Part shown: positions 1 to 12,399 of the stretch, one piece after another
Layout of the letters: the number at the start of each line of letters is the position of its first letter
How positions within the stretch are numbered: position 1 is the first letter of the stretch
Source: a virus
Strand: one strand, 5' to 3'
Virus genome (UHGV): UHGV-1779463
DNA: 12,399 nt
Translations under genes and position numbers: made by a program
Notes under the pieces: model-generated
Told to the model about the DNA's origin: nothing
Database searches by the model: none
Seen by the model: the letters and a program-made list of their open reading frames with translations, nothing else

Positions 1-197
1 ATTTACGGTTTTTATGTGGTTTTAGGGATAAACACAAGGATGGTGTCCCCTGCAGGAATCGAAAATTAAACTAAAAGATTGAATTATAACTTATTTGTCT
101 TTCGATTTTGGTGGGTGCCCCAGTAGGTGCCCCCAGGTATTATGGTCAGAAATGCTGGCTTTTAGCAGATGAAACAAGCCTGACGACCTTTCAAAGG

Positions 198-824
198 TTA
201 TTCTGATTTTACGACTGACAGCTCACTTTTTATACGGTAGTAAGTCGCTCGGCTGATTCCTGCTGCCTTCATGATGAGTTCAGGTTTTACTCCTTGCTCC
301 AACATCTCTCTAACGATCTCTCGGGCTTCCTGATTTTTCTCCCTGCCAATGTATATTCCTTCGCTTTTAGCTCGCTCAATGCCTTGCTGTTGGCGTTTAC
401 GACGTGTTTCGTAATCCTGCCGTGCCATTGTGGCAAGGATATCAATCAACATGGCATTTACGGCTCTCAGGATGCCGCTGGTTAGGTCATTGCCTGCCAT
501 CTCGACCATCTGCCAGCTCGTTGGTAAATCCATTGATACGATGATTAACCCTTTTCGGTTGAGCGTATCTTTCAGTTCGACCCATGCGCTATGTTCTAGG
601 CGACTCAGACGATCTATAGCTTCCACTAGCAACAGATCGCCGGACTGGGCTTCAGACAATAGCCGCATAAGCTCTACGCGCTCAAGCTTCGCCCCGCTAG
701 CATTTTCTATATACTCTCCTGCAATCTGCCAGCCTTTTGATTTTGAAAATTCACGTAGGCTGGTAAGTGCTCGATCAGCGTGTTGCCCCTCAGTTGATGC
801 TCGGCAGTAAATTCTAACGTTCAT
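198..824 (-). CDS. Serine recombinase (resolvase/invertase family) with C-terminal HTH
   Basis: 208-aa ORF. N-terminal YCRASTEGQ matches the catalytic-serine motif of small serine recombinases; LLVEAIDRLSR matches the conserved D-R-L-x-R segment; C-terminal GISRATYYRI is HTH-like. Start has a weak GAGA Shine-Dalgarno; stop TAA at 198-200. Confidence 0.9.
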   Translation of the reverse strand: MNVRIYCRASTEGQHADRALTSLREFSKSKGWQIAGEYIENASGAKLERVELMRLLSEAQSGDLLLVEAIDRLSRLEHSAWVELKDTLNRKGLIIVSMDLPTSWQMVEMAGNDLTSGILRAVNAMLIDILATMARQDYETRRKRQQQGIERAKSEGIYIGREKNQEAREIVREMLEQGVKPELIMKAAGISRATYYRIKSELSVVKSE

Positions 825-830
825 TGCATT

Positions 831-1080
831 GTCTCAATAGGGTTGTGAATATAAGTGCAAATGATACATAATGCATTTTGTGTAGTCAAAATGTTCCTAT
901 ACAACCCTATTGAGACTTTGTATCACCTTGTCATTACGGTATACCCTATTGAGAGGGGGATGATAGCTGGTAGTTCCGGTTTACCGTTAATCAGGCATAA
1001 CGCAAATTTGCGTTATGCCTCAAACATCAATGTTTACTCTTCCAACTGCCGCTATCTTGCTGGTTCTTGATAACCCTACT
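831..1080. repeat. Cluster of at least four copies of an AACCCTAYTGAGA-like motif upstream of the serine recombinase
   Basis: 831-846 gtctcaatagggttgt is the exact reverse complement of 901-916 acaaccctattgagac (16 bp). A direct 12-bp copy accctattgaga lies at 943-954 and a degenerate copy aaccctact at 1072-1080. The first copy overlaps the recombinase ribosome-binding region. Confidence 0.7.
993..1020. promoter_or_regulatory. 28-bp perfect palindrome, candidate protein-binding site
   Basis: aggcataacgcaaa / tttgcgttatgcct is exactly self-complementary (14+14 bp). No T-tract follows on either strand, so it is unlikely to be an intrinsic terminator. Confidence 0.45.
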
Positions 1081-1187
1081 CATTGGGGGATAGTTGGAAG
1101 AAATAGCCCGACACCGCTTTACCCGTATGGGATAATCATTGACTGTAGCTGGTGGTCAGCCAATCTTAAACATGGAACTTATTGATT

Positions 1188-1394
1188 ATGGAAAAGACAC
1201 TGAAAGAGTTGCGTGAATGGTTGTTACTATCCCCTGGTTATCCCGAAAGCAATCTCGATCTGGAAAGATGGGGATATGATGACTACGCCATTATCGGTAA
1301 TGTAGGTGATGCTGAGGCTATGCTGGGTTTGCCTCCAGATTGCCTGGAGATGGATAAGTCGCAGATTGTTTTCGACACTAGCGATCTTGAATAG
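1188..1394 (+). CDS. Hypothetical small protein (about 68 aa); start uncertain (ATG 1188, or TTG 1182 as in the ORF track)
   Basis: Protein-like composition (MEKTLKELREWLLL...), unlike the overlapping W/C-rich ORF 1306-1566. Weak ribosome-binding site; G+C similar to the backbone rather than the cargo. Confidence 0.35.
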   Translation: MEKTLKELREWLLLSPGYPESNLDLERWGYDDYAIIGNVGDAEAMLGLPPDCLEMDKSQIVFDTSDLE

Positions 1395-1803
1395 CCTAAA
1401 TCATCAATATACACCCCTCTGGGATGTGTTTACATGGTCGGATAAGACAAAATATGAGTATTCGCATCCAGTTGACTACCCATTTGCATGTTGCTTGACC
1501 ATCTTCAGTAACATATGCAGAAGGGTGCGGGCAACCTTAAGCGAGAAGCGGATCTATCAGTCCTAAAGTGCAAAAGGGCGATCTAGTCACATTGAGACAT
1601 TAATTACATTAGGGTATGTTAAGCCCATTGGCGGGCACTATGATGGGTTCAAGTAGGTAATCATCATTTAATGGACTAGTCCTATATAGCCAGAACACAG
1701 ATAGCAAGTTCAGACACCATCTTTTGTACCTCGAAAACTCAAAAAGGATGGGTCAGTTTTAGTCGGCGACAACAGGTTTAAATAAGCAATTTAAGGGGGG
1801 GAT

Positions 1804-2133
1804 ATGGATTTTTTAACAAGTACTCTGCTATCAGGAATACTCTATGATGGGTTTAAGAACGGCGTTGCAATAACTACAGGTTTCTTGAAAGAAAAGCTAC
1901 ATGGATGGATTGTTGACGATACTTTATTGGAGACTTTAGCTTATAAAGTAAATACTCTTGAGCTTAAGGATTATGGAGAGCATGTTATCGAGCGAAAATT
2001 GAACGAATCATCAGAAATACAGCAAATTTTAAAACTGATTCAGCCTGAGCAAAACACGAATATTGGGTCAGTGACTCAGAATCACAGTGGTTCTGGTGAT
2101 AACATTATTGGAAACAAAAATATATACAAATAG
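1804..2133 (+). CDS. Small protein (109 aa) with a hydrophobic N-terminal segment and a C-terminal motif HSGSGDNIIGNKNIYK shared with the downstream gene
   Basis: Strong Shine-Dalgarno (aaggggggg) 3-5 nt upstream of the ATG. AT-rich like the downstream large ORF. The C-terminal motif is repeated at the N-terminus of ORF 2146-5430 with many synonymous nucleotide differences, implying protein-level conservation. Confidence 0.7.
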   Translation: MDFLTSTLLSGILYDGFKNGVAITTGFLKEKLHGWIVDDTLLETLAYKVNTLELKDYGEHVIERKLNESSEIQQILKLIQPEQNTNIGSVTQNHSGSGDNIIGNKNIYK

Positions 2134-2145
2134 AAGAAATGGACG

Positions 2146-5100
2146 ATGATGGTAGATCAAATACACAGTGGCGTAGGTGACAATATCATAGGTGATAAAT
2201 ACGAATATATAATTCGTAGTATTAAATCTAGGGATCTGCGGACTGTTATAGACAGTATAATGAGAGATATTTGCTATAGAGAATTAGGCAGAGTTCGTGA
2301 AAAGCTAGACGTTCTTAATAATATTCATTCATTAGAAAATGATGTATATCTACTATTGAATGCTTTGAATGTAAAGCTTGAGTTGGTAAAAGGCTCGATA
2401 TCATCATCAAAAAATGATCTTCTAAAATTGCTACAGAACAATGACCTCCCTGGTGATGTTCGTGAGGTCATTACATCTATATTGATCGATTTGGAATCGA
2501 GAACCTCTGAAGAGTTAGCTAAAAAAAGATATTCAGATTTAAAAATAGATGGGTTCTATCTCAAAGAGGTGTTCTTTGAGCGATTAGCCTCAATGGAAGA
2601 GCTATCTAAAAGCTATCATAACACAGAGGTTTATGATTTATCCGAGCAAGAGTTAACTGGATTAGTTCGCGGTGCTTTAAGAGTCCAAGATTTTGTTTTT
2701 GCGTTTGAACTGGCTCAGAATCTGGATAAGTATTATTCATCCAATAATTCAAGGATTCTTCGGCTATACACTGAAACCTGTTTACTCATAACTCGAAACC
2801 AACGTAATCATTATGTTTCACTTAGTAAACAGGAAAAAGATAATGTTGACCGGTTAATAATCCAATTACTAGCTGATATTGATGACGGAAAAGATGATAG
2901 ATATATCGCTGTTTTAACCAATTTGCTTAAACTTACCTATTTTTCAGATAGTCGACTTTATAATTTAGGAAAGTTGCATATTGATAAAGTTAGGGAGATA
3001 GACTCCTTTTCTGCGGAGTATCTAGAGCAGTCCTCAATAGGAATGAGCACTCCCGATATTAAATTTGAATTAGTATCTGATGTTTTGGATTTGGAAAAGT
3101 TTTCATTTCTTATTTTTGCTATTGAGAATAATCAGATGAAAGCTAAAGACGTAAATAACTGGATAGACAATGGAGGGATAATTGAAACAGGAGATGATTA
3201 TATTAATTCCTTCTTGAACTTGTACCTTAGGGCGCTAGTATGTTCGGTTGACGATAAGAATGAAATCCAACTGCTGGATAAAAAAGCGCAAGATTTTTTA
3301 GAATTAGATTCTAAAAAGTTTATGCTAATAAACCCTGCGAACATATTAAACTTATGCGATAAATTTATTTTATGTAATTTACCATTGAACGCGGTTAATT
3401 ATCTCACCCCATTGTTATCTGATGAAGCTTGGGTATCTCCGATTTTCGAATGTTATCTTAACGCTCTATTTCTCAGTGATAAGATTGATTTATTTTTAAA
3501 TAAAATAAAGCACTTAGAACCATGCGATAAAACAGAGCTAATTTATTTAAGAGAAGCCCAAGTGTACGACCGATTAGATGAATATGAGCTATCAATAAAA
3601 TCGATCAGATTTGCAATTGAAATTTCACCAAACAACCCTTATTCCTGGTACTTATTGCTGCACACATCAAGAAAAAATGGGGGGGATGCGCAATTTCTTA
3701 AAGAAATTGTTTTTGAGATCCCAGAAGTTATTTTTTCTACCTACGATGAGTCAAAGATCACATTAGTTAATGAAATAGCGACTTATATTGATATACACAT
3801 TGCGGAGAGAGTGCTTGTTGATTGGTTTGTCCAAAACCCAGTAAAAGTGGCAAAGCCTTTGACCCAGATTCACGCAAACTCATTGATAAATAGCCAAAAA
3901 GTTAATAGTAATCCACTTGTCCCTAATAAGTGTGGGGATGGTATTACATATTCTGATGGGTTTGAAACATTTACCCGAATTCTTGTACGTGACGTTGAGG
4001 CTAGTCATCCGTGCTTGTTGGAAATAGAGTCACCACTTGGACAGATTCTCGAGAATATGCAGGAAGGAGATTGTTCTGGTGACTTTACAATGATTAAGCG
4101 TGTGCCTCCTTACGTCGCAGTATTTAGGCAGGCTGTGGAGCTTCGCAGTAAAGGTAACGATGGTACTGATGTTTTCAGACAATTTTCTCTACCTCCTCAT
4201 GAAGAGGAATTCATTCCTTATTTTGAGAATATTCTAAAACGATATTCTACGAAAGATAAAGAAAGGGATGCAGTATTGCATACCCCCAATATACCTTTAA
4301 CGATGAAAGGCAATTTTACGGATCCTACAGACCCTGTAAGAGGGGCTATAACACATTTAACGTCAATTACATCAACCAAATATTTGGAGTTATTCAATAG
4401 TGGAGAAGAAACACCAAATAAGGTAATTATTGATGTGTATACGGCTGTTTATTTCTCATTAATGGGTTTTTCTTCAGCTGTAGTAGATTCGAATATAGAA
4501 ATAATTGTATGTAAATATACAAAGCAAGTATTGGAAGGGTGGATTGAAAATATTCTAAGAGAAGACTACATGTCTATAGGTGTATCTGATAAAGGACTTT
4601 ATAGAGTCACATCTGAAGATATTCGAAGGGATTCATGTGATTTTATTCATAATCTCCAGATATTACTTGAATTTGTAACAGTAGAACCGCTGAAACCAGC
4701 AGATACACCAGAGTTATTAGTTAAAGTAAGAGATTTGGTTGATTGGGCTGTTTACTCTACCTTCCAGCTTTCTATAGCAAATAGTATCCCATTGCTTAGC
4801 ATTGACCATTTGATGTGTGAATTAGCGTATAGTTCAGAGTATCCAACGGCAAATATGAATTCCTTTGTCATGAGGATTTTAAACTCTTTATCTTTGCCGG
4901 AAAGAAAAAAAAGCATTCAAACTAACTTATCTTCGGGTACACCTGTTCCAATTTTGTATGATGATATATTATATCTCAGCCGCTCAGCAGAAATTTCTGA
5001 TACATACTTAGTATTCAAGTTTATGGAAAAATATGGAGAAACCATTTCTGCAACAGGATCTTCTCTAAACTACCTAACTGCAATTGTGAGAAACGTAACA

Positions 5101-5430
5101 GTGATGGCTTGCATAGATGGAGCTATTTTAGCTGGTGGTAGAGCACACAATCCACGGTATGATGGATATGTTGAGCATGTTTTTAATTATTGCTGTCGCT
5201 CTGCAATAGTTAATCTGGATGGTGAAACTGCTGAACAAAGATTAGCATTACTAATCTATAATGTAATAGATATGCCTCGAAGAGTTCGTAAATACTTGGA
5301 ATTGATATCATTGCTGACTACTGAGTTCACAATAGGACATTTTCTGGATATTAAAGCATGTAATGAGAGCCTGGTTGCTTGTCAGAATGGTAAAAAAATA
5401 GATGAGCAAGGGAGTATTGAAGCAAGTTAA
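2146..5430 (+). CDS. Large uncharacterised protein (1094 aa), AT-rich, with TPR-like helical repeats and no P-loop; candidate sensor/effector of a defence-type system
   Basis: A 3.3-kb ORF with no antisense ORF of 60 aa or more. N-terminus IHSGVGDNIIGDKYEY repeats the C-terminal motif of the upstream ORF. TPR-like segment around ELIYLREAQVYDRLDEYELSIKSIRFAIEISPNNPYSWYLLL. No GxxxxGK[ST] found on manual scan. Weak ribosome-binding site; starts 12 nt after the upstream stop in the same frame. Confidence 0.9.
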   Translation: MMVDQIHSGVGDNIIGDKYEYIIRSIKSRDLRTVIDSIMRDICYRELGRVREKLDVLNNIHSLENDVYLLLNALNVKLELVKGSISSSKNDLLKLLQNNDLPGDVREVITSILIDLESRTSEELAKKRYSDLKIDGFYLKEVFFERLASMEELSKSYHNTEVYDLSEQELTGLVRGALRVQDFVFAFELAQNLDKYYSSNNSRILRLYTETCLLITRNQRNHYVSLSKQEKDNVDRLIIQLLADIDDGKDDRYIAVLTNLLKLTYFSDSRLYNLGKLHIDKVREIDSFSAEYLEQSSIGMSTPDIKFELVSDVLDLEKFSFLIFAIENNQMKAKDVNNWIDNGGIIETGDDYINSFLNLYLRALVCSVDDKNEIQLLDKKAQDFLELDSKKFMLINPANILNLCDKFILCNLPLNAVNYLTPLLSDEAWVSPIFECYLNALFLSDKIDLFLNKIKHLEPCDKTELIYLREAQVYDRLDEYELSIKSIRFAIEISPNNPYSWYLLLHTSRKNGGDAQFLKEIVFEIPEVIFSTYDESKITLVNEIATYIDIHIAERVLVDWFVQNPVKVAKPLTQIHANSLINSQKVNSNPLVPNKCGDGITYSDGFETFTRILVRDVEASHPCLLEIESPLGQILENMQEGDCSGDFTMIKRVPPYVAVFRQAVELRSKGNDGTDVFRQFSLPPHEEEFIPYFENILKRYSTKDKERDAVLHTPNIPLTMKGNFTDPTDPVRGAITHLTSITSTKYLELFNSGEETPNKVIIDVYTAVYFSLMGFSSAVVDSNIEIIVCKYTKQVLEGWIENILREDYMSIGVSDKGLYRVTSEDIRRDSCDFIHNLQILLEFVTVEPLKPADTPELLVKVRDLVDWAVYSTFQLSIANSIPLLSIDHLMCELAYSSEYPTANMNSFVMRILNSLSLPERKKSIQTNLSSGTPVPILYDDILYLSRSAEISDTYLVFKFMEKYGETISATGSSLNYLTAIVRNVTVMACIDGAILAGGRAHNPRYDGYVEHVFNYCCRSAIVNLDGETAEQRLALLIYNVIDMPRRVRKYLELISLLTTEFTIGHFLDIKACNESLVACQNGKKIDEQGSIEAS

Positions 5431-5506
5431 TCATTGTCAGATGAACTATTATAGTGATTGGATTTAGAACAATCAAAAATATAAATTGGTACAAGCTGTG
5501 TCCCTT

Positions 5507-5537
5507 AACCAATGATGTGACCTGCTCGTCATTGGTT
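5507..5537 (+). terminator. Hairpin downstream of the large ORF (9-bp stem aaccaatga/tcattggtt, 13-nt loop); weak terminator candidate
   Basis: Exact 9-bp inverted repeat about 80 bp after the stop at 5430, followed by tttattcc. The stem is AT-rich and the loop long, so confidence is low. Confidence 0.25.
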
Positions 5538-6020
5538 TATTCCTAACGTCCGCTTTAGGCACAGCCGACTGCCAGGTACTGCCAGGTAAGGTATCAATAT
5601 CGCCCGTCTGACCTGAGGATCATCATTGGATTTATTTTTGGGATGGTTAAGTAACATGTTAAAGGAAACTAACTCAGGTACAATTATGCAAAAAATTGCT
5701 TCTATGTGGTTTAAATTCACGACTGAGATTTCTACGTGAATTCAACCTAAGAAATACCGGTAAAATCGCTTATAAAGTTGATGTTATGTTGATGGTTTTT
5801 TTCTGGGGTTTTGATTGCCAGATATCTCTATTGGATTGTTTTTTATGTAATTAATGATGAGCTTAAGCGATGCCTGCTAACGTCAACACATTCTTATAAA
5901 GTGATTAATTTCTATAAGTACTTTTTCTAAAAAATTGATTTTTACGGATGGATGCCCATCAATGGAAAATCATTTTTTTCTAAGACTTTGATCTTTTATT
6001 GATGGTGTTAGTTGGGACTC

Positions 6021-6052
6021 CGGTCATCGAGCGCGATGCGCTCTTCTGACCG
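6021..6052. other. GC-rich interrupted stem-loop
   Basis: cggtca-tc-gagcgc-gat-gcgctc-ttc-tgaccg: outer 6-bp and inner 6-bp stems are exact reverse complements. Followed on the plus strand by tttcaatg. Lies in the convergent intergenic region, orientation ambiguous. Confidence 0.3.
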
Positions 6053-6183
6053 TTTCAATGGATAGGTTCGCCTTCTTGCGCCTCTCGCTGCGTTTGCCGC
6101 GCTCCGCGCTTTTGGCTGTTTGGCAGGCATATTTCTCTTATTATTGGTCGTTTTTTGCTCTGCCTTGTCACGATCTGTCACTA

Positions 6184-7236
6184 CTAGTAGTAATGGTCAT
6201 AACCTCCGCTTTCTCTTCTGGCTCTGGATGCTCTCACTCGTGCTTTTCTTAACATCCTTAACAGCGGGTGGGTTTGTACTTTGTTCGAGTTTATTATCTG
6301 TGAGGATAGTAACTCCCTACGCTCTGTCTCTGCCTCTTTGGTGACCGCTATCACTGATAAGTCCCAATCGTGCTTGCTAATTAACGGTGCTTCGAATGGG
6401 GCGATTGGTGAGCGATTTATGTCTTGCCGTTTTAATGTACGCTGTATCTGCCGCTTAGATTTGTAGTTGTCTTTCCTTGATGCCTGAACGGCTTTTAGTA
6501 TGCGTCTTACAGCATGAAAGCCAGTGACAGAAAGTGTTTCTTTTTTTATCTCATGCCGCGCCCAGCCATTCGAATAACCCCAAACGCTGGCATCTGACCA
6601 ATCATATAGGCTCTTGCTCGCCTCTCTATTAAAGTCATTTAACTTAGTTTCGGGCTTTGCCATGTAATCAATTTGTTTACCTATATGCTTGGTAGGCTCT
6701 GAATATTGCTGACCTTTCAAATCTAGATCCCACTGAGGAGGAACATTTGATGGGATTGCATTGTTTGCCAGTGTTACCCATTTGCTGACAATTTTGCCAG
6801 CTTGCCCATTAATGCTTCTTTCGTTCACCATGATTATTGCGTGTACATGCGGCTCTGACTGGTGTTGAGCCCACTCCATGACGTAAACCCACTGATTGCC
6901 TTTCGAAGTCAACCATCTGGTAAGTGCCTTTAACGCTTTGTTGAATTTCTCTGGCGTTGTTCCCTTAACGGGTCTGAAGGTAAAGGAGTAGGGGATACCA
7001 CTAGTTGATTCGACATCCAGAGTAAACAAAGCTCGCCTCATTGTACGCCATTTCTTCTTTGTCCAGGCTGGTGGTATGCAGTGGTTAGCCTTTGATGATT
7101 GGCGTTTATTCTCTGCCTTTAATTCATTACGTTTGTGCGTAACTGATTTCACATAAGCTAATGTGCGACCATTGATGTGATTGATTACGGCTTGTGATTT
7201 TGTGGATAGACTCGCGTCTTTATCGTATAATTCCAT
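6184..7236 (-). CDS. HUH-motif replication-initiator-like protein (rolling-circle Rep / inovirus Gp2-like)
   Basis: 350-aa ORF with three motifs in canonical Rep order and spacing: ALFTLDV (motif I-like), EPHVHAIIMV (His-hydrophobic-His) and IDYMAKP (YxxK catalytic tyrosine). No clear Shine-Dalgarno. Confidence 0.75.
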   Translation of the reverse strand: MELYDKDASLSTKSQAVINHINGRTLAYVKSVTHKRNELKAENKRQSSKANHCIPPAWTKKKWRTMRRALFTLDVESTSGIPYSFTFRPVKGTTPEKFNKALKALTRWLTSKGNQWVYVMEWAQHQSEPHVHAIIMVNERSINGQAGKIVSKWVTLANNAIPSNVPPQWDLDLKGQQYSEPTKHIGKQIDYMAKPETKLNDFNREASKSLYDWSDASVWGYSNGWARHEIKKETLSVTGFHAVRRILKAVQASRKDNYKSKRQIQRTLKRQDINRSPIAPFEAPLISKHDWDLSVIAVTKEAETERRELLSSQIINSNKVQTHPLLRMLRKARVRASRARRESGGYDHYY

Positions 7237-7265
7237 GTGTAAAGTTCATATATTTCAATTGCTTC

Positions 7266-7292
7266 AAAGCCGACTCTCGCAAAGTCGGCTTT
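7266..7292. other. 10-bp perfect inverted repeat hairpin (aaagccgact ... agtcggcttt) between the 128-aa ORF and the Rep-like gene
   Basis: Exact reverse-complement arms with a 7-nt loop. On the plus strand it is followed by ctgctttg; on the minus strand it sits between a stop at 7305 and a start at 7236. Could be a terminator/attenuator or operator. Confidence 0.35.
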
Positions 7293-7304
7293 CTGCTTTG
7301 TCAA

Positions 7305-7691
7305 TCACAGGTATTTGGTTTCAATACCCTTGTAAACAGTTCTAAGCGTGTCTTCAGGCACTTTACCCACCAGCCCACGCAACAACGACAACGTTATGTT
7401 TACCTTACGCAATGTCTTTACATATCTGGCGTTCGTCCTCCAGATCTTCAATGTTTCGTCTTTATCGCTGTGGTATGCTTCTAAATTGCGTTCTGTGACG
7501 TGATACGCCCCTGTTTTAAACTGCTCAACAGGAATTCCCCAATCGTTGCGTAACAGCGTTAAAACGCGACTACGTTCGTGATTTCCGGCTTTCCTTAATA
7601 TGTCGTCAAACTCTTTTGGGGTAAGCTTCCTGCCACTTAGTAGGATATCGCGTATATTCGCGGCGACCTGAGAGCGTGTAAGAGTGCTCAT
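7305..7691 (-). CDS. Hypothetical protein (128 aa)
   Basis: Strong Shine-Dalgarno (ggggggacgaa before the ATG); 4-nt overlap with the upstream HTH gene, suggesting translational coupling. No recognisable motif. Confidence 0.6.
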   Translation of the reverse strand: MSTLTRSQVAANIRDILLSGRKLTPKEFDDILRKAGNHERSRVLTLLRNDWGIPVEQFKTGAYHVTERNLEAYHSDKDETLKIWRTNARYVKTLRKVNITLSLLRGLVGKVPEDTLRTVYKGIETKYL

Positions 7692-7882
7692 TTTCGTCCC
7701 CCCAGAAATCTGTCGGCAAATTGATCAAGGCAGGAGGCAAGCCACACCCGGCGCTTGCGACCATTGATGGTCTGATTTATATAGGGAGGAAAGCTTCGGA
7801 TATATCGCTTTAACTGATAGAAGCGTGACAGACAGACGCCAAGATATTCTGCTGCGTCTTTAGCGGTCAGGTAATTAATCAT
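7688..7882 (-). CDS. Small helix-turn-helix DNA-binding protein (excisionase/HTH_17-like)
   Basis: N-terminal LTAKDAAEYLGV followed by a basic GRKRRVW segment is the typical pattern of excisionase-type HTH proteins. Shine-Dalgarno AGGGA 5 nt upstream. Confidence 0.65.
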   Translation of the reverse strand: MINYLTAKDAAEYLGVCLSRFYQLKRYIRSFPPYINQTINGRKRRVWLASCLDQFADRFLGGRK

Positions 7883-7963
7883 TTTATTCCCTTACTGTTG
7901 TACCAAAATGCAATACGGAGGAGACTTCCTGTCTCCCCAAATTACTCTACAATTTTTGTGCGA

Positions 7964-8155
7964 TTAAATCAGATCTATTACTAAGTAATCATCGCCAGAG
8001 GCAATGCCGATAGCTTTTCCACCGCTGGTGGATTTCACATCATAAACCCTGGTGCTGGTGCTCACCTTTTGTGGCTCTGATCTAATCAGTGCCGCGAAGG
8101 TTTCAAAATCAACATGGGTTACGTTCAGCTTTTGATTGGTAGGTTTCAACTGCAT
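7964..8155 (-). CDS. Hypothetical small protein (63 aa)
   Basis: ORF co-oriented within the element backbone; weak ribosome-binding site; no recognisable motif. Confidence 0.4.
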   Translation of the reverse strand: MQLKPTNQKLNVTHVDFETFAALIRSEPQKVSTSTRVYDVKSTSGGKAIGIASGDDYLVIDLI

Positions 8156-8203
8156 TCTTAATACCTAATAACGTATTGTTTGTATCCTGTTTGTTTCTGT
8201 TCT

Positions 8204-8395
8204 TTAGTTGCTACGCGATTCGGCTATACGTTGATCGATCCAGTCATCGATCTCGCTTTCAATAAAAGCTATTGCGCGAGCACCAATCTTGACTGATTGG
8301 GGGAATTGTCCTCGGCTCATCAGAGCATATACCCACGCCTTGCTATAGCCAGTGCGTTTCAAAACCTCAGATAGCCGAATCAGCGACTTTTTCAT
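8204..8395 (-). CDS. alpA: AlpA-family phage transcriptional regulator
   Basis: 63 aa. IRLSEVLKRTGYSKAWVYALMSRGQFPQSVKIGARAIAFIESEIDDWI matches the AlpA pattern (HTH, then P-x-K-I/L-G-x-R-A-x-A-W-x-E-S-E-I-D/E-x-W). Shine-Dalgarno GAGGT 5 nt upstream. Confidence 0.85.
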   Translation of the reverse strand: MKKSLIRLSEVLKRTGYSKAWVYALMSRGQFPQSVKIGARAIAFIESEIDDWIDQRIAESRSN

Positions 8396-8462
8396 ATCTA
8401 CCTCGTAATACGTTGCTTGACTATGTGAGATAGTAAATCATTGTTTTTTTAAGTTTTCTGTG

Positions 8463-8595
8463 AATTTGGAGAAAAAATTTTTGGGAATAGAATTACCCCA
8501 AATTGGGCGTTATTTTTTAGTTCTAACGCACAATTTGGGAACATCCTTCCTTTATTTTGGACGCTTTTTGGTTGCTTTGTTCTTAAATTTGGGGG
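8463..8595. repeat. Iterated AATTTGG(G) motifs in the alpA-upstream region
   Basis: Exact aatttgg at 8463-8469, 8532-8538 and 8586-8592; an inverted copy within cccaaattggg (8498-8507); variants at about 8478 and 8554. Some copies extend into the 3' end of the 251-aa ORF. Confidence 0.45.
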
Positions 8596-9307
8596 CGTAC
8601 TTATCCAAAGCGTTCGTTAGCAATCTCCGAAATGTATCTGGGTGGGTATCGCTGTCTTCATCGTTCCCGAATATTATGTTGTTTTCTATTACTTGGGCAC
8701 TAACCCTATTGATACTAAGGTTTCCTCCACTATGGAAATCTTTGCTTGATTCAAATAAGGCAATCGCCATTCCGGCGATCATCTTTAAAGCCGTATCTTT
8801 TCCTCTCCAGTTTTGTTCTCTTTCTACTTTTTTTGACAGTGCTCCAATTTCTGGTTCGTTATCTGGAACATTCATATCCAGTTCTGGAAAGAAGTTCACA
8901 ACCTCGGATCGCTTGAAATAAAACGAATCGTAAGACCCATACCAATCATCCTCATCATCGTGATATAAAAAGTCTTCTCCTTTCCTAACGTTGAAAGTCC
9001 CTTCTTCCCCCGGTATCGGGCTCTCCCTGTATTCATGCCCCATAGCCAGAAGACCTAAAAACTCCACACACTGCTTTTCAAAGTCTTCATTTGTCGTAAA
9101 ACCAGATACCCAATCGAACTGATAAAAGCCCAGCCCCCCTAAAGTATCTGGTTTAGTCTTGCTCAATCTGTAGTTACTTAAGATAGCGGCAGCTATCATT
9201 CTTTCATTTTCATTGTTTAGTCTTGCCAGTTCGCTGATCAGATTACCAAACCAGATTTTATCTTCTGACTCGTTATAAAACGCATCTAGTCCTGTCATCT
9301 TAGTCAC
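8552..9307 (-). CDS. Hypothetical protein (251 aa), translationally coupled to the integrase
   Basis: Long ORF. Probable GTG start at 9305-9307 with Shine-Dalgarno gaaggagaa, overlapping the integrase stop by 8 nt (alternative ATG at 9296-9298). Acidic, aromatic-rich sequence with no recognisable motif. Confidence 0.65.
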   Translation of the reverse strand: MTKMTGLDAFYNESEDKIWFGNLISELARLNNENERMIAAAILSNYRLSKTKPDTLGGLGFYQFDWVSGFTTNEDFEKQCVEFLGLLAMGHEYRESPIPGEEGTFNVRKGEDFLYHDDEDDWYGSYDSFYFKRSEVVNFFPELDMNVPDNEPEIGALSKKVEREQNWRGKDTALKMIAGMAIALFESSKDFHSGGNLSINRVSAQVIENNIIFGNDEDSDTHPDTFRRLLTNALDKYAPKFKNKATKKRPK

Positions 9308-10622
9308 GGCGTGTTCTCCTTCCGAACTCGTAAGGGCTTATGTGTATTTCTCGATTGGCGTCCAGATAATCTGCCCACCATTGAAGCATTAGTTTGCGCT
9401 CTTCTAAGTAATCAGCCTTGTGCTTGTAGGCTCTTTTAACGTCTTTATATTCTTTGTGGCTCATCTGGCGCTCTACTGCGTCCTCCTGCCACAAACCGGA
9501 CTCCATCAGGGAACTACAGGCTGTGGCACGGAATCCATGTCCAGTTACGTCCTCTTGCGTGTTATAGCCCATTAAGCGTAATGCCTTGTTTACCGTGTTT
9601 TCACTCATCACGCCTTTGGTGTTTCTTTCATTCGGAAACACAACATCGTAGCTTCCGCTTAGTTCTCTCAACTGCTTTACAATAGAAACAGCCTGACGGC
9701 TAAGAAGCACGATATGTTCGTCTTTTCCCGTCTTTGTGCCACGGGTGGAAAACCTCACACCATCGATAGGCTCTCTTTTTTTAGGGATAATCCACTCAGC
9801 CCGATCAAGGTCAAACTCTTTCCAACGGGCAAACCTTAACTCGCTTGAACGAACAAAGGTCAACATGGTTAGCTCAATGGCAAGGCGGGTAAGAGGATTA
9901 CCTTTAAAGCTGCCCAATCGAGTGAAAAAGTCTGGTAAATCTCTGGGATGTAGTGCGGCATGATGCTTAGTTTCATATTGCATTAACCGGACATCGAGAT
10001 CATTCGTGATGATTTCTGTCTTAATGCCGCTCAGACGGGCGCTATGTATGATGTCCTTAACTCGTTGTTTAAGTCGGTTGGCTGTATCGTGTTTCCCGGC
10101 GTCATCTACCTTCTTAAACAAAGGTAAAATTGTCATCGCCTCCAGTTTGCGAATATCCGAAGTGCCAATGTGAGGGAAAATATACATTTCAAGGCTTCTA
10201 AGTACGCGTTTTCGGTGGGCTTCGTTCCACATCTGGTGGCTTTCAACCCATTGACGTCCTATTGTCTCAAAAGTGAATGCACCTTTTTCTTCTGCTTTTG
10301 CTGCTCTTTGCTCTGCTTTGGGATCTATCCCCTTGACTAACAACTTTTTGGCGTTGTCTCGTTTTTCTCTGGCGTCTTGTAAGCTAATGGTTGGATAAGC
10401 CAGTTTGCTAGCCGGGTTTAAGGTGATACCGATCGCCGCAACATTGATGATGGCGTTCTGTGCGCTGGTTGGATTTGCCAGTGCTGTTTTAGCCAGGTAA
10501 TCGTTTTTCTGGAAATACTGAATTGCAAACTGGCTTTCCTTAGCCCATGTCACCGTCTGTTCAGTCAATGCTCCGCAGAATAACTGCTCCTGCTGTTTAA
10601 CGAATTCAACGATATTGCTCAT
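9300..10622 (-). CDS. int: Tyrosine recombinase / phage integrase (P4-like family) with a non-canonical N-terminal ~75 aa
   Basis: C-terminal catalytic signatures are present: VRSSELR (box I Arg), HGFRATACS (H-x-x-R), and RAYKHKADYLEERKLMLQWWADYLD (catalytic Tyr and the MxQ-WADYLD hallmark). The N-terminal arm-binding region is replaced by unrelated sequence. Shine-Dalgarno GGAG 8 nt upstream; ATGA overlap with the upstream ORF. Confidence 0.9.
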   Translation of the reverse strand: MSNIVEFVKQQEQLFCGALTEQTVTWAKESQFAIQYFQKNDYLAKTALANPTSAQNAIINVAAIGITLNPASKLAYPTISLQDAREKRDNAKKLLVKGIDPKAEQRAAKAEEKGAFTFETIGRQWVESHQMWNEAHRKRVLRSLEMYIFPHIGTSDIRKLEAMTILPLFKKVDDAGKHDTANRLKQRVKDIIHSARLSGIKTEIITNDLDVRLMQYETKHHAALHPRDLPDFFTRLGSFKGNPLTRLAIELTMLTFVRSSELRFARWKEFDLDRAEWIIPKKREPIDGVRFSTRGTKTGKDEHIVLLSRQAVSIVKQLRELSGSYDVVFPNERNTKGVMSENTVNKALRLMGYNTQEDVTGHGFRATACSSLMESGLWQEDAVERQMSHKEYKDVKRAYKHKADYLEERKLMLQWWADYLDANREIHISPYEFGRRTRRD

Positions 10623-10930
10623 GCAGCTTCTCCAAAAATGTGTCTGCGTTTGAATATTGCGAAGGCATATTCAGCCTTAACTCTTTCGGTTATTGCATCC
10701 CAGAACCATTCAGCGGCTTTTTCCTGATAGTTACAGTCATCATCTTCCAGCCAGTCGATAGCGTCCTTAGTGTGTTCATCTGGTTTATATGAGCGAAGCA
10801 TTTCGCTTATTGGGTCGCAACGTTTGCAGAGGCGATCAACTTCACTGTTGATTCGTTCGTAATCTTCATCAGTAAAACTTGCGATTATTTGCGATATTTC
10901 ACGCTTATCATTCAGAGTCAGAATCATCAT
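10619..10930 (-). CDS. Hypothetical phage protein (103 aa)
   Basis: Strong Shine-Dalgarno (acaggagaaag before the ATG); its TGA stop overlaps the integrase-ORF ATG. Acidic protein of unknown function. Confidence 0.6.
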   Translation of the reverse strand: MMILTLNDKREISQIIASFTDEDYERINSEVDRLCKRCDPISEMLRSYKPDEHTKDAIDWLEDDDCNYQEKAAEWFWDAITERVKAEYAFAIFKRRHIFGEAA

Positions 10931-11011
10931 CTTTCTCCTGTTCTTTGTGCTGATTGAGCATTTTGTTCATCTGACGAATGAATTCTTCGTCTGACCAGTT
11001 ATCTGTAAAAC

Positions 11012-11182
11012 TCATGGACGGCCTTGTTGTTTCAAAATATCCCAAAGCTTTTCGAGCAAACTTTTCATTCTTGGTTGTTTAAAGTCTGCTCCGGTTAAAA
11101 TATTTTTTCGTGAATGCTGTACCGATAAAATCGGGTTGAAAGGGCGAACCGATGCCGCCCCTGCAATAGCGAACTGTTGCAT
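11012..11182 (-). CDS. Hypothetical small protein (56 aa from the internal ATG; the ORF track extends it to 11287)
   Basis: The internal ATG at 11180-11182 is preceded by a strong Shine-Dalgarno (GGAG about 7 nt upstream). The longer 91-aa form begins with a Cys-rich, hydrophobic stretch and has no ribosome-binding site. Confidence 0.45.
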   Translation of the reverse strand: MQQFAIAGAASVRPFNPILSVQHSRKNILTGADFKQPRMKSLLEKLWDILKQQGRP

Positions 11183-11365
11183 AGGATGCTCCTTCTGTTT
11201 GATTGCATAACGAAAACGCCTCGAGTGAAGCGTTATTGGTATGCATATAAAAAGGCCCTCACACTGGAGGGCAAAGAAGATTTCCAATAATCAGAACAAG
11301 TCGGCTCCTGTTTAGTTACGAGCGACATTGCTCACATAGCAGACTCGCAAATCTACTATAGGTGC

Positions 11366-11524
11366 TTATTCGCATCGCATGACAACATCAAATTTTTCGA
11401 GATTACTTTGTCGCAACAATCCCTCTTCTACGCGGTCAGCTTTTCTATAATTATCAAATTCGAAATGTTTAATTACTTCTTTCGTTTCTCGCTCTATAAC
11501 TTCAACGATGTATTTCTTATTCAT
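11366..11524 (-). CDS. Hypothetical small protein (52 aa), not in the supplied ORF track
   Basis: Hand translation gives MNKKYIVEVIERETKEVIKHFEFDNYRKADRVEEGLLRQSNLEKFDVVMRCE. Shine-Dalgarno AGGTGA 6 nt upstream; its ATG overlaps the stop of the upstream gene by one nucleotide. Confidence 0.4.
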   Translation of the reverse strand: MNKKYIVEVIERETKEVIKHFEFDNYRKADRVEEGLLRQSNLEKFDVVMRCE

Positions 11525-11820
11525 TACTCATCACCTATGGCTTTTCTGATTGCTGCGAGACCTTTATTAACAGCTCCATACCATTCTGGATATGTTGTCG
11601 TTGTTCTATTTTTGGTTTGCTTAAGTAATAACTGAAGTGCTTCGAGAAGGTCAGGTGCTGCCGCTATTAGATTGGCATCTTCAATGCATTGAACTTCCTC
11701 ACAGATTGCAATATACGAACGCCAGCCTGCGCCATTTTCAAGTGAGTCTGCCTGGATTATTTTAATCTCATCGTCATCCATCATTATTTCCCACTTACCT
11801 TCAGTACCTTTAAATTCCAT
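11524..11820 (-). CDS. Small phage protein (about 98 aa) with an AAPDLLEAL motif, reminiscent of Ead/Ea22-like early proteins
   Basis: The ATG at 11818-11820 has a GAGG Shine-Dalgarno 6 nt upstream; the ORF-track extension to 11940 overlaps the upstream gene and passes through a terminator-like hairpin. The family name is recalled from the motif, not verified. Confidence 0.55.
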   Translation of the reverse strand: MEFKGTEGKWEIMMDDDEIKIIQADSLENGAGWRSYIAICEEVQCIEDANLIAAAPDLLEALQLLLKQTKNRTTTTYPEWYGAVNKGLAAIRKAIGDE

Positions 11821-11840
11821 GTTAGCCTCTGTTGTTAGTG

Positions 11841-11868
11841 CCAAAAATAAAGGCCGACTATGCGGCCT
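11841..11868 (-). terminator. Intrinsic-terminator-like hairpin after the 156-aa gene
   Basis: Minus strand reads AGGCCG-CATAGT-CGGCCT followed by TTATTTTTGG: a 6-bp GC-rich stem, 6-nt loop and T-tract. The stem overlaps the TAG stop at 11867-11869. Confidence 0.45.
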
Positions 11869-12337
11869 AGTAGAATACCCAATTTTCTGTTTCTTGGTTG
11901 TGTCCAAAGTTATATTCAATATCTGGTGTTGATGTATCAATATTCTTCATCCCATCAACAAGAGTTGATACAACAGCCAAATCTTGTTTGATTCTCATTA
12001 AATGGTATTTCTTCCGGCGCAATAAACTCTCAATGGCAAGTTTCTTCGTTGGGAATGCAAAAGATCTTTCTGCATTTTTTGCTACTTTCTTAATTGCATA
12101 TCTATTTCTCCTTTGTTTCCATTCCCGTAACCACTGATTTGGTGCTGGTTTAAAATCAACAATCCAATGCGCAGGAACCAACCATGCATAATGCTCTGTC
12201 TGATGAAAAGCTATATATTGAAGTGCGAATATTTTGATTCCATCTTCTTCAACTGTCGCTTGGAATCTCCAGAAAACAGGCATTCCATCATGTTCAGTTT
12301 CTGATTCAGGAAAAGGTACGCTCCATGATTTTGTCAT
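11867..12337 (-). CDS. Hypothetical phage protein (156 aa)
   Basis: Strong Shine-Dalgarno (GAGGTGA 3-4 nt before the ATG); protein-like composition; followed by a terminator-like hairpin. Confidence 0.6.
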   Translation of the reverse strand: MTKSWSVPFPESETEHDGMPVFWRFQATVEEDGIKIFALQYIAFHQTEHYAWLVPAHWIVDFKPAPNQWLREWKQRRNRYAIKKVAKNAERSFAFPTKKLAIESLLRRKKYHLMRIKQDLAVVSTLVDGMKNIDTSTPDIEYNFGHNQETENWVFY

Positions 12338-12399
12338 ATCTCACCTCAAATAAGTGGTTTGCTGCCTAATTTCATTTTCTGGCGACCAACACAAGTCAT

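Follow-up and report, generated by a model that had tools for sequence, protein, structure and literature searches.

The repeated motifs upstream of the serine recombinase gene are most probably the six 12-bp half-sites (consensus TMTCAWTWGGGT) of a three-subsite res site that serves this small serine recombinase in the style of Tn3, with autoregulation and a probable role in the resolution of multimers or tandem copies. The window in which they lie (the whole 12.4-kb stretch of DNA analysed) represents an integrative island of ~10 kb that is located at argW, a tRNA-Arg gene of E. coli. The recombinase/res module is carried by ~10% of complete E. coli genomes, and in this island it ends 135 bp from the att repeat. 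The island also encodes the GapS6a/GapS6b anti-phage system, whose name comes from the GMT-island preprint, and a rolling-circle Rep protein. Past the Rep gene there are, in this order, small AlpA-type and excisionase-like genes, an ORF of 251 aa and a tyrosine integrase gene. We found no description of the argW island or of this recombinase clade in the literature. The main features, in window coordinates, are:

38-63: att repeat, a 26-bp repeat of the tRNA 3' end
198-824, minus strand: serine recombinase of the resolvase type, 208 aa
832-954, minus strand: predicted res site, 123 bp; in the recombinase sense, site I, 13 bp, site II, 17 bp, site III, 7 nt, ATG
832-866: predicted site III, 35 bp (12+11+12 bp); 832-843 is an exact motif copy, and 855-866 contains the -10 hexamer
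861-889, minus strand: predicted recombinase promoter, with -35 TTGACT (889-884), a 17-nt spacer and -10 TATCAT (866-861)
884-915: predicted site II, 32 bp (12+8+12 bp); 904-915 is an exact motif copy, and 884-895 is degenerate and holds the -35 hexamer
929-954: predicted site I, the presumed crossover site, TGTCATTACGGT-AT-ACCCTATTGAGA (12+2+12 bp; 28 bp counting one flanking base per side)
1188-1394: small ORF, 68 aa, first on the cargo side
1804-5430: GapS6a and GapS6b, anti-phage system
6184-7236: rolling-circle Rep (PF23343)
9300-10622: tyrosine integrase

Anatomy of the predicted res site and its promoter

The preliminary description of this DNA had reported a 16-bp inverted repeat, and we found this repeat to be perfect, with GTCTCAATAGGGTTGT at 831-846, ACAACCCTATTGAGAC at 901-916 and 54 nt between the arms. 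It had also listed a direct copy at 943-954, which proved to be an exact copy of the 12-mer ACCCTATTGAGA. The window contains three exact copies of this 12-mer and no more, at 832-843 (minus strand), 904-915 (plus strand) and 943-954 (plus strand), all within the region under study; together with the inverted repeat they span 124 bp. We estimate that a given 12-mer is expected ~0.0015 times by chance in 24.8 kb of two-strand sequence, and three copies are far above this value. Three degenerate partner half-sites that had previously gone unlisted pair with the exact copies to form three predicted dimer sites. The partner at 929-940 matches the consensus TMTCAWTWGGGT at 10 of 12 positions and the exact 12-mer at 9 of 12, the partner at 884-895 matches the corresponding half-site of relatives, ACCCTATTGACT, at 9 of 12, and the partner at 855-866 matches the consensus TMTCAWTWGGGT at 9 of 12. 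Half of the six half-sites are thus degenerate in the window; they are clear in relatives. The earlier reading of the copies as subsites was right in proposing a multi-subsite res site, but each exact copy corresponds to one half-site of a different subsite: the copy in site I forms its outer half, that in site II the distal half and that in site III the half nearest to the gene.

A further, degenerate copy (AACCCTACT) had been proposed at 1072-1080. These letters are present, but we found no support for them as a site. Matches to the motif with up to three mismatches are not enriched in the window over shuffled sequences (14 observed versus 10.7 expected; 56 versus 62.7 in a second scan). The copy lies outside of the block that is conserved in relatives, has no GGTATACC centre and is missing from Citrobacter L004, the closest relative with the same type of flank. 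By these comparisons, the functional element ends at about 954-955 rather than at 1080. The segment at 1073-1091 is identical to 943-961 at 15 of 19 positions, which cover the outer half of site I and a GGGGGAT flank, and near this segment the window has ~98 bp more than the other E. coli flank types. It may be a decayed duplicate or an insertion scar at site I, or the resemblance may be due to chance.

The predicted res site is located directly upstream of the recombinase gene and ends 7 nt before its start codon at 824. Read in the recombinase sense (954 to 929), site I is TCTCAATAGGGT-AT-ACCGTAATGACA, with a palindromic centre, GGTATACC, at 938-945 (GGT-AT-ACC). From the mechanism of the gamma-delta and Tn3 resolvases, a staggered cut is predicted at the central A941-T942. 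Site II (915 to 884) is TCTCAATAGGGT-8 bp-AACATTTTGACT. The second half of this site is ACCCTATTGACT in the relatives L005, L007, L008 and L011, where it forms a near-perfect palindrome with the first half. Site III (866 to 832) is TATCATTTGCAC-11 bp-ACCCTATTGAGA, and its half at 832-843 covers the 5' UTR and a Shine-Dalgarno-like GAGA. In relatives, the half of site III that overlaps the -10 hexamer is TATCATTTGGGT or TATCATTAGGGT; its TCTC is kept even where the -10 hexamer differs (L007, L008, L010), and the 35-bp span of the site is constant. The centres of sites I and II (941.5 and 899.5) are 42 bp or 4.0 helical turns apart, and this distance does not vary among the 12 aligned sequences. 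It is an integral number of turns and lies within the range of 4-7 helical turns that is typical for these two sites (PMC12217951).

A promoter scan predicted a sigma-70 promoter for the recombinase gene that matches the consensus at 10 of 12 hexamer positions, the best score in the interval 780-1260. Both hexamers are conserved in relatives. Site II overlaps the -35 hexamer, and site III overlaps the -10 hexamer and the ribosome-binding site. The earlier proposal of a multi-subsite, res-type site that overlaps the promoter and the translation start of the recombinase gene is therefore borne out by the predicted sigma-70 promoter, by the conserved architecture and by co-variation with the recognition helix of the recombinase, described below.

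The arms of the 16-bp inverted repeat bracket this promoter, and the plus strand of 825-925 folds at -39 kcal/mol (z = -7). Both features would suit an RNA hairpin (an attenuator or stability element), and the position of the arms would also suit an invertible promoter switch, but we give these two readings almost no credence. Across 12 relatives the arms pair at 73.4% of positions compared with 72.7% after shuffling of columns, and 201 of 500 shuffles scored as high. There is thus no co-variation, and the complementarity of the arms is explained by the shared motif rather than by pairing. The upstream arm also lies beyond the -35 hexamer, outside of the recombinase mRNA, and an Rfam search returned no match. 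With regard to a switch, each arm is a single half-site that has no crossover centre, and the promoter has the same orientation in all 19 scorable loci among 20 from E. coli and Citrobacter. In the twentieth, L105 from O157:H7 strain F8492, the res site is split by IS1203 between site II and site I (4094-5400).

The recombinase, its relatives and known systems

The recombinase scored 83.4 bits against the N-terminal catalytic domain PF00239 of Pfam (cut-off 23.3). Its catalytic residues are R8, S10, D71, R72 and R75, and its YxRxS and DRLxR motifs align to S10, D67, R68 and R71 of the gamma-delta resolvase. None of the 25 homologues compared differs at the catalytic Ser, Arg and Asp. At the C-terminus is a helix-turn-helix, GISRATYYRIK, that aligns to those of Sin and gamma-delta; homologues with 59-68% identity carry PF02796. 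The nearest solved structures are those of Sin/Tn552 Bin3 (E 1.5e-15), followed by the gamma-delta and Tn3 resolvases, with an alignment over the full length that includes the catalytic Ser and DRLxR. Judged by its domain, residues, helix-turn-helix and length, the protein is a full-length member of the small serine recombinase (resolvase/invertase) family.

We compared ~80 homologous loci, found in species-representative genomes, and made anchored and MAFFT alignments of 12 enterobacterial relatives with 58-97% protein identity, in which the upstream regions were anchored on the shared palindrome. Invariant blocks at fixed spacing were present in the 12 aligned sequences (TCTC, GGTATACC, GT.NCA.T, T.TTGA, T.T..T and G.GA). 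The invariant columns fall on the ends and cores of half-sites, on the GGTATACC centre and on the promoter hexamers (TTGA of the -35 and positions of the -10). The GGTATACC centre is found at -98 to -155 in relatives with as little as ~45% protein identity, from alpha-, beta- and gamma-proteobacteria. An exact copy is present in 25 of 81 loci, compared with an expectation, by our estimate, of ~0.0015 per locus. Within the 16-kb loci of relatives, half-sites with at most one mismatch are almost confined to the res site.

The outer motif of the half-sites, of four to six nucleotides, varies by clade together with the predicted recognition helix of the recombinase, and the centre is constant. The pairs of recognition helix and outer motif are:

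GISRATxYRIK: TCTC/GAGA
GCSRSTLxRLAKR: GTTC/GAAC
CSTTTVLxIRD: TGATA
PASTSTVYAVQ: TATCG/CGATA
DCSxGMVAKVK: TTCAC/TGAAA

Such a pattern would arise if the helix-turn-helix recognised the outer part of the half-site and the conserved catalytic domain and arm contacted the centre. The protein encoded by the small ORF at 1188-1394 was also considered as the binding protein and was rejected; the ORF is confined to islands of E. coli, Citrobacter and Kluyvera, but the architecture of the site tracks the recombinase across phyla. In the alpha- and beta-proteobacterial loci L030 and L034, the gene-proximal subsite, ~130 bp upstream of the recombinase start, seems to consist of direct repeats of CGAACC rather than of an inverted pair, an arrangement reminiscent of site II of Sin.

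The overlap of sites II and III with the -35 hexamer, the -10 hexamer and the ribosome-binding site is also what an operator would show, and the module has been kept beside islands that have decayed, such as that of O157. The motifs could then be an operator only, for a protein that has become an autorepressor or a repressor of a neighbouring gene and no longer recombines DNA. We regard this as very unlikely. Repression would not require site I, which is upstream of the promoter, and yet no element of the region is more conserved than the centre of this site. In addition, the family shows no variation in the catalytic Ser, Arg and Asp.

By its sequence, the res site is of the Tn3/gamma-delta type with a probably autoregulated resolvase. 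The TnpR proteins of Tn3 and gamma-delta (Tn1000), which act at a 114-bp res, are likewise small serine recombinases with a length of ~200 aa and a helix-turn-helix at the C-terminus. In these systems too, res is directly upstream of the gene and has three subsites that each consist of two inverted 12-bp half-sites; the subsite most distant from the gene is site I, which is ~28 bp long and has a central AT; the outer end of the half-site (T-G/C-T-C here) resembles TGTC; and a promoter lies under the site, an arrangement that would lead to autoregulation. The two systems differ in that the protein similarity is weak (phmmer E ~1e-10) and in the dimensions of the site. The canonical Tn3/gamma-delta subsites are 28, 34 and 25 bp long with spacers of 22 and 5 bp, whereas here the subsites are 26-28, 32 and 35 bp long with spacers of 13 and 17 bp. 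The geometry of the synaptosome can therefore not simply be assumed. In our alignments, these subsite dimensions and the GGTATACC centre mark the clade. Tn3-family transposons have an adjacent DDE transposase (TnpA) and 38-bp terminal inverted repeats. In contrast, we found neither a transposase nor terminal inverted repeats near the module, and no Tn3 transposase beside the recombinase in the E. coli islands or the sampled relatives. The idea that the module is a relic of a Tn3 transposon was rejected, as no transposase occurs in any sampled context.

The best-scoring solved structure, Sin (Tn552 Bin3), acts at resH and is likewise a resolvase, from a plasmid or transposon, with a crossover site and a regulatory site. 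The res of Sin has two subsites, of which site II consists of direct repeats, along with an HU/IHF-type bend, whereas the argW island res is predicted to have three inverted-pair subsites. The Hin, Gin and Pin invertases are also small serine recombinases and use 26-bp (12+2+12) crossover sites, but their reaction depends on an enhancer and on a pair of crossover sites in inverted orientation; the loci examined here have one site each and do not vary in orientation. A further known group is formed by plasmid resolvases annotated as acting on multimers, such as RP4 ParA and those encoded by the res genes of the IncX3 and IncN type. Thousands of plasmid recombinases are 42-47% identical to the protein. 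The IncX3 homologue adjoins a partition ATPase, and its upstream region has no GGTATACC centre. An 82%-identical recombinase with the same res architecture is encoded by an IncFIB plasmid.

In its setting, the module resembles the resolution system of SGI1 most closely. Upstream of the SGI1 resolvase gene (Res/S027) is a res of the Tn3-like kind with three boxes; EMSA and resolution assays showed that Res binds to the boxes and that the system removes island multimers, and rapidly so when restored (PMC12217951). Both elements are integrative islands, SGI1 self-replicating and the argW island presumably so, with a resolvase gene near the right end, a three-box res upstream of it and variable cargo immediately upstream of the res (PMC12217951). 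SGI1 differs in being integrated at trmE and mobilised by IncC plasmids, in the size of its boxes (28, 30 and 25 bp) and in that its cargo, In104, sits inside res and inactivates it (PMC12217951); in the argW island the res is intact and the cargo lies beyond it. The principle of a res site with an autoregulated resolvase is textbook knowledge, and the module is an ordinary system of this kind in a new family. Like SGI1, the small argW island with its GAPS6 anti-phage system thus has a putative multimer-resolution and autoregulation module of its own. The predicted assignments at base-pair level (AT at 941-942, six half-sites and a promoter), for a resolvase clade that is uncharacterised and widespread, make binding and resolution experiments straightforward.

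Copy number, orientation and proposed mechanism

Among 5426 complete E. coli genomes, the res site is present in 548-550, once per genome and always beside the recombinase gene. The GGTATACC centre is single-copy in each 16-kb locus wherever it is exact, except in L005, which has a second copy ~5 kb downstream. The preliminary description had suggested looking for a second matching site that would define an invertible or excisable segment; there is none, the centre being unique in the window and in nearly all loci. Nor is the motif a widespread repetitive element, as the res site occurs once per genome and beside this gene alone. The single site and single orientation exclude an inversion switch and a cassette that is excised in cis. 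They fit a resolution site, since resolution needs a second copy of the whole element.

We considered one candidate for a partner site in cis, at 8687-8714 within the 251-aa ORF. It reads TATTACTTGGGC-ACTA-ACCCTATTGATA (12+4+12 bp), of which 8703-8714 is a perfect consensus half-site and the inverted partner at 8687-8698 matches at 9 of 12 positions. This candidate is absent from the diverged backbone alleles of L101 and L102, which carry the same res site, and we therefore take it to be due to chance. In strain G47-1 the 251-aa ORF is interrupted by IS3 (L001 22897-24157).

We infer a mechanism that involves recombinase binding, cleavage at A941-T942, resolution and repression of the promoter. 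Dimers of the recombinase would bind to sites I, II and III. Two copies of the res site in direct repeat on one supercoiled molecule would then synapse via the accessory sites II and III, and the dimers at site I would cut the central AT of GGT-AT-ACC, rotate and religate the DNA, with the result that the intervening DNA is deleted. Because there is one res site per island, the natural substrates would be dimers or multimers of the excised circle replicated by Rep, or tandem arrays of the island at argW, and the products would be monomers. Binding at sites II and III would also repress the near-consensus promoter, leading to autoregulation of the resolvase.

By analogy with known resolvases, the res site probably resolves multimers or tandem copies of an island that has a rolling-circle replication gene. 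Traits of multimer resolution that we observed are the presence of this Rep gene (PF23343) and the single copy of the res site per genome; the island also holds an integrase gene and an AlpA-like gene. Relatives of the recombinase are found in integrative or plasmid settings, which agree with this role; neighbours are integrases, primase-like genes (VapE/DUF5906), ParA-type partition genes and a REP_ORF2-G2P protein, and one copy with the same res site is that of the IncFIB plasmid. In an unrelated element (L096, 9375-10064), an 81%-identical recombinase is encoded near a REP_ORF2-G2P/YagK-like protein, which suggests that this resolvase clade and Reps of this type may repeatedly occur together. 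The module is still found next to a decayed island in O157:H7 and may, in some hosts, be a relic that has no current function.

The cargo slot next to the res site

The res site coincides with the left edge of a variable cargo slot. This slot begins at 955, lies between the res site and the Rep/ori region and ends where homology resumes at ~5710-5877; a sensitive blastn search shifted this right boundary to ~5710-5727. The block formed by the recombinase gene and the res site (41-954) is joined to at least six unrelated cargos in otherwise near-identical islands. These encode GapS6a/b, a pair of 821-aa and 330-aa proteins, a 470-aa protein (in O157:H7), an AAA ATPase, an HNH endonuclease and a ParA-like protein. 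Thus, the left edge of a defence-cargo hotspot in about one tenth of complete E. coli genomes is pinned to a defined, putative recombination site, which makes a part of site-specific recombination in the shuffling of defence cargos directly testable.

The preliminary description had suggested that the motifs are the recombination or control site for the adjacent cargo module. Control of the cargo was not supported. At 1108-1136 there is a conserved, promoter-like block that belongs to the cargo, and this block contains no consensus half-site with two or fewer mismatches and a single match with three mismatches, which is at the level of chance. A role of the res site in cargo exchange is possible. 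If two elements in one cell had res sites of the same family, a site-specific crossover between them at site I would exchange everything on the cargo side, and the res site would then double as a junction for the swapping of modules. We consider this unlikely, but several observations favour it, among them the joining of one recombinase/res block to so many cargos. The window and L003 (strain Ec42) are 100% identical over 81-946 and then drop to 30-50% identity, with the drop starting inside the outer half of site I. In two pairs of loci with the same recombinase allele, L101/L103 and L002/L102, the first difference is 3 nt beyond site I. L003 and L103 have the same cargo next to different recombinase alleles, which puts a breakpoint rightward of 872. 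For transposons of the Tn21 type, exchange at res is documented. Against this reading, a breakpoint would also appear at the edge of the conserved block after homologous recombination within that block, and there is no res-like site at the right cargo boundary (~5710-5877), so a second, different mechanism would be needed. A candidate at 5825-5836 matches at 9 of 12 positions, has no partner half-site and was rejected, such matches occurring at chance frequency. The mapping of breakpoints draws on few independent events and haplotypes, another recombinase allele having given two contigs. Moreover, intermolecular reactions are normally disfavoured by resolvase synapses (PMC12217951).

In a broader and likewise doubtful proposal, the resolvase gene, the res site, the promoter block at 1098-1136 and the small ORF would form a fixed docking edge of a defence-gene slot, where crossover at site I between co-resident islands or plasmids of this family would be one means of swapping entire anti-phage cargos. 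If true, this would be a serine-recombinase counterpart of integron-style or Tn21-style module exchange in ~10% of E. coli genomes.

The short block at 1098-1136 is common to all cargo types. It contains a promoter-like CCGACA-17-GATAAT with an upstream TG and is located upstream of the small ORF and the cargo. From its sequence and position, it is probably a backbone promoter that drives whatever cargo is present. The alleles of the small ORF in L002, L003 and L004 are 47-48% identical despite an identical adjacent recombinase. Between the res site and this promoter there is a perfect 28-bp palindrome at 993-1020 (AGGCATAACGCAAATTTGCGTTATGCCT), common to the window and Citrobacter L004, with no run of Ts on either strand. 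A similar hairpin, followed by Ts, is present at the far end of the cargo in L003 (~21065-21095).

At the other end of the island, the tyrosine integrase gene is a hybrid. It is identical to the integrase gene of the island in strain G47-1 up to 10397. From 10398 to 12399 the window contains lambdoid-prophage DNA (kil/RecT neighbourhood), ~98% identical to many E. coli prophages, instead of the tRNA-Arg gene. The island appears to be fused to a prophage that occupies the same argW site.

Follow-up and report, generated by a model that had tools for sequence, protein, structure and literature searches.

The closest described relative of the gene pair analyzed here is the Bab/Agp system of Escherichia coli ECOR25 (Ibarlosa et al., 10.1101/2024.11.07.622273; PDB 9H9V). 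For this protein pair it has been shown that Agp (TPR, GreA/B-C, and PIN domains) is the sensor: when T5-like phages or certain Drexlerviridae infect the cell, the BASS11 motif at its N-terminus takes an amyloid fold, which templates the matching motif at the C-terminus of Bab; the converted Bab reaches the cell periphery, and membrane damage and cell death follow ahead of phage production (10.1101/2024.11.07.622273). Plaque, growth, and microscopy data document a phage-specific abortive infection dependent on the amyloid motifs; functional interchangeability with HET-S has been stated, function-abolishing mutations lie at Bab G11 and N100 and at Agp N12, S628, L634, and D762, and the Agp PIN mutant is unstable (10.1101/2024.11.07.622273). 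A second system, GAPS6, has been disclosed in Vibrio, where it is carried by a Gamma-Mobile-Trio island; both genes are required, and its anti-phage activity has been demonstrated in E. coli (Mahata et al., 10.1101/2023.03.28.534373). Fungal HET-S/NWD2 and bacterial Bell/NLR BASS pairs likewise carry a short amyloid motif on the effector C-terminus and on the sensor N-terminus, and an effector with a small helical membrane-targeting domain; the point of difference is the motif class, which in Bab/Agp is BASS11. Lastly, the predicted TPR-GreAB-C-PIN (TGP) conflict systems (Kaur, Burroughs, Iyer, Aravind 2020, as cited in 10.1101/2024.11.07.622273) have the same domain architecture as Agp, with RNA-polymerase sensing and transcript cleavage as hypotheses, whereas in Agp the effector is coupled via the amyloid motif.

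The window, i.e., the whole stretch of 12,399 nucleotides of the UHGV virus genome UHGV-1779463 under investigation, harbors two plus-strand genes with these features. The first one (bab/gapS6a, 1804..2133) encodes a 109-aa predicted cell-death effector with a Bell/HetE-N helical domain (aa 1 to about 85) and a C-terminal BASS11 amyloid motif (aa 86-108, nt 2059-2127). The second one (agp/gapS6b, 2146..5430) encodes a 1094-aa predicted sensor with an N-terminal BASS11 motif (aa 3-26, nt 2152-2223), a TPR-like alpha-solenoid (aa ~20-560), and the two domains expected of a Bab/Agp sensor, i.e., a GreA/B C-terminal-like domain (aa ~589-669, nt 3910-4152) and a PIN nuclease domain (aa 761-895, nt 4426-4830). 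The two lengths are those published for Bab and Agp (10.1101/2024.11.07.622273). The genes are adjacent, lie on the same strand, and are separated by just 12 nt; the same adjacent, co-oriented arrangement occurs in 11 of 12 loci of other taxa, with gaps of 2-15 nt.

The earlier note on this DNA had likened the block to the horizontally acquired cargo of defence islands. Both products of the pair score above the curated NCBIfam cut-offs, GapS6a reaching 120.3 bits with NF047935 (cut-off 90; residues 1-105 of 109) and GapS6b reaching 1063.7 bits with NF047936 (cut-off 850; residues 5-1073). By these cut-offs, the pair belongs to the same families as Vibrio GAPS6, with the same gene order and spacing, the Vibrio-type GapS6b homologues being ~60-64% identical to the window protein. 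Pfam assigns HetE-N to Bab (114 bits) and PIN-TPR-GreABC to Agp, an architecture that is also backed by fold comparison. The TPR repeats are weakly supported by their sequence (Pfam TPR_8 at 16.5, under the cut-off of 25.7; designed CTPR profile match with E = 7.6e-5); the predicted model of Agp 1-560 consists of helical hairpin repeats (pLDDT 88.6), and its best Foldseek matches are TPR proteins (IFT-A, TTC7B, APC/C subunits, and OGT TPR). Residues 1-84 of Bab are 100% identical to PDB 9H9V ("Babybass"). All the 17 residues named by Ibarlosa et al. (10.1101/2024.11.07.622273) are found in the pair, namely 13/13 in Bab (D2, G11, Y14, D15, Y57, T85, I87, G88, S89, V90, Q92, D99, and N100) and four in Agp, where N12, S628, L634, and D762 of the paper correspond, with a constant +1 offset, to N13, S629, L635, and D763, invariant across 20 homologues. 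Agp is thus assigned to the ECOR25 protein (OWC60848.1) on the basis of its length, these four residues, and its family, short of a full alignment. The window protein carries E748 in place of the K748 of the commonest Escherichia allele, a one-residue difference, and it does not differ in kind from the ECOR25 system, with which it shares residues, lengths, and BASS11 placement. As judged from its sequence, then, the 109-aa/1094-aa pair is a bona fide anti-phage defence system, GapS6a/GapS6b or, equivalently, Bab/Agp of E. coli ECOR25. Neither protein was matched in a search of PADLOC-DB v2.0.0; this database dates from 2023 and is older than GAPS6, so that the blank is no evidence against a defence role.

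The two partners also share their motif. The C-terminus of Bab (VTQNHSGSGDNIIGNKNIY) aligns with the N-terminus of Agp (VDQIHSGVGDNIIGDKYEY) with a local score of 61, versus 18.5 +/- 4 in shuffles (maximum 36); elsewhere in Agp, the Bab motif scores 25 at best. Residues 1-15 of Agp are disordered in the predicted model. In the pairs of Vibrio, Shewanella, Moritella, and Marinomonas, the BASS11 motifs are conserved and vary in concert; as examples, the same Gly is lost from both partners in locus L015, and "HYGSGDNV-NK" appears in both partners of loci L019 and L023. Across 11 loci of other taxa, partner motifs match each other better than non-partner motifs (6/10,000 permutations).

The pair is carried by an element that is integrated at tRNA-Arg, with a 26-bp att repeat at either end. 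The left one, GGATGGTGTCCCCTGCAGGAATCGAA (38..63), is a copy of the 3' end of the tRNA-Arg gene argW and marks the island end; in record L011, the same 26-mer is located at 8038-8063 (corresponding to window 38-63) and at 16152-16177, 8,114 nt apart, the right copy overlapping the tRNA-Arg 3' end. Positions 1-63 of the window match the tRNA-Arg flank of island-free strains. The island, whose size is 8-10.5 kb, lies between the core genes dsdC and yfdC at tRNA-Arg-CCT. In L001 and L011, dsdC immediately precedes the left edge of the window, and in L004-L008 and L011 the island is followed on its right side by tRNA-Arg and yfdC. The locus corresponds to hotspot #11 (Hochhauser et al. 2023, as defined in their supplementary file 2), which is also the published location of ECOR25 Bab/Agp; neither ECOR25 nor PDC-S06 appears in the supplementary files of that work. 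The direct carrier in the window is a separate small element in tandem with a lambdoid prophage, to which it is fused here, and it appears to be immobilized. ARAGORN detected a tRNA neither in the window nor in L001, since the tRNA gene is located on the far side of the tandem prophage and the window contains only the 26-bp att copy.

From the att repeat, the island order is serine recombinase, small ORF, cargo slot, AT-rich non-coding region, rolling-circle Rep, AlpA, and integrase. The serine recombinase of the conserved left arm (198..824, minus strand; resolvase/invertase type; Pfam Resolvase 83 bits, PHROG DNA invertase 140 bits) is 95-100% identical across all the island variants. It is followed by a 68-aa backbone ORF (1188..1394, plus strand, 45.4% G+C; annotated in RefSeq; phrog_35119, E = 1.3e-7) with homologues at the equal position in L002, L003, and L004, divergent between island lineages. 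The right arm begins with a rolling-circle-type replication protein (HUH Rep; 6184..7236, minus strand), which was recognized by Pfam REP_ORF2-G2P (PF23343; 29.7 bits, cut-off 27.8), by phrog_30534 (494 bits), and by its RefSeq name. The remaining backbone (7305..10397, minus strand), 96-100% identical to that of other island variants, comprises a 128-aa protein, a MerR-like HTH, a 63-aa protein, an AlpA-type HTH/excisionase (8204-8395), a 251-aa gene (8552-9307) overlapping the integrase stop by 8 nt, and a tyrosine integrase with the 5' end missing (9300-10397); the island homology ends at 10397.

This layout is similar to that of the PICMI satellites of Vibrionaceae (Barcia-Cruz et al. 2024, PMC10803314) and of the defence hotspots of P4-like satellites: the island has in common with these satellites an integrase, an integrase-overlapping gene, AlpA, small genes, a replication gene, a distal variable defence slot, the small size, and the absence of capsid genes. 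However, PICMI need int, alpA, and a DUF3987/DUF5906 primase and integrate next to fis, whereas the island has int, an AlpA-type HTH, and an HUH Rep, with no primase found, and resides in a tRNA-Arg 3' end; the serine recombinase at its distal end is a further feature unlike PICMI. By analogy, the island may at most work like PICMI, without being a member of them. Literature searches on this island type (argW with defence and integrase; AlpA with satellite and rolling-circle) returned nothing.

As for base composition, the region 1570-6050 had been described as an AT-rich block within a backbone of about 50% G+C, and both the computed profile and the segmentation do reveal a step. The region so delimited has 35.4% G+C, against 44.4% on the left (1-1569) and 42.7% on the right (6051-12399), and the best two-breakpoint segmentation places the low-GC segment at 1770/1800-6000, with 34.8% inside and 43.1% outside. 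The log-likelihood gain (39.7-39.9) was matched by 0/300 shuffles under each of three null models, i.e., mononucleotides (maximum 9.2), 100-nt blocks (maximum 18.7), and 500-nt blocks (maximum 32.3). While the segment is real, its limits have to be redrawn: the left change-point, at about 1800, coincides with the start codon of the 109-aa gene and the right one is at 6000, the segment 1570-1800 (about 42% G+C) being devoid of AT-richness. Similarly, the G+C within 2146-5430 is low, but not confined to the 28-35% first given, 300-nt windows within 2101-5550 spanning 30% to 43% (with a local rise at 3900-4350) and the 1094-aa gene averaging 34.9%. The backbone, on the other hand, had been overestimated, the values being 47.7% for the recombinase, 45.8% for the integrase, and 43.5% for the rep-to-int stretch; it is itself slightly below the typical E. 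coli composition, and the contrast is 35% versus 43-48%. GC3 is 0.318 in the 109-aa gene and 0.286 in the 1094-aa gene, and 0.41-0.50 in the recombinase, rep, integrase, and small backbone genes. The host is not AT-rich throughout, the chromosomal flanks of the island in related records having 44.7-48.4% G+C.

The comparison of related elements revealed that the slot is indeed a variable cargo hotspot, harboring at least seven different cargo types, i.e., GAPS6 and six unrelated gene sets in other strains. Among 5,426 complete E. coli genomes, the island backbone is present in 543 and GAPS6 in 22. The six cargo types that were counted (317, 148, 22, 11, 7, and 5 genomes) represent ~94% of the island occurrences, and all the slot cargoes have 31.4-41.5% G+C, versus 43-44% for the backbone. 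Two of the seven types (GAPS6 and PDC-S06) are recognized as defence or candidate defence; the other five are nameless in PADLOC 2023 and NCBIfam 2026, and they encode a 470-aa protein (317 genomes, O157:H7 type), proteins of 821 and 330 aa (148 genomes), an HNH_5 protein of 395 aa (11 genomes), GTPase-like proteins of 268 and 152 aa (5 genomes), and a ParA-like protein of 354 aa. Co-occurrence of the pair with the backbone is limited to E. coli and E. albertii; outside Escherichia, the pair occurs without it. These distributions bear out the earlier proposal of horizontally acquired cargo on an integrative element. Outside Escherichia, the Agp closest to the window protein shares just 72% identity with it and a donor was not found, so that a "recent import" is undatable. 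A tblastn search of Agp against 50,697 phage records gave no match, and one against plasmids gave only distant relatives (22-29% identity); thus, the lineage is not phage- or plasmid-borne in those collections.

In all the hosts examined, the G+C of the pair stays within 35-41%, and the diversity of the pair is centered on marine Gammaproteobacteria, which points to a low-GC mobile gene pool; such a pool might turn over faster than its members drift towards host composition. It is also possible, even if rather doubtful, that AT-richness is kept by selection, with H-NS-type xenogeneic silencing or poor codon usage holding a lethal module low. The pair retains its low G+C even where the flanks are 41-51% (L013, L016, and the window), GC3 is the lowest of its codon positions (0.29), and plasmid cloning of Bab/Agp failed, induced expression being lethal (10.1101/2024.11.07.622273), all of which would fit selection. 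However, the pair is not below its flanks in AT-rich hosts (40.4% versus 38% in the Vibrio MAG L014; 35.5% versus 33-37% in Moritella L017), as would be expected if the pair were simply inherited from a low-GC gene pool, and the other slot cargoes, which are not known to be toxic, are AT-rich as well. Selection and the cargo explanation are compatible and can coexist; as an extra benefit, low G+C could keep a module that is toxic when over-expressed weakly expressed or silenced by H-NS.

The non-coding regions bear on the extent of the cargo. The 5' region (1395..1803, plus strand, 42.1% G+C, hence not AT-rich), presumably containing the native promoter, resembles neither the other island variants nor the loci of other genera. 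The 3' region (5431..5674, plus strand, 39.8% G+C) is unalignable with other island variants and has no match in other loci; it contains a hairpin with a 9-bp stem (5507-5537) and a tandem ACTGCCAGGT x2 (5568-5587). Blastn of 1395-1803, 5431-5674, and a 99-nt insertion against all the other loci gave no matches, and the extent of the mobile module beyond the genes is thus untraceable. A promoter/terminator scan of 800-6300 revealed no enrichment over shuffles and no terminator after agp, and a search of the window against Rfam (gathering thresholds) gave no hits, so that no known RNA family is present in the spacers.

The following region, 5675..6183, downstream of rep, aligns with four other island variants bearing unrelated cargo (five variants in all). 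Its first ~335 nt (5675-6009) are the most AT-rich stretch (30.7% G+C, with 52.9% in 6010-6183) and carry five positionally conserved TTGA[C/T]G copies; since they are conserved irrespective of the cargo, they belong to the backbone and not to the imported cargo. The long AT-rich spacer that had been ascribed to the cargo must therefore be divided, only 5431-5674 being cargo-specific. The adjacency to rep and the repeats suggest that 5675-6183 is probably an origin or regulatory region; the C-to-T differences among the repeats are not decay, the copies being in register and L005 alternating likewise at other copies. It is accordingly improbable that the whole block 1570-6050, spacer included, is a single imported cassette, as the earlier note implied. 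The low-GC segment is continuous from 1800 to 6000, and identity to other islands drops to 78% at 5801-6000, where part of the sequence may have arrived from a diverged island lineage along with the cargo, but the alignment of 5675-6183 with its five repeats, and the composition of 1570-1800, speak against it.

The data are thus explained, very probably, by a composite structure: an exchanged Bab/Agp cargo module (about 1395-5674) and an AT-rich backbone segment (5675-6009), both on an argW island at hotspot #11. The former would be a self-contained, horizontally exchanged module coding for a two-gene abortive-infection system of the GAPS6 family; the latter would be an intrinsically AT-rich, conserved non-coding part of the carrier, adjoining rep. 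The island would offer one exchangeable slot, between the serine-recombinase arm and the rep/ori arm, to strain-specific, mostly AT-rich gene sets. Agp might sense the phage takeover via its GreA/B-like RNA-polymerase-binding domain, a hypothesis in the literature, and its PIN domain might degrade transcripts.

It is highly improbable that the pair functions mainly in addiction, as a toxin-antitoxin-like module that stabilizes the island by means of a VapC-like PIN toxin, and not as an anti-phage system. The closest solved folds to the PIN domain of Agp are indeed VapC toxins, the system is toxic on over-expression, and the island appears to be immobilized in this window; nevertheless, abortive infection by Bab/Agp is phage-specific and dependent on amyloid motifs (10.1101/2024.11.07.622273), the Vibrio homologue protects E. 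coli against coliphages (10.1101/2023.03.28.534373), and an antitoxin-like partner is absent, Bab being a membrane-targeting effector with a solved structure. Ordinary compositional heterogeneity without a biological boundary can practically be dismissed: the surrounding 300-nt windows do vary between 37% and 49%, with ~38-40% G+C in the prophage tail on the right, but no shuffle reaches the step even with intact 500-nt blocks, and the segment boundaries coincide with comparative breakpoints.

The composite reading implies that the AT-rich block is a published, already known defence system at its published E. coli hotspot, and that its low G+C is what would be expected of defence cargo of this kind. 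A GC dip alone, however, over-calls cargo, the most AT-rich 335 nt here being conserved backbone. On sequence grounds, GAPS6 and Bab/Agp are two names for one family, which is stated in neither preprint, and in neither does the family name used by the other occur; the Bab/Agp amyloid mechanism therefore probably applies to Vibrio GAPS6 too. The compact integrative carrier with one exchangeable slot is a modest by-product of the analysis, and its five nameless cargo types are cheap candidates for defence screening. It could tentatively be proposed that the carrier represents an undescribed PICMI/PICI-like "hitcher" family of Escherichia, with a slot reserved for a single defence system at any one time; in that case, each of the five unnamed cargoes would be a new anti-phage system.

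A sliding-window profile of the window, which is Escherichia coli chromosomal DNA, revealed 30-37% G+C over most of 1650-6000 and 42-49% elsewhere. The earlier note had described 1570-6050 as an AT-rich cargo block embedded in a higher-GC backbone; the G+C content of this block is 35.4%, and that of its flanks is 44.4% and 42.7%. The maximum-likelihood two-breakpoint fit placed the low segment at 1770/1800-6000 (34.8% inside vs 43.1% outside), with a likelihood gain of 39.7 that was reached in 0/300 shuffles under each of three nulls (mononucleotide, 100-nt blocks, and 500-nt blocks, 300 shuffles each, with maximum gains of 9.2, 18.7, and 32.3, respectively). GC3 is 0.32 in the 109-aa gene and 0.29 in the 1094-aa gene, vs 0.41-0.50 in the backbone genes. 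Since the gain was never matched by the shuffles and GC3 is low, the step is real, and ordinary heterogeneity is ruled out as its source. The block inside a higher-GC backbone is thus confirmed; however, its left edge lies about 230 nt to the right of 1570, and the recombinase and integrase genes, estimated at about 50% G+C, actually have 47.7% and 45.8%, the backbone level being 43-48%. The host is not AT-rich throughout, since the chromosomal flanks of related records have 44.7-48.4% G+C. The sole G+C bump within agp (40-43% at 3900-4350) overlaps the GreA/B-C-like domain (aa ~589-669, nt 3910-4152), which is the most conserved stretch of Agp.

The two ORFs of the segment, of 109 aa (1804-2133) and 1094 aa (2146-5430), match the NCBIfam families GapS6a (120.3 bits, cut-off 90) and GapS6b (1063.7 bits, cut-off 850), and Pfam recognizes HetE-N in the former protein and the "PIN domain associated with the TPR-GreAB-C-PIN system" in the latter. 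GAPS6 is one of four Vibrio "GMT-encoded anti-phage systems" that shield E. coli from coliphages (10.1101/2023.03.28.534373). The same architecture, Bab (109 aa) plus Agp (1094 aa), has been reported in E. coli ECOR25 in "Amyloid signaling in antiphage defense" (10.1101/2024.11.07.622273), and neither of these two papers gives the family name used by the other. All the Bab residues numbered in the latter (13/13) were found at the same positions in the window protein; Agp N12, S628, L634, and D762 (paper numbering) are all present with a constant +1 offset and are invariant in 20 homologues. Window Bab is 100% identical to PDB 9H9V ("Babybass") over residues 1-84, and its C-terminus resembles the Agp N-terminus (local score 61 vs 18.5 +/- 4 for shuffles). 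Ibarlosa et al. place Bab/Agp at hotspot #11 (10.1101/2024.11.07.622273), i.e., the dsdC-yfdC interval with tRNA-Arg-CCT of Hochhauser et al. 2023 (PMC10121019, supplementary file 2). The gene pair belongs to a system that has already been described and studied by experiment, at a hotspot that has been described too, and the finding is therefore already known. The only amino acid difference in the pair between the window and both E. coli E2 (L001) and E. albertii is at Agp position 748 (nt 4387-4389), Glu in the window and Lys in the other two, in a low-confidence model linker between the GreA/B-C and PIN domains.

It has been reported (10.1101/2024.11.07.622273) that chromosomal Bab/Agp, under its native promoter, uses abortive infection to stop T5, some Markadamsvirinae, and four phages of the Drexlerviridae; that synthetic peptides of BASS11, the short amyloid motif at the Bab C-terminus and the Agp N-terminus, form amyloid fibrils; that with the beta-breakers Bab N100P and Agp N12P the system is neither toxic nor protective; that T5 infection sets off Agp-dependent motif assembly; that Bab-GFP relocates to the periphery of the cell, with changes in the membranes; that defence is lost when the GreA/B-C domain is mutated; and that fungal HET-S and Bab are interchangeable. 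The window allele has every residue and domain implicated by these data. Agp would sense via RNA polymerase, and its PIN domain would cleave RNA. The BASS11 motifs co-vary between Bab and Agp partners across genera (permutation test, 6/10,000): the same Gly is absent from both partners of locus L015, and "HYGSGDNV-NK" occurs in both partners of L019 and of L023. Some Agp homologues, in L018 and L021 (Marinomonas) and L017 (Moritella), have an N-terminal extension that seems to hold two successive BASS11-like copies (e.g., MVEQDDTFIGDNVVGGNNATQSHTGSGD...), and the partner Bab has one.

The AlphaFold2 model of Agp 540-900 contains two confident domains. The model of residues 1-560 (pLDDT 88.6, pTM 0.80) shows an alpha-solenoid built from helical hairpins, TPR proteins being its best matches; disorder is limited to residues 1-15, i.e., the BASS11 motif. 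On the basis of these models and their structural matches, the predicted TPR, GreA/B-C, PIN architecture of Agp is confirmed.

The closest Agp relatives outside Escherichia (72% identity) are in Yersinia and Serratia, and the bulk of the family, with 45-64% identity, belongs to Vibrio, Aliivibrio, Shewanella, Marinomonas, and marine metagenomes. A wider comparison of 12 loci from one-genome-per-species contigs disclosed that bab and agp are adjacent in 11/12 of these other-taxa loci, that the G+C content of the pair is 35-41% whatever the flanks (33% to 51%), and that the island backbone lies alongside the pair only in E. albertii, with 99.4% DNA identity to the window. No relatives are encoded in the phage records searched, and plasmids have distant ones only. 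Given the adjacency, the 35-41% G+C, the usual lack of the backbone, and the lack of phage relatives, the pair is a module complete in itself, drawn from a pool of mobile low-GC genes; no donor emerged from the relatives found. The E. albertii locus (NBRC 107761) comprises the entire island, GAPS6 cargo included, 99.4% identical in DNA over 9.3 kb, and this likeness of the sequences indicates a recent transfer of island and cargo between Escherichia species.

The gene order of the island, read from related complete genomes, is dsdC (or csc sucrose genes), serine recombinase, small ORF, variable genes, ~0.5-0.9 kb of non-coding DNA, rolling-circle Rep, 128-aa gene, MerR-like HTH, 63-aa gene, AlpA-type HTH, 251-aa gene, tyrosine integrase, tRNA-Arg, and yfdC. 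The island is bounded by a 26-bp direct repeat, GGATGGTGTCCCCTGCAGGAATCGAA, one copy of which is the tRNA-Arg 3' end and the other of which lies at 38-63. Its layout (int, integrase-overlapping gene, alpA, replication gene, defence slot) is similar to that of the PICMI satellites (PMC10803314), but two defining features of the latter, the primase and integration at fis, are absent. The integrase stop codon lies in an 8-nt overlap with the 251-aa gene (8552-9307, - strand), which in this respect resembles the PICMI "integrase overlapping gene", essential for excision in PICMI; the 251-aa gene contains a second variable patch (8401-9000), with 64-82% identity to other lineages, no match in L004, and ~100% identity in the DNA on either side. 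In the window, a 440-aa ORF (9300-10622, - strand) joins a RecT-like N-terminus (aa 3-76, phrog_148) in-frame to the island integrase, which matches from aa 82 and lacks about its first 60 residues. In the DNA, island homology stops at 10397 and lambdoid-prophage recT homology begins at 10394; compared with an L002-like arrangement, ~5 kb have been deleted at this junction, and torI has gone along with the hybrid att site and the 5' end of the integrase. Strain E100341 (L011), for one, carries an intact island. The junction was found in 0/5,426 complete genomes, and in the window strain both the island and the prophage beside it are probably immobilised.

On the left of the slot, DNA similarity among variants ends near 1000. 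The small ORF at 1188-1394 (phrog_35119) is a diverged homologue of the small ORFs of L002-L004, and the cargo-specific stretch begins at ~1395, its first 400 nt having 42% G+C and thus not being AT-rich. A ~99-nt lineage-specific insertion (1001-1098) starts within a perfect hairpin, GGCATAACGCAAATTTGCGTTATGCC (994-1019), and in L002, L004, and L005 a hairpin of almost the same sequence, with a T-run after it (GATAACGCAATTTTGCGTTATGCTTGTTTTTT), is located across the cargo, before rep; the hairpin could be a terminator marking the slot borders or a recombination scar. On the right, every variant aligns from ~5675 up to rep. For this reason, the long AT-rich spacer that had been attributed to the cargo is such only in part: 5431-5674 (~245 nt, 39.8% G+C) is cargo tail, whereas the next ~335 nt (5675-6009), in which the window reaches its highest AT content (30.7% G+C), belong by this alignment to the backbone. 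In them TTGA[C/T]G occurs five times at conserved positions, three times direct and twice inverted; most simply, they are a putative origin or regulatory region for the adjoining Rep. T occurs in 4/5 copies of the GAPS6-bearing lineage and C in other lineages, while L005 alternates C/T at the two inverted copies; these might be Rep-binding repeats whose specificity differs by lineage. Other islands are 94% identical to the window at 6001-6200 but only 78% at 5801-6000, and this drop beside the slot suggests that cargo may be exchanged by recombination within the slot-flanking regions, between diverged island lineages.

The same backbone, 96-100% identical away from the slot, harbors differing cargo. 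Among 5,426 genomes, 317 have the 470-aa protein (O157:H7-type, degraded island; L003:4091-5503), 148 the 821-aa plus 330-aa pair (L002, 4928-8382; L008-L010), 22 Bab/Agp (window and L001), 11 the 395-aa HNH_5 protein (L007; L011, 9606-10793), seven the PDC-S06 ATPase (L004; PADLOC, 1189 bits), and five the GTPase-like 268-aa plus 152-aa pair (L005:6956-8233); the seventh cargo is a 354-aa ParA-like ATPase (L006:5368-6432). The backbone is present in 543 genomes, and the six counted types (ParA-like left out) account for 510 of them (~94%), assuming that every cargo match sits in this island. Each cargo is chromosomal, single-copy, and >=99% identical within its type, except PDC-S06, three of whose seven matches have only 80-90% identity. 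In 7/7 cases the cargo genes have 31.4-41.5% G+C, vs 43-44% across rep-int and 47.5-48% in the recombinase. Comparison with related elements thus bears out the variable cargo hotspot, with seven cargoes on one backbone, and the GAPS6 genes, the exchangeable slot, and the low-GC mobile pool support the proposal of horizontally acquired defence cargo. Two of the seven cargoes are recognized as defence or candidate defence; therefore, a variable slot is demonstrated, while a defence-dedicated one is plausible but unproven. The other five (821+330, 470, 268+152, 354, and 395 aa) gave no match, or generic domains only, in PADLOC 2023 and NCBIfam 2026, and all are below the backbone G+C. The literature search retrieved no paper on the argW-type island. 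By their position, the five unnamed cargoes are candidate undescribed defence systems, and what novelty remains is that of the carrier island and of these cargoes.

Follow-up and report, generated by a model that had tools for sequence, protein, structure and literature searches.

The Bab/Agp system of E. coli is reported to confer resistance to phage T5 by abortive infection. According to the available text of the preprint that describes it, defence requires both motifs of the pair, Bab G11 and the GreA-like residues of Agp; assembly of the BASS11 motif after infection depends on Agp, and HET-S and the NWD2 R0 motif can stand in for Bab and BASS11 (bioRxiv 10.1101/2024.11.07.622273). A literature search found no peer-reviewed version of this mechanistic preprint. 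Independently, the GAPS6 system of Vibrio parahaemolyticus was reported to protect E. coli from phages (bioRxiv 10.1101/2023.03.28.534373). The Bab/Agp biology is the first demonstration that amyloid templating carries an immune signal in bacteria, and the current work indicates that it was demonstrated for the very sequence analyzed here.

Identity and setting of the gene pair

The window, meaning the whole stretch of 12,399 nucleotides analyzed (UHGV virus genome UHGV-1779463), contains two adjacent genes that can be identified with high confidence as the E. coli Bab/Agp abortive-infection anti-phage system of the GAPS6 family, annotated as gapS6a and gapS6b. The features of the locus are as follows.

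1592..1620, + strand: candidate sigma-70-like promoter upstream of bab, TTGAGA-17-TATGTT (consensus scan, 9/12; weak)
1804..2133, + strand: bab / gapS6a, predicted 109-aa effector, stop codon included (ORF, Pfam, NCBIfam, RefSeq)
1804..2055, + strand: Babybell globular helical domain, Bab aa 1-84, hydrophobic N-terminal helix with G11 (9H9V identity)
2059..2127, + strand: Bab BASS11 amyloid motif, aa 86-108, core QNHSGSGDNIIGNK, N100 (alignment to Agp, homologues, preprint)
2134..2145, + strand: 12-nt spacer from the bab stop codon (TAG) to the agp start, ORFs in one frame (sequence)
2146..5430, + strand: agp / gapS6b, predicted 1094-aa sensor, stop codon included (ORF, NCBIfam)
2152..2223, + strand: Agp BASS11 amyloid motif, aa 3-26, preprint 2-25, N13 = N12 (conservation, AF2, preprint)
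2203..3891, + strand: TPR-like alpha-helical solenoid, Agp aa 20-582
3931..4104, + strand: small beta-rich domain, Agp aa 596-653, GreA/B C-terminal-like in the literature (AF2, preprint)
4420..4830, + strand: putative PIN nuclease domain, Agp aa 759-895, D763 = preprint D762 (Pfam PF20698, conservation, AF2)
4843..5427, + strand: C-terminal helical region, Agp aa 900-1093 (AF2, pLDDT mostly 85-93)

Residues 1-84 of the 109-aa protein are identical at 84 of 84 positions to the "Babybass" chains of PDB 9H9V (phmmer against PDB, E 3e-51), a crystal structure solved for the Bab protein of E. coli ECOR25 (bioRxiv 10.1101/2024.11.07.622273). Both protein lengths, 109 and 1094 aa, equal those of Bab and Agp in the preprint. 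Bab G11, Y57, I87-G88-S89-V90, and N100 are all present as named there, and Agp N13, S629, L635, and D763 correspond to its N12, S628, L634, and D762, the preprint numbering of Agp being one lower than that of the 1094-aa ORF. The match to ECOR25 was made by direct alignment for Bab aa 1-84, and by length and named residues for Agp. NCBIfam models, which take their gene names from the GAPS6 defence system of Vibrio, also recognize both proteins: GapS6a (NF047935) matches the smaller with 120.3 bits (cutoff 90), and GapS6b (NF047936) matches aa 5-1073 of the larger with 1063.7 bits (cutoff 850). Bab also matches Pfam HetE-N (PF20701, E 3.5e-33), a name for which a literature search returned nothing relevant. 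Of the 5426 complete E. coli genomes in RefSeq, 22 carry the gapS6a/gapS6b annotation, and the exact Agp sequence is present on 84 E. coli contigs. PADLOC-DB 2023 has a model for neither protein, as would be expected given that GAPS6 and Bab/Agp are more recent.

The pair is thus already described and is not new; for this sequence there are already a preprint (2024), an entry in PDB and a family name at NCBI. A preliminary description, made from the letters alone, had proposed an amyloid-signalling pair of the HET-s/NWD2 or Bell/NLR kind with a non-NLR partner, and, as a hypothesis, a function in killing the cell or in defence against phages. That deduction was correct, and the available literature reports just this for the window's own sequence. 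The window shows that the system is recoverable by a reader from raw sequence, and it links two names in the literature, Bab/Agp and GAPS6.

The locus had also been regarded as AT-rich cargo on an integrase/AlpA element, and both points hold: GC is 0.32-0.39 over 1750-5750 versus 0.42-0.48 in the flanks, and Phage_integrase (E 8e-17) and AlpA (PF05930, E 3.6e-18) are found in the window. No tRNA or Rfam family was detected within the window, a terminator scan found none after agp, and a tblastn search of Agp against 50,697 GenBank phage records gave no match. The TTGAGA-17-TATGTT site gives a position only, as a weak candidate promoter, since sigma-70-like sites in the region are rarer than in shuffled sequence (13 found versus 19.3 expected); the constructs in the preprint used the native promoter region unmapped (bioRxiv 10.1101/2024.11.07.622273).

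Agp domains and the proposed mechanism

In the AF2 model of Agp, a disordered motif is followed by the TPR solenoid, the small beta domain and the PIN-like alpha/beta domain; TPR repeats are present in the protein. Residues 1-16 have a pLDDT of about 31 in this monomer model, which suggests that they lack a fixed fold. Pfam, NCBIfam and the AF2 model gave no sign of a P-loop NTPase, as expected from the preliminary description, which had called the pair an unusual variant on that ground. The large partner does lack such a domain; the architecture is not unexplored, however, being the published TPR-GreA/B-C-PIN (TGP) type.

The small beta domain has the order strand-strand-strand-helix-strand in the AF2 model. 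Among 38 homologues, G632 and L635 do not vary, and conservation of S629 is at least 90%. By hhalign, Agp 620-642 falls on GreA 115-137, the SPIARGLIG region and the expected site, with an E value of 0.3, which is not significant. Neither GreA nor GreB came up when a profile of Agp aa 588-905 was compared by HMMER with Pfam and with PDB sequences, and a structure prediction of the same segment from an 11-sequence alignment reached a pLDDT of 47 and was unusable. The substitutions S628L and L634P abolish defence (bioRxiv 10.1101/2024.11.07.622273), and Agp aa 596-653 are assigned in that literature as a putative GreA/B-C-like RNA-polymerase-binding domain.

The PIN assignment comes from PF20698 (PIN-TPR-GreABC), which matches aa 761-895 over model positions 1-137 of 138 (E 6.2e-16, 59 bits, cutoff 27.8). 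D763 and D887 are invariant in the 38 homologues and D866 is nearly so, and the region is alpha/beta in the AF2 model. Its role as a nuclease or RNase stays putative because the D762N mutation destabilizes Agp, according to the authors (bioRxiv 10.1101/2024.11.07.622273). The C-terminal region, aa 900-1093, matches no Pfam family and is within the coverage of the GapS6b model.

On the preferred reading, Agp would be the sensor, made up of a disordered BASS11 motif, TPR solenoid, GreA/B-C-like domain, PIN domain and helical tail. Bab would be the executioner, a four-helix Babybell that sheathes the hydrophobic helix 1 and ends in its own copy of the 20-residue BASS11 motif. The Babybell fold, with helix 1 cupped by four helices, is termed "related to Bell" in the preprint (bioRxiv 10.1101/2024.11.07.622273). 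Infection by T5-like phages or some Drexlerviridae would cause a change sensed by Agp, and it has been proposed in print that RNA polymerase seized by the phage is what the GreA/B-C-like domain may sense. The BASS11 motif of Agp would then take an amyloid cross-beta fold and template the motif of Bab; this conversion would free helix 1 of Bab to attack the membrane, and the cell would die before phage is produced. The signal sensed by Agp, oligomerization of Agp, a Bab pore and an RNase role of the PIN domain are steps that we infer.

The main alternative places the nuclease first. In the model of Kaur et al., as the preprint summarizes it (bioRxiv 10.1101/2024.11.07.622273), Agp would act chiefly as a first-line RNase: the GreA/B-C-like domain would dock it on RNA polymerase, and the PIN domain would degrade the transcripts of the phage. 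Bab would then serve as a suicide back-up only, and the motif common to both would be a docking adaptor and not an amyloid switch. The strong PIN match (PF20698, E 6e-16) with its invariant acidic residues D763 and D887 is consistent with such a role, as are some homologues wholly without Bab, and the preprint notes that an activity of Agp on its own might come to light only with phages that leave abortive infection untriggered. Yet the beta-breaker mutation N100P or the substitution G11K in Bab was enough for resistance to be lost, and N12P in Agp likewise abolished it. Fibrils form from peptides Bab 86-108 and Agp(2-25), BASS11 binds ThT and Congo red and gives prion-like foci, and a swap to HET-S with the unrelated R0 amyloid motif retains defence (bioRxiv 10.1101/2024.11.07.622273). 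A mainly RNase function of Agp is accordingly judged rather unlikely, and the back-up and adaptor roles of Bab and the motif equally so.

The shared terminal motif and its conservation

In the alignment of Bab 90-108 (VTQNHSGSGDNIIGNKNIY) and Agp 3-21 (VDQIHSGVGDNIIGDKYEY), 13 of 19 residues are identical (E = 1e-4 in a BLASTP of the single comparison of Bab with Agp). The 19-mers originally compared do share 12 of 19 residues, but the Agp peptide spans residues 4-22 where 5-23 had been stated, and the DNA stretches that correspond are 2074-2130 and 2155-2211, in place of the 2080-2130 and 2161-2211 given there. The view that the peptide is kept rather than the DNA was borne out, as different codons are used at 9 of the 13 identical residues. 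Over 2071-2130 and 2152-2211, 37 of 60 bases are identical, with 15 of 20 matches at each of codon positions 1 and 2 and 7 of 20 at position 3.

Across gamma-proteobacteria, 61 proteins resembling Agp and 75 resembling Bab keep the motif. It is found in all 28 homologous pairs, down to 24% Agp identity, at the extreme termini of both partners in every one. Absence from orthologues would have spoken against the pairing; instead, no variation occurs at Agp Q5, G11, D12, N13, or K18 among 38 homologues. In every adjacency examined in which the motif is N-terminal, a motif-bearing partner adjoins. Adjacent bab/agp pairs were confirmed on ten contigs, three of them at 24-25% Agp identity, and the two-gene layout extends from E. 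coli to Vibrio, Shewanella, Marinomonas and a clade at 24% identity. Spacers between bab and agp in homologous loci are 8, 10, 11, or 12 nt long; the frame shared by the two genes in the window is therefore incidental.

That shared frame, with one stop codon and 12 nt between the ORFs, is what could suggest a single gene, disrupted not long ago, in which the motif is tandemly duplicated. Comparative data refute this reading, to which we give practically no weight: the two-gene layout is widely conserved and its variable spacers often change the frame, the motif copies carry different bases at 13 of their 20 third-codon positions, and Bab and Agp were expressed and tested separately (bioRxiv 10.1101/2024.11.07.622273). 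Chance likeness between functionally unlinked genes, conceivable for a short (about 19 aa), G/N/S-rich and perhaps low-complexity match, is likewise refuted and negligible in probability: the Bab C-terminal 19-mer has its best ungapped BLOSUM62 score, 54, at the extreme N-terminus of Agp, which none of 5000 shuffled Agp sequences reached (mean 17.0, sd 4.3, maximum 41), and the terminal position in 28 of 28 pairs, the five invariant Agp positions and changes in the same direction in both partners all stand against it.

The two motif copies vary together, a point that the preliminary description had put forward for testing. Cognate pairs share 10.04 identical columns of 15 versus 9.60 in permuted pairs (sd 0.13, 28 pairs), a value reached in 21 of 20000 permutations, in which inherited changes are counted several times; some of the 28 pairings were confirmed directly, and most were made by matching contigs of equal length. 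Shared changes behind the signal include II in both partners in E. coli and A in both in one clade. In three pairs the two partners have lost the same motif glycine, and in L006 and L007 both partners have Y at position -3. Covariation is partial, since P0052/P0130 and P0083/P0153 have a glycine deletion in Agp only. The trees of Bab and Agp are congruent (bioRxiv 10.1101/2024.11.07.622273).

This comparative evidence for joint variation of the motif copies is one of the modest additions made by the window. Several Bab/Agp paralogue classes occur in E. coli. It is a tentative idea, perhaps somewhat doubtful, that the two BASS11 copies of a pair evolve together in register, with II/II confined to this E. 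coli class and Y/Y seen in a distant clade, so that templating would be sequence-specific and could prevent cross-triggering of these classes. Such pair-specific "barcoding" of the amyloid signal is not stated in the available text of the preprint (bioRxiv 10.1101/2024.11.07.622273).

Some receptors carry two tandem BASS11 copies, comparable to the two rungs of HET-s. Agp variants with an effector-like domain fused N-terminally have no Bab gene, which fits the N-terminus of Agp as the effector-coupling position. Agp homologues with a trypsin-like or unassigned N-terminal domain also exist; in one Bab-less homologue, P0089, the N-terminal domain has no similarity to Bab by BLASTP.

Comparison with known systems

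In motif, domain order and prophage or defence-island setting, the window pair agrees with Bab/Agp of ECOR25, and against the available text of the preprint there is no substantive difference between the two. In the window, lambdoid-prophage DNA stands in place of the island's integrase end. Homologues in Vibrio retain both motifs, at identities of 60-64% for Agp and 71-80% for Bab. GAPS6 was described only as two proteins with TPR and PINc domains, and the part of that report available makes no mention of a shared motif or amyloid (bioRxiv 10.1101/2023.03.28.534373). Its carrier is a GMT island in Vibrio parahaemolyticus, whereas Bab/Agp is carried by an integrase/AlpA island.

The TGP proteins of Kaur et al., as summarized in the preprint, share with Agp the family-specific PIN and the TPR solenoid. 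Other members are linked to TIR, EAD10, or PNPase modules, whereas the effector link of Agp is an amyloid motif.

The Bell/NLR pairs with BASS1-10 in Actinobacteria and Cyanobacteria (bioRxiv 10.1101/2020.01.06.895854) are similar in having adjacent genes, with the motif C-terminal in a small helical membrane-targeting effector and N-terminal in a large repeat-containing receptor. The helical domain of Bab is of the Bell/HeLo-like type and begins with a hydrophobic helix, its kinship to Bell being as given in the Bab/Agp preprint. In contrast, Agp is assigned as TPR-GreA/B-C-PIN with no NB-ARC/NACHT STAND NTPase by Pfam, NCBIfam and AF2, the Bab effector domain has about 80 aa versus about 100 in Bell, the hosts are unicellular gamma-proteobacteria, and the motif forms a separate family, BASS11. 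Bab/Agp thus works like the Bell/NLR pairs but is no NLR pair.

In HET-S/NWD2 (and [Het-s]) of Podospora anserina, an N-terminal receptor motif similarly templates the C-terminal amyloid of the effector and frees a membrane-active N-terminal helix. Differences are that the HET-s motif forms a beta-solenoid of two repeats, that its receptor is an NLR of the NACHT-WD40 type, and that the system serves allorecognition in fungi. No sequence homology is detectable, and Pfam gave no HeLo, HET-s or NACHT match for the pair; Bab/Agp is an analogue of HET-s/NWD2 and not a member. Bab/Agp connects defence against phages with the HET-S/NWD2 signalling of fungi and the RHIM signalling of animals, and its receptor is not an NLR.

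Gene pair and shared terminal motif

The preliminary description had claimed two adjacent open reading frames (ORFs) for a small and a large protein, and both are borne out on the plus strand:

1804..2133, plus strand: bab (gapS6a), ORF encoding Bab, 109 aa
2146..5430, plus strand: agp (gapS6b), ORF encoding Agp, 1094 aa, 12 nt downstream of bab

[quoted passage not shown] Bab residues 90-108 (VTQNHSGSGDNIIGNKNIY) and Agp residues 3-21 (VDQIHSGVGDNIIGDKYEY) are identical at 13 of 19 ungapped positions (BLASTP E 1e-4). For the slightly different 19-mers chosen in the preliminary description, the count of 12/19 is correct and the peptide match stands, but the Agp residues are 4-22 rather than 5-23. 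When the Bab 19-mer was compared with the whole of Agp, the top ungapped BLOSUM62 score (54) fell at the extreme N-terminus; shuffled Agp sequences (n=5000) gave a mean of 17, an sd of 4.3 and a maximum of 41. In the motif DNA, 37 of 60 aligned bases and 7 of 20 third-codon positions are identical, and different codons are used for 9 of the 13 identical residues. The mismatched third positions and differing codons imply that the peptide is the conserved entity rather than the DNA, as had been proposed.

The two genes share a reading frame (window 2131-2148), with a single TAG and 12 nt between them; hypothetical read-through of the TAG would produce a Bab-Agp fusion with two tandem BASS11 copies. 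Origin of the pair by splitting of one gene can be rejected despite this shared frame, because spacers of 8, 10, 11 and 12 nt occur at other loci. Since 8-, 10- and 11-nt spacers are found there, the shared frame itself looks incidental. Agp starts with two methionines (window 2146-2151), and the representative of its 90% cluster is the 1093-aa form from the second Met.

Correspondence with the published Bab/Agp system

Profile searches placed both proteins in curated families. Bab matched Pfam HetE-N (PF20701, E 3.5e-33) and NCBIfam GapS6a (120 bits; cutoff 90). Agp matched Pfam PIN-TPR-GreABC (PF20698, E 6e-16, aa 761-895) and NCBIfam GapS6b (1064 bits; cutoff 850). The pair belongs to the NCBI GapS6a/b families and is found, annotated gapS6a/gapS6b, at at least 99% identity in 22 of 5426 complete E. 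coli genomes.

In a sequence search of the PDB, the chains of 9H9V ('Babybass') were 100% identical to Bab residues 1-84. According to its methods, this structure belongs to the preprint of Ibarlosa et al., 'Amyloid signaling in antiphage defense', which describes Bab (109 aa) and Agp (1094 aa) from E. coli ECOR25 (bioRxiv 10.1101/2024.11.07.622273, available text). All the Bab residues named there (G11, Y57, I87-G88-S89-V90 and N100) are found in the window protein. Agp N12, S628, L634 and D762 correspond to N13, S629, L635 and D763 of the window ORF, the preprint numbers being the ORF position minus one. The 9H9V identity and the matching residues therefore identify the window pair as the published Bab/Agp system, Agp having been compared by its length and named residues. 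The amyloid-signalling, phage-defence reading made from the raw sequence was thus correct. The system is already known from an experimentally extensive preprint and a crystal structure, and its family has a curated name.

In the available text of the preprint (bioRxiv 10.1101/2024.11.07.622273), Bab(86-108) and Agp(2-25) peptides are reported to assemble into fibrils binding both ThT and Congo red, and BASS11 foci are described as heritable in both E. coli and Podospora. The chromosomal pair in MG1655 conferred resistance to T5 and some Drexlerviridae, with hallmarks of abortive infection. Resistance was abolished by the beta-breaker substitutions Bab N100P or Agp N12P, by Bab G11K, and by S628L or L634P in the GreA-like domain; T5 protection was also obtained from HET-S with an R0-Agp chimera. 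According to the same authors' proposal, Agp would sense phage-hijacked RNA polymerase and then oligomerise, helix 1 of Bab would be released to form a pore, and the PIN domain may provide first-line defence.

The AlphaFold2 model of Agp was built from a 38-sequence alignment (pLDDT 85.8, pTM 0.79). Residues 1-16 are disordered in it, and the following regions are predicted:

Agp aa 20-582: helical solenoid
Agp aa 596-653: small strand-strand-strand-helix-strand domain
Agp aa 759 to ~900: alpha/beta domain at the PIN position
Agp, after the alpha/beta domain: helical tail

For the putative GreA/B-C homology of Agp, HMMER gave no match with Pfam and PDB sequences. With a GreA query identical to 1GRJ, hhalign aligned Agp 620-642 to the GreA SPIARGLIG segment, the expected place, but without significance (E 0.3). 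A separate model of the GreA-like and PIN region reached only pLDDT 47, too low for use.

Conservation and co-variation of the motif

The homologue set comprised 61 Agp-like and 75 Bab-like proteins, and the named sources were all gamma-proteobacteria: Yersinia, Serratia, Citrobacter, Enterobacter, Morganella, Vibrio, Aliivibrio, Shewanella, Marinomonas and Pseudoalteromonas. Orthologues keep the motif: every full-length Bab homologue carries it C-terminally, and nearly all Agp homologues carry it N-terminally; Q5, G11, D12, N13 and K18 are invariant in the 38-sequence Agp alignment, including a 24%-identical member.

The preliminary description had held that Agp homologues without a motif-bearing partner and with an unconserved N-terminus would speak against it. 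On ten contigs, bab and agp were verified to be neighbours. Prophage-like contigs account for three of the ten; there Agp is only 24-25% identical, yet a 105-aa partner is still encoded and both partners have a 'GDNVG' motif variant. Two homologues, however, have no Bab gene and carry a different domain at the N-terminus: P0089 (Shewanella, L010 3001-6642) has an N-terminal domain of ~130 aa with no assigned family, and P0086 (L011 2614-6561) a trypsin-like one. These Bab-less homologues fit the Agp N-terminus as a putative effector-coupling position, as proposed for TGP (TPR-GreA/B-C-PIN) proteins.

The P0089 domain begins with a Gly-rich hydrophobic stretch, and its gene adjoins a phage-type repressor gene. 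P0086 contains a residual internal motif, HDGTGDIVADKF, and is overlapped by an upstream gene with a metallo-beta-lactamase fold (weak Apyc1-like match). At L006 3971-7294, an Agp-like gene of a distant clade is split into ORFs of 380 and 686 aa beside an intact Bab-like partner, and is probably a pseudogene.

Among 28 pairs, cognate motifs shared 10.04 of 15 columns compared with 9.60 (sd 0.13) for permuted partners, and this similarity was reached in 21 of 20000 permutations, a test that counts inherited changes more than once. Most of these pairs were matched by equal size of the carrier contig, a rule that was true wherever directly verified. The cognate signal arises because the partners change in the same direction. 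GDNIIG occurs in both partners only in the window's E. coli class, and one clade has alanine at the same motif position in both. The same glycine is lost from both partners in P0041/P0120, P0048/P0124 and P0059/P0149, and L006 and L007 have tyrosine at position -3 in both. An example of a glycine-deleted form is GDNVV-NK. The co-variation raised in the preliminary description is thus seen in these changes, but two of the 28 pairs carry a glycine deletion in Agp only.

In four Agp homologues (P0034, P0071, P0072 and P0088) the N-terminus carries the BASS11-like motif twice in tandem, e.g. MEGQEHKGSGDNVVAVNQTHNGSGDNVARDK; at the loci checked (L012 619-3918 and L013 2001-5309) the Bab partner has one. 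The co-variation and tandem motifs might reflect insulation between paralogous pairs, although we consider this rather doubtful.

Carrier elements and relation to known systems

The locus had been described as AT-rich cargo on an integrase/AlpA element. This holds: GC is 0.32-0.39 in bab/agp and 0.42-0.48 in the flanks, and the element encodes a tyrosine integrase, AlpA, a rolling-circle Rep-like protein and a resolvase. Two of its ORFs are as follows:

6184-7236, minus strand: 350-aa ORF, weak Rep match (REP_ORF2-G2P, E 8e-7)
9300-10622: 440-aa 'integrase' ORF, spanning the junction 10397/10398

Taken with int, alpA and HTH genes, the Rep-like gene points to a small, satellite-like element of integrative type. 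The 350-aa ORF has a weakly relaxase-like N-terminal region and a strong match to PHROG 30534 (function unknown); RefSeq gives this gene a shorter product, 'rolling circle replication-associated protein'.

The match to the Bab/Agp island, as carried by 20 other E. coli genomes, breaks off at window 10397; lambdoid-prophage DNA (recT/kil region) occupies 10398-12399. This junction makes the 440-aa ORF an in-frame chimera, in which a RecT N-terminus (~75 aa) is joined to an integrase without its first ~63 codons. Either the contig is a chimera, or recombination cost the island its integrase start and tRNA-Arg end. In strain G47-1, dsdC and tRNA-Arg flank the intact island, which adjoins yfdC.

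Carriers of the pair vary from locus to locus, and the pair behaves as mobile defence cargo. A tblastn search of Agp (window 2146-5427) against 50,697 GenBank phage genomes gave no match, and Agp homologues were found on six IMG/VR prophage-like contigs. On these searches, the system seems restricted to integrated elements, as opposed to sequenced free phages.

Several neighbourhoods were also recorded. At L012 4059-5727, genes for DarT and Macro (DarTG-like) proteins immediately follow the pair, and a Tn7-like TniQ/TnsD gene precedes it at L013 1-574. In L002-L004, the pair is flanked on a myovirus-type prophage by genes for tail completion and baseplate assembly (L002 2939-3391, 7438-8001).

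GAPS6 of V. parahaemolyticus protects E. coli from coliphages and is described, in the available text, only as TPR plus PINc (bioRxiv 10.1101/2023.03.28.534373). The GAPS6 passages of that GMT-island preprint mention neither the shared motif nor amyloid, and GAPS is absent from the available text of the Bab/Agp preprint (bioRxiv 10.1101/2024.11.07.622273). In the available texts, this is one family under two names, Bab/Agp and GAPS6, which the two preprints leave unconnected.

In its mode of action the pair resembles the Bell/NLR BASS pairs (Dyrka et al.) and HET-S/NWD2, yet it lies outside both groups, because a STAND NTPase was looked for in Agp and not found, and neither protein gave a HeLo or HET-s match. 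What remains new is that the motif co-varies in register in a pair-specific manner and is tandemly duplicated in some receptors, the duplication recalling the two pseudo-repeats of HET-s.

What the first reader, a model, noticed from the sequence alone, without database searches (positions are those of the whole stretch)
2131..2148. Single in-frame TAG separates the 109-aa and 1094-aa ORFs
1804 and 2146 are in the same frame (342 nt apart), and the only stop between them is TAG at 2131-2133, followed 12 nt later by ATG-ATG with a weak ribosome-binding site. The upstream ORF has a very strong one. This could be termination-reinitiation coupling, a split form of a single-chain protein (fused all-in-one variants exist in amyloid-signalling systems), or a nonsense mutation. 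Same-frame placement alone has a one-in-three chance expectation.
Basis: seen in the sequence. Interest (0 to 1): 0.5.

Follow-up and report, generated by a model that had tools for sequence, protein, structure and literature searches.

The report
Ordinary gene boundary in Bab/Agp operon
The in-frame TAG is the normal stop codon between two separate genes of an already characterised E. coli anti-phage system (Bab/Agp, also called GAPS6), and comparison with 79 related loci shows that the shared reading frame is inherited by descent, not selected.

Summary
ORF1 (1804-2133) ends at TAG 2131-2133, ATG-ATG follows at 2146-2151, both ORFs share a frame, and TAG is the only stop between them.

The two ORFs are Bab (109 aa) and Agp (1093 or 1094 aa). 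This is the published amyloid-signalling abortive-infection system of E. coli ECOR25, annotated in RefSeq as GapS6a/GapS6b. ORF1 residues 1-84 are 100% identical to PDB 9h9v. The TAG lies between the two copies of the shared BASS11 amyloid motif.

No fused Bab-Agp protein appears among 75 Bab clusters, 61 Agp clusters, 150 Agp representatives or 88 homologous loci. Across 79 unique junctions the relative frames 0/1/2 number 39/20/20, with at least 19 frame switches on the tree. Near relatives differ by a single base. A tree-based model puts the equilibrium frequency of frame 0 at 0.32 (p = 0.93 against one third).

What is conserved is tight spacing: the stop-to-start distance runs from -8 to +27 nt. 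Bab also tends to have the stronger ribosome-binding site. This fits translational coupling of an abundant effector to a scarce sensor. Read-through, a nonsense mutation and sequencing error are all rejected.

Low interest; already known.

The parts
1592..1620 (+). Candidate sigma-70 promoter of the bab-agp operon (TTGAGA-17-TATGTT). Weak evidence only.
   Evidence: Consensus scan. The scan found fewer sites than shuffled sequence gives, so this is only a candidate. The published functional construct carried 336 bp upstream of bab, a stretch that includes this site.
1793..1801 (+). Strong Shine-Dalgarno sequence of bab (AAGGGGGGG).
   Evidence: Anti-SD duplex energy is -11.7 kcal/mol against a window background mean of -1.56.
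1804..2133 (+). bab (gapS6a), 109 aa: a Bell / HetE-N helical cell-death effector domain plus a C-terminal amyloid motif.
   Evidence: Pfam HetE-N PF20701, E = 3.5e-33. NCBIfam GapS6a, 120 bits against a cut-off of 90. Residues 1-84 are 100% identical to PDB 9h9v 'Babybass'. G11 and N100 are present.
2059..2127 (+). BASS11 amyloid motif of Bab (residues 86-108; core HSGSGDNIIGNK).
   Evidence: Motif boundaries come from the preprint. Q92, H94, G96, S97, D99, N100 and K105 are invariant in 36 homologues.
2131..2133 (+). TAG stop codon of bab, the codon in the finding.
   Evidence: The corresponding Bab ORF ends at a stop codon in all 88 homologous loci.
2134..2148 (+). Intercistronic spacer (12 nt to ATG 2146, 15 nt to ATG 2149), with only a weak GGA at 2141-2143.
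   Evidence: The surrounding RNA shows no special structure (z = -0.04).
2146..5430 (+). agp (gapS6b), 1094 aa from ATG 2146 or 1093 aa from ATG 2149: the TPR - GreA/B-C - PIN sensor protein.
   Evidence: NCBIfam GapS6b, 1063.7 bits against a cut-off of 850. Pfam PIN-TPR-GreABC. Published residues N12, S628, L634 and D762 match under 2149 numbering.
2152..2223 (+). BASS11 amyloid motif of Agp (residues 2-25 in 2149 numbering; core HSGVGDNIIGDK).
   Evidence: Ten of twelve core residues are identical to the Bab copy. H6, G8 and G10 are conserved in 30 Agp homologues.
3541..3681 (+). Recognisable TPR repeats of Agp.
   Evidence: Weak Pfam TPR_8, TPR_1 and TPR_17 hits at aa 466-512. A profile of 30 homologues hits consensus TPR proteins in the PDB at profile positions about 465-535, E = 2.9e-48.
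4030..4050 (+). [quoted passage not shown]
   Evidence: Literature only (S628L and L634P abolish defence). The residues are present in the window. Sequence searches here did not detect the domain.
4426..4830 (+). PIN nuclease domain of Agp.
   Evidence: Pfam PF20698, E = 6.2e-16, aa 761-895. D762 is invariant in 30 homologues.

Best explanation
TAG 2131-2133 is the ordinary termination codon of bab. Bab is the first gene of the two-gene Bab/Agp (GAPS6) anti-phage operon. It is translated as a separate 109-aa pore-forming effector that carries a C-terminal BASS11 amyloid motif.

Agp starts 12-15 nt downstream, most likely at ATG 2149. It is a separate TPR-GreA/B-C-PIN sensor with the same motif at its N-terminus. 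On phage infection the Agp motif templates the Bab motif into an amyloid, and this activates cell death. That mechanism is shown experimentally in the literature, not here.

The two ORFs share a frame because the ancestor of this clade did. Only indels in a spacer of about 10 nt can change the relative frame. The shared frame has no function. The short spacer and the weak Agp ribosome-binding site behind a strongly translated bab probably couple Agp translation to Bab translation at a low ratio, giving much effector and little sensor. This last step is inferred, not shown.
For: Identity of the genes:
- NCBIfam GapS6a and GapS6b score above their curated cut-offs.
- Pfam finds HetE-N and PIN-TPR-GreABC.
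- RefSeq annotates two genes in 22 E. coli genomes.
- PDB 9h9v is 100% identical over Bab residues 1-84.
- All six published mutated residues are present.

Published function as two chains:
- Bab and Agp expressed separately are non-toxic.
- BASS11 assembly needs Agp but not full-length Bab.
- The system works in MG1655 with its native promoter.

No fusion:
- All 75 Bab clusters are 89-150 aa.
- None of the 61 Agp clusters or 150 representatives carries HetE-N.
- All 88 loci have a stop at this position.

The frame is not selected:
- Among 79 unique junctions, frames 0/1/2 number 39/20/20, with at least 19 switches.
- L024 and L111 have a motif-to-motif distance (GDN codon of Bab to GDN codon of Agp) of 105 nt, L104 has 104, and L022, L110 and L112 have 106 nt. 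In the window's own clade L006 has 74 and L141-143 have 80, against 81 in the window.
- The Mk model gives a stationary frequency of 0.32 for frame 0 (LRT 0.007, p = 0.93). Neutral simulations reach 39 or more frame-0 tips in 21-59% of runs.
- The window-clade ancestor is frame 0 with likelihood 0.998.
- Extra in-frame stops occur in L003 (3), L071 (2) and L102 (3).
- All three stop codons occur among frame-0 loci.
- There is no RNA structure at the junction.

Coupling:
- The stop-to-start gap is -8 to +27 nt in all 79 junctions.
- Bab has the stronger SD in 54 junctions and the weaker in 20.
Against: Frame 0 is nominally over-represented at 49% of unique junctions, and the midpoint root is reconstructed as frame 0 (posterior 0.90).

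TAG itself is unusually conserved in the window's clade, at 16 of 17 junctions. The Agp stop codon in the same loci is mixed. I cannot explain this.

Translational coupling is inferred from geometry only. The SD comparison is not phylogenetically corrected. The tree is an NJ tree of concatenated proteins, and horizontal transfer or recombination could distort it.
Confidence: 0.9

Rival explanations
1. Programmed or leaky read-through of UAG yields a low-abundance single-chain Bab-Agp protein with two tandem BASS11 motifs. This protein would have a function, such as nucleating or restraining amyloid signalling.
For: The ORFs share a frame with a single stop. TAG is kept in 16 of 17 junctions of the window's clade, while the Agp stop codon varies. 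Marinomonas Agp naturally carries two tandem motif copies, so tandem motifs are tolerated.
Against: Forty of 79 unique junctions are out of frame, and there is no tree-corrected preference for frame 0. TAG is also kept in the frame-2 members of the clade (L006, L141-143). L003 and L071 have extra in-frame stops. Other frame-0 clades use TAA, the most efficient stop. There is no stimulatory RNA structure. The published system works in suppressor-free MG1655, and Bab and Agp behave as separate chains.
Confidence: 0.03
2. The TAG is a recent nonsense mutation, or a sequencing or assembly error, in what should be a single 1,200-aa gene.
For: Only the shared frame and single stop. All-in-one Agp relatives with other N-terminal domains exist.
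Against: The identical junction occurs in 22 complete E. coli genomes, E. albertii and a metagenome. All 88 homologous loci from many genera have a stop there and a start codon after it. No fused Bab-Agp exists in any protein search. The motif is present twice, once on each side, which is the signature of a two-protein signalling pair. Separate Bab was crystallised.
Confidence: 0.01
3. The shared frame is a relic. The two-gene pair arose long ago when a single-chain effector-motif-TGP protein was split by an in-frame stop, with duplication of the motif. The frame has since drifted in many lineages. This is compatible with the best explanation for the present-day function.
For: Frame 0 has posterior 0.90 at the midpoint root and is the Fitch root state. 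Most frame-0 loci have exactly one stop. All-in-one relatives exist, and P0132 keeps a degenerate motif (HDGTGDIVADKF) as a linker between a trypsin-like domain and the TGP core. Kaur et al. list a HetE-type effector among the 13 effector domains that replace the N-terminal EAD10 domain fused to this core.
Against: With at least 19 switches on the tree the root state is weakly determined, and it depends on midpoint rooting. The prior for frame 0 is already 1/3. No Bell-TGP fusion was recovered here. The two motif copies are not similar at the DNA level beyond what the protein requires.
Confidence: 0.12

Closest known systems
Bab/Agp amyloid-signalling abortive-infection system of E. coli ECOR25 (Ibarlosa et al., bioRxiv 10.1101/2024.11.07.622273; PDB 9h9v)
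   Same: It appears to be the same locus. The proteins are 109 and 1094 aa. Bab residues 1-84 are identical to the crystallised chain. All six published mutated residues are present. BASS11 sits at the Bab C-terminus and the Agp N-terminus. The pair lies in a prophage-borne defence island.
   Different: Nothing detectable. The preprint does not mention the stop codon, the frame or the spacer. Its residue numbering implies a start at the second ATG (2149), although it quotes 1094 aa.
GAPS6 (GapS6a/GapS6b) from Vibrio GMT islands (Mahata et al., bioRxiv 10.1101/2023.03.28.534373; NCBIfam NF047935 and NF047936)
   Same: It is the same two-gene family and was experimentally protective in E. coli. 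Both window proteins score above the curated cut-offs. Vibrio homologues have the same TAG, a 12-nt spacer and the same frame.
   Different: The Vibrio proteins are about 75% (a) and 63% (b) identical to the window proteins. They lie in GMT islands rather than a lambdoid prophage.
Fungal HET-S/NWD2 and bacterial Bell/NLR BASS gene pairs (Dyrka et al. 2020)
   Same: These are adjacent genes too. The effector carries a C-terminal amyloid motif and the receptor an N-terminal copy of it. Signalling works by amyloid templating.
   Different: [quoted passage not shown] The motif family is BASS11.
All-in-one TPR-GreA/B-C-PIN (TGP) proteins (Kaur et al. 2021, PMC8195603)
   Same: They share the TPR-GreA/B-C-PIN core. 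Close Agp relatives carry N-terminal trypsin-like, HNH-like, SMEK_N or unknown domains fused directly to it.
   Different: In the window the effector is a separate polypeptide linked through the shared motif. The fused relatives lack BASS11, or retain only a degenerate copy (P0132).
Translationally coupled operon genes in bacteria (termination-reinitiation)
   Same: The spacer is short or the genes overlap, and the downstream SD is weak behind a well-translated upstream gene.
   Different: Coupling has not been measured for this pair. BASS11 assembly is reported to occur without full-length Bab, so Agp can be made without intact Bab, at least in those constructs.

Membership tests
Bab/Agp = GAPS6 two-gene defence system | A small protein of about 110 aa with a Bell / HetE-N helical domain. 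| tested here: met
   Pfam PF20701, E = 3.5e-33. NCBIfam GapS6a, 120.3 bits against a cut-off of 90. 100% identity to PDB 9h9v.
Bab/Agp = GAPS6 two-gene defence system | A partner of about 1,090 aa with TPR repeats and the TGP-type PIN domain. | tested here: met
   NCBIfam GapS6b, 1063.7 bits against a cut-off of 850. PF20698, E = 6.2e-16. The TPR repeats are confirmed by a profile search against the PDB.
Bab/Agp = GAPS6 two-gene defence system | [quoted passage not shown] | tested here: inconclusive
   No sequence hit in Pfam or with a PDB profile. The published functional residues S628 and L634 are present, and L634 is at least 90% conserved. No fold comparison was run.
Bab/Agp = GAPS6 two-gene defence system | The BASS11 motif shared between the effector C-terminus and the sensor N-terminus, encoded by adjacent co-oriented genes. 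| tested here: met
   HSGSGDNIIGNK against HSGVGDNIIGDK in the window. The same pairing appears in 85 of the 88 homologous loci; in the other three the automated scan (pattern GD[NIY]) found no match at the Agp N-terminus: L036 has none, L114 and L116 carry the variants GDT and GDA.
Bab/Agp = GAPS6 two-gene defence system | The motif forms amyloid, and the system protects against phage by abortive infection. | not testable with these tools
   Shown experimentally for a Bab/Agp pair that matches the window wherever it could be compared, and for the Vibrio homologue.
Programmed stop-codon read-through | An in-frame downstream ORF conserved across orthologues. | tested here: not met
   Frames 0/1/2 number 39/20/20 in 79 junctions. 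The stationary frequency of frame 0 is 0.32, p = 0.93.
Programmed stop-codon read-through | A single leaky stop, with no further in-frame stops before the downstream coding region. | tested here: not met
   This holds in the window. However, L003, L071 and L102 have 2-3 in-frame stops, and TAA is the usual stop in other frame-0 clades.
Programmed stop-codon read-through | A stimulatory RNA structure or sequence context downstream of the stop. | tested here: not met
   The minimum free energy of 2090-2210 equals that of shuffled sequence (z = -0.04).
Pseudogene split by a nonsense mutation | Intact orthologues have a sense codon at this position and encode one fused protein. | tested here: not met
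   No fused Bab-Agp was found.
Translationally coupled gene pair | Stop and start overlap or lie within a few tens of nucleotides of each other, conserved across orthologues. | tested here: met
   The gap is -8 to +27 nt in all 79 junctions.
Translationally coupled gene pair | Downstream translation depends on upstream translation. | not testable with these tools
   This needs a reporter or an early-stop experiment. The weak Agp SD (-2.4 / -3.0 kcal/mol against -11.7 for Bab) is only suggestive.

The most novel reading that the evidence does not exclude
The in-frame, single-stop junction may be the ancestral state of the whole family (root posterior 0.90). If so, it is a footprint of how an amyloid-signalling gene pair is born: a single-chain effector-motif-sensor protein is split by an in-frame stop after duplication of the linker motif. 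A second, related possibility concerns the window's clade. There the unusually conserved TAG, which is read only by RF1, may be kept because slow termination at it sets the reinitiation rate and hence the Bab:Agp ratio.
Probability: 0.1. Interest if true: 0.4.

Novelty: already known. Interest (0 to 1): 0.1.

Why it matters
It matters little beyond careful annotation. The locus is a published, structurally and genetically characterised defence system, and the shared reading frame turns out to be neutral.

Three practical points follow:
- The two genes should stay annotated as separate.
- The Agp start is probably the second ATG (2149).
- Anyone cloning this operon in amber-suppressor strains (supE44/glnV44 is my own knowledge, not tested here) would produce a Bab-Agp fusion as an artefact, because the stop is TAG and in frame.

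The conserved tight spacing and the asymmetry in ribosome-binding sites give a testable idea about how the effector:sensor ratio is set.

Tried and rejected
- PADLOC models found nothing for either protein. That library dates from 2023 and predates GAPS6 and Bab/Agp, so this carries no weight.
- The plasmid collection holds no match.
- A distant blastn search in E. coli genomes found only the same 22 near-identical copies and no divergent E. coli junctions.
- The terminator scan found none in 1300-6200, and promoter-like sites were fewer than in shuffled sequence.
- RNA folding of the junction showed no structure.
- No tRNA gene lies in the window.
- A PDB profile search did not recover GreA/GreB, so the GreA/B-C domain rests on the literature.
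- I first read the raw excess of frame 0 (22 of 41 genome loci) as possibly meaningful. It disappeared once more loci were added and shared ancestry was modelled.
- The N-terminally extended Agp relatives were checked as possible Bab fusions. P0135 (1213 aa) and P0139 (1197 aa) have about the right size, but they carry unrelated N-terminal domains.
- A literature search for later work on BASS11 found only the one preprint.
Full report
**Observation.** The window reads as the first-stage reader described.
- An ORF of 109 codons starts at ATG 1804, behind a run AAGGGGGGG at 1793-1801, and ends at TAG 2131-2133.
- Twelve bases later comes ATG ATG (2146-2151), which opens an ORF that runs to 5430.
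- The two ORFs share a frame (342 nt apart), and the four intervening codons contain no stop.
- Duplex energies with the 3' end of 16S rRNA confirm the contrast in ribosome-binding sites: -11.7 kcal/mol for ORF1, -2.4 (ATG 2146) and -3.0 (ATG 2149) for ORF2, against a window background mean of -1.56.
- As a chance event this is unremarkable. A shared frame has probability 1/3, and four stop-free codons are expected with probability 0.78 at this composition.

**What the genes are.**
- ORF1 matches Pfam HetE-N (E = 3.5e-33) and NCBIfam GapS6a.
- ORF2 matches NCBIfam GapS6b (1063.7 bits, cut-off 850) and carries the PIN domain of the TPR-GreAB-C-PIN system plus TPR repeats.
- The stretch is at least 99% identical to 22 complete E. 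coli chromosomes. RefSeq annotates two genes there, gapS6a and gapS6b.
- GAPS6 is a two-gene anti-phage system first validated from Vibrio GMT islands.
- The pair is also Bab/Agp of E. coli ECOR25, described in the preprint 'Amyloid signaling in antiphage defense'.
- Bab (109 aa) is a Bell-type membrane-targeting cell-death effector. Agp (1094 aa) is a TPR-GreA/B-C-PIN sensor.
- Both carry a roughly 20-residue amyloid motif, BASS11, at the Bab C-terminus and the Agp N-terminus. Beta-breaker mutations in either copy (Bab N100P, Agp N12P) abolish resistance to T5.
- ORF1 residues 1-84 are 100% identical to the crystallised 'Babybass' chains of PDB 9h9v.
- All published mutated residues are present in the window: Bab G11 and N100, and Agp N12, S628, L634 and D762. 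The Agp numbers fit only if translation starts at the second ATG, 2149.
- The TAG of the finding therefore lies exactly between the two motif copies: ...HSGSGDNIIGNKNIYK* and M(M)VDQIHSGVGDNIIGDK...

**Is there ever a fused form?**
- A search of 5.8 billion proteins with Bab returned 75 clusters, all 89-150 aa.
- The same search with Agp returned 61 clusters, none with a HetE-N domain.
- An exhaustive HMMER search of 1.84 billion representatives found only 195 related clusters.
- The N-terminally extended ones were checked individually. P0132 carries a trypsin-like domain, P0139 an HNH-like Cys/His domain, P0169 a SMEK_N domain, and P0135 and P0140 an unknown domain of about 155 aa. None carries a Bell domain.
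- These are the 'all-in-one' TGP architectures described by Kaur et al.. They lack BASS11, except P0132, which keeps a degenerate copy as a linker.
- So single-chain relatives exist, but not as Bab-Agp. The motif pair goes with the two-protein arrangement.

**Junction geometry in homologous loci.** I fetched 142 loci with a Bab profile from genomes, metagenomes and viral contigs. Eighty-eight carry a Bab homologue followed by an Agp homologue, giving 79 distinct junction sequences.
- Every Bab ends in a BASS11 motif, and the Agp ORF begins with a recognisable copy in 85 of the 88 loci (no match in L036; variant GDT/GDA in L114 and L116).
- The relative frame of agp is 0 in 39 junctions, +1 in 20 and +2 in 20.
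- The distance between the GDN codons of the two motifs takes 12 different values in frame 0, 8 in frame 1 and 8 in frame 2.
- Very close relatives occupy all three frames: 105 nt in L024 and L111, 104 nt in L104, and 106 nt in L022, L110 and L112.
- In the window's own clade, L006 (74 nt) and the prophage copies L141-143 (80 nt) are out of frame relative to the usual 81 nt.
- Some frame-0 loci have two or three in-frame stops (L003, L071, L102).
- The stop codon is TAG, TAA or TGA depending on the clade.

**Correcting for shared ancestry.** I built a neighbour-joining tree of Bab plus the first 450 residues of Agp.
- Fitch parsimony needs at least 19 frame changes on it.
- A three-state Markov model with a free equilibrium frequency for frame 0 estimates 0.32. 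This is indistinguishable from 1/3 (LRT 0.007, p = 0.93).
- Neutral simulations on the same tree give 39 or more frame-0 tips in 21% of runs with a random root state, and in 59% with a frame-0 root.
- The ancestor of the window's clade is reconstructed as frame 0 (0.998). The midpoint root is frame 0 with posterior 0.90.
- The raw excess of frame 0 is thus explained by two large clades that inherited it.
- This is expected. Indels inside either coding region must be multiples of three, so only the spacer of about 10 nt can change the relative frame.

**What is conserved instead.**
- The distance from the Bab stop to the predicted Agp start lies between -8 and +27 nt in all 79 junctions. Classical overlaps (ATGA, GTGA, TAATG) occur in several lineages.
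- Bab has the stronger anti-SD pairing in 54 junctions and the weaker in 20, with means of -6.2 and -4.5 kcal/mol. This comparison is not phylogenetically corrected.
- The RNA around the junction folds no better than shuffled sequence (z = -0.04).
- Together these fit a conventional, translationally coupled operon in which a strongly translated effector precedes a weakly initiated sensor. Such an arrangement would give an excess of Bab over Agp, which suits a templating mechanism. This is inference. No experiment on coupling exists, and the preprint does not discuss the junction at all.

**Rivals.**
- Read-through to a Bab-Agp fusion is contradicted by four things: the lack of frame conservation, the extra stops in some relatives, the use of TAA in other clades, and the published behaviour of the two proteins as separate functional chains in suppressor-free MG1655.
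- A nonsense mutation or a sequencing error is excluded. The identical junction occurs in 22 genomes plus E. albertii and a metagenome, and a stop is universal across genera.
- An ancient fission origin remains possible but weakly supported (root state, P0132 linker motif). It would not change the present-day reading.

**One loose end.** In the window's clade the Bab stop is TAG in 16 of 17 junctions. L003 has TAA followed directly by TAG. The Agp stop in the same loci is TAA 9, TAG 5, TGA 1. Because TAG is also kept in the out-of-frame members, read-through does not explain it. It may belong to the purine-rich initiation region of agp, or reflect RF1-specific termination. I could not test either idea.

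**Verdict.** The shared frame is a neutral inherited trait. Novelty: already known. Interest is low.

Noticed in passing
window 2146-2151: The published Agp residue numbers (N12, S628, L634, D762) match ORF2 only when counted from the second ATG (2149), giving 1093 aa. That ATG aligns with the start of Vibrio homologues, and the weak GGA at 2141-2143 is better spaced for it. RefSeq and the preprint quote 1094 aa.
   Followed up: yes
window 2131-2133 and loci L003-L009, L065-L071, L141-L143: The Bab stop codon is TAG in 16 of 17 junctions of the window's clade, including the out-of-frame ones. The Agp stop in the same loci is TAA 9, TAG 5, TGA 1, and the operon is only 35% GC. This is unexplained.
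   Followed up: partly
L007 and L008 (Marinomonas), about 5334-5460; L016: The Agp N-terminus carries two tandem BASS11-like copies (IGDNVVGG...HTGSGDNVLGNK). L016 has a partial second copy. This recalls the two pseudo-repeats of HET-s.
   Followed up: no
L144 (E. coli Z1323CEC0014, NZ_CP148426) 4343-7626: In one of the 22 E. coli carriers agp is annotated as two CDS of 539 aa each. This is probably an inactivated copy. bab and the junction are intact.
   Followed up: partly
L145 2614-6561 (P0132); also P0135, P0139, P0140, P0169: These are single-chain Agp relatives with N-terminal trypsin-like, HNH-like, SMEK_N or unknown domains. P0132 retains a degenerate BASS11 (HDGTGDIVADKF, with the key N replaced) as a linker. 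It has no bab upstream, only a Lactamase_B/Apyc1-like gene.
   Followed up: partly
L014, L027, L088, L091, L103, L115: Here Bab-like genes are followed by partners that are not Agp-like at E <= 1e-3 (for example 938, 1239 and 690 aa) but still begin with a BASS11 motif. The relative frames are again mixed: 0, 2, 2, 1, 0, 1.
   Followed up: no
window 198-824 (-), 6184-7236 (-), 9300-10622 (-), 11012-11287 (-): The operon sits among mobile-element genes: a serine recombinase/resolvase, a rolling-circle Rep-like protein, a tyrosine integrase and a cIII-like lambdoid gene. This fits the reported location in a prophage defence hotspot. The region downstream of about 7900 differs from strain EcPF15.
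   Followed up: partly
window 1188-1394 (+): A small conserved hypothetical gene (68 aa, WP_000416087.1, phrog_35119) lies between the recombinase and bab. Its function is unknown.
   Followed up: no

Follow-up and report, generated by a model that had tools for sequence, protein, structure and literature searches.

In the stretch of DNA analysed here, 12,399 nucleotides from the virus genome UHGV-1779463 (hereafter the window), positions 2146..5430 form a single open reading frame of 1094 amino acids on the plus strand, and the question raised by this locus is what kind of protein it encodes. An earlier note, made from the sequence alone, had presented the product as an uncharacterised, repeat-rich protein with no P-loop and no recognisable catalytic signature. 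Our analysis suggests that the open reading frame very probably encodes Agp (GapS6b), the sensor half of the Bab/Agp (= GAPS6) system, carried as low-GC cargo on a small integrative element in the Escherichia coli chromosome.

The profile search against Pfam that the earlier note had proposed, run here with NCBIfam as well, gave family assignments for both the whole protein and one of its domains, so the protein is not signature-less. It is matched end to end by the NCBIfam model NF047936 (GapS6b) with 1063.7 bits (cutoff 850), residues 5-1073 of the protein covering positions 1-1089 of the 1089 in the model, and part of it is matched by the Pfam PIN family PF20698. Directly upstream on the same strand, after a 12-nt gap, lies a 109-residue open reading frame that matches NF047935 (GapS6a; 120.3 bits, cutoff 90) and PF20701 (HetE-N; E 3.5e-33). 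A strong Shine-Dalgarno sequence, AAGGGGGGG, is found directly 5′ of its ATG. A GAPS6 call needs both genes, gapS6a and gapS6b, and the same gene order is also seen at 10 homologous loci. The true start of gapS6b is probably the second ATG (nt 2149), because Met2 is the first residue in 27 of 35 homologues. In consensus scans of positions 1300-6200, promoter-like sites were rarer than in shuffled sequence, and terminator-like sites were absent. No Rfam family or tRNA was found within the window, and its repeats are short and at chance level.

The gene pair is already known. Of 5426 complete E. coli genomes, 22 carry gapS6a and gapS6b as RefSeq annotations, and in these the alleles of the pair share at least 99.8% nucleotide identity. 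PADLOC-DB v2 (2023) matched neither protein; this library is older than the system and has no model for it. Since the system is both published and annotated in RefSeq, our finding brings no new biology. The analysis corrects the earlier note, in that the PIN catalytic signature is present and HEPN is not. It also spells out that the names GAPS6 and Bab/Agp refer to one and the same system, a link missing from the Bab/Agp preprint, in whose text GAPS6 does not occur (bioRxiv 10.1101/2024.11.07.622273).

That preprint, by Ibarlosa et al., describes Bab/Agp of E. coli ECOR25, and the description of the 1094-residue protein as uncharacterised gives way to a match with this experimentally studied Agp. 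The ECOR25 pair and the window pair have the same gene order, the same lengths (109 and 1094 residues), the same BASS11 motifs and the same TPR / GreA/B-C / PIN architecture. No difference was detected between them, apart from a shift of one in Agp numbering, which arises because the open reading frame has two tandem Met (ATG) codons. The structure solved for the Bab domain, PDB 9h9v ('Babybass'), aligns with GapS6a residues 1-84 at 100% identity over all 84 positions (E 3.2e-51). All residues mutated in the preprint are found in the window pair: G11, T85-V90 (TNIGSV) and N100 of Bab agree exactly with the preprint numbering, and N12, S628, L634 and D762 of Agp correspond to N13, S629, L635 and D763 in the window. 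From these residue matches and the uniformity of the E. coli alleles, we infer that the Agp of the window is identical over its full length to that of ECOR25 (OWC60848.1).

Table 1 Features of the gapS6a-gapS6b locus, with positions in the window.
Feature	Position	Strand	Basis
gapS6a / bab, 109-residue cell-death executor (HetE-N / 'Babybell' domain, then C-terminal BASS11)	1804..2133	+	NCBIfam, Pfam, RefSeq
Bab globular alpha-helical domain, aa 1-84, with hydrophobic N-terminal helix 1 (G11)	1804..2055	+	identity to PDB 9h9v
BASS11 of Bab, aa 86-108, NIGSVTQNHSGSGDNIIGNKNIY, with N100	2059..2127	+	preprint numbering; motif common to Agp N-terminus
gapS6b / agp, 1094-residue sensor protein (very probable)	2146..5430	+	NCBIfam NF047936; RefSeq gapS6b
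BASS11 of Agp, aa 2-26, MVDQIHSGVGDNIIGDKYEYIIRSI, N13 = preprint N12	2149..2223	+	conservation, disorder, preprint
TPR-like solenoid, all-helical, aa 20-582	2203..3891	+	AF2 secondary structure, Foldseek
Sequence-recognisable TPR repeats, aa 462-512	3529..3681	+	weak Pfam, CTPR chains, homologue profile
Predicted GreA/B-C-like domain, aa ~596-670, beta strands and helix	3931..4155	+	fold; invariant S629, G632, L635
PIN nuclease domain, Pfam aa 761-895, fold ~aa 759-900	4426..4830	+	PF20698
C-terminal helical domain, conserved, aa 904-1093, without family assignment	4855..5424	+	conservation

The architecture of Agp was analysed with AF2 models (pLDDT 85) and a set of 35 homologues with identity down to 23%. 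The absence of a Walker A motif was borne out: G-x4-G-K-[ST], [AG]-x4-G-K-[ST] and GK[ST] are all missing from the 1094 residues. No NTPase family was matched in Pfam or NCBIfam, and a STAND/NLR NTPase is excluded because the P-loop is absent. The TPR-like repeats that had been placed around nt 3530-3690 (aa 462-515) are confirmed by several searches that agree with each other. Pfam gave weak matches to TPR_8, TPR_1 and TPR_17 at aa 466-512, all below cutoffs; designed CTPR chains matched aa 462-512 at E 3e-4 (phmmer against PDB sequences); and the 35-homologue profile found both CTPR (E 1.9e-6) and, over aa 403-505, Cdc27 (E 6.5e-5). Both phmmer and the homologue profile yielded TPR matches only among the PDB sequences. 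The location of the repeats was therefore correct, but the true helical repeat region is much larger. The AlphaFold model and Foldseek search, likewise proposed in the earlier note, support the repeat reading and extend it to the whole solenoid, which matches Ski3, IFT-A, Ctr9 and APC/C TPR subunits in the PDB with E down to 1e-5.

The modelled fold following the solenoid indicates a GreA/B C-terminal (FKBP-like) domain in Agp. This assignment rests on fold, as the domain was undetected by Pfam, hhalign and pairwise sequence comparison. Against E. coli GreA (1grj, confirmed at E 5e-100), hhalign with the Agp homologue profile gave no signal (probability 0.1), and Smith-Waterman alignment of aa 590-672 with the GreA C-terminal domain gave a marginal score of 35, which 2.9% of shuffles equal. 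The catalytic signature that had been reported as lacking is found further downstream, where PF20698, the PIN domain of the TPR-GreAB-C-PIN system, is matched with E 6.2e-16 and 59.3 bits (cutoff 27.8). The same family was matched in 35 of 35 homologues scanned, and the PIN acidic residues D763 and D887 are invariant across the homologue set, as are N13, S629 and L635. With a TPR array, a GreA/B C-terminal domain assigned by fold and a PF20698-type PIN domain with conserved acidic residues, Agp is a member of the TPR-GreA/B-C-PIN ('TGP') class. The earlier note had named a housekeeping family, or a structure devoid of nuclease and repeat-sensor features, as what would refute it; instead, the protein belongs to a defence system and combines nuclease with repeat-sensor features.

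The C-terminal helical domain contains the invariant residues D940, S945, S947, K962, E1030 and G1064-H-F-L1067. This domain carries no label in the TPR / GreA/B-C / PIN description.

The N-terminal motif had been described as NLR-like in its position, and this holds true, with Agp at the receptor position of an effector/receptor gene pair with a common terminal motif. [quoted passage not shown] Within the Agp motif, no homologue departs from N13 or K18, and at least 90% of the 35 retain Q5, H7, G9, G11 and D12. Residues 1-16 of Agp are disordered in the AF2 model (pLDDT <50). The BASS11 motifs of partners co-vary, as seen at loci L005 and L008 and in the window. When motif matching was summed over the 11 pairs, true partners reached 125, compared with 110.3 ± 3.9 for permuted ones, and 0.26% of permutations reach 125. 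This co-variation suggests that BASS11 may be a specificity barcode against cross-talk of co-resident amyloid-signalling systems.

The published function of the near-identical ECOR25 pair is abortive infection against T5 (bioRxiv 10.1101/2024.11.07.622273). Upon infection by T5-like phages or some Drexlerviridae, the ~20-residue N-terminal BASS11 of Agp is reported to adopt an amyloid fold and to template the C-terminal BASS11 of the 109-residue Bab (GapS6a). Bab is then reported to move to the cell periphery, causing membrane damage and cell death before phage release. According to the same preprint, BASS11 assembly is T5-induced and Agp-dependent, and among the evidence for amyloid are fibrils, binding of ThT and Congo red, solid-state NMR and in vivo foci. 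The Agp peptide seeds Bab, and a HET-S/R0-Agp chimera is functional. Defence is abolished by N12P, S628L, L634P and D762N in Agp and by N100P and G11K in Bab, and Agp N12P also abolishes T5-induced assembly. We note that the defence loss of D762N is no proof of a catalytic requirement, because this mutation lowers the Agp protein level. Our search of a literature library found no independent replication of this functional work (preprint and PDB entry), and nothing on the follow-up mechanism of Bab/Agp or GAPS6 beyond the Ibarlosa and Mahata preprints and Kaur et al. 2021.

Candidate steps can be proposed around this reported cascade. The GreA/B-C domain of Agp may sense infection by docking on phage-diverted RNA polymerase, and sensing would lead to Agp oligomerisation and then to amyloid nucleation. 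The PIN domain may be an active RNase on transcripts, and helix 1 of Bab may be released to form a pore. The C-terminal domain, together with the PIN domain, could form the link between phage sensing and the oligomerisation of Agp. The putative PIN RNase could act on transcripts extruded from RNA polymerase. The proposed coupler, the transcript RNase and the BASS11 barcode are tentative, and it is doubtful that they hold jointly. If the coupler and the transcript RNase are real, Agp would be a defence sensor monitoring the RNA polymerase secondary channel. With Bab/Agp, amyloid templating of the kind seen for HET-S/NWD2 in fungi and RHIM signalling in mammals has been reported for bacterial anti-phage immunity, and this amyloid mechanism appears to be paired with a sensor that looks built for RNA polymerase docking.

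In fungal NWD2/HET-S and bacterial NLR/Bell, too, neighbouring genes encode a receptor and an executor, the N-terminal motif of the former matching a C-terminal motif of the latter, and the executor has a small alpha-helical membrane-targeting domain, as in the window. The short motif that defines such amyloid receptor/executor pairs, common to the N- and C-termini of adjacent genes, is present in the window pair. Unlike the NWD2 and NLR receptors, Agp has no NACHT, NB-ARC or Walker A, and its sensor core is TPR-GreA/B-C-PIN. The same constant core is found in the TGP conflict systems (Kaur, Iyer, Burroughs and Aravind, eLife 2021, PMC8195603), for which RNA polymerase binding and RNase activity were predicted; for Agp, the support reported for this prediction is mutational, namely the loss of defence in S628L and L634P. 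In the TGP archetype, an effector or EAD10 is fused at the N-terminus, whereas Agp has the ~20-residue amyloid motif instead and the variable effector is supplied in trans by the HetE-N protein from a separate gene.

The model laid out by Kaur et al. leads to another reading of Agp, as mainly a stand-alone first-line nuclease: the GreA/B-C domain would dock in the secondary channel of RNA polymerase hijacked by the phage, the putative PIN RNase would cut the extruded transcript, and death caused by Bab would be a backup only. Agp has both the GreA-like and the PIN fold as well as invariant acidic residues, and the relatives P0057 (trypsin-like) and P0060 have no Bab gene and are fused to other N-terminal domains, all of which is consistent with such a nuclease. 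We regard this reading as unlikely, while giving it some weight.

Our preferred assignment to the Bab/Agp defence system is accompanied by a more distant counterpart, GAPS6 of Vibrio GMT islands, which belongs to the same two-gene family and protects E. coli from phages (Mahata et al., bioRxiv 10.1101/2023.03.28.534373). TPR and PINc domains occur in the second protein of the Vibrio pair, and Vibrio GapS6b homologues share ~60-63% identity with the window protein. The amyloid motif and the GreA/B-C domain are not described in the GMT paper. The carriers also differ, the Vibrio pair residing on a GMT island and the window pair on a tyrosine-integrase / rolling-circle-Rep element adjoining dsdC.

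The location of such pairs on integrative elements and prophages, the lethality of induced co-expression in the ECOR25 preprint, and the presence of a PIN domain, as is usual in VapC toxins, could also suggest an addiction or stabilisation module of the mobile element, similar to a toxin-antitoxin system, with phage protection as a side effect of expression in test strains. We consider this very improbable. Each protein alone is non-toxic at moderate levels and toxicity requires both BASS11 motifs, which fits an activation cascade and not a toxin with its antidote. Furthermore, protection specific to some phages is obtained from one copy inserted in the chromosome, and the Vibrio homologue is protective too. 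In a separate comparison, the PIN domain of Agp shares only 8-16% sequence identity with VapC-type toxins, and this putative nuclease is embedded in a 1094-residue multidomain protein with no VapB antitoxin present.

What remains is the reading in which the protein either lacks a catalytic signature or is a HEPN-like RNase acting through RNQRNH (aa 217-222, nt 2794-2811) and/or RYDGYVEH (aa 1004-1011, nt 5155-5178), and it can be set aside almost entirely. Conservation across the 35 homologues refutes it, with R217 retained in 5, H222 in 25, R1004 in 13 and H1011 in 20. The earlier note was right that both strings exist and that such patterns probably arise by chance, and its suggestion of a HEPN-like motif, which would call for a conserved R-x4-6-H within a four-helix HEPN fold, does not stand. 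Strings of the R-x4-6-H type are somewhat commoner in Agp than in shuffles (7 compared with 2.6 ± 1.5), none of them with both residues invariant.

The 1094-aa open reading frame at 2146..5430 on the plus strand, the single long ORF at that place in the window, matches the NCBIfam family GapS6b (NF047936) end to end, at 1063.7 bits (cutoff 850). The 109-aa ORF 12 nt upstream (1804..2133) is GapS6a (NF047935, 120.3 bits, cutoff 90) and also matches Pfam HetE-N (E 3.5e-33). The window sequence is E. coli chromosome, and RefSeq names both genes gapS6a and gapS6b. GAPS6 was defined as a two-gene Vibrio system protecting E. coli from phages, and its second protein was annotated by HHpred as a TPR and PINc RNase protein (Mahata et al., bioRxiv 10.1101/2023.03.28.534373). 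Bab (109 aa) and Agp (1094 aa) were described from E. coli ECOR25 in "Amyloid signaling in antiphage defense" (Ibarlosa et al., bioRxiv 10.1101/2024.11.07.622273), a preprint that does not mention GAPS6. All residues named there are found in the window pair: Bab G11, T85-N-I-G-S-V90 and N100 are exact, and Agp N12, S628, L634 and D762 correspond to N13, S629, L635 and D763. The one-residue offset arises because gapS6b begins with a tandem ATG ATG (2146-2151). The true start is probably nt 2149, since the second methionine is the start in 27 of 35 aligned homologues (72-23% identity; Yersinia, Serratia, Citrobacter, Vibrio, Aliivibrio, Shewanella, Marinomonas and metagenomes), and the 100% identical database representative, P0001, has 1093 aa. 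Residues 1-84 of GapS6a show 100% identity to the Bab domain whose crystal structure is PDB 9h9v ("Babybass"), and the GapS6a C-terminus (…QNHSGSGDNIIGNKNIYK) recurs at the GapS6b N-terminus (MMVDQIHSGVGDNIIGDKYEY…). GAPS6 and Bab/Agp are one system under two names, and nothing in the finding of the earlier note goes further than published work and existing annotation.

That note had called the protein repeat-rich and P-loop-less, which agrees with our searches. No Walker A motif was found in the ORF by strict or loose regular expressions, nor any GK[ST] tripeptide, and the TPR-like repeats placed at nt 3530-3690 (aa 462-515) coincide with the only TPR repeats that can be recognised in its sequence. 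The Pfam models TPR_8, TPR_1 and TPR_17 match aa 466-512, each scoring below its cutoff, and designed CTPR proteins in the PDB match aa 462-512 (E 3e-4). The claim of no recognisable catalytic signature was wrong: aa 761-895 match PF20698 (E 6.2e-16), named in Pfam "PIN domain associated with the TPR-GreAB-C-PIN system". Both R-x-H strings proposed as HEPN-like exist: RNQRNH spans aa 217-222 (nt 2794-2811), and RYDGYVEH spans aa 1004-1011 (nt 5155-5178). Conservation rules out the HEPN reading, since 5 of the 35 homologues retain R217 and 13 retain R1004.

An AlphaFold2 model of Agp was built from the 35-homologue alignment (pLDDT 85.1, pTM 0.70); searched in full against the PDB with Foldseek, it matches the TPR solenoids of Ski3, IFT-A, Ctr9 and APC/C subunits. 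The GreA/B-C domain escapes the sequence methods used here, so its assignment in Agp rests on the predicted fold. N13, K18, S629, G632, L635, D763, D887 and D940 are invariant across the alignment, and D807, E847 and D866 are present in 33 of 35 homologues; this pattern fits the functional map. None of the labels TPR, GreA/B-C and PIN covers the conserved helical domain at the C-terminus. [quoted passage not shown]

Segments of the Agp model (residues) and genes of the carrier element (window nucleotides)
Feature	Position	Strand	Source
Disordered segment	aa 1-16		AlphaFold2 model
All-helical region	aa 20-582		AlphaFold2 model
Beta strands and helix	aa 596-670		AlphaFold2 model
Helices	aa 686-750		AlphaFold2 model
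Alpha/beta region	aa 759 to ~900		AlphaFold2 model
Helical C-terminal domain, conserved	aa 904-1093		AlphaFold2 model
Serine recombinase	198-824	minus	element gene
Small hypothetical gene			element gene
gapS6a and gapS6b			element genes
Rolling-circle Rep-like protein			element gene
MerR/HTH_17-like and HTH regulators			element genes
Tyrosine integrase	9300-10622	minus	element gene

[quoted passage not shown] Ten homologous loci with an upstream HetE-N gene, together with the window, give eleven gene pairs, and in all eleven both termini share Q-x-H-x-G-x-G-D-N-[IV]-x-G-x-K. Deviations from the motif are common to both partners (HYG.GDNVGRDKII in locus L005, HYGSGDNV.NK in locus L008, DNIIG in the window). 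Motif identities between own partners sum to 125, against 110.3 ± 3.9 for permuted partners (at least 125 in 0.26% of 200,000 permutations); because phylogenetic relatedness is uncontrolled, this matching supports the pairing but falls short of proof. In a Marinomonas Agp homologue (P0043, locus L004 3001-3100), the motif apparently occurs twice at the N-terminus (MVEQDDTFIGDNVVGG…TQSHTGSGDNVLGNK), which may represent a duplicated BASS11 unit.

According to Ibarlosa et al. (bioRxiv 10.1101/2024.11.07.622273), insertion of Bab/Agp in single copy stops T5, some T5-like phages and four Drexlerviridae, and the phenotype is that of abortive infection. Amyloid fibrils are reported both for BASS11 peptides and for Bab. 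Defence is abolished by Bab N100P and G11K and by Agp N12P, S628L and L634P; Agp D762N also abolishes it but lowers the Agp level. Fungal HET-S can stand in for Bab when Agp bears the R0 motif of NWD2. Agp works like the receptor of fungal and bacterial NLR-type amyloid-signalling pairs, but it has no P-loop and is therefore not an NLR. In the mechanism we propose, the GreA/B-C domain of Agp would dock on phage-diverted RNA polymerase, sensing would lead to Agp oligomerisation and amyloid nucleation, and helix 1 of Bab would make a pore; the PIN domain may be an active RNase. In an alternative after Kaur et al., which we consider unlikely, Agp would act primarily as a nuclease on transcripts, and the effector would serve as a backup. 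It neither gains support nor falls, because no Bab-independent activity was found in the preprint. Two GapS6b-like proteins lack an upstream GapS6a gene. The N-terminal domain of P0057 (1315 aa, locus L010 1501-5448) is trypsin-like (weak match to Pfam Trypsin_2), and the P0057 gene adjoins a metallo-beta-lactamase/Apyc1-like gene; P0060 (1213 aa, Shewanella, locus L006 3001-6642) has ~150 additional N-terminal residues that match nothing in Pfam, and it lacks BASS11. Their pattern is the variable-effector pattern of TPR-GreA/B-C-PIN systems (Kaur et al. 2021, PMC8195603).

Of 5426 complete E. coli genomes, 22 carry the window allele of the pair, always on the chromosome and at ≥99.8% nucleotide identity, and only 20 contain 80% or more of the window. 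In one E. coli genome the pair (H38, NZ_CP148426.1 2182387-2186012) differs by 1 nt in length; its gapS6b is probably a frameshifted, inactivated copy, as it is annotated in two pieces ("hypothetical protein" and "PIN domain-containing protein"). The genes are low-GC cargo (33-38% across the stretch holding the 1094-aa ORF, against 42-48% in the flanks) of a ~10.4-kb element beside dsdC (window 1-10397, locus L001). Prophage genes abut this element, and in other strains torI and prophage genes come after it. Homologues elsewhere lie beside integrase, DarT/Macro, SNIPE or NUDIX genes, or within a P2-like prophage, and this neighbourhood is consistent with defence-island cargo. In Citrobacter braakii (GCA_001059745.1, locus L012), the homologous pair lies within a P2-like prophage, flanked by the tail-completion (Phage_tail_S) gene and the baseplate V gene, and looks like a prophage-borne cargo insertion.

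The match to other carrier strains ends at 10397, inside the integrase gene at its 5' end. The remaining 2 kb (10398-12399) is similar to the early region of a lambdoid prophage, and its neighbours in other genomes are RecT, kil and N; together these suggest that a recombination junction lies in the integrase gene or beside it. Between gapS6b and the Rep-like gene is a ~750-nt AT-rich intergenic stretch (5431-6183) with a sole small ORF (5529-5720, minus) and no terminator-like site or Rfam match; a putative replication origin of the element could lie here. Directly upstream of the serine recombinase gene is a perfect 16-nt inverted repeat (831-846 and 901-916, GTCTCAATAGGGTTGT and ACAACCCTATTGAGAC), its arms 54 nt apart, which may be a binding site for a recombinase or regulator.

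Follow-up and report, generated by a model that had tools for sequence, protein, structure and literature searches.

A candidate integrative rolling-circle replicon family at the argW tRNA gene of Enterobacteriaceae

The pSAM2-type AICEs of Actinobacteria carry a tyrosine integrase, an excisionase and an HUH Rep (RepSA) that amplifies the excised circle, integrate at tRNA genes and use an FtsK-like Tra for conjugative transfer. Rolling-circle-type concatemer replication has been proposed for the phage-inducible chromosomal minimalist islands (PICMI), and in one of them, PICMI115, int, iolg and alpA are required for excision and concatemers are packaged in the absence of packaging genes of its own (PMC10803314).

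Here we describe a family of islands so far undescribed in the literature, one copy of which lies in the window, the whole 12,399-nt stretch analysed (UHGV virus genome UHGV-1779463). Our best explanation, to which as a whole we give a probability of about 0.55, is that these are integrative elements of ~8-10.5 kb that reside in Enterobacteriaceae and target the 3' end of tRNA-Arg argW. The island would be a composite in which a P4-type integration module (int, the int-overlapping orf251, alpA and orf63) is joined to a complete small rolling-circle-type plasmid backbone (HTH regulator, orf128, HUH Rep, an origin-like DNA module, a variable cargo slot and a serine recombinase), that is, an integrative rolling-circle replicon with swappable cargo.

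In the window the island runs from 40 to 10397 (~10 kb), including GapS6a/b cargo and the serine recombinase; the stretch 6184-10622, which the earlier note had taken for the element, covers no more than the right-hand half of it together with 225 nt of the prophage recT gene. Its outer border is marked as follows.

Positions 40-63, no strand: outer attachment site on the dsdC side, a copy of the argW 3' end with the att core

The 16-nt core ATGGTGTCCCCTGCAG at 40-55 agrees letter for letter with positions 2-17 of the att core of Kapi1, and positions 41-63 form a 23-nt copy of the argW 3' end that has no mismatch to the tRNA gene of L017. This repeat also flanks the intact islands of L001 and L017, whose att repeats equal the argW 3' end. 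In 6/8 sampled genomes (L017, L018 and L030-L033) the island is alone, between argW and dsdC/csc, and in two (L001 and L002) it forms a tandem with a prophage; its usual position in E. coli and relatives is alone at the argW gene. At least 80% of the backbone is found in 213 of 5426 complete E. coli genomes, and each of the 554 matches in these genomes lies on a chromosome, with neither a free plasmid form nor an excised circle or copy-number change observed. As the island in E. albertii is 99.4% identical and the int-to-orf128 stretch of the Citrobacter island is 96-97% identical, excluding the variable C-terminal part of orf251, it appears to have spread horizontally in recent times. The Klebsiella and Citrobacter islands have the same gene order, and the Klebsiella island adjoins yfdC, between argW att repeats.

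The integration module comprises four genes.

Positions 9300-10397, minus strand: P4-type tyrosine integrase gene int, truncated at its 5' end (partial Arm-DNA-bind_3 match; alignment to intact Int)
Positions 8552-9307, minus strand: orf251, a 251-aa gene overlapping the int stop by 8 nt
Positions 8204-8395, minus strand: alpA, AlpA-family winged-helix protein (PF05930, E=3.6e-18)
Positions 7964-8155, minus strand: orf63, small island-specific protein conserved in islands L005 and L006

The ORF list has seven co-oriented minus-strand ORFs in 6184-10622, the coupled ORF (orf251) and the alpA-like gene of the earlier note among them. The tyrosine integrase stood in part: its central and catalytic domains are present (PF22022 and PF00589 in Pfam), but the ORF at 9300-10622 is a RecT-Int chimera rather than an integrase gene. 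What remains of int encodes residues 64-428 of a 428-aa Int, is 99.9% identical to L001 as far as position 10397 and has lost most of the arm-binding domain, the Arm-DNA-bind_3 match beginning only at profile position 51. The roles that we give to Int and AlpA are those known for P4-type integrases and AlpA-family excisionases. AlpA, probably an excisionase or activator, is 32% identical to Kapi1 Xis/TorI over 38 aa and has zero non-synonymous differences across three comparisons. The N-terminal ~145 aa of orf251 are conserved and its C-terminal part is variable, in a mosaic pattern; its homologues occur only among Escherichia-named or unnamed proteins, and genes similar to it adjoin int in Citrobacter and Klebsiella islands. 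By position, orf251 would be the analogue of the PICMI iolg gene (PMC10803314). Orf63 is absent from the related small plasmids compared with the islands.

Downstream of this module lies the replication operon.

Positions 7688-7882, minus strand: HTH_17/MerR-type DNA-binding protein, 64 aa (PF12728)
Positions 7305-7691, minus strand: orf128, conserved partner of Rep, with syntenic counterparts of 40-46% identity on plasmids L003 and L004
Positions 7266-7292, no strand: predicted GC-rich hairpin of 10 bp between orf128 and rep
Positions 6184-7236, minus strand: rep, HUH rolling-circle replication initiator, 350 aa (PF23343, motifs, fold)
Positions 6008-6181, minus strand: ORF57, a basic 57-aa ORF directly after rep (ORF list)

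Profile, invariant motifs and fold all identify Rep as a genuine HUH initiator. The concern raised earlier, that its motifs might fail profile searches, is not borne out, as it matches PF23343 (REP_ORF2-G2P) with 29.7 bits against a cut-off of 27.8 and 21/21 members of the Rep family match the same profile. Motif I (T86/L87), motif II (P129-H130-x-H132, here H130-V-H132) and motif III (Y191-x-x-K194, here Y191-MA-K194), all three of which the earlier note had called visible, are real and invariant in 21 distant homologues. The structural model resembles solved HUH nucleases and, by fold, microvirus or ORF2/G2P initiators. The HTH gene opens this plasmid-type operon, its stop overlapping the orf128 start (ATGA); the HTH assignment made earlier holds for a 64-aa HTH_17 protein, but the score (E=7e-5, 23.5 bits) lies under the family cut-off of 27 bits. 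Orf128 has no family match in Pfam, PHROGs or NCBIfam, the hairpin that follows it may be an attenuator or terminator, and the promoter scan gave matches no better than chance. The region of ORF57 is conserved as DNA in A3, and since ORF57 overlaps a conserved palindrome its coding status is uncertain.

The HTH gene, orf128, Rep, the non-coding module, cargo and recombinase follow the same order as in Klebsiella plasmids of 5-6 kb; four syntenic homologues lie on circular plasmids of 5.3-6.3 kb on which no other replication gene is annotated. Identity between island and plasmid proteins is 43-44% for the HTH protein, 40-46% for orf128, 24-29% for Rep and 29-45% for the recombinase. In plasmid pEC4365, Tn4401 is inserted at rep codon ~73, so that either an N-terminally truncated Rep suffices or the plasmid does not need Rep. 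Our literature search found no paper on the replication of these plasmids. The non-coding module that they share with the island has the following parts.

Positions 5912-6043, minus strand (Rep-sense): candidate double-strand origin, from conservation
Positions 6029-6043, Rep-sense: GC palindrome GAGCGCATCGCGCTC
Positions 5973-5989, Rep-sense: 17-mer AAAGTCTTAGAAAAAAA
Positions 5947-5960, Rep-sense: hairpin GATGG-GCAT-CCATC
Positions 5912-5919, Rep-sense: ACTTATAG

The 17-mer AAAGTCYTAGAAAAAAA, an exact match common to islands and plasmids, occurs in 13/13 window-type (allele-1) Rep loci (12 island loci and the window) and in 6/6 small plasmids, always Rep-sense, against a chance expectation of 0.04. 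Its flanking blocks and the hairpin are also conserved, and four of the hairpin pairs differ at both bases. The consensus hairpin is only weakly stable (-5.7 kcal/mol). The module is exact across replicons whose proteins share just 24-45% identity and diverges with a second Rep allele, a diverged copy lying beside a 50%-identical Rep allele in Klebsiella island L034. This pattern of conservation makes the module with AAAGTCYTAGAAAAAAA a candidate origin.

The left-hand half of the island holds cargo and recombinase.

Positions 955-5876, plus strand: variable cargo slot, in which other islands carry different genes
Positions 1182-1394, plus strand: orf70, within the slot
Positions 1804-2133, plus strand: gapS6a (NCBIfam GapS6a, 120 bits against a cut-off of 90)
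Positions 2146-5430, plus strand: gapS6b, TPR plus PIN (NCBIfam GapS6b, 1064 against 850)
Positions 825-954, no strand: conserved backbone segment upstream of the recombinase gene (homology to L002)
Positions 198-824, minus strand: serine recombinase of resolvase/invertase type, 208 aa (PF00239, E=2e-23)

At least seven different cargo sets occupy the slot and the backbone is conserved throughout; GC content is 33-36% in the slot versus 42-48% in the backbone. The cargo is exchangeable and mostly defence-like, probably with a defensive role. The defence cargo that the earlier note expected of such backbones is present as GapS6a and GapS6b, the latter also matching PF20698 (PIN-TPR-GreABC), and experiments have shown that the GAPS6 family protects E. 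coli against phages (bioRxiv 10.1101/2023.03.28.534373). The serine recombinase, the last gene of the island and inside the att repeats, shares 45% identity with its counterpart on plasmid L003 and is probably a multimer resolvase; it could be an invertase or have another purpose. Island L002 carries other cargo and matches the backbone over 41-954 at 99.6%, and the segment 825-954 would be a promoter or res site.

HUH initiators nick through the tyrosine of motif III and resolvases separate multimers, and on this known biology we propose the following cycle. The island would be excised as a circle by Int, with AlpA helping as excisionase or activator and perhaps orf251 too. Tyr191 of Rep would then nick the conserved module, at the core AAAGTCYTAGAAAAAAA beside the small hairpin, leading to rolling-circle amplification, the serine recombinase would resolve multimers, and the circle would go back into argW.

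The earlier note had aligned the locus with PICI- and P4-type satellites. Its pairing of an HUH Rep, in place of a primase, with a P4/CP4-57-type integrase/AlpA module is supported, and so is its remark that the region lacks packaging genes: the seven backbone ORFs match no packaging, capsid or primase family in Pfam and PHROGs, nor do they in NCBIfam, where the search took in the cargo genes and recombinase too (orf70 and ORF57 left out). Membership in the PICI or P4 families is not supported, since the searches turned up no primase, no packaging gene and no homologue among phage records. The genes int and alpA are the only SatelliteFinder core components present (the model being that given in PMC10085698), and a primase, capsid-morphogenesis or packaging component is lacking; Rep has no homologue among 50,697 phage records, and the replication half is a small-plasmid backbone.

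A minimalist lifestyle of the PICMI kind, with the family a helper-dependent phage satellite, is the alternative that we take most seriously, at odds well short of even. A helper (e.g. Kapi1/P22-like) would induce alpA, and excision, rolling-circle concatemers and headful packaging in helper capsids would follow, the island supplying no capsid-remodelling genes of its own. The order int, int-overlapping gene, alpA and replication gene is the gene set described for PICMI115 (PMC10803314), rolling-circle concatemers suit headful packaging, and defence cargo is carried by many satellites. The island shares its att core with Kapi1, which has been proven to act as helper of a different island, a PICI (PMC11773190), and is sometimes in tandem with Kapi1-like prophages; Hochhauser et al. 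proposed integrase-only defence islands as possible uncharacterised satellites (PMC10121019). However, primase, terS, capsid and packaging-redirection genes are all absent, and as 1-10393 has no megablast-level match in the 50,697 phage records, no shared pac or cos site is evident. Rep likewise lacks a phage homologue, 6/8 sampled islands have no adjacent prophage, the replication half is common to free plasmids, and the IMG/VR matches come from prophages predicted in isolate genomes rather than from virion DNA.

It is rather unlikely that the island is an integrative mobilizable element, its HUH protein mainly a relaxase, the conserved module an oriT and the excised circle moved by a co-resident conjugative plasmid or ICE. 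HUH Rep-type proteins do act as relaxases in some integrative mobilizable elements, reportedly among the subjects of a 2017 review by Guedon et al. that PMC10121019 cites; the island is spread across genera, and Rep matches the MobA/VirD2 relaxase nuclease domain weakly (E=0.006, below cut-off). Yet both the profile family (PF23343 in 21/21) and the fold are those of initiators of phage and plasmid replication, the related small plasmids, on which no other replication gene is annotated, are classed as non-mobilizable, and no coupling protein or other mobilisation gene is present.

The copy in the window, as distinct from the family, appears to have been disabled by a deletion at its right-hand end.

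Positions 10394-10397, no strand: deletion junction with 4 nt of microhomology, the island match ending at 10397 and the prophage match starting at 10394
Positions 10398-10622, minus strand: codons 1-75 of a lambdoid/P22-like prophage recT, fused to the truncated int (phrog_148)
Positions 10619-12399, minus strand: early-left (pL) operon genes of a Kapi1/lambdoid-type prophage, outside the island

The ORF at 9300-10622 is an in-frame fusion of RecT codons 1-75 to Int residues 64-428: residues 3-76 match RecT phrog_148 in PHROGs, and residue 76 is residue 64 of the intact 428-aa Int. The recT part is 98-99% identical to recT of phages Kapi1, HK140 and mEpX1, and in L023 cro, cI, N and the kil/cIII region lie upstream of the pL genes. 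We propose that the island once stood in tandem with a Kapi1-like prophage using the same att core and that a microhomology deletion of ~5.1 kb joined the two, giving the RecT'::'Int fusion and taking with it residues 1-63 of Int, the inner att site that the two had in common, torI (the excisionase gene of the prophage) and the 3' two-thirds of recT. With these lost, this copy is probably immobile by itself and could not excise on its own. The island backbone genes in the window now lie directly downstream of the prophage pL operon, in the same orientation.

Such truncation would fit a backbone that is an inert remnant, a genomic or defence island in decay at a tRNA site prone to recombination, inactive family-wide, as would the many deletion remnants (among them the O157:H7 Rep fragment, L007 and the chimeric proteins P0007 and P0008) and the failure to find a free plasmid in E. 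coli. We consider this improbable. Intact att-bounded copies with all genes open exist, dN/dS is 0-0.5 for all backbone genes and 0.23-0.29 for rep, the rep ORF is intact in 11/11 sampled islands, near-identical copies occur in different species and genera, and the non-coding origin-like module is conserved. Least credible is the reading of the region as nothing more than an arm of the lambdoid prophage beside it, with that phage's integrase, excisionase and moron genes: in the window the island genes do continue the pL operon with no att site between, and IMG/VR pipelines place them inside predicted proviruses, but in most of the genomes sampled the same 10 kb lies at argW by itself, with att repeats of its own on either side, none of the 50,697 phage records carries it, and the prophage junction is a deletion inside two genes.

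An integrative rolling-circle replicon, as we read the family, has its closest relatives in replication among non-mobilizable Klebsiella/Enterobacter plasmids of 5.3-6.3 kb, such as AP022186 (pWP7-S17-ESBL-08_3), CP073059 (MGH83 unnamed5), CP124881 (pZ4160-2), CP103581 (pMB7964_2) and the KPC-2 derivative NC_032098 (pEC4365). Like the island, these have a small HTH protein, a ~126-aa protein, an HUH Rep, the 17-mer and hairpin module, small cargo and a serine recombinase; unlike it, they are free circles without integrase, alpA, orf251 or att site, have an extra 145-aa HTH gene and share only 24-46% protein identity with it. The AICEs follow the same functional logic, and one Rep family member has a weak PF20199 RepSA match (E=0.007), whereas the island has no transfer gene and its Rep is of another subfamily (PF23343).

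With Gram-negative PICIs (EcCICFT073 and EcCIMP1 type) and P4/CP4-57 the island shares a P4-family integrase with Arm-DNA-bind_3, an AlpA-family regulator downstream, tRNA-type integration and defence or accessory cargo, but it lacks primase, helicase, psu/delta/sid/epsilon, capsid-morphogenesis and packaging-redirection genes and has just two SatelliteFinder core components. The PICMI of Vibrionaceae (PMC10803314) resemble it in gene order, int, int-overlapping gene and alpA and then a replication gene, in small size, in defence cargo and in having no packaging or capsid genes. They differ in carrying a DUF3987/DUF5906 primase rather than an HUH Rep with plasmid relatives, in integrating next to fis rather than at argW and in their hosts (Vibrionaceae against Enterobacteriaceae); their phage induction and transduction were shown experimentally, whereas the island is known here from sequence. 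The tRNA-hotspot defence islands described in 2023 (PMC10121019), in a paper whose main text does not mention dsdC, yfdC or tRNA-Arg, also carry an integrase or recombinase and no recognised mobility machinery. That work leaves their mechanism of mobilisation open, whereas the present analysis identifies a replication initiator and a candidate origin.

The island is bounded by repeats of the 3' end of tRNA argW. In strain E2 a 10.4-kb block lies between direct repeats of ATGGTGTCCCCTGCAG, which is also the published att core of phage Kapi1 for this tRNA end (PMC8787464), and the final 23 nt of the tRNA-Arg gene recur without a mismatch at positions 41-63 of the window, so that the att repeats and integration target, which the earlier note had left to be identified, are those of argW. 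Six of eight sampled genomes carry a solitary island, with yfdC and argW on the int side and, past the recombinase, att and then dsdC or csc. In the other two, argW is followed first by a Kapi1-like prophage and then by the island, the prophage excisionase gene torI facing the island int across a shared att copy. E. coli 127 (CP023377), for example, has an intact solitary island, and strain E2 (CP104509) a tandem one. The Klebsiella version adjoins yfdC, with argW att repeats ~8.1 kb apart, and a Citrobacter contig shows the int-to-rep gene order of the island. Int of the island shares only 32% identity with Kapi1 Int, and AlpA is distantly related to Kapi1 Xis.

In the ORF list, co-oriented minus-strand genes run from 12337 down to 6184; in addition there are two genes on the plus strand (1804-5430) and one further gene on the minus strand (198-824). 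Profile searches (Pfam, PHROGs, NCBIfam) of the island genes gave the following.

198-824, minus: serine recombinase (PF00239)
1804-2133, plus: GapS6a, above the NCBIfam cut-off
2146-5430, plus: GapS6b, above the NCBIfam cut-off
6184-7236, minus: Rep, PF23343 (REP_ORF2-G2P), above the gathering score
7305-7691, minus: orf128, no family match
7688-7882, minus: HTH_17 protein, 23.5 bits, under the family cut-off of 27 bits
7964-8155, minus: orf63, no family match
8204-8395, minus: AlpA (PF05930, E=3.6e-18)
8552-9307, minus: orf251, no family match
9300-10622, minus: integrase central and catalytic domains

No tRNA genes were found in the window, and the GC content of the cargo region is 33-36% compared to 42-48% elsewhere. 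As promoter-like sites are no commoner in the sequence than in shuffled sequence (13 and 14.3, respectively), no promoters are claimed. A strong 10-bp hairpin (AAAGCCGACT...AGTCGGCTTT, 7266-7292) lies within the 68-nt gap between orf128 and rep and may be an attenuator of rep expression. On the other side of rep, a basic ORF of 57 aa (6008-6181, minus strand) starts 2 nt past the rep stop codon and contains a conserved GC palindrome, GAGCGCATCGCGCTC (6029-6043); this ORF may be a gene or part of the cis-acting region. The orf251 gene is mosaic: when the window is compared with the Citrobacter island and two others (L006, L018 and L033), its first ~430-440 nt are 96-98% identical among islands and its 3' part cannot be aligned by blastn, leaving an overall protein identity of only 68-73% next to neighboring genes of >95%. 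The variable part could be a specificity domain.

Rep belongs to the HUH superfamily by motif, profile and fold. In an alignment of 21 Rep sequences eight residues never vary (E121, P129, H130, H132, W153, Q177, Y191 and K194) and two more, T86 and L87, hardly do, and these residues make up the classical motifs I (uuTu, T86/L87), II (P129-H130-V-H132) and III (YxxK, Y191/K194). PF23343 matches all 21 family members, Helitron_like_N matches 10, and motif II aligns with the HLH of a solved 'Replication-associated protein' chain (7vg8_A). The AlphaFold model built from the 21-sequence alignment (a run with six sequences, pLDDT 39, was discarded) resembles the parvovirus NS1 nuclease domains, IS608 TnpA, Helraiser, pMV158 RepB and the Rep proteins of AAV and circovirus, and a BFVD fold search with Rep returned ORF2/G2P-domain proteins and microvirus initiators. 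A PDB search with the single Rep sequence found no match, and one with the Rep profile found only sub-threshold matches, though to HUH proteins. The earlier note had read this gene as an HUH Rep in place of a primase and had named failure of its motifs in profile searches as a ground for refutation; they did not fail, because PF23343 is found in 21 of 21 members, motifs I-III are conserved and the folds are of HUH type, and no primase or helicase match was obtained in Pfam, PHROGs or NCBIfam. Homologues of Rep are scarce, with 8 word-index and 29 HMMER matches among 1.84 billion representatives. The shorter database versions (215 and 285 aa) are not taken for pseudogenes, because every one of the 11 islands checked has an open 350-aa ORF; they reflect differences in gene calling and should be lengthened to 350 aa.

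Downstream of rep, on the Rep-sense strand, a 17-mer (AAAGTCYTAGAAAAAAA) with a chance expectation of 0.04 in the window is exactly conserved in all 13 loci examined that have a window-type Rep (12 island loci and the window) and in six of six plasmids. Conserved blocks flank it (TCRATRAC, GAWGGGCWTCC and CTTATA), and the A-run of the module is followed by a small hairpin in which four pairs are changed on both sides; RNAalifold predicts only a short, weak hairpin in the module. The conserved core AAAGTCTTAGAAAAAAA with its flanks is a candidate nicking substrate of Rep. A larger hairpin around the 17-mer of the window (arms 5956-5972 and 5989-6005) was not relied on, as it is not conserved in the other islands or plasmids. 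A second Rep allele, of 50% identity, is found in the islands of Klebsiella and Citrobacter, and in the Klebsiella island (L034) the module is homologous but diverged (AAACCCTTAGAAAATAA ... GAAGGGCTTTT ... CTTATAG) and sits after a three-gene cargo, not directly after rep. Non-coding DNA that is conserved between replicons of 24-45% protein identity and diverges together with Rep looks as a cognate origin would, and on these sequence grounds we propose the module as a candidate origin. In the same two islands (L034 and L006, the latter from Citrobacter sp. Awk 4) the stretch from int to orf128 is 96-97% identical to the window in nucleotides, excepting the variable C-terminal part of orf251, beside the different rep allele and, in L034, its own diverged origin-like module, indicating that modules have been exchanged.

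Relatives of Rep were absent by tblastn from 50,697 phage records and were found in 16 plasmid records, all of Klebsiella or Enterobacter. The small relatives measure 5.3-6.3 kb, one record being a head-to-tail dimer, and they share the gene order of the island: a DNA-binding protein of ~68 aa, a protein of ~126 aa, a Rep homologue (369-389 aa), small cargo and a serine recombinase, which are 43-44%, 40-46%, 24-29% and, for the recombinase, 29-45% identical to the island proteins. No second replication gene is annotated on the small plasmids. Unlike the island, they lack the integration-side genes int, orf251, alpA and orf63, and therefore the island combines a P4-type integration module with this plasmid backbone. 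In one relative, pEC4365 (NC_032098), comparison with the related plasmid CP073059 places the KPC-2 transposon Tn4401 in rep at about codon 73, with a 5-bp overlap between the insertion flanks; the 319-aa ORF that follows keeps all HUH motifs, which bears on the dispensability of the Rep N-terminus. The family connects chromosomal defense islands with a group of very small, untypable plasmids in Klebsiella, of which one already carries KPC-2, and this suggests a route for cargo between plasmids and chromosomes.

Homology between the window and the island of strain WCHEC040047 is restricted to 41-954 and 5877-10397, and the slot in between, on the recombinase side of rep and by the candidate origin, is where defense genes are swapped. 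It holds GapS6 in the window, E2 and E. albertii, and elsewhere a pair of unassigned genes of 2.5 and 1.0 kb, an AAA ATPase, a GTPase-domain protein with a partner, or a ParA-like protein; the Klebsiella slot holds an HNH_2 gene set, and a remnant holds SIR2 with a STAND NTPase. The earlier note's expectation of defense cargo was borne out: GapS6a (NF047935, 120.3 bits against a cut-off of 90) and GapS6b (NF047936, 1063.7 against 850), the latter with TPR and PIN domains and also matching PIN-TPR-GreABC, lie adjacent on the plus strand with a spacing of 12 nt (1804-5430), and the window cargo is predicted to be a complete GapS6a/GapS6b anti-phage system. PADLOC (2023 version) did not recognize this cargo, whereas NCBIfam did. 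The first members of the GAPS6 family to be validated came from Vibrio GMT islands (bioRxiv 10.1101/2023.03.28.534373). In contrast to the exchangeable cargo, the backbone genes are under selection, with dN/dS values, from small counts, of 0 (alpA), 0.03-0.11 (int), 0.23-0.29 (rep) and 0.06-0.5 (the others).

Of 5426 complete E. coli genomes, 213 (~4%) have at least 80% of the backbone and 543 have fragments; all matches are chromosomal. As the GapS6-bearing island is 99.4% identical in E. albertii and the int-to-orf128 stretch outside the variable part of orf251 reaches 96-97% in Citrobacter, the spread across species was recent. A search for related loci with a close alignment yielded only two species representatives.

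Although the observation of the earlier note is largely real, its coordinates, 6184-10622, and its integrase call need correction. The 440-aa ORF at 9300-10622 is a chimera: a RecT family covers its residues 3-76 (PHROGs), and the Arm-DNA-bind_3 match begins only at profile position 51. By megablast, positions 1-10397 are matched at 99.9-100% in ~20 complete E. coli genomes, and the sole part matching phages is 10394-12399, which corresponds to the recT and kil/cIII/N region of Kapi1, HK140, mEpX1, HK97 and others; 4 nt are common to both matches. Int of the intact relatives has 428 aa, and residue 76 of the chimera is Int residue 64. Compared with strain WCHEC040047, in which prophage and island lie in tandem, the window lacks 17956-23036 of that locus, comprising int codons 1-63, the att site, torI, ~10 small early genes and the 3' two-thirds of recT. 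That prophage recT is a natural integration target was rejected, since the junction lies within int and has no att core and since the missing 5.1 kb is present in the intact tandem copies. The prophage genes at 10619-12337 (minus strand) belong to families phrog_3486, phrog_1273 and phrog_1636, to which PHROGs assigns no function, and are part of a lambdoid/P22-like early-left operon; in related contigs a 98-aa neighbor matches PF27050 (Phage_P22_Y8K6), and an N peptide, KilA-N, cI and cro lie further upstream.

At least 12 contigs encode the identical RecT'::'Int protein; they come from separate samples, human gut and other, and one contig (L026) differs in the upstream N region, and therefore the fusion marks a circulating prophage-island hybrid lineage and not a one-off event. 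Because Int residues 1-63, most of the arm-binding domain, and the inner att site are gone, this copy should be unable to excise itself; the prophage side has lost torI and its island-side att, and the remaining att sites are the argW-side one, outside the window, and the dsdC-side one at 40-63. As the island backbone is oriented like the genes of the pL operon and no att separates the two, N-antiterminated transcription could, speculatively and by analogy with lambda, extend into recT'::'int, orf251, alpA and rep.

Other deletions at the locus are seen in a Rep remnant of O157:H7, in contig L007 and in two chimeric proteins, and their repeated independent occurrence indicates that tandem occupancy of the locus is unstable. 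The O157:H7 remnant, present in all sampled genomes (loci L013-L016; e.g. EDL933, CP008957 3284290-3285313), consists of Rep residues 112-350 and the origin-like module; it adjoins the gene of a P22-like tail needle knob and is the mark of a further deletion between prophage and island. In L007 (IMGVR_UViG_645058835_000001, 1-13104) a degraded P22-like prophage with an IntS-type integrase, an O-antigen polymerase-like gene, a tailspike, a truncated DnaB, Abc2 and Ead is joined directly to an intact island rep, which is followed by the SIR2 and STAND-NTPase cargo. Chimeras of the types Rad52::Rep and Int::Rep exist among database proteins (P0007 and P0008) and again point to in-frame deletions that recur in the island family. 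Tandem residence of island and prophage at one tRNA site thus yields chimeric genes and, by deletion, prophage-island hybrids, and the 440-aa "integrase" of this lineage should be flagged in annotation as a RecT-Int fusion.

We rank an integrative rolling-circle replicon first, a satellite second and conjugative mobilization third. The last has on its side a sub-threshold match of Rep to the relaxase family PF03432 (17.3 bits with a cut-off at 24.6, E=0.006), and against it that the related plasmids are typed non-mobilizable. As to a satellite, the int/AlpA gene order that the earlier note compared to P4- and PICI-type elements is right, with a P4-type Int of 428 aa in intact copies (truncated in the window) and AlpA downstream of int, but the family label was not supported, only int and alpA being present. 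The PICI model seeks int, alpA, a primase or replicase and capsid/packaging components and regards three-component matches as unreliable (PMC10085698); no primase/replicase was found, the HUH Rep being the replication gene, and the backbone ORFs gave no capsid-morphogenesis or packaging match (Pfam, PHROGs, NCBIfam), in agreement with the earlier note. The P4-like markers psu, delta, sid, epsilon and alpha (primase) were not detected in Pfam or PHROGs either. A novel function of orf251, orf128 and orf63 is possible. EcCIMP1, a Kapi1-dependent PICI, was rejected as a relative, as it has a primase and sits at proA-yagU (PMC11773190).

The nearest satellite analogue is PICMI, which has int, an int-overlapping gene needed for excision, an excisionase-like alpA and a replication gene and is packaged as concatemers without packaging genes of its own (PMC10803314). 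The island likewise has int, alpA and, in orf251, a gene overlapping the int stop by 8 nt, the likeness to the int-overlapping gene being positional only; PICMI differs in its DUF3987/DUF5906 primase, its integration next to fis, not argW, and its experimental proof (PMC10803314). We consider it unlikely that the argW islands are a new minimalist class of enterobacterial satellites, in which a plasmid-derived HUH replicon replaces the primase and concatemers are packaged by a helper. Were they so, a Kapi1-like prophage with such an island in tandem behind it could activate the island in cis, through N-antiterminated read-through from pL over their common att, and the fused copy on its 12 or more contigs would be a step by which a temperate phage permanently captures the defense cargo and replicon of the island. 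Such read-through would be akin to the escape synthesis of gal from a lambda prophage.

An integrative rolling-circle replicon is the reading we prefer, and the island family, which occurs in E. albertii, Citrobacter and Klebsiella as well, serves as a carrier of defense genes. How "integrase-only" islands move, on which many E. coli defense systems reside, has had no explanation (PMC10121019), and a small rolling-circle replicon with its candidate origin, wedded to a P4-type integration module, is a testable mechanism. No description of the family was found in the literature on pEC4365, PF23343 and argW defense hotspots, and within the literature searched it appears to be undescribed. We regard it most readily as a new form of integrative plasmid in enterobacteria, with the pSAM2-type elements as its functional analogue.

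Follow-up and report, generated by a model that had tools for sequence, protein, structure and literature searches.

The locus described here raises the question of how a P4-family integrase gene came to carry a foreign-looking N-terminus. The window, that is the whole stretch of 12,399 nucleotides that was analyzed, contains an open reading frame of 440 amino acids on the minus strand (9300..10622). A sequence-only reading had placed the foreign N-terminus at 10390-10622 and had offered two explanations, either the fusion of a phage recT 5′ fragment with a 5′-truncated integrase by deletion or recombination, or simply a divergent native N-terminal domain. Based on the open reading frame list, a three-way protein alignment and residue bookkeeping, the frame is described as RecT(1-76)::Int(64-428). 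Both parents could be aligned, which supports the fusion, and through these alignments the ORF at 9300-10622 was confirmed as a chimera of a RecT N-terminus and a truncated integrase. The joint lies at 10394-10397, inside the proposed interval, and residues 1-76 are those of RecT.

Parentage of the two halves

The 5′ segment comprises codons 1-75 (10398..10622, minus strand) and is of lambdoid/P22-like prophage origin, as judged by DNA and amino acid identity and by PHROG 148. Residues 1-76 of the chimera were identical to the N-terminus of RecT from phage mEpX1 (76/76 amino acids), and the DNA from 10394 rightwards was 99.3% identical to this phage over 940 bp. The profile PHROG 148, 'RecT-like ssDNA annealing protein', matched chimera residues 3-76 (E 8e-15). 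In Pfam, full-length mEpX1 RecT matched PF03837 (E 3.7e-32). An N-terminal fragment of 82 amino acids alone gave no PF03837 match at E <= 1 in the same database, which is attributed to its short length, about a quarter of the profile being covered. The RecT origin of the fragment was thus settled through its identity to an intact RecT and through the PHROG profile. A PDB sequence search for a solved relative of RecT found none. The donor had been suspected to be RecT- or Red-beta-like; the assignment to the RecT family (PF03837) holds, and Red-beta was not the donor. The chimera retains 76 of the 303 RecT residues, which cover about 46 of 198 positions in the PF03837 domain. The complete annealing domain (about 198 profile positions, residues 31-217 in the intact protein) is absent.

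The 3′ segment consists of codons 64-428 plus the stop codon of a P4/CP4-type tyrosine integrase from an island at argW (9300..10397, minus strand). From residue 76 to residue 440, the chimera has the same sequence as residues 64-428 of the 428-aa integrase WP_000089393.1 of Escherichia coli 99-3165, and the DNA is 100% identical to int of this strain and of many other genomes up to 10397. The integrase homology begins at residue 76 (Y-PTISLQDAREKRD), and this late start, which had been seen from the letters, was reproduced both by Pfam and by alignment to the intact relative. An integrase PHROG matched residues 82-428. The segment retains the central and catalytic domains and, in front of them, the end of the arm-binding domain. 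Arm-DNA-bind_3 (PF13356) was found on residues 76-108 with only profile positions 51-83 of 83 (31.6 bits), and the intact integrase gave positions 1-83 with 100.3 bits. Phage_int_M (PF22022, E 1e-18) and Phage_integrase (PF00589, E 8e-17) are both retained. The loss therefore amounts to about 50 of 83 Pfam positions, so that the arm-binding N-terminus, thought to be missing altogether, is gone for these positions but remains for the last ~33. The N-terminal 76 amino acids themselves do not align to an arm-binding domain. The solved N-terminal domains 3JU0 and 3JTZ aligned to residues 8-96 and 8-88 of the intact integrase, respectively, of which residues 1-63 are deleted in the chimera. As had been remarked, the integrase homology has no ATG close to its beginning; the first Met codon occurs around residue 131.

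The start of the frame is that of a phage gene. Directly upstream lies a phage gene on the same strand (10619..10930; PHROG 3486, E 4e-59), whose stop overlaps the start codon of the chimera by ATGA. The coupling of the upstream gene into the ORF was correctly recognized before, and the same arrangement is present in mEpX1 and in intact prophages.

The joint and its occurrence

A three-way DNA alignment of the raw sequences revealed a microhomology at 10394..10397, which reads GATA on the plus strand and TATC on the coding strand. On the coding strand, the sequences around the joint are GCT TAT C-TG in recT, GTA TAT C-CA in int and GCT TAT CCA in the window (hyphens mark the end of the shared bases). 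The TATC encodes the common Tyr76 and the first base of Pro77. In a megablast search of 5,426 complete E. coli genomes, homology to the island stopped at 10397, and homology to recT-bearing phages and prophages begins at 10394; for each parent the homology breaks at this single point. Alignment to intact relatives of both parents, which had been recommended for locating the breakpoint, narrowed it to 4 bp, and the crossover is placed by this alignment within the microhomology TATC. By chance, one in three such joints is in frame.

The exact 440-aa protein was found on at least 12 contigs in ENA and Logan assemblies. Seven places from seven samples are shown, and six of them matched the window across the joint with 100% or almost 100% identity; the joint thus recurs in independent samples. 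Samples that carry it include ERZ15610526, ERZ920118/ERR1018312 and SRR33884546. As these copies are clonal but for one, nothing tested shows selection for the in-frame fusion. Among the 5,426 complete E. coli genomes, megablast detected no copy of the joint, and an exact 38-mer of the joint was absent from GTDB species representatives, IMG/VR and JGI metagenomes. Against phages and plasmids, megablast of the joint returned the recT half only. The exact 440-aa protein was also absent from NCBI protein records. The absence of the fusion from NCBI proteins and complete genomes indicates a rare lineage, and because the joint is missing from the complete genomes as well as from GTDB, IMG/VR and JGI, the whole composite is undocumented in any finished genome.

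That no finished genome has the joint, and that the window is identical to metagenome contigs, would fit an assembly chimera, and a divergent native integrase domain was weighed together with it. The exact protein and the joint are, however, carried by the 12 or more contigs from different samples and assemblers (ENA, Logan). The complete identity of the N-terminus to phage RecT excludes a divergent domain, and the phage DNA is 99% identical right up to the joint. We regard both possibilities as extremely improbable; the second, which had been the alternative proposed beforehand, is refuted.

The one copy that differs is a contig from ERZ1745057 with 3x coverage. Joint and protein are the same, but starting 31 bp to the right of the joint the recT sequence is that of another natural allele. 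Its recT-side bases G10428, A10503 and T10590 are also known from other intact recT genes, and C10485 likewise belongs to this allele. Beyond 11555 the phage context is a different one, and on the island side 1 of 3,539 bases differs. Three readings fit this pattern, namely gene conversion extending to where the homology ends, an assembly that mixed in a co-resident prophage, or recurrence of the joint. With this allele next to the joint on the contig, a single random event would suffice only if gene conversion had followed or the assembly were mixed.

A defence island at argW and the adjoining prophage

To the left of the joint lies the body of a genomic island inserted at the tRNA-Arg gene argW (64..10397). 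It has a length of ~10.3 kb and lacks the int 5′ end, the int promoter region with ~165 bp of DNA upstream of int, and the proximal att site. The only repeat left is the distal one (38..63), a 26-bp copy of the tRNA-Arg(CCT) 3′ end plus 3 nt, which is an exact 26-mer common to positions 7449-7474 of comparison locus L001, where it overlaps the tRNA 3′ end. Left of this repeat is host DNA of the dsdC side, and in a longer contig (L002) the LysR-type gene dsdC itself is found beyond it. Among complete E. coli genomes, 229 have the integrase WP_000089393.1 at argW. In E. coli Z1323CEC0010, the island sits directly at argW with int intact, and window positions 999-10397 are 99.96% identical to it.

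The island cargo is a two-gene anti-phage system, GAPS6 (1804..5430, plus strand), assigned by Pfam and RefSeq names. It consists of GapS6a (1804-2133, plus strand; HetE-N, E 3.5e-33) and GapS6b with TPR and PIN domains (2146-5430, plus strand; PIN-TPR-GreABC, E 6e-16). In RefSeq, their counterparts on the islands of strains E2 and Z1323CEC0010, which are 99.9% identical, are named gapS6a and gapS6b. Anti-phage defence activity of GAPS6 has been reported (bioRxiv 10.1101/2023.03.28.534373). All further island genes discussed here lie on the minus strand. A serine recombinase of the resolvase family is encoded at 198..824 (Pfam Resolvase, E 2e-23), a rolling-circle replication-associated protein at 6184..7236 (Pfam REP_ORF2-G2P, E 8e-7, and RefSeq annotation of the homologue) and an AlpA-family regulator at 8204..8395 (Pfam Phage_AlpA, E 3.6e-18). 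A 251-aa protein from the ORF list (8552..9307), whose start overlaps the int 3′ end, matched nothing in Pfam or PHROG; it adjoins int also in loci L001, L016 and L018.

The island core is made up of the P4-type integrase, AlpA, a rolling-circle Rep of the G2P/ORF2 type and several small genes (6184-7236 and 7305-8395, both minus strand). By gene content, this make-up resembles that of a satellite or an integrative mobilizable element. The cargo of sister islands at argW is different; that of strain 23CRST025, for instance, includes a SIR2-family gene. As the cargo differs between sister islands, the element acts as a variable carrier of defence cargo.

To the right of the joint, beyond the recT segment, the window contains the rest of a prophage early-left (pL) operon (10623..12399, minus strand), with 98-99% identity to recT-upstream regions of lambdoid prophages and support from PHROG. 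Contig L002, which extends further, has N, KilA-N, cI and cro to the right of the window. Terminator-like sites on the minus strand were found at 11868-11851, 11272-11255 and 11234-11215, and none was found between 11215 and the fusion start on this strand. The contigs bearing the joint all end within ~3.4 kb right of the window, and none reaches the right end of the prophage. From related genomes we infer that the prophage resided at argW. A derivation of its home site from the closest relatives was rejected, the recT module being mosaic and the corresponding prophages being located at ybhC, sbcB and other sites.

A tandem of the two kinds of element is present elsewhere. In E. coli E2, the order is dsdC, att, the GAPS6 island with intact int, att, torI, a lambdoid pL operon, N and cI, with the pL operon on the same strand as the island int. 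Window positions 1-10397 are 99.92% identical to this locus (L018, 2606-13002), and the identity ends at the breakpoint. The att repeats flanking the intact E2 island are located at L018 positions 2643 and 13353. An island int followed by a torI-type prophage occurs in 36 complete E. coli genomes, E2 included, a number obtained from the 229 genomes with int minus 193 in which int directly abuts argW-yfdC. In strain ZF31, the order is island remnant, att, P22-like prophage, intS and argW. argW is a known lambdoid integration site, and in O157 strain SS52 a lambdoid Stx prophage is located there with its late end adjoining yfdC, which is the same polarity. The tandem prophages that were inspected (E2 and ZF31) have Sak4-like or Erf recombination modules and not recT. 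The tandem in E2 and ZF31 is therefore a precursor of the right type, and the exact precursor is not among them.

The att copy between the two elements in ZF31 (L014, ~12353) has one mismatch (GGATGGCGTCCCCTGCA) to the 26-bp repeat. Past the core it continues as torI-bearing prophage sequence and not as tRNA; thus this prophage seems to make use of the same core.

In E. coli, tandem integration is documented, as are deletions that span tandem prophages or islands (PMC9997748). We consider a microhomology-mediated deletion of ~5-7 kb across the island-prophage boundary to be the best explanation of the locus, and a highly probable one. The length was judged from E2, ZF31 and intact recT prophages. 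The starting point would have been two mobile elements in tandem at argW of an E. coli chromosome, in the order dsdC, att, defence island, att, lambdoid prophage, argW. In such a precursor, int would be the last gene of the island and be transcribed away from the tRNA, and the prophage would follow with its xis/torI end first and its early-left operon on the same strand as int. The deletion ends would then have been joined at the 4-bp TATC, linking Int codon 64 to RecT codon 76. This would have removed the first 63 int codons with the int promoter region, the att site between island and prophage, the genes at the excision end of the prophage and the 3′ three quarters of recT. Because the frames of recT and int happened to match, a single ORF of 440 residues would result. 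The feature is thus best explained as an ordinary scar of prophage decay, left by illegitimate recombination.

The same final map could be reached by a lambda-bio type of aberrant excision. A prophage next to the island would have taken up the island and lost its own segment from int/xis to recT, and the resulting island-carrying defective phage would have lysogenized at argW via the retained att and helper functions. Short-homology joints are typical of the formation of transducing phages, and the observed order of att, island, 'int::recT' and pL operon is the map expected after integration through the att at 38-63. The joint also seems to occur in two phage backgrounds, that of the ERZ1745057 contig versus that of the others, which would be easier to understand if the composite had moved as a phage. 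This route needs extra steps, however, including the packaging of a genome enlarged by ~4-5 kb and a helper integrase, and the joint was matched neither by viral contigs of IMG/VR nor by the phage collection. With an in situ deletion, a single step leads to this map from a layout seen in 36 genomes. We therefore judge aberrant excision to be unlikely.

A different question is whether the position of the break within int was random. Strains ZF31, ZF34 and EC26, from another E. coli clade, have an unrelated deletion by which a truncated dsdC is joined to an int 5′ fragment. This joint (L014 of ZF31, ~11990-12010, and L015 of EC26; equivalent to window ~10395-10399) breaks int at L001 7097-7099 with the microhomology TAT, and so overlaps the window breakpoint, which corresponds to L001 7095-7098. 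In their annotation, strains G4/9 and YPE10 show the same combination of features, a truncated LysR gene next to an Arm-domain fragment and torI. Two unrelated joints within 1-2 nt are a hint that the site may not be random. Accordingly, a recombination hot spot in int (GGTTGGATATACACC, Int codons ~62-66) was considered, of which RecT-Int would be one of several recurrent products. The nick or break might be made by the rolling-circle Rep of the island, by its serine recombinase or by the integrase at a pseudo-site; genes for an HUH-type Rep and a resolvase are indeed present on the island. The other natural recT allele from 31 bp onwards in the ERZ1745057 contig could mean recurrence, but gene conversion up to the homology border would also give this pattern. 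Against a hot spot, only two independent events are known, and the recT and dsdC partners have only 3-4 bp in common with the site. The breakpoint motif, considered as a candidate nick site for Rep or as an origin, did not recur in the island at up to three mismatches. No genome had an insertion at the int site, and the few partial matches seen to a spanning 140-bp probe were all of the dsdC-type joint. In JGI metagenomes, no other joints at the same int nucleotide were detected. A hot spot is very unlikely in our view. We likewise give little credence to the extended proposal that a preferred breakage site GGATAT (Int codons 63-65) is cut repeatedly by enzymes of the island or of a phage, yielding fusions such as RecT::Int and dsdC'::int' time after time, and that island-prophage welding would be a semi-programmed capture of defence cargo by prophages.

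Two further possibilities were considered and rejected. Programmed splitting of int as in SSV-type elements was discarded because the other island end is a normal tRNA-Arg att repeat near dsdC. The ZF31 joint was discarded as the reciprocal product because its partner is dsdC and not the 3′ part of recT.

Probable consequences for both elements and comparison with known systems

The boundary deletion, our preferred explanation, would have consequences for both parents. The chimera would be transcribed and translated with recT signals within the N-antiterminated pL operon. Given the ribosome-binding context of recT and the position in this operon, it is probably made upon prophage induction. 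With only 76 of 303 RecT residues remaining, it would be devoid of annealing activity, and with residues 1-63 of the integrase N-domain missing it would have no arm-binding sheet. Arm-less fragments of lambda Int are the reference case for binding and cutting of core sites without the arm domain. By analogy, the chimera might at best be an arm-independent fragment with core-binding and catalytic function, incapable of directional integration or excision. It is most likely a crippled integrase.

The island has lost the proximal att and the int promoter, and the prophage its excisionase end; hence the two elements would be welded together. The composite is probably immobile or dependent on a helper. 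As no terminator-like site was found between 11215 and the fusion start and the island genes downstream are co-oriented, read-through from pL into the island is possible, and pL transcription may by this arrangement reach the co-oriented island genes. A GAPS6 island can in this way become tied physically, and perhaps transcriptionally, to the SOS-inducible early operon of a prophage, with both elements losing independent mobility. The locus is a worked example in which an 'integrase with a foreign N-terminus' is traced to a deletion that joined a defence island to a prophage at one tRNA site. It would be of broader importance only if the common breakpoint were a real hot spot.

For annotation, the case is a warning that such chimeric ORFs get called full-length integrases. 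At 90% identity, the chimera clusters with the normal 428-aa integrase. The same cluster also lists fragments of Tn3-family transposases, which looks like a clustering artefact, possibly from short partial or chimeric records.

In SSV1-type integrases, attP lies inside int, so that integration splits the gene. Similar to this situation, int is interrupted here after ~64 codons, at the edge of the N-terminal domain. Unlike in SSV1-type elements, int is intact in the normal integrated form of the island and att lies outside it, and no reciprocal joint exists at the other end. The parents themselves differ from the chimera in what they keep. Like P4/CP4-57-type integrases (N-domain structures 3JU0 and 3JTZ/3RMP), it has the sequence of Int 64-428 unchanged, but it is without the first 63 residues, an own promoter and an adjacent att. 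With lambdoid RecT proteins (PF03837; mEpX1 gp34) it shares the start codon, the coupling to the upstream gene and the first 76 residues, and nothing of RecT beyond these.

Lambda bio and gal specialized transducing phages acquire novel joints by short-homology illegitimate recombination. In both cases, the red/recT region is joined to neighbouring non-phage DNA at a microhomology of a few base pairs, and int, xis and part of the recombination genes are lost. In contrast to these phages, the flanking junctions here are ordinary chromosomal ones, and the joint is without a match in IMG/VR.

In overall layout, the locus resembles deletions across tandem elements of E. coli, described for example at ydfJ, ompW, thrW and ssrA of O157:H7 (PMC9997748). 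There, as here, two elements share one tRNA/att locus, and a deletion crossing their boundary leaves a welded, defective composite. The present locus differs in that one partner is a small defence island rather than a second prophage, and in that the joint happens to be in frame and has fused two unrelated genes of DNA recombination into one long hybrid ORF.
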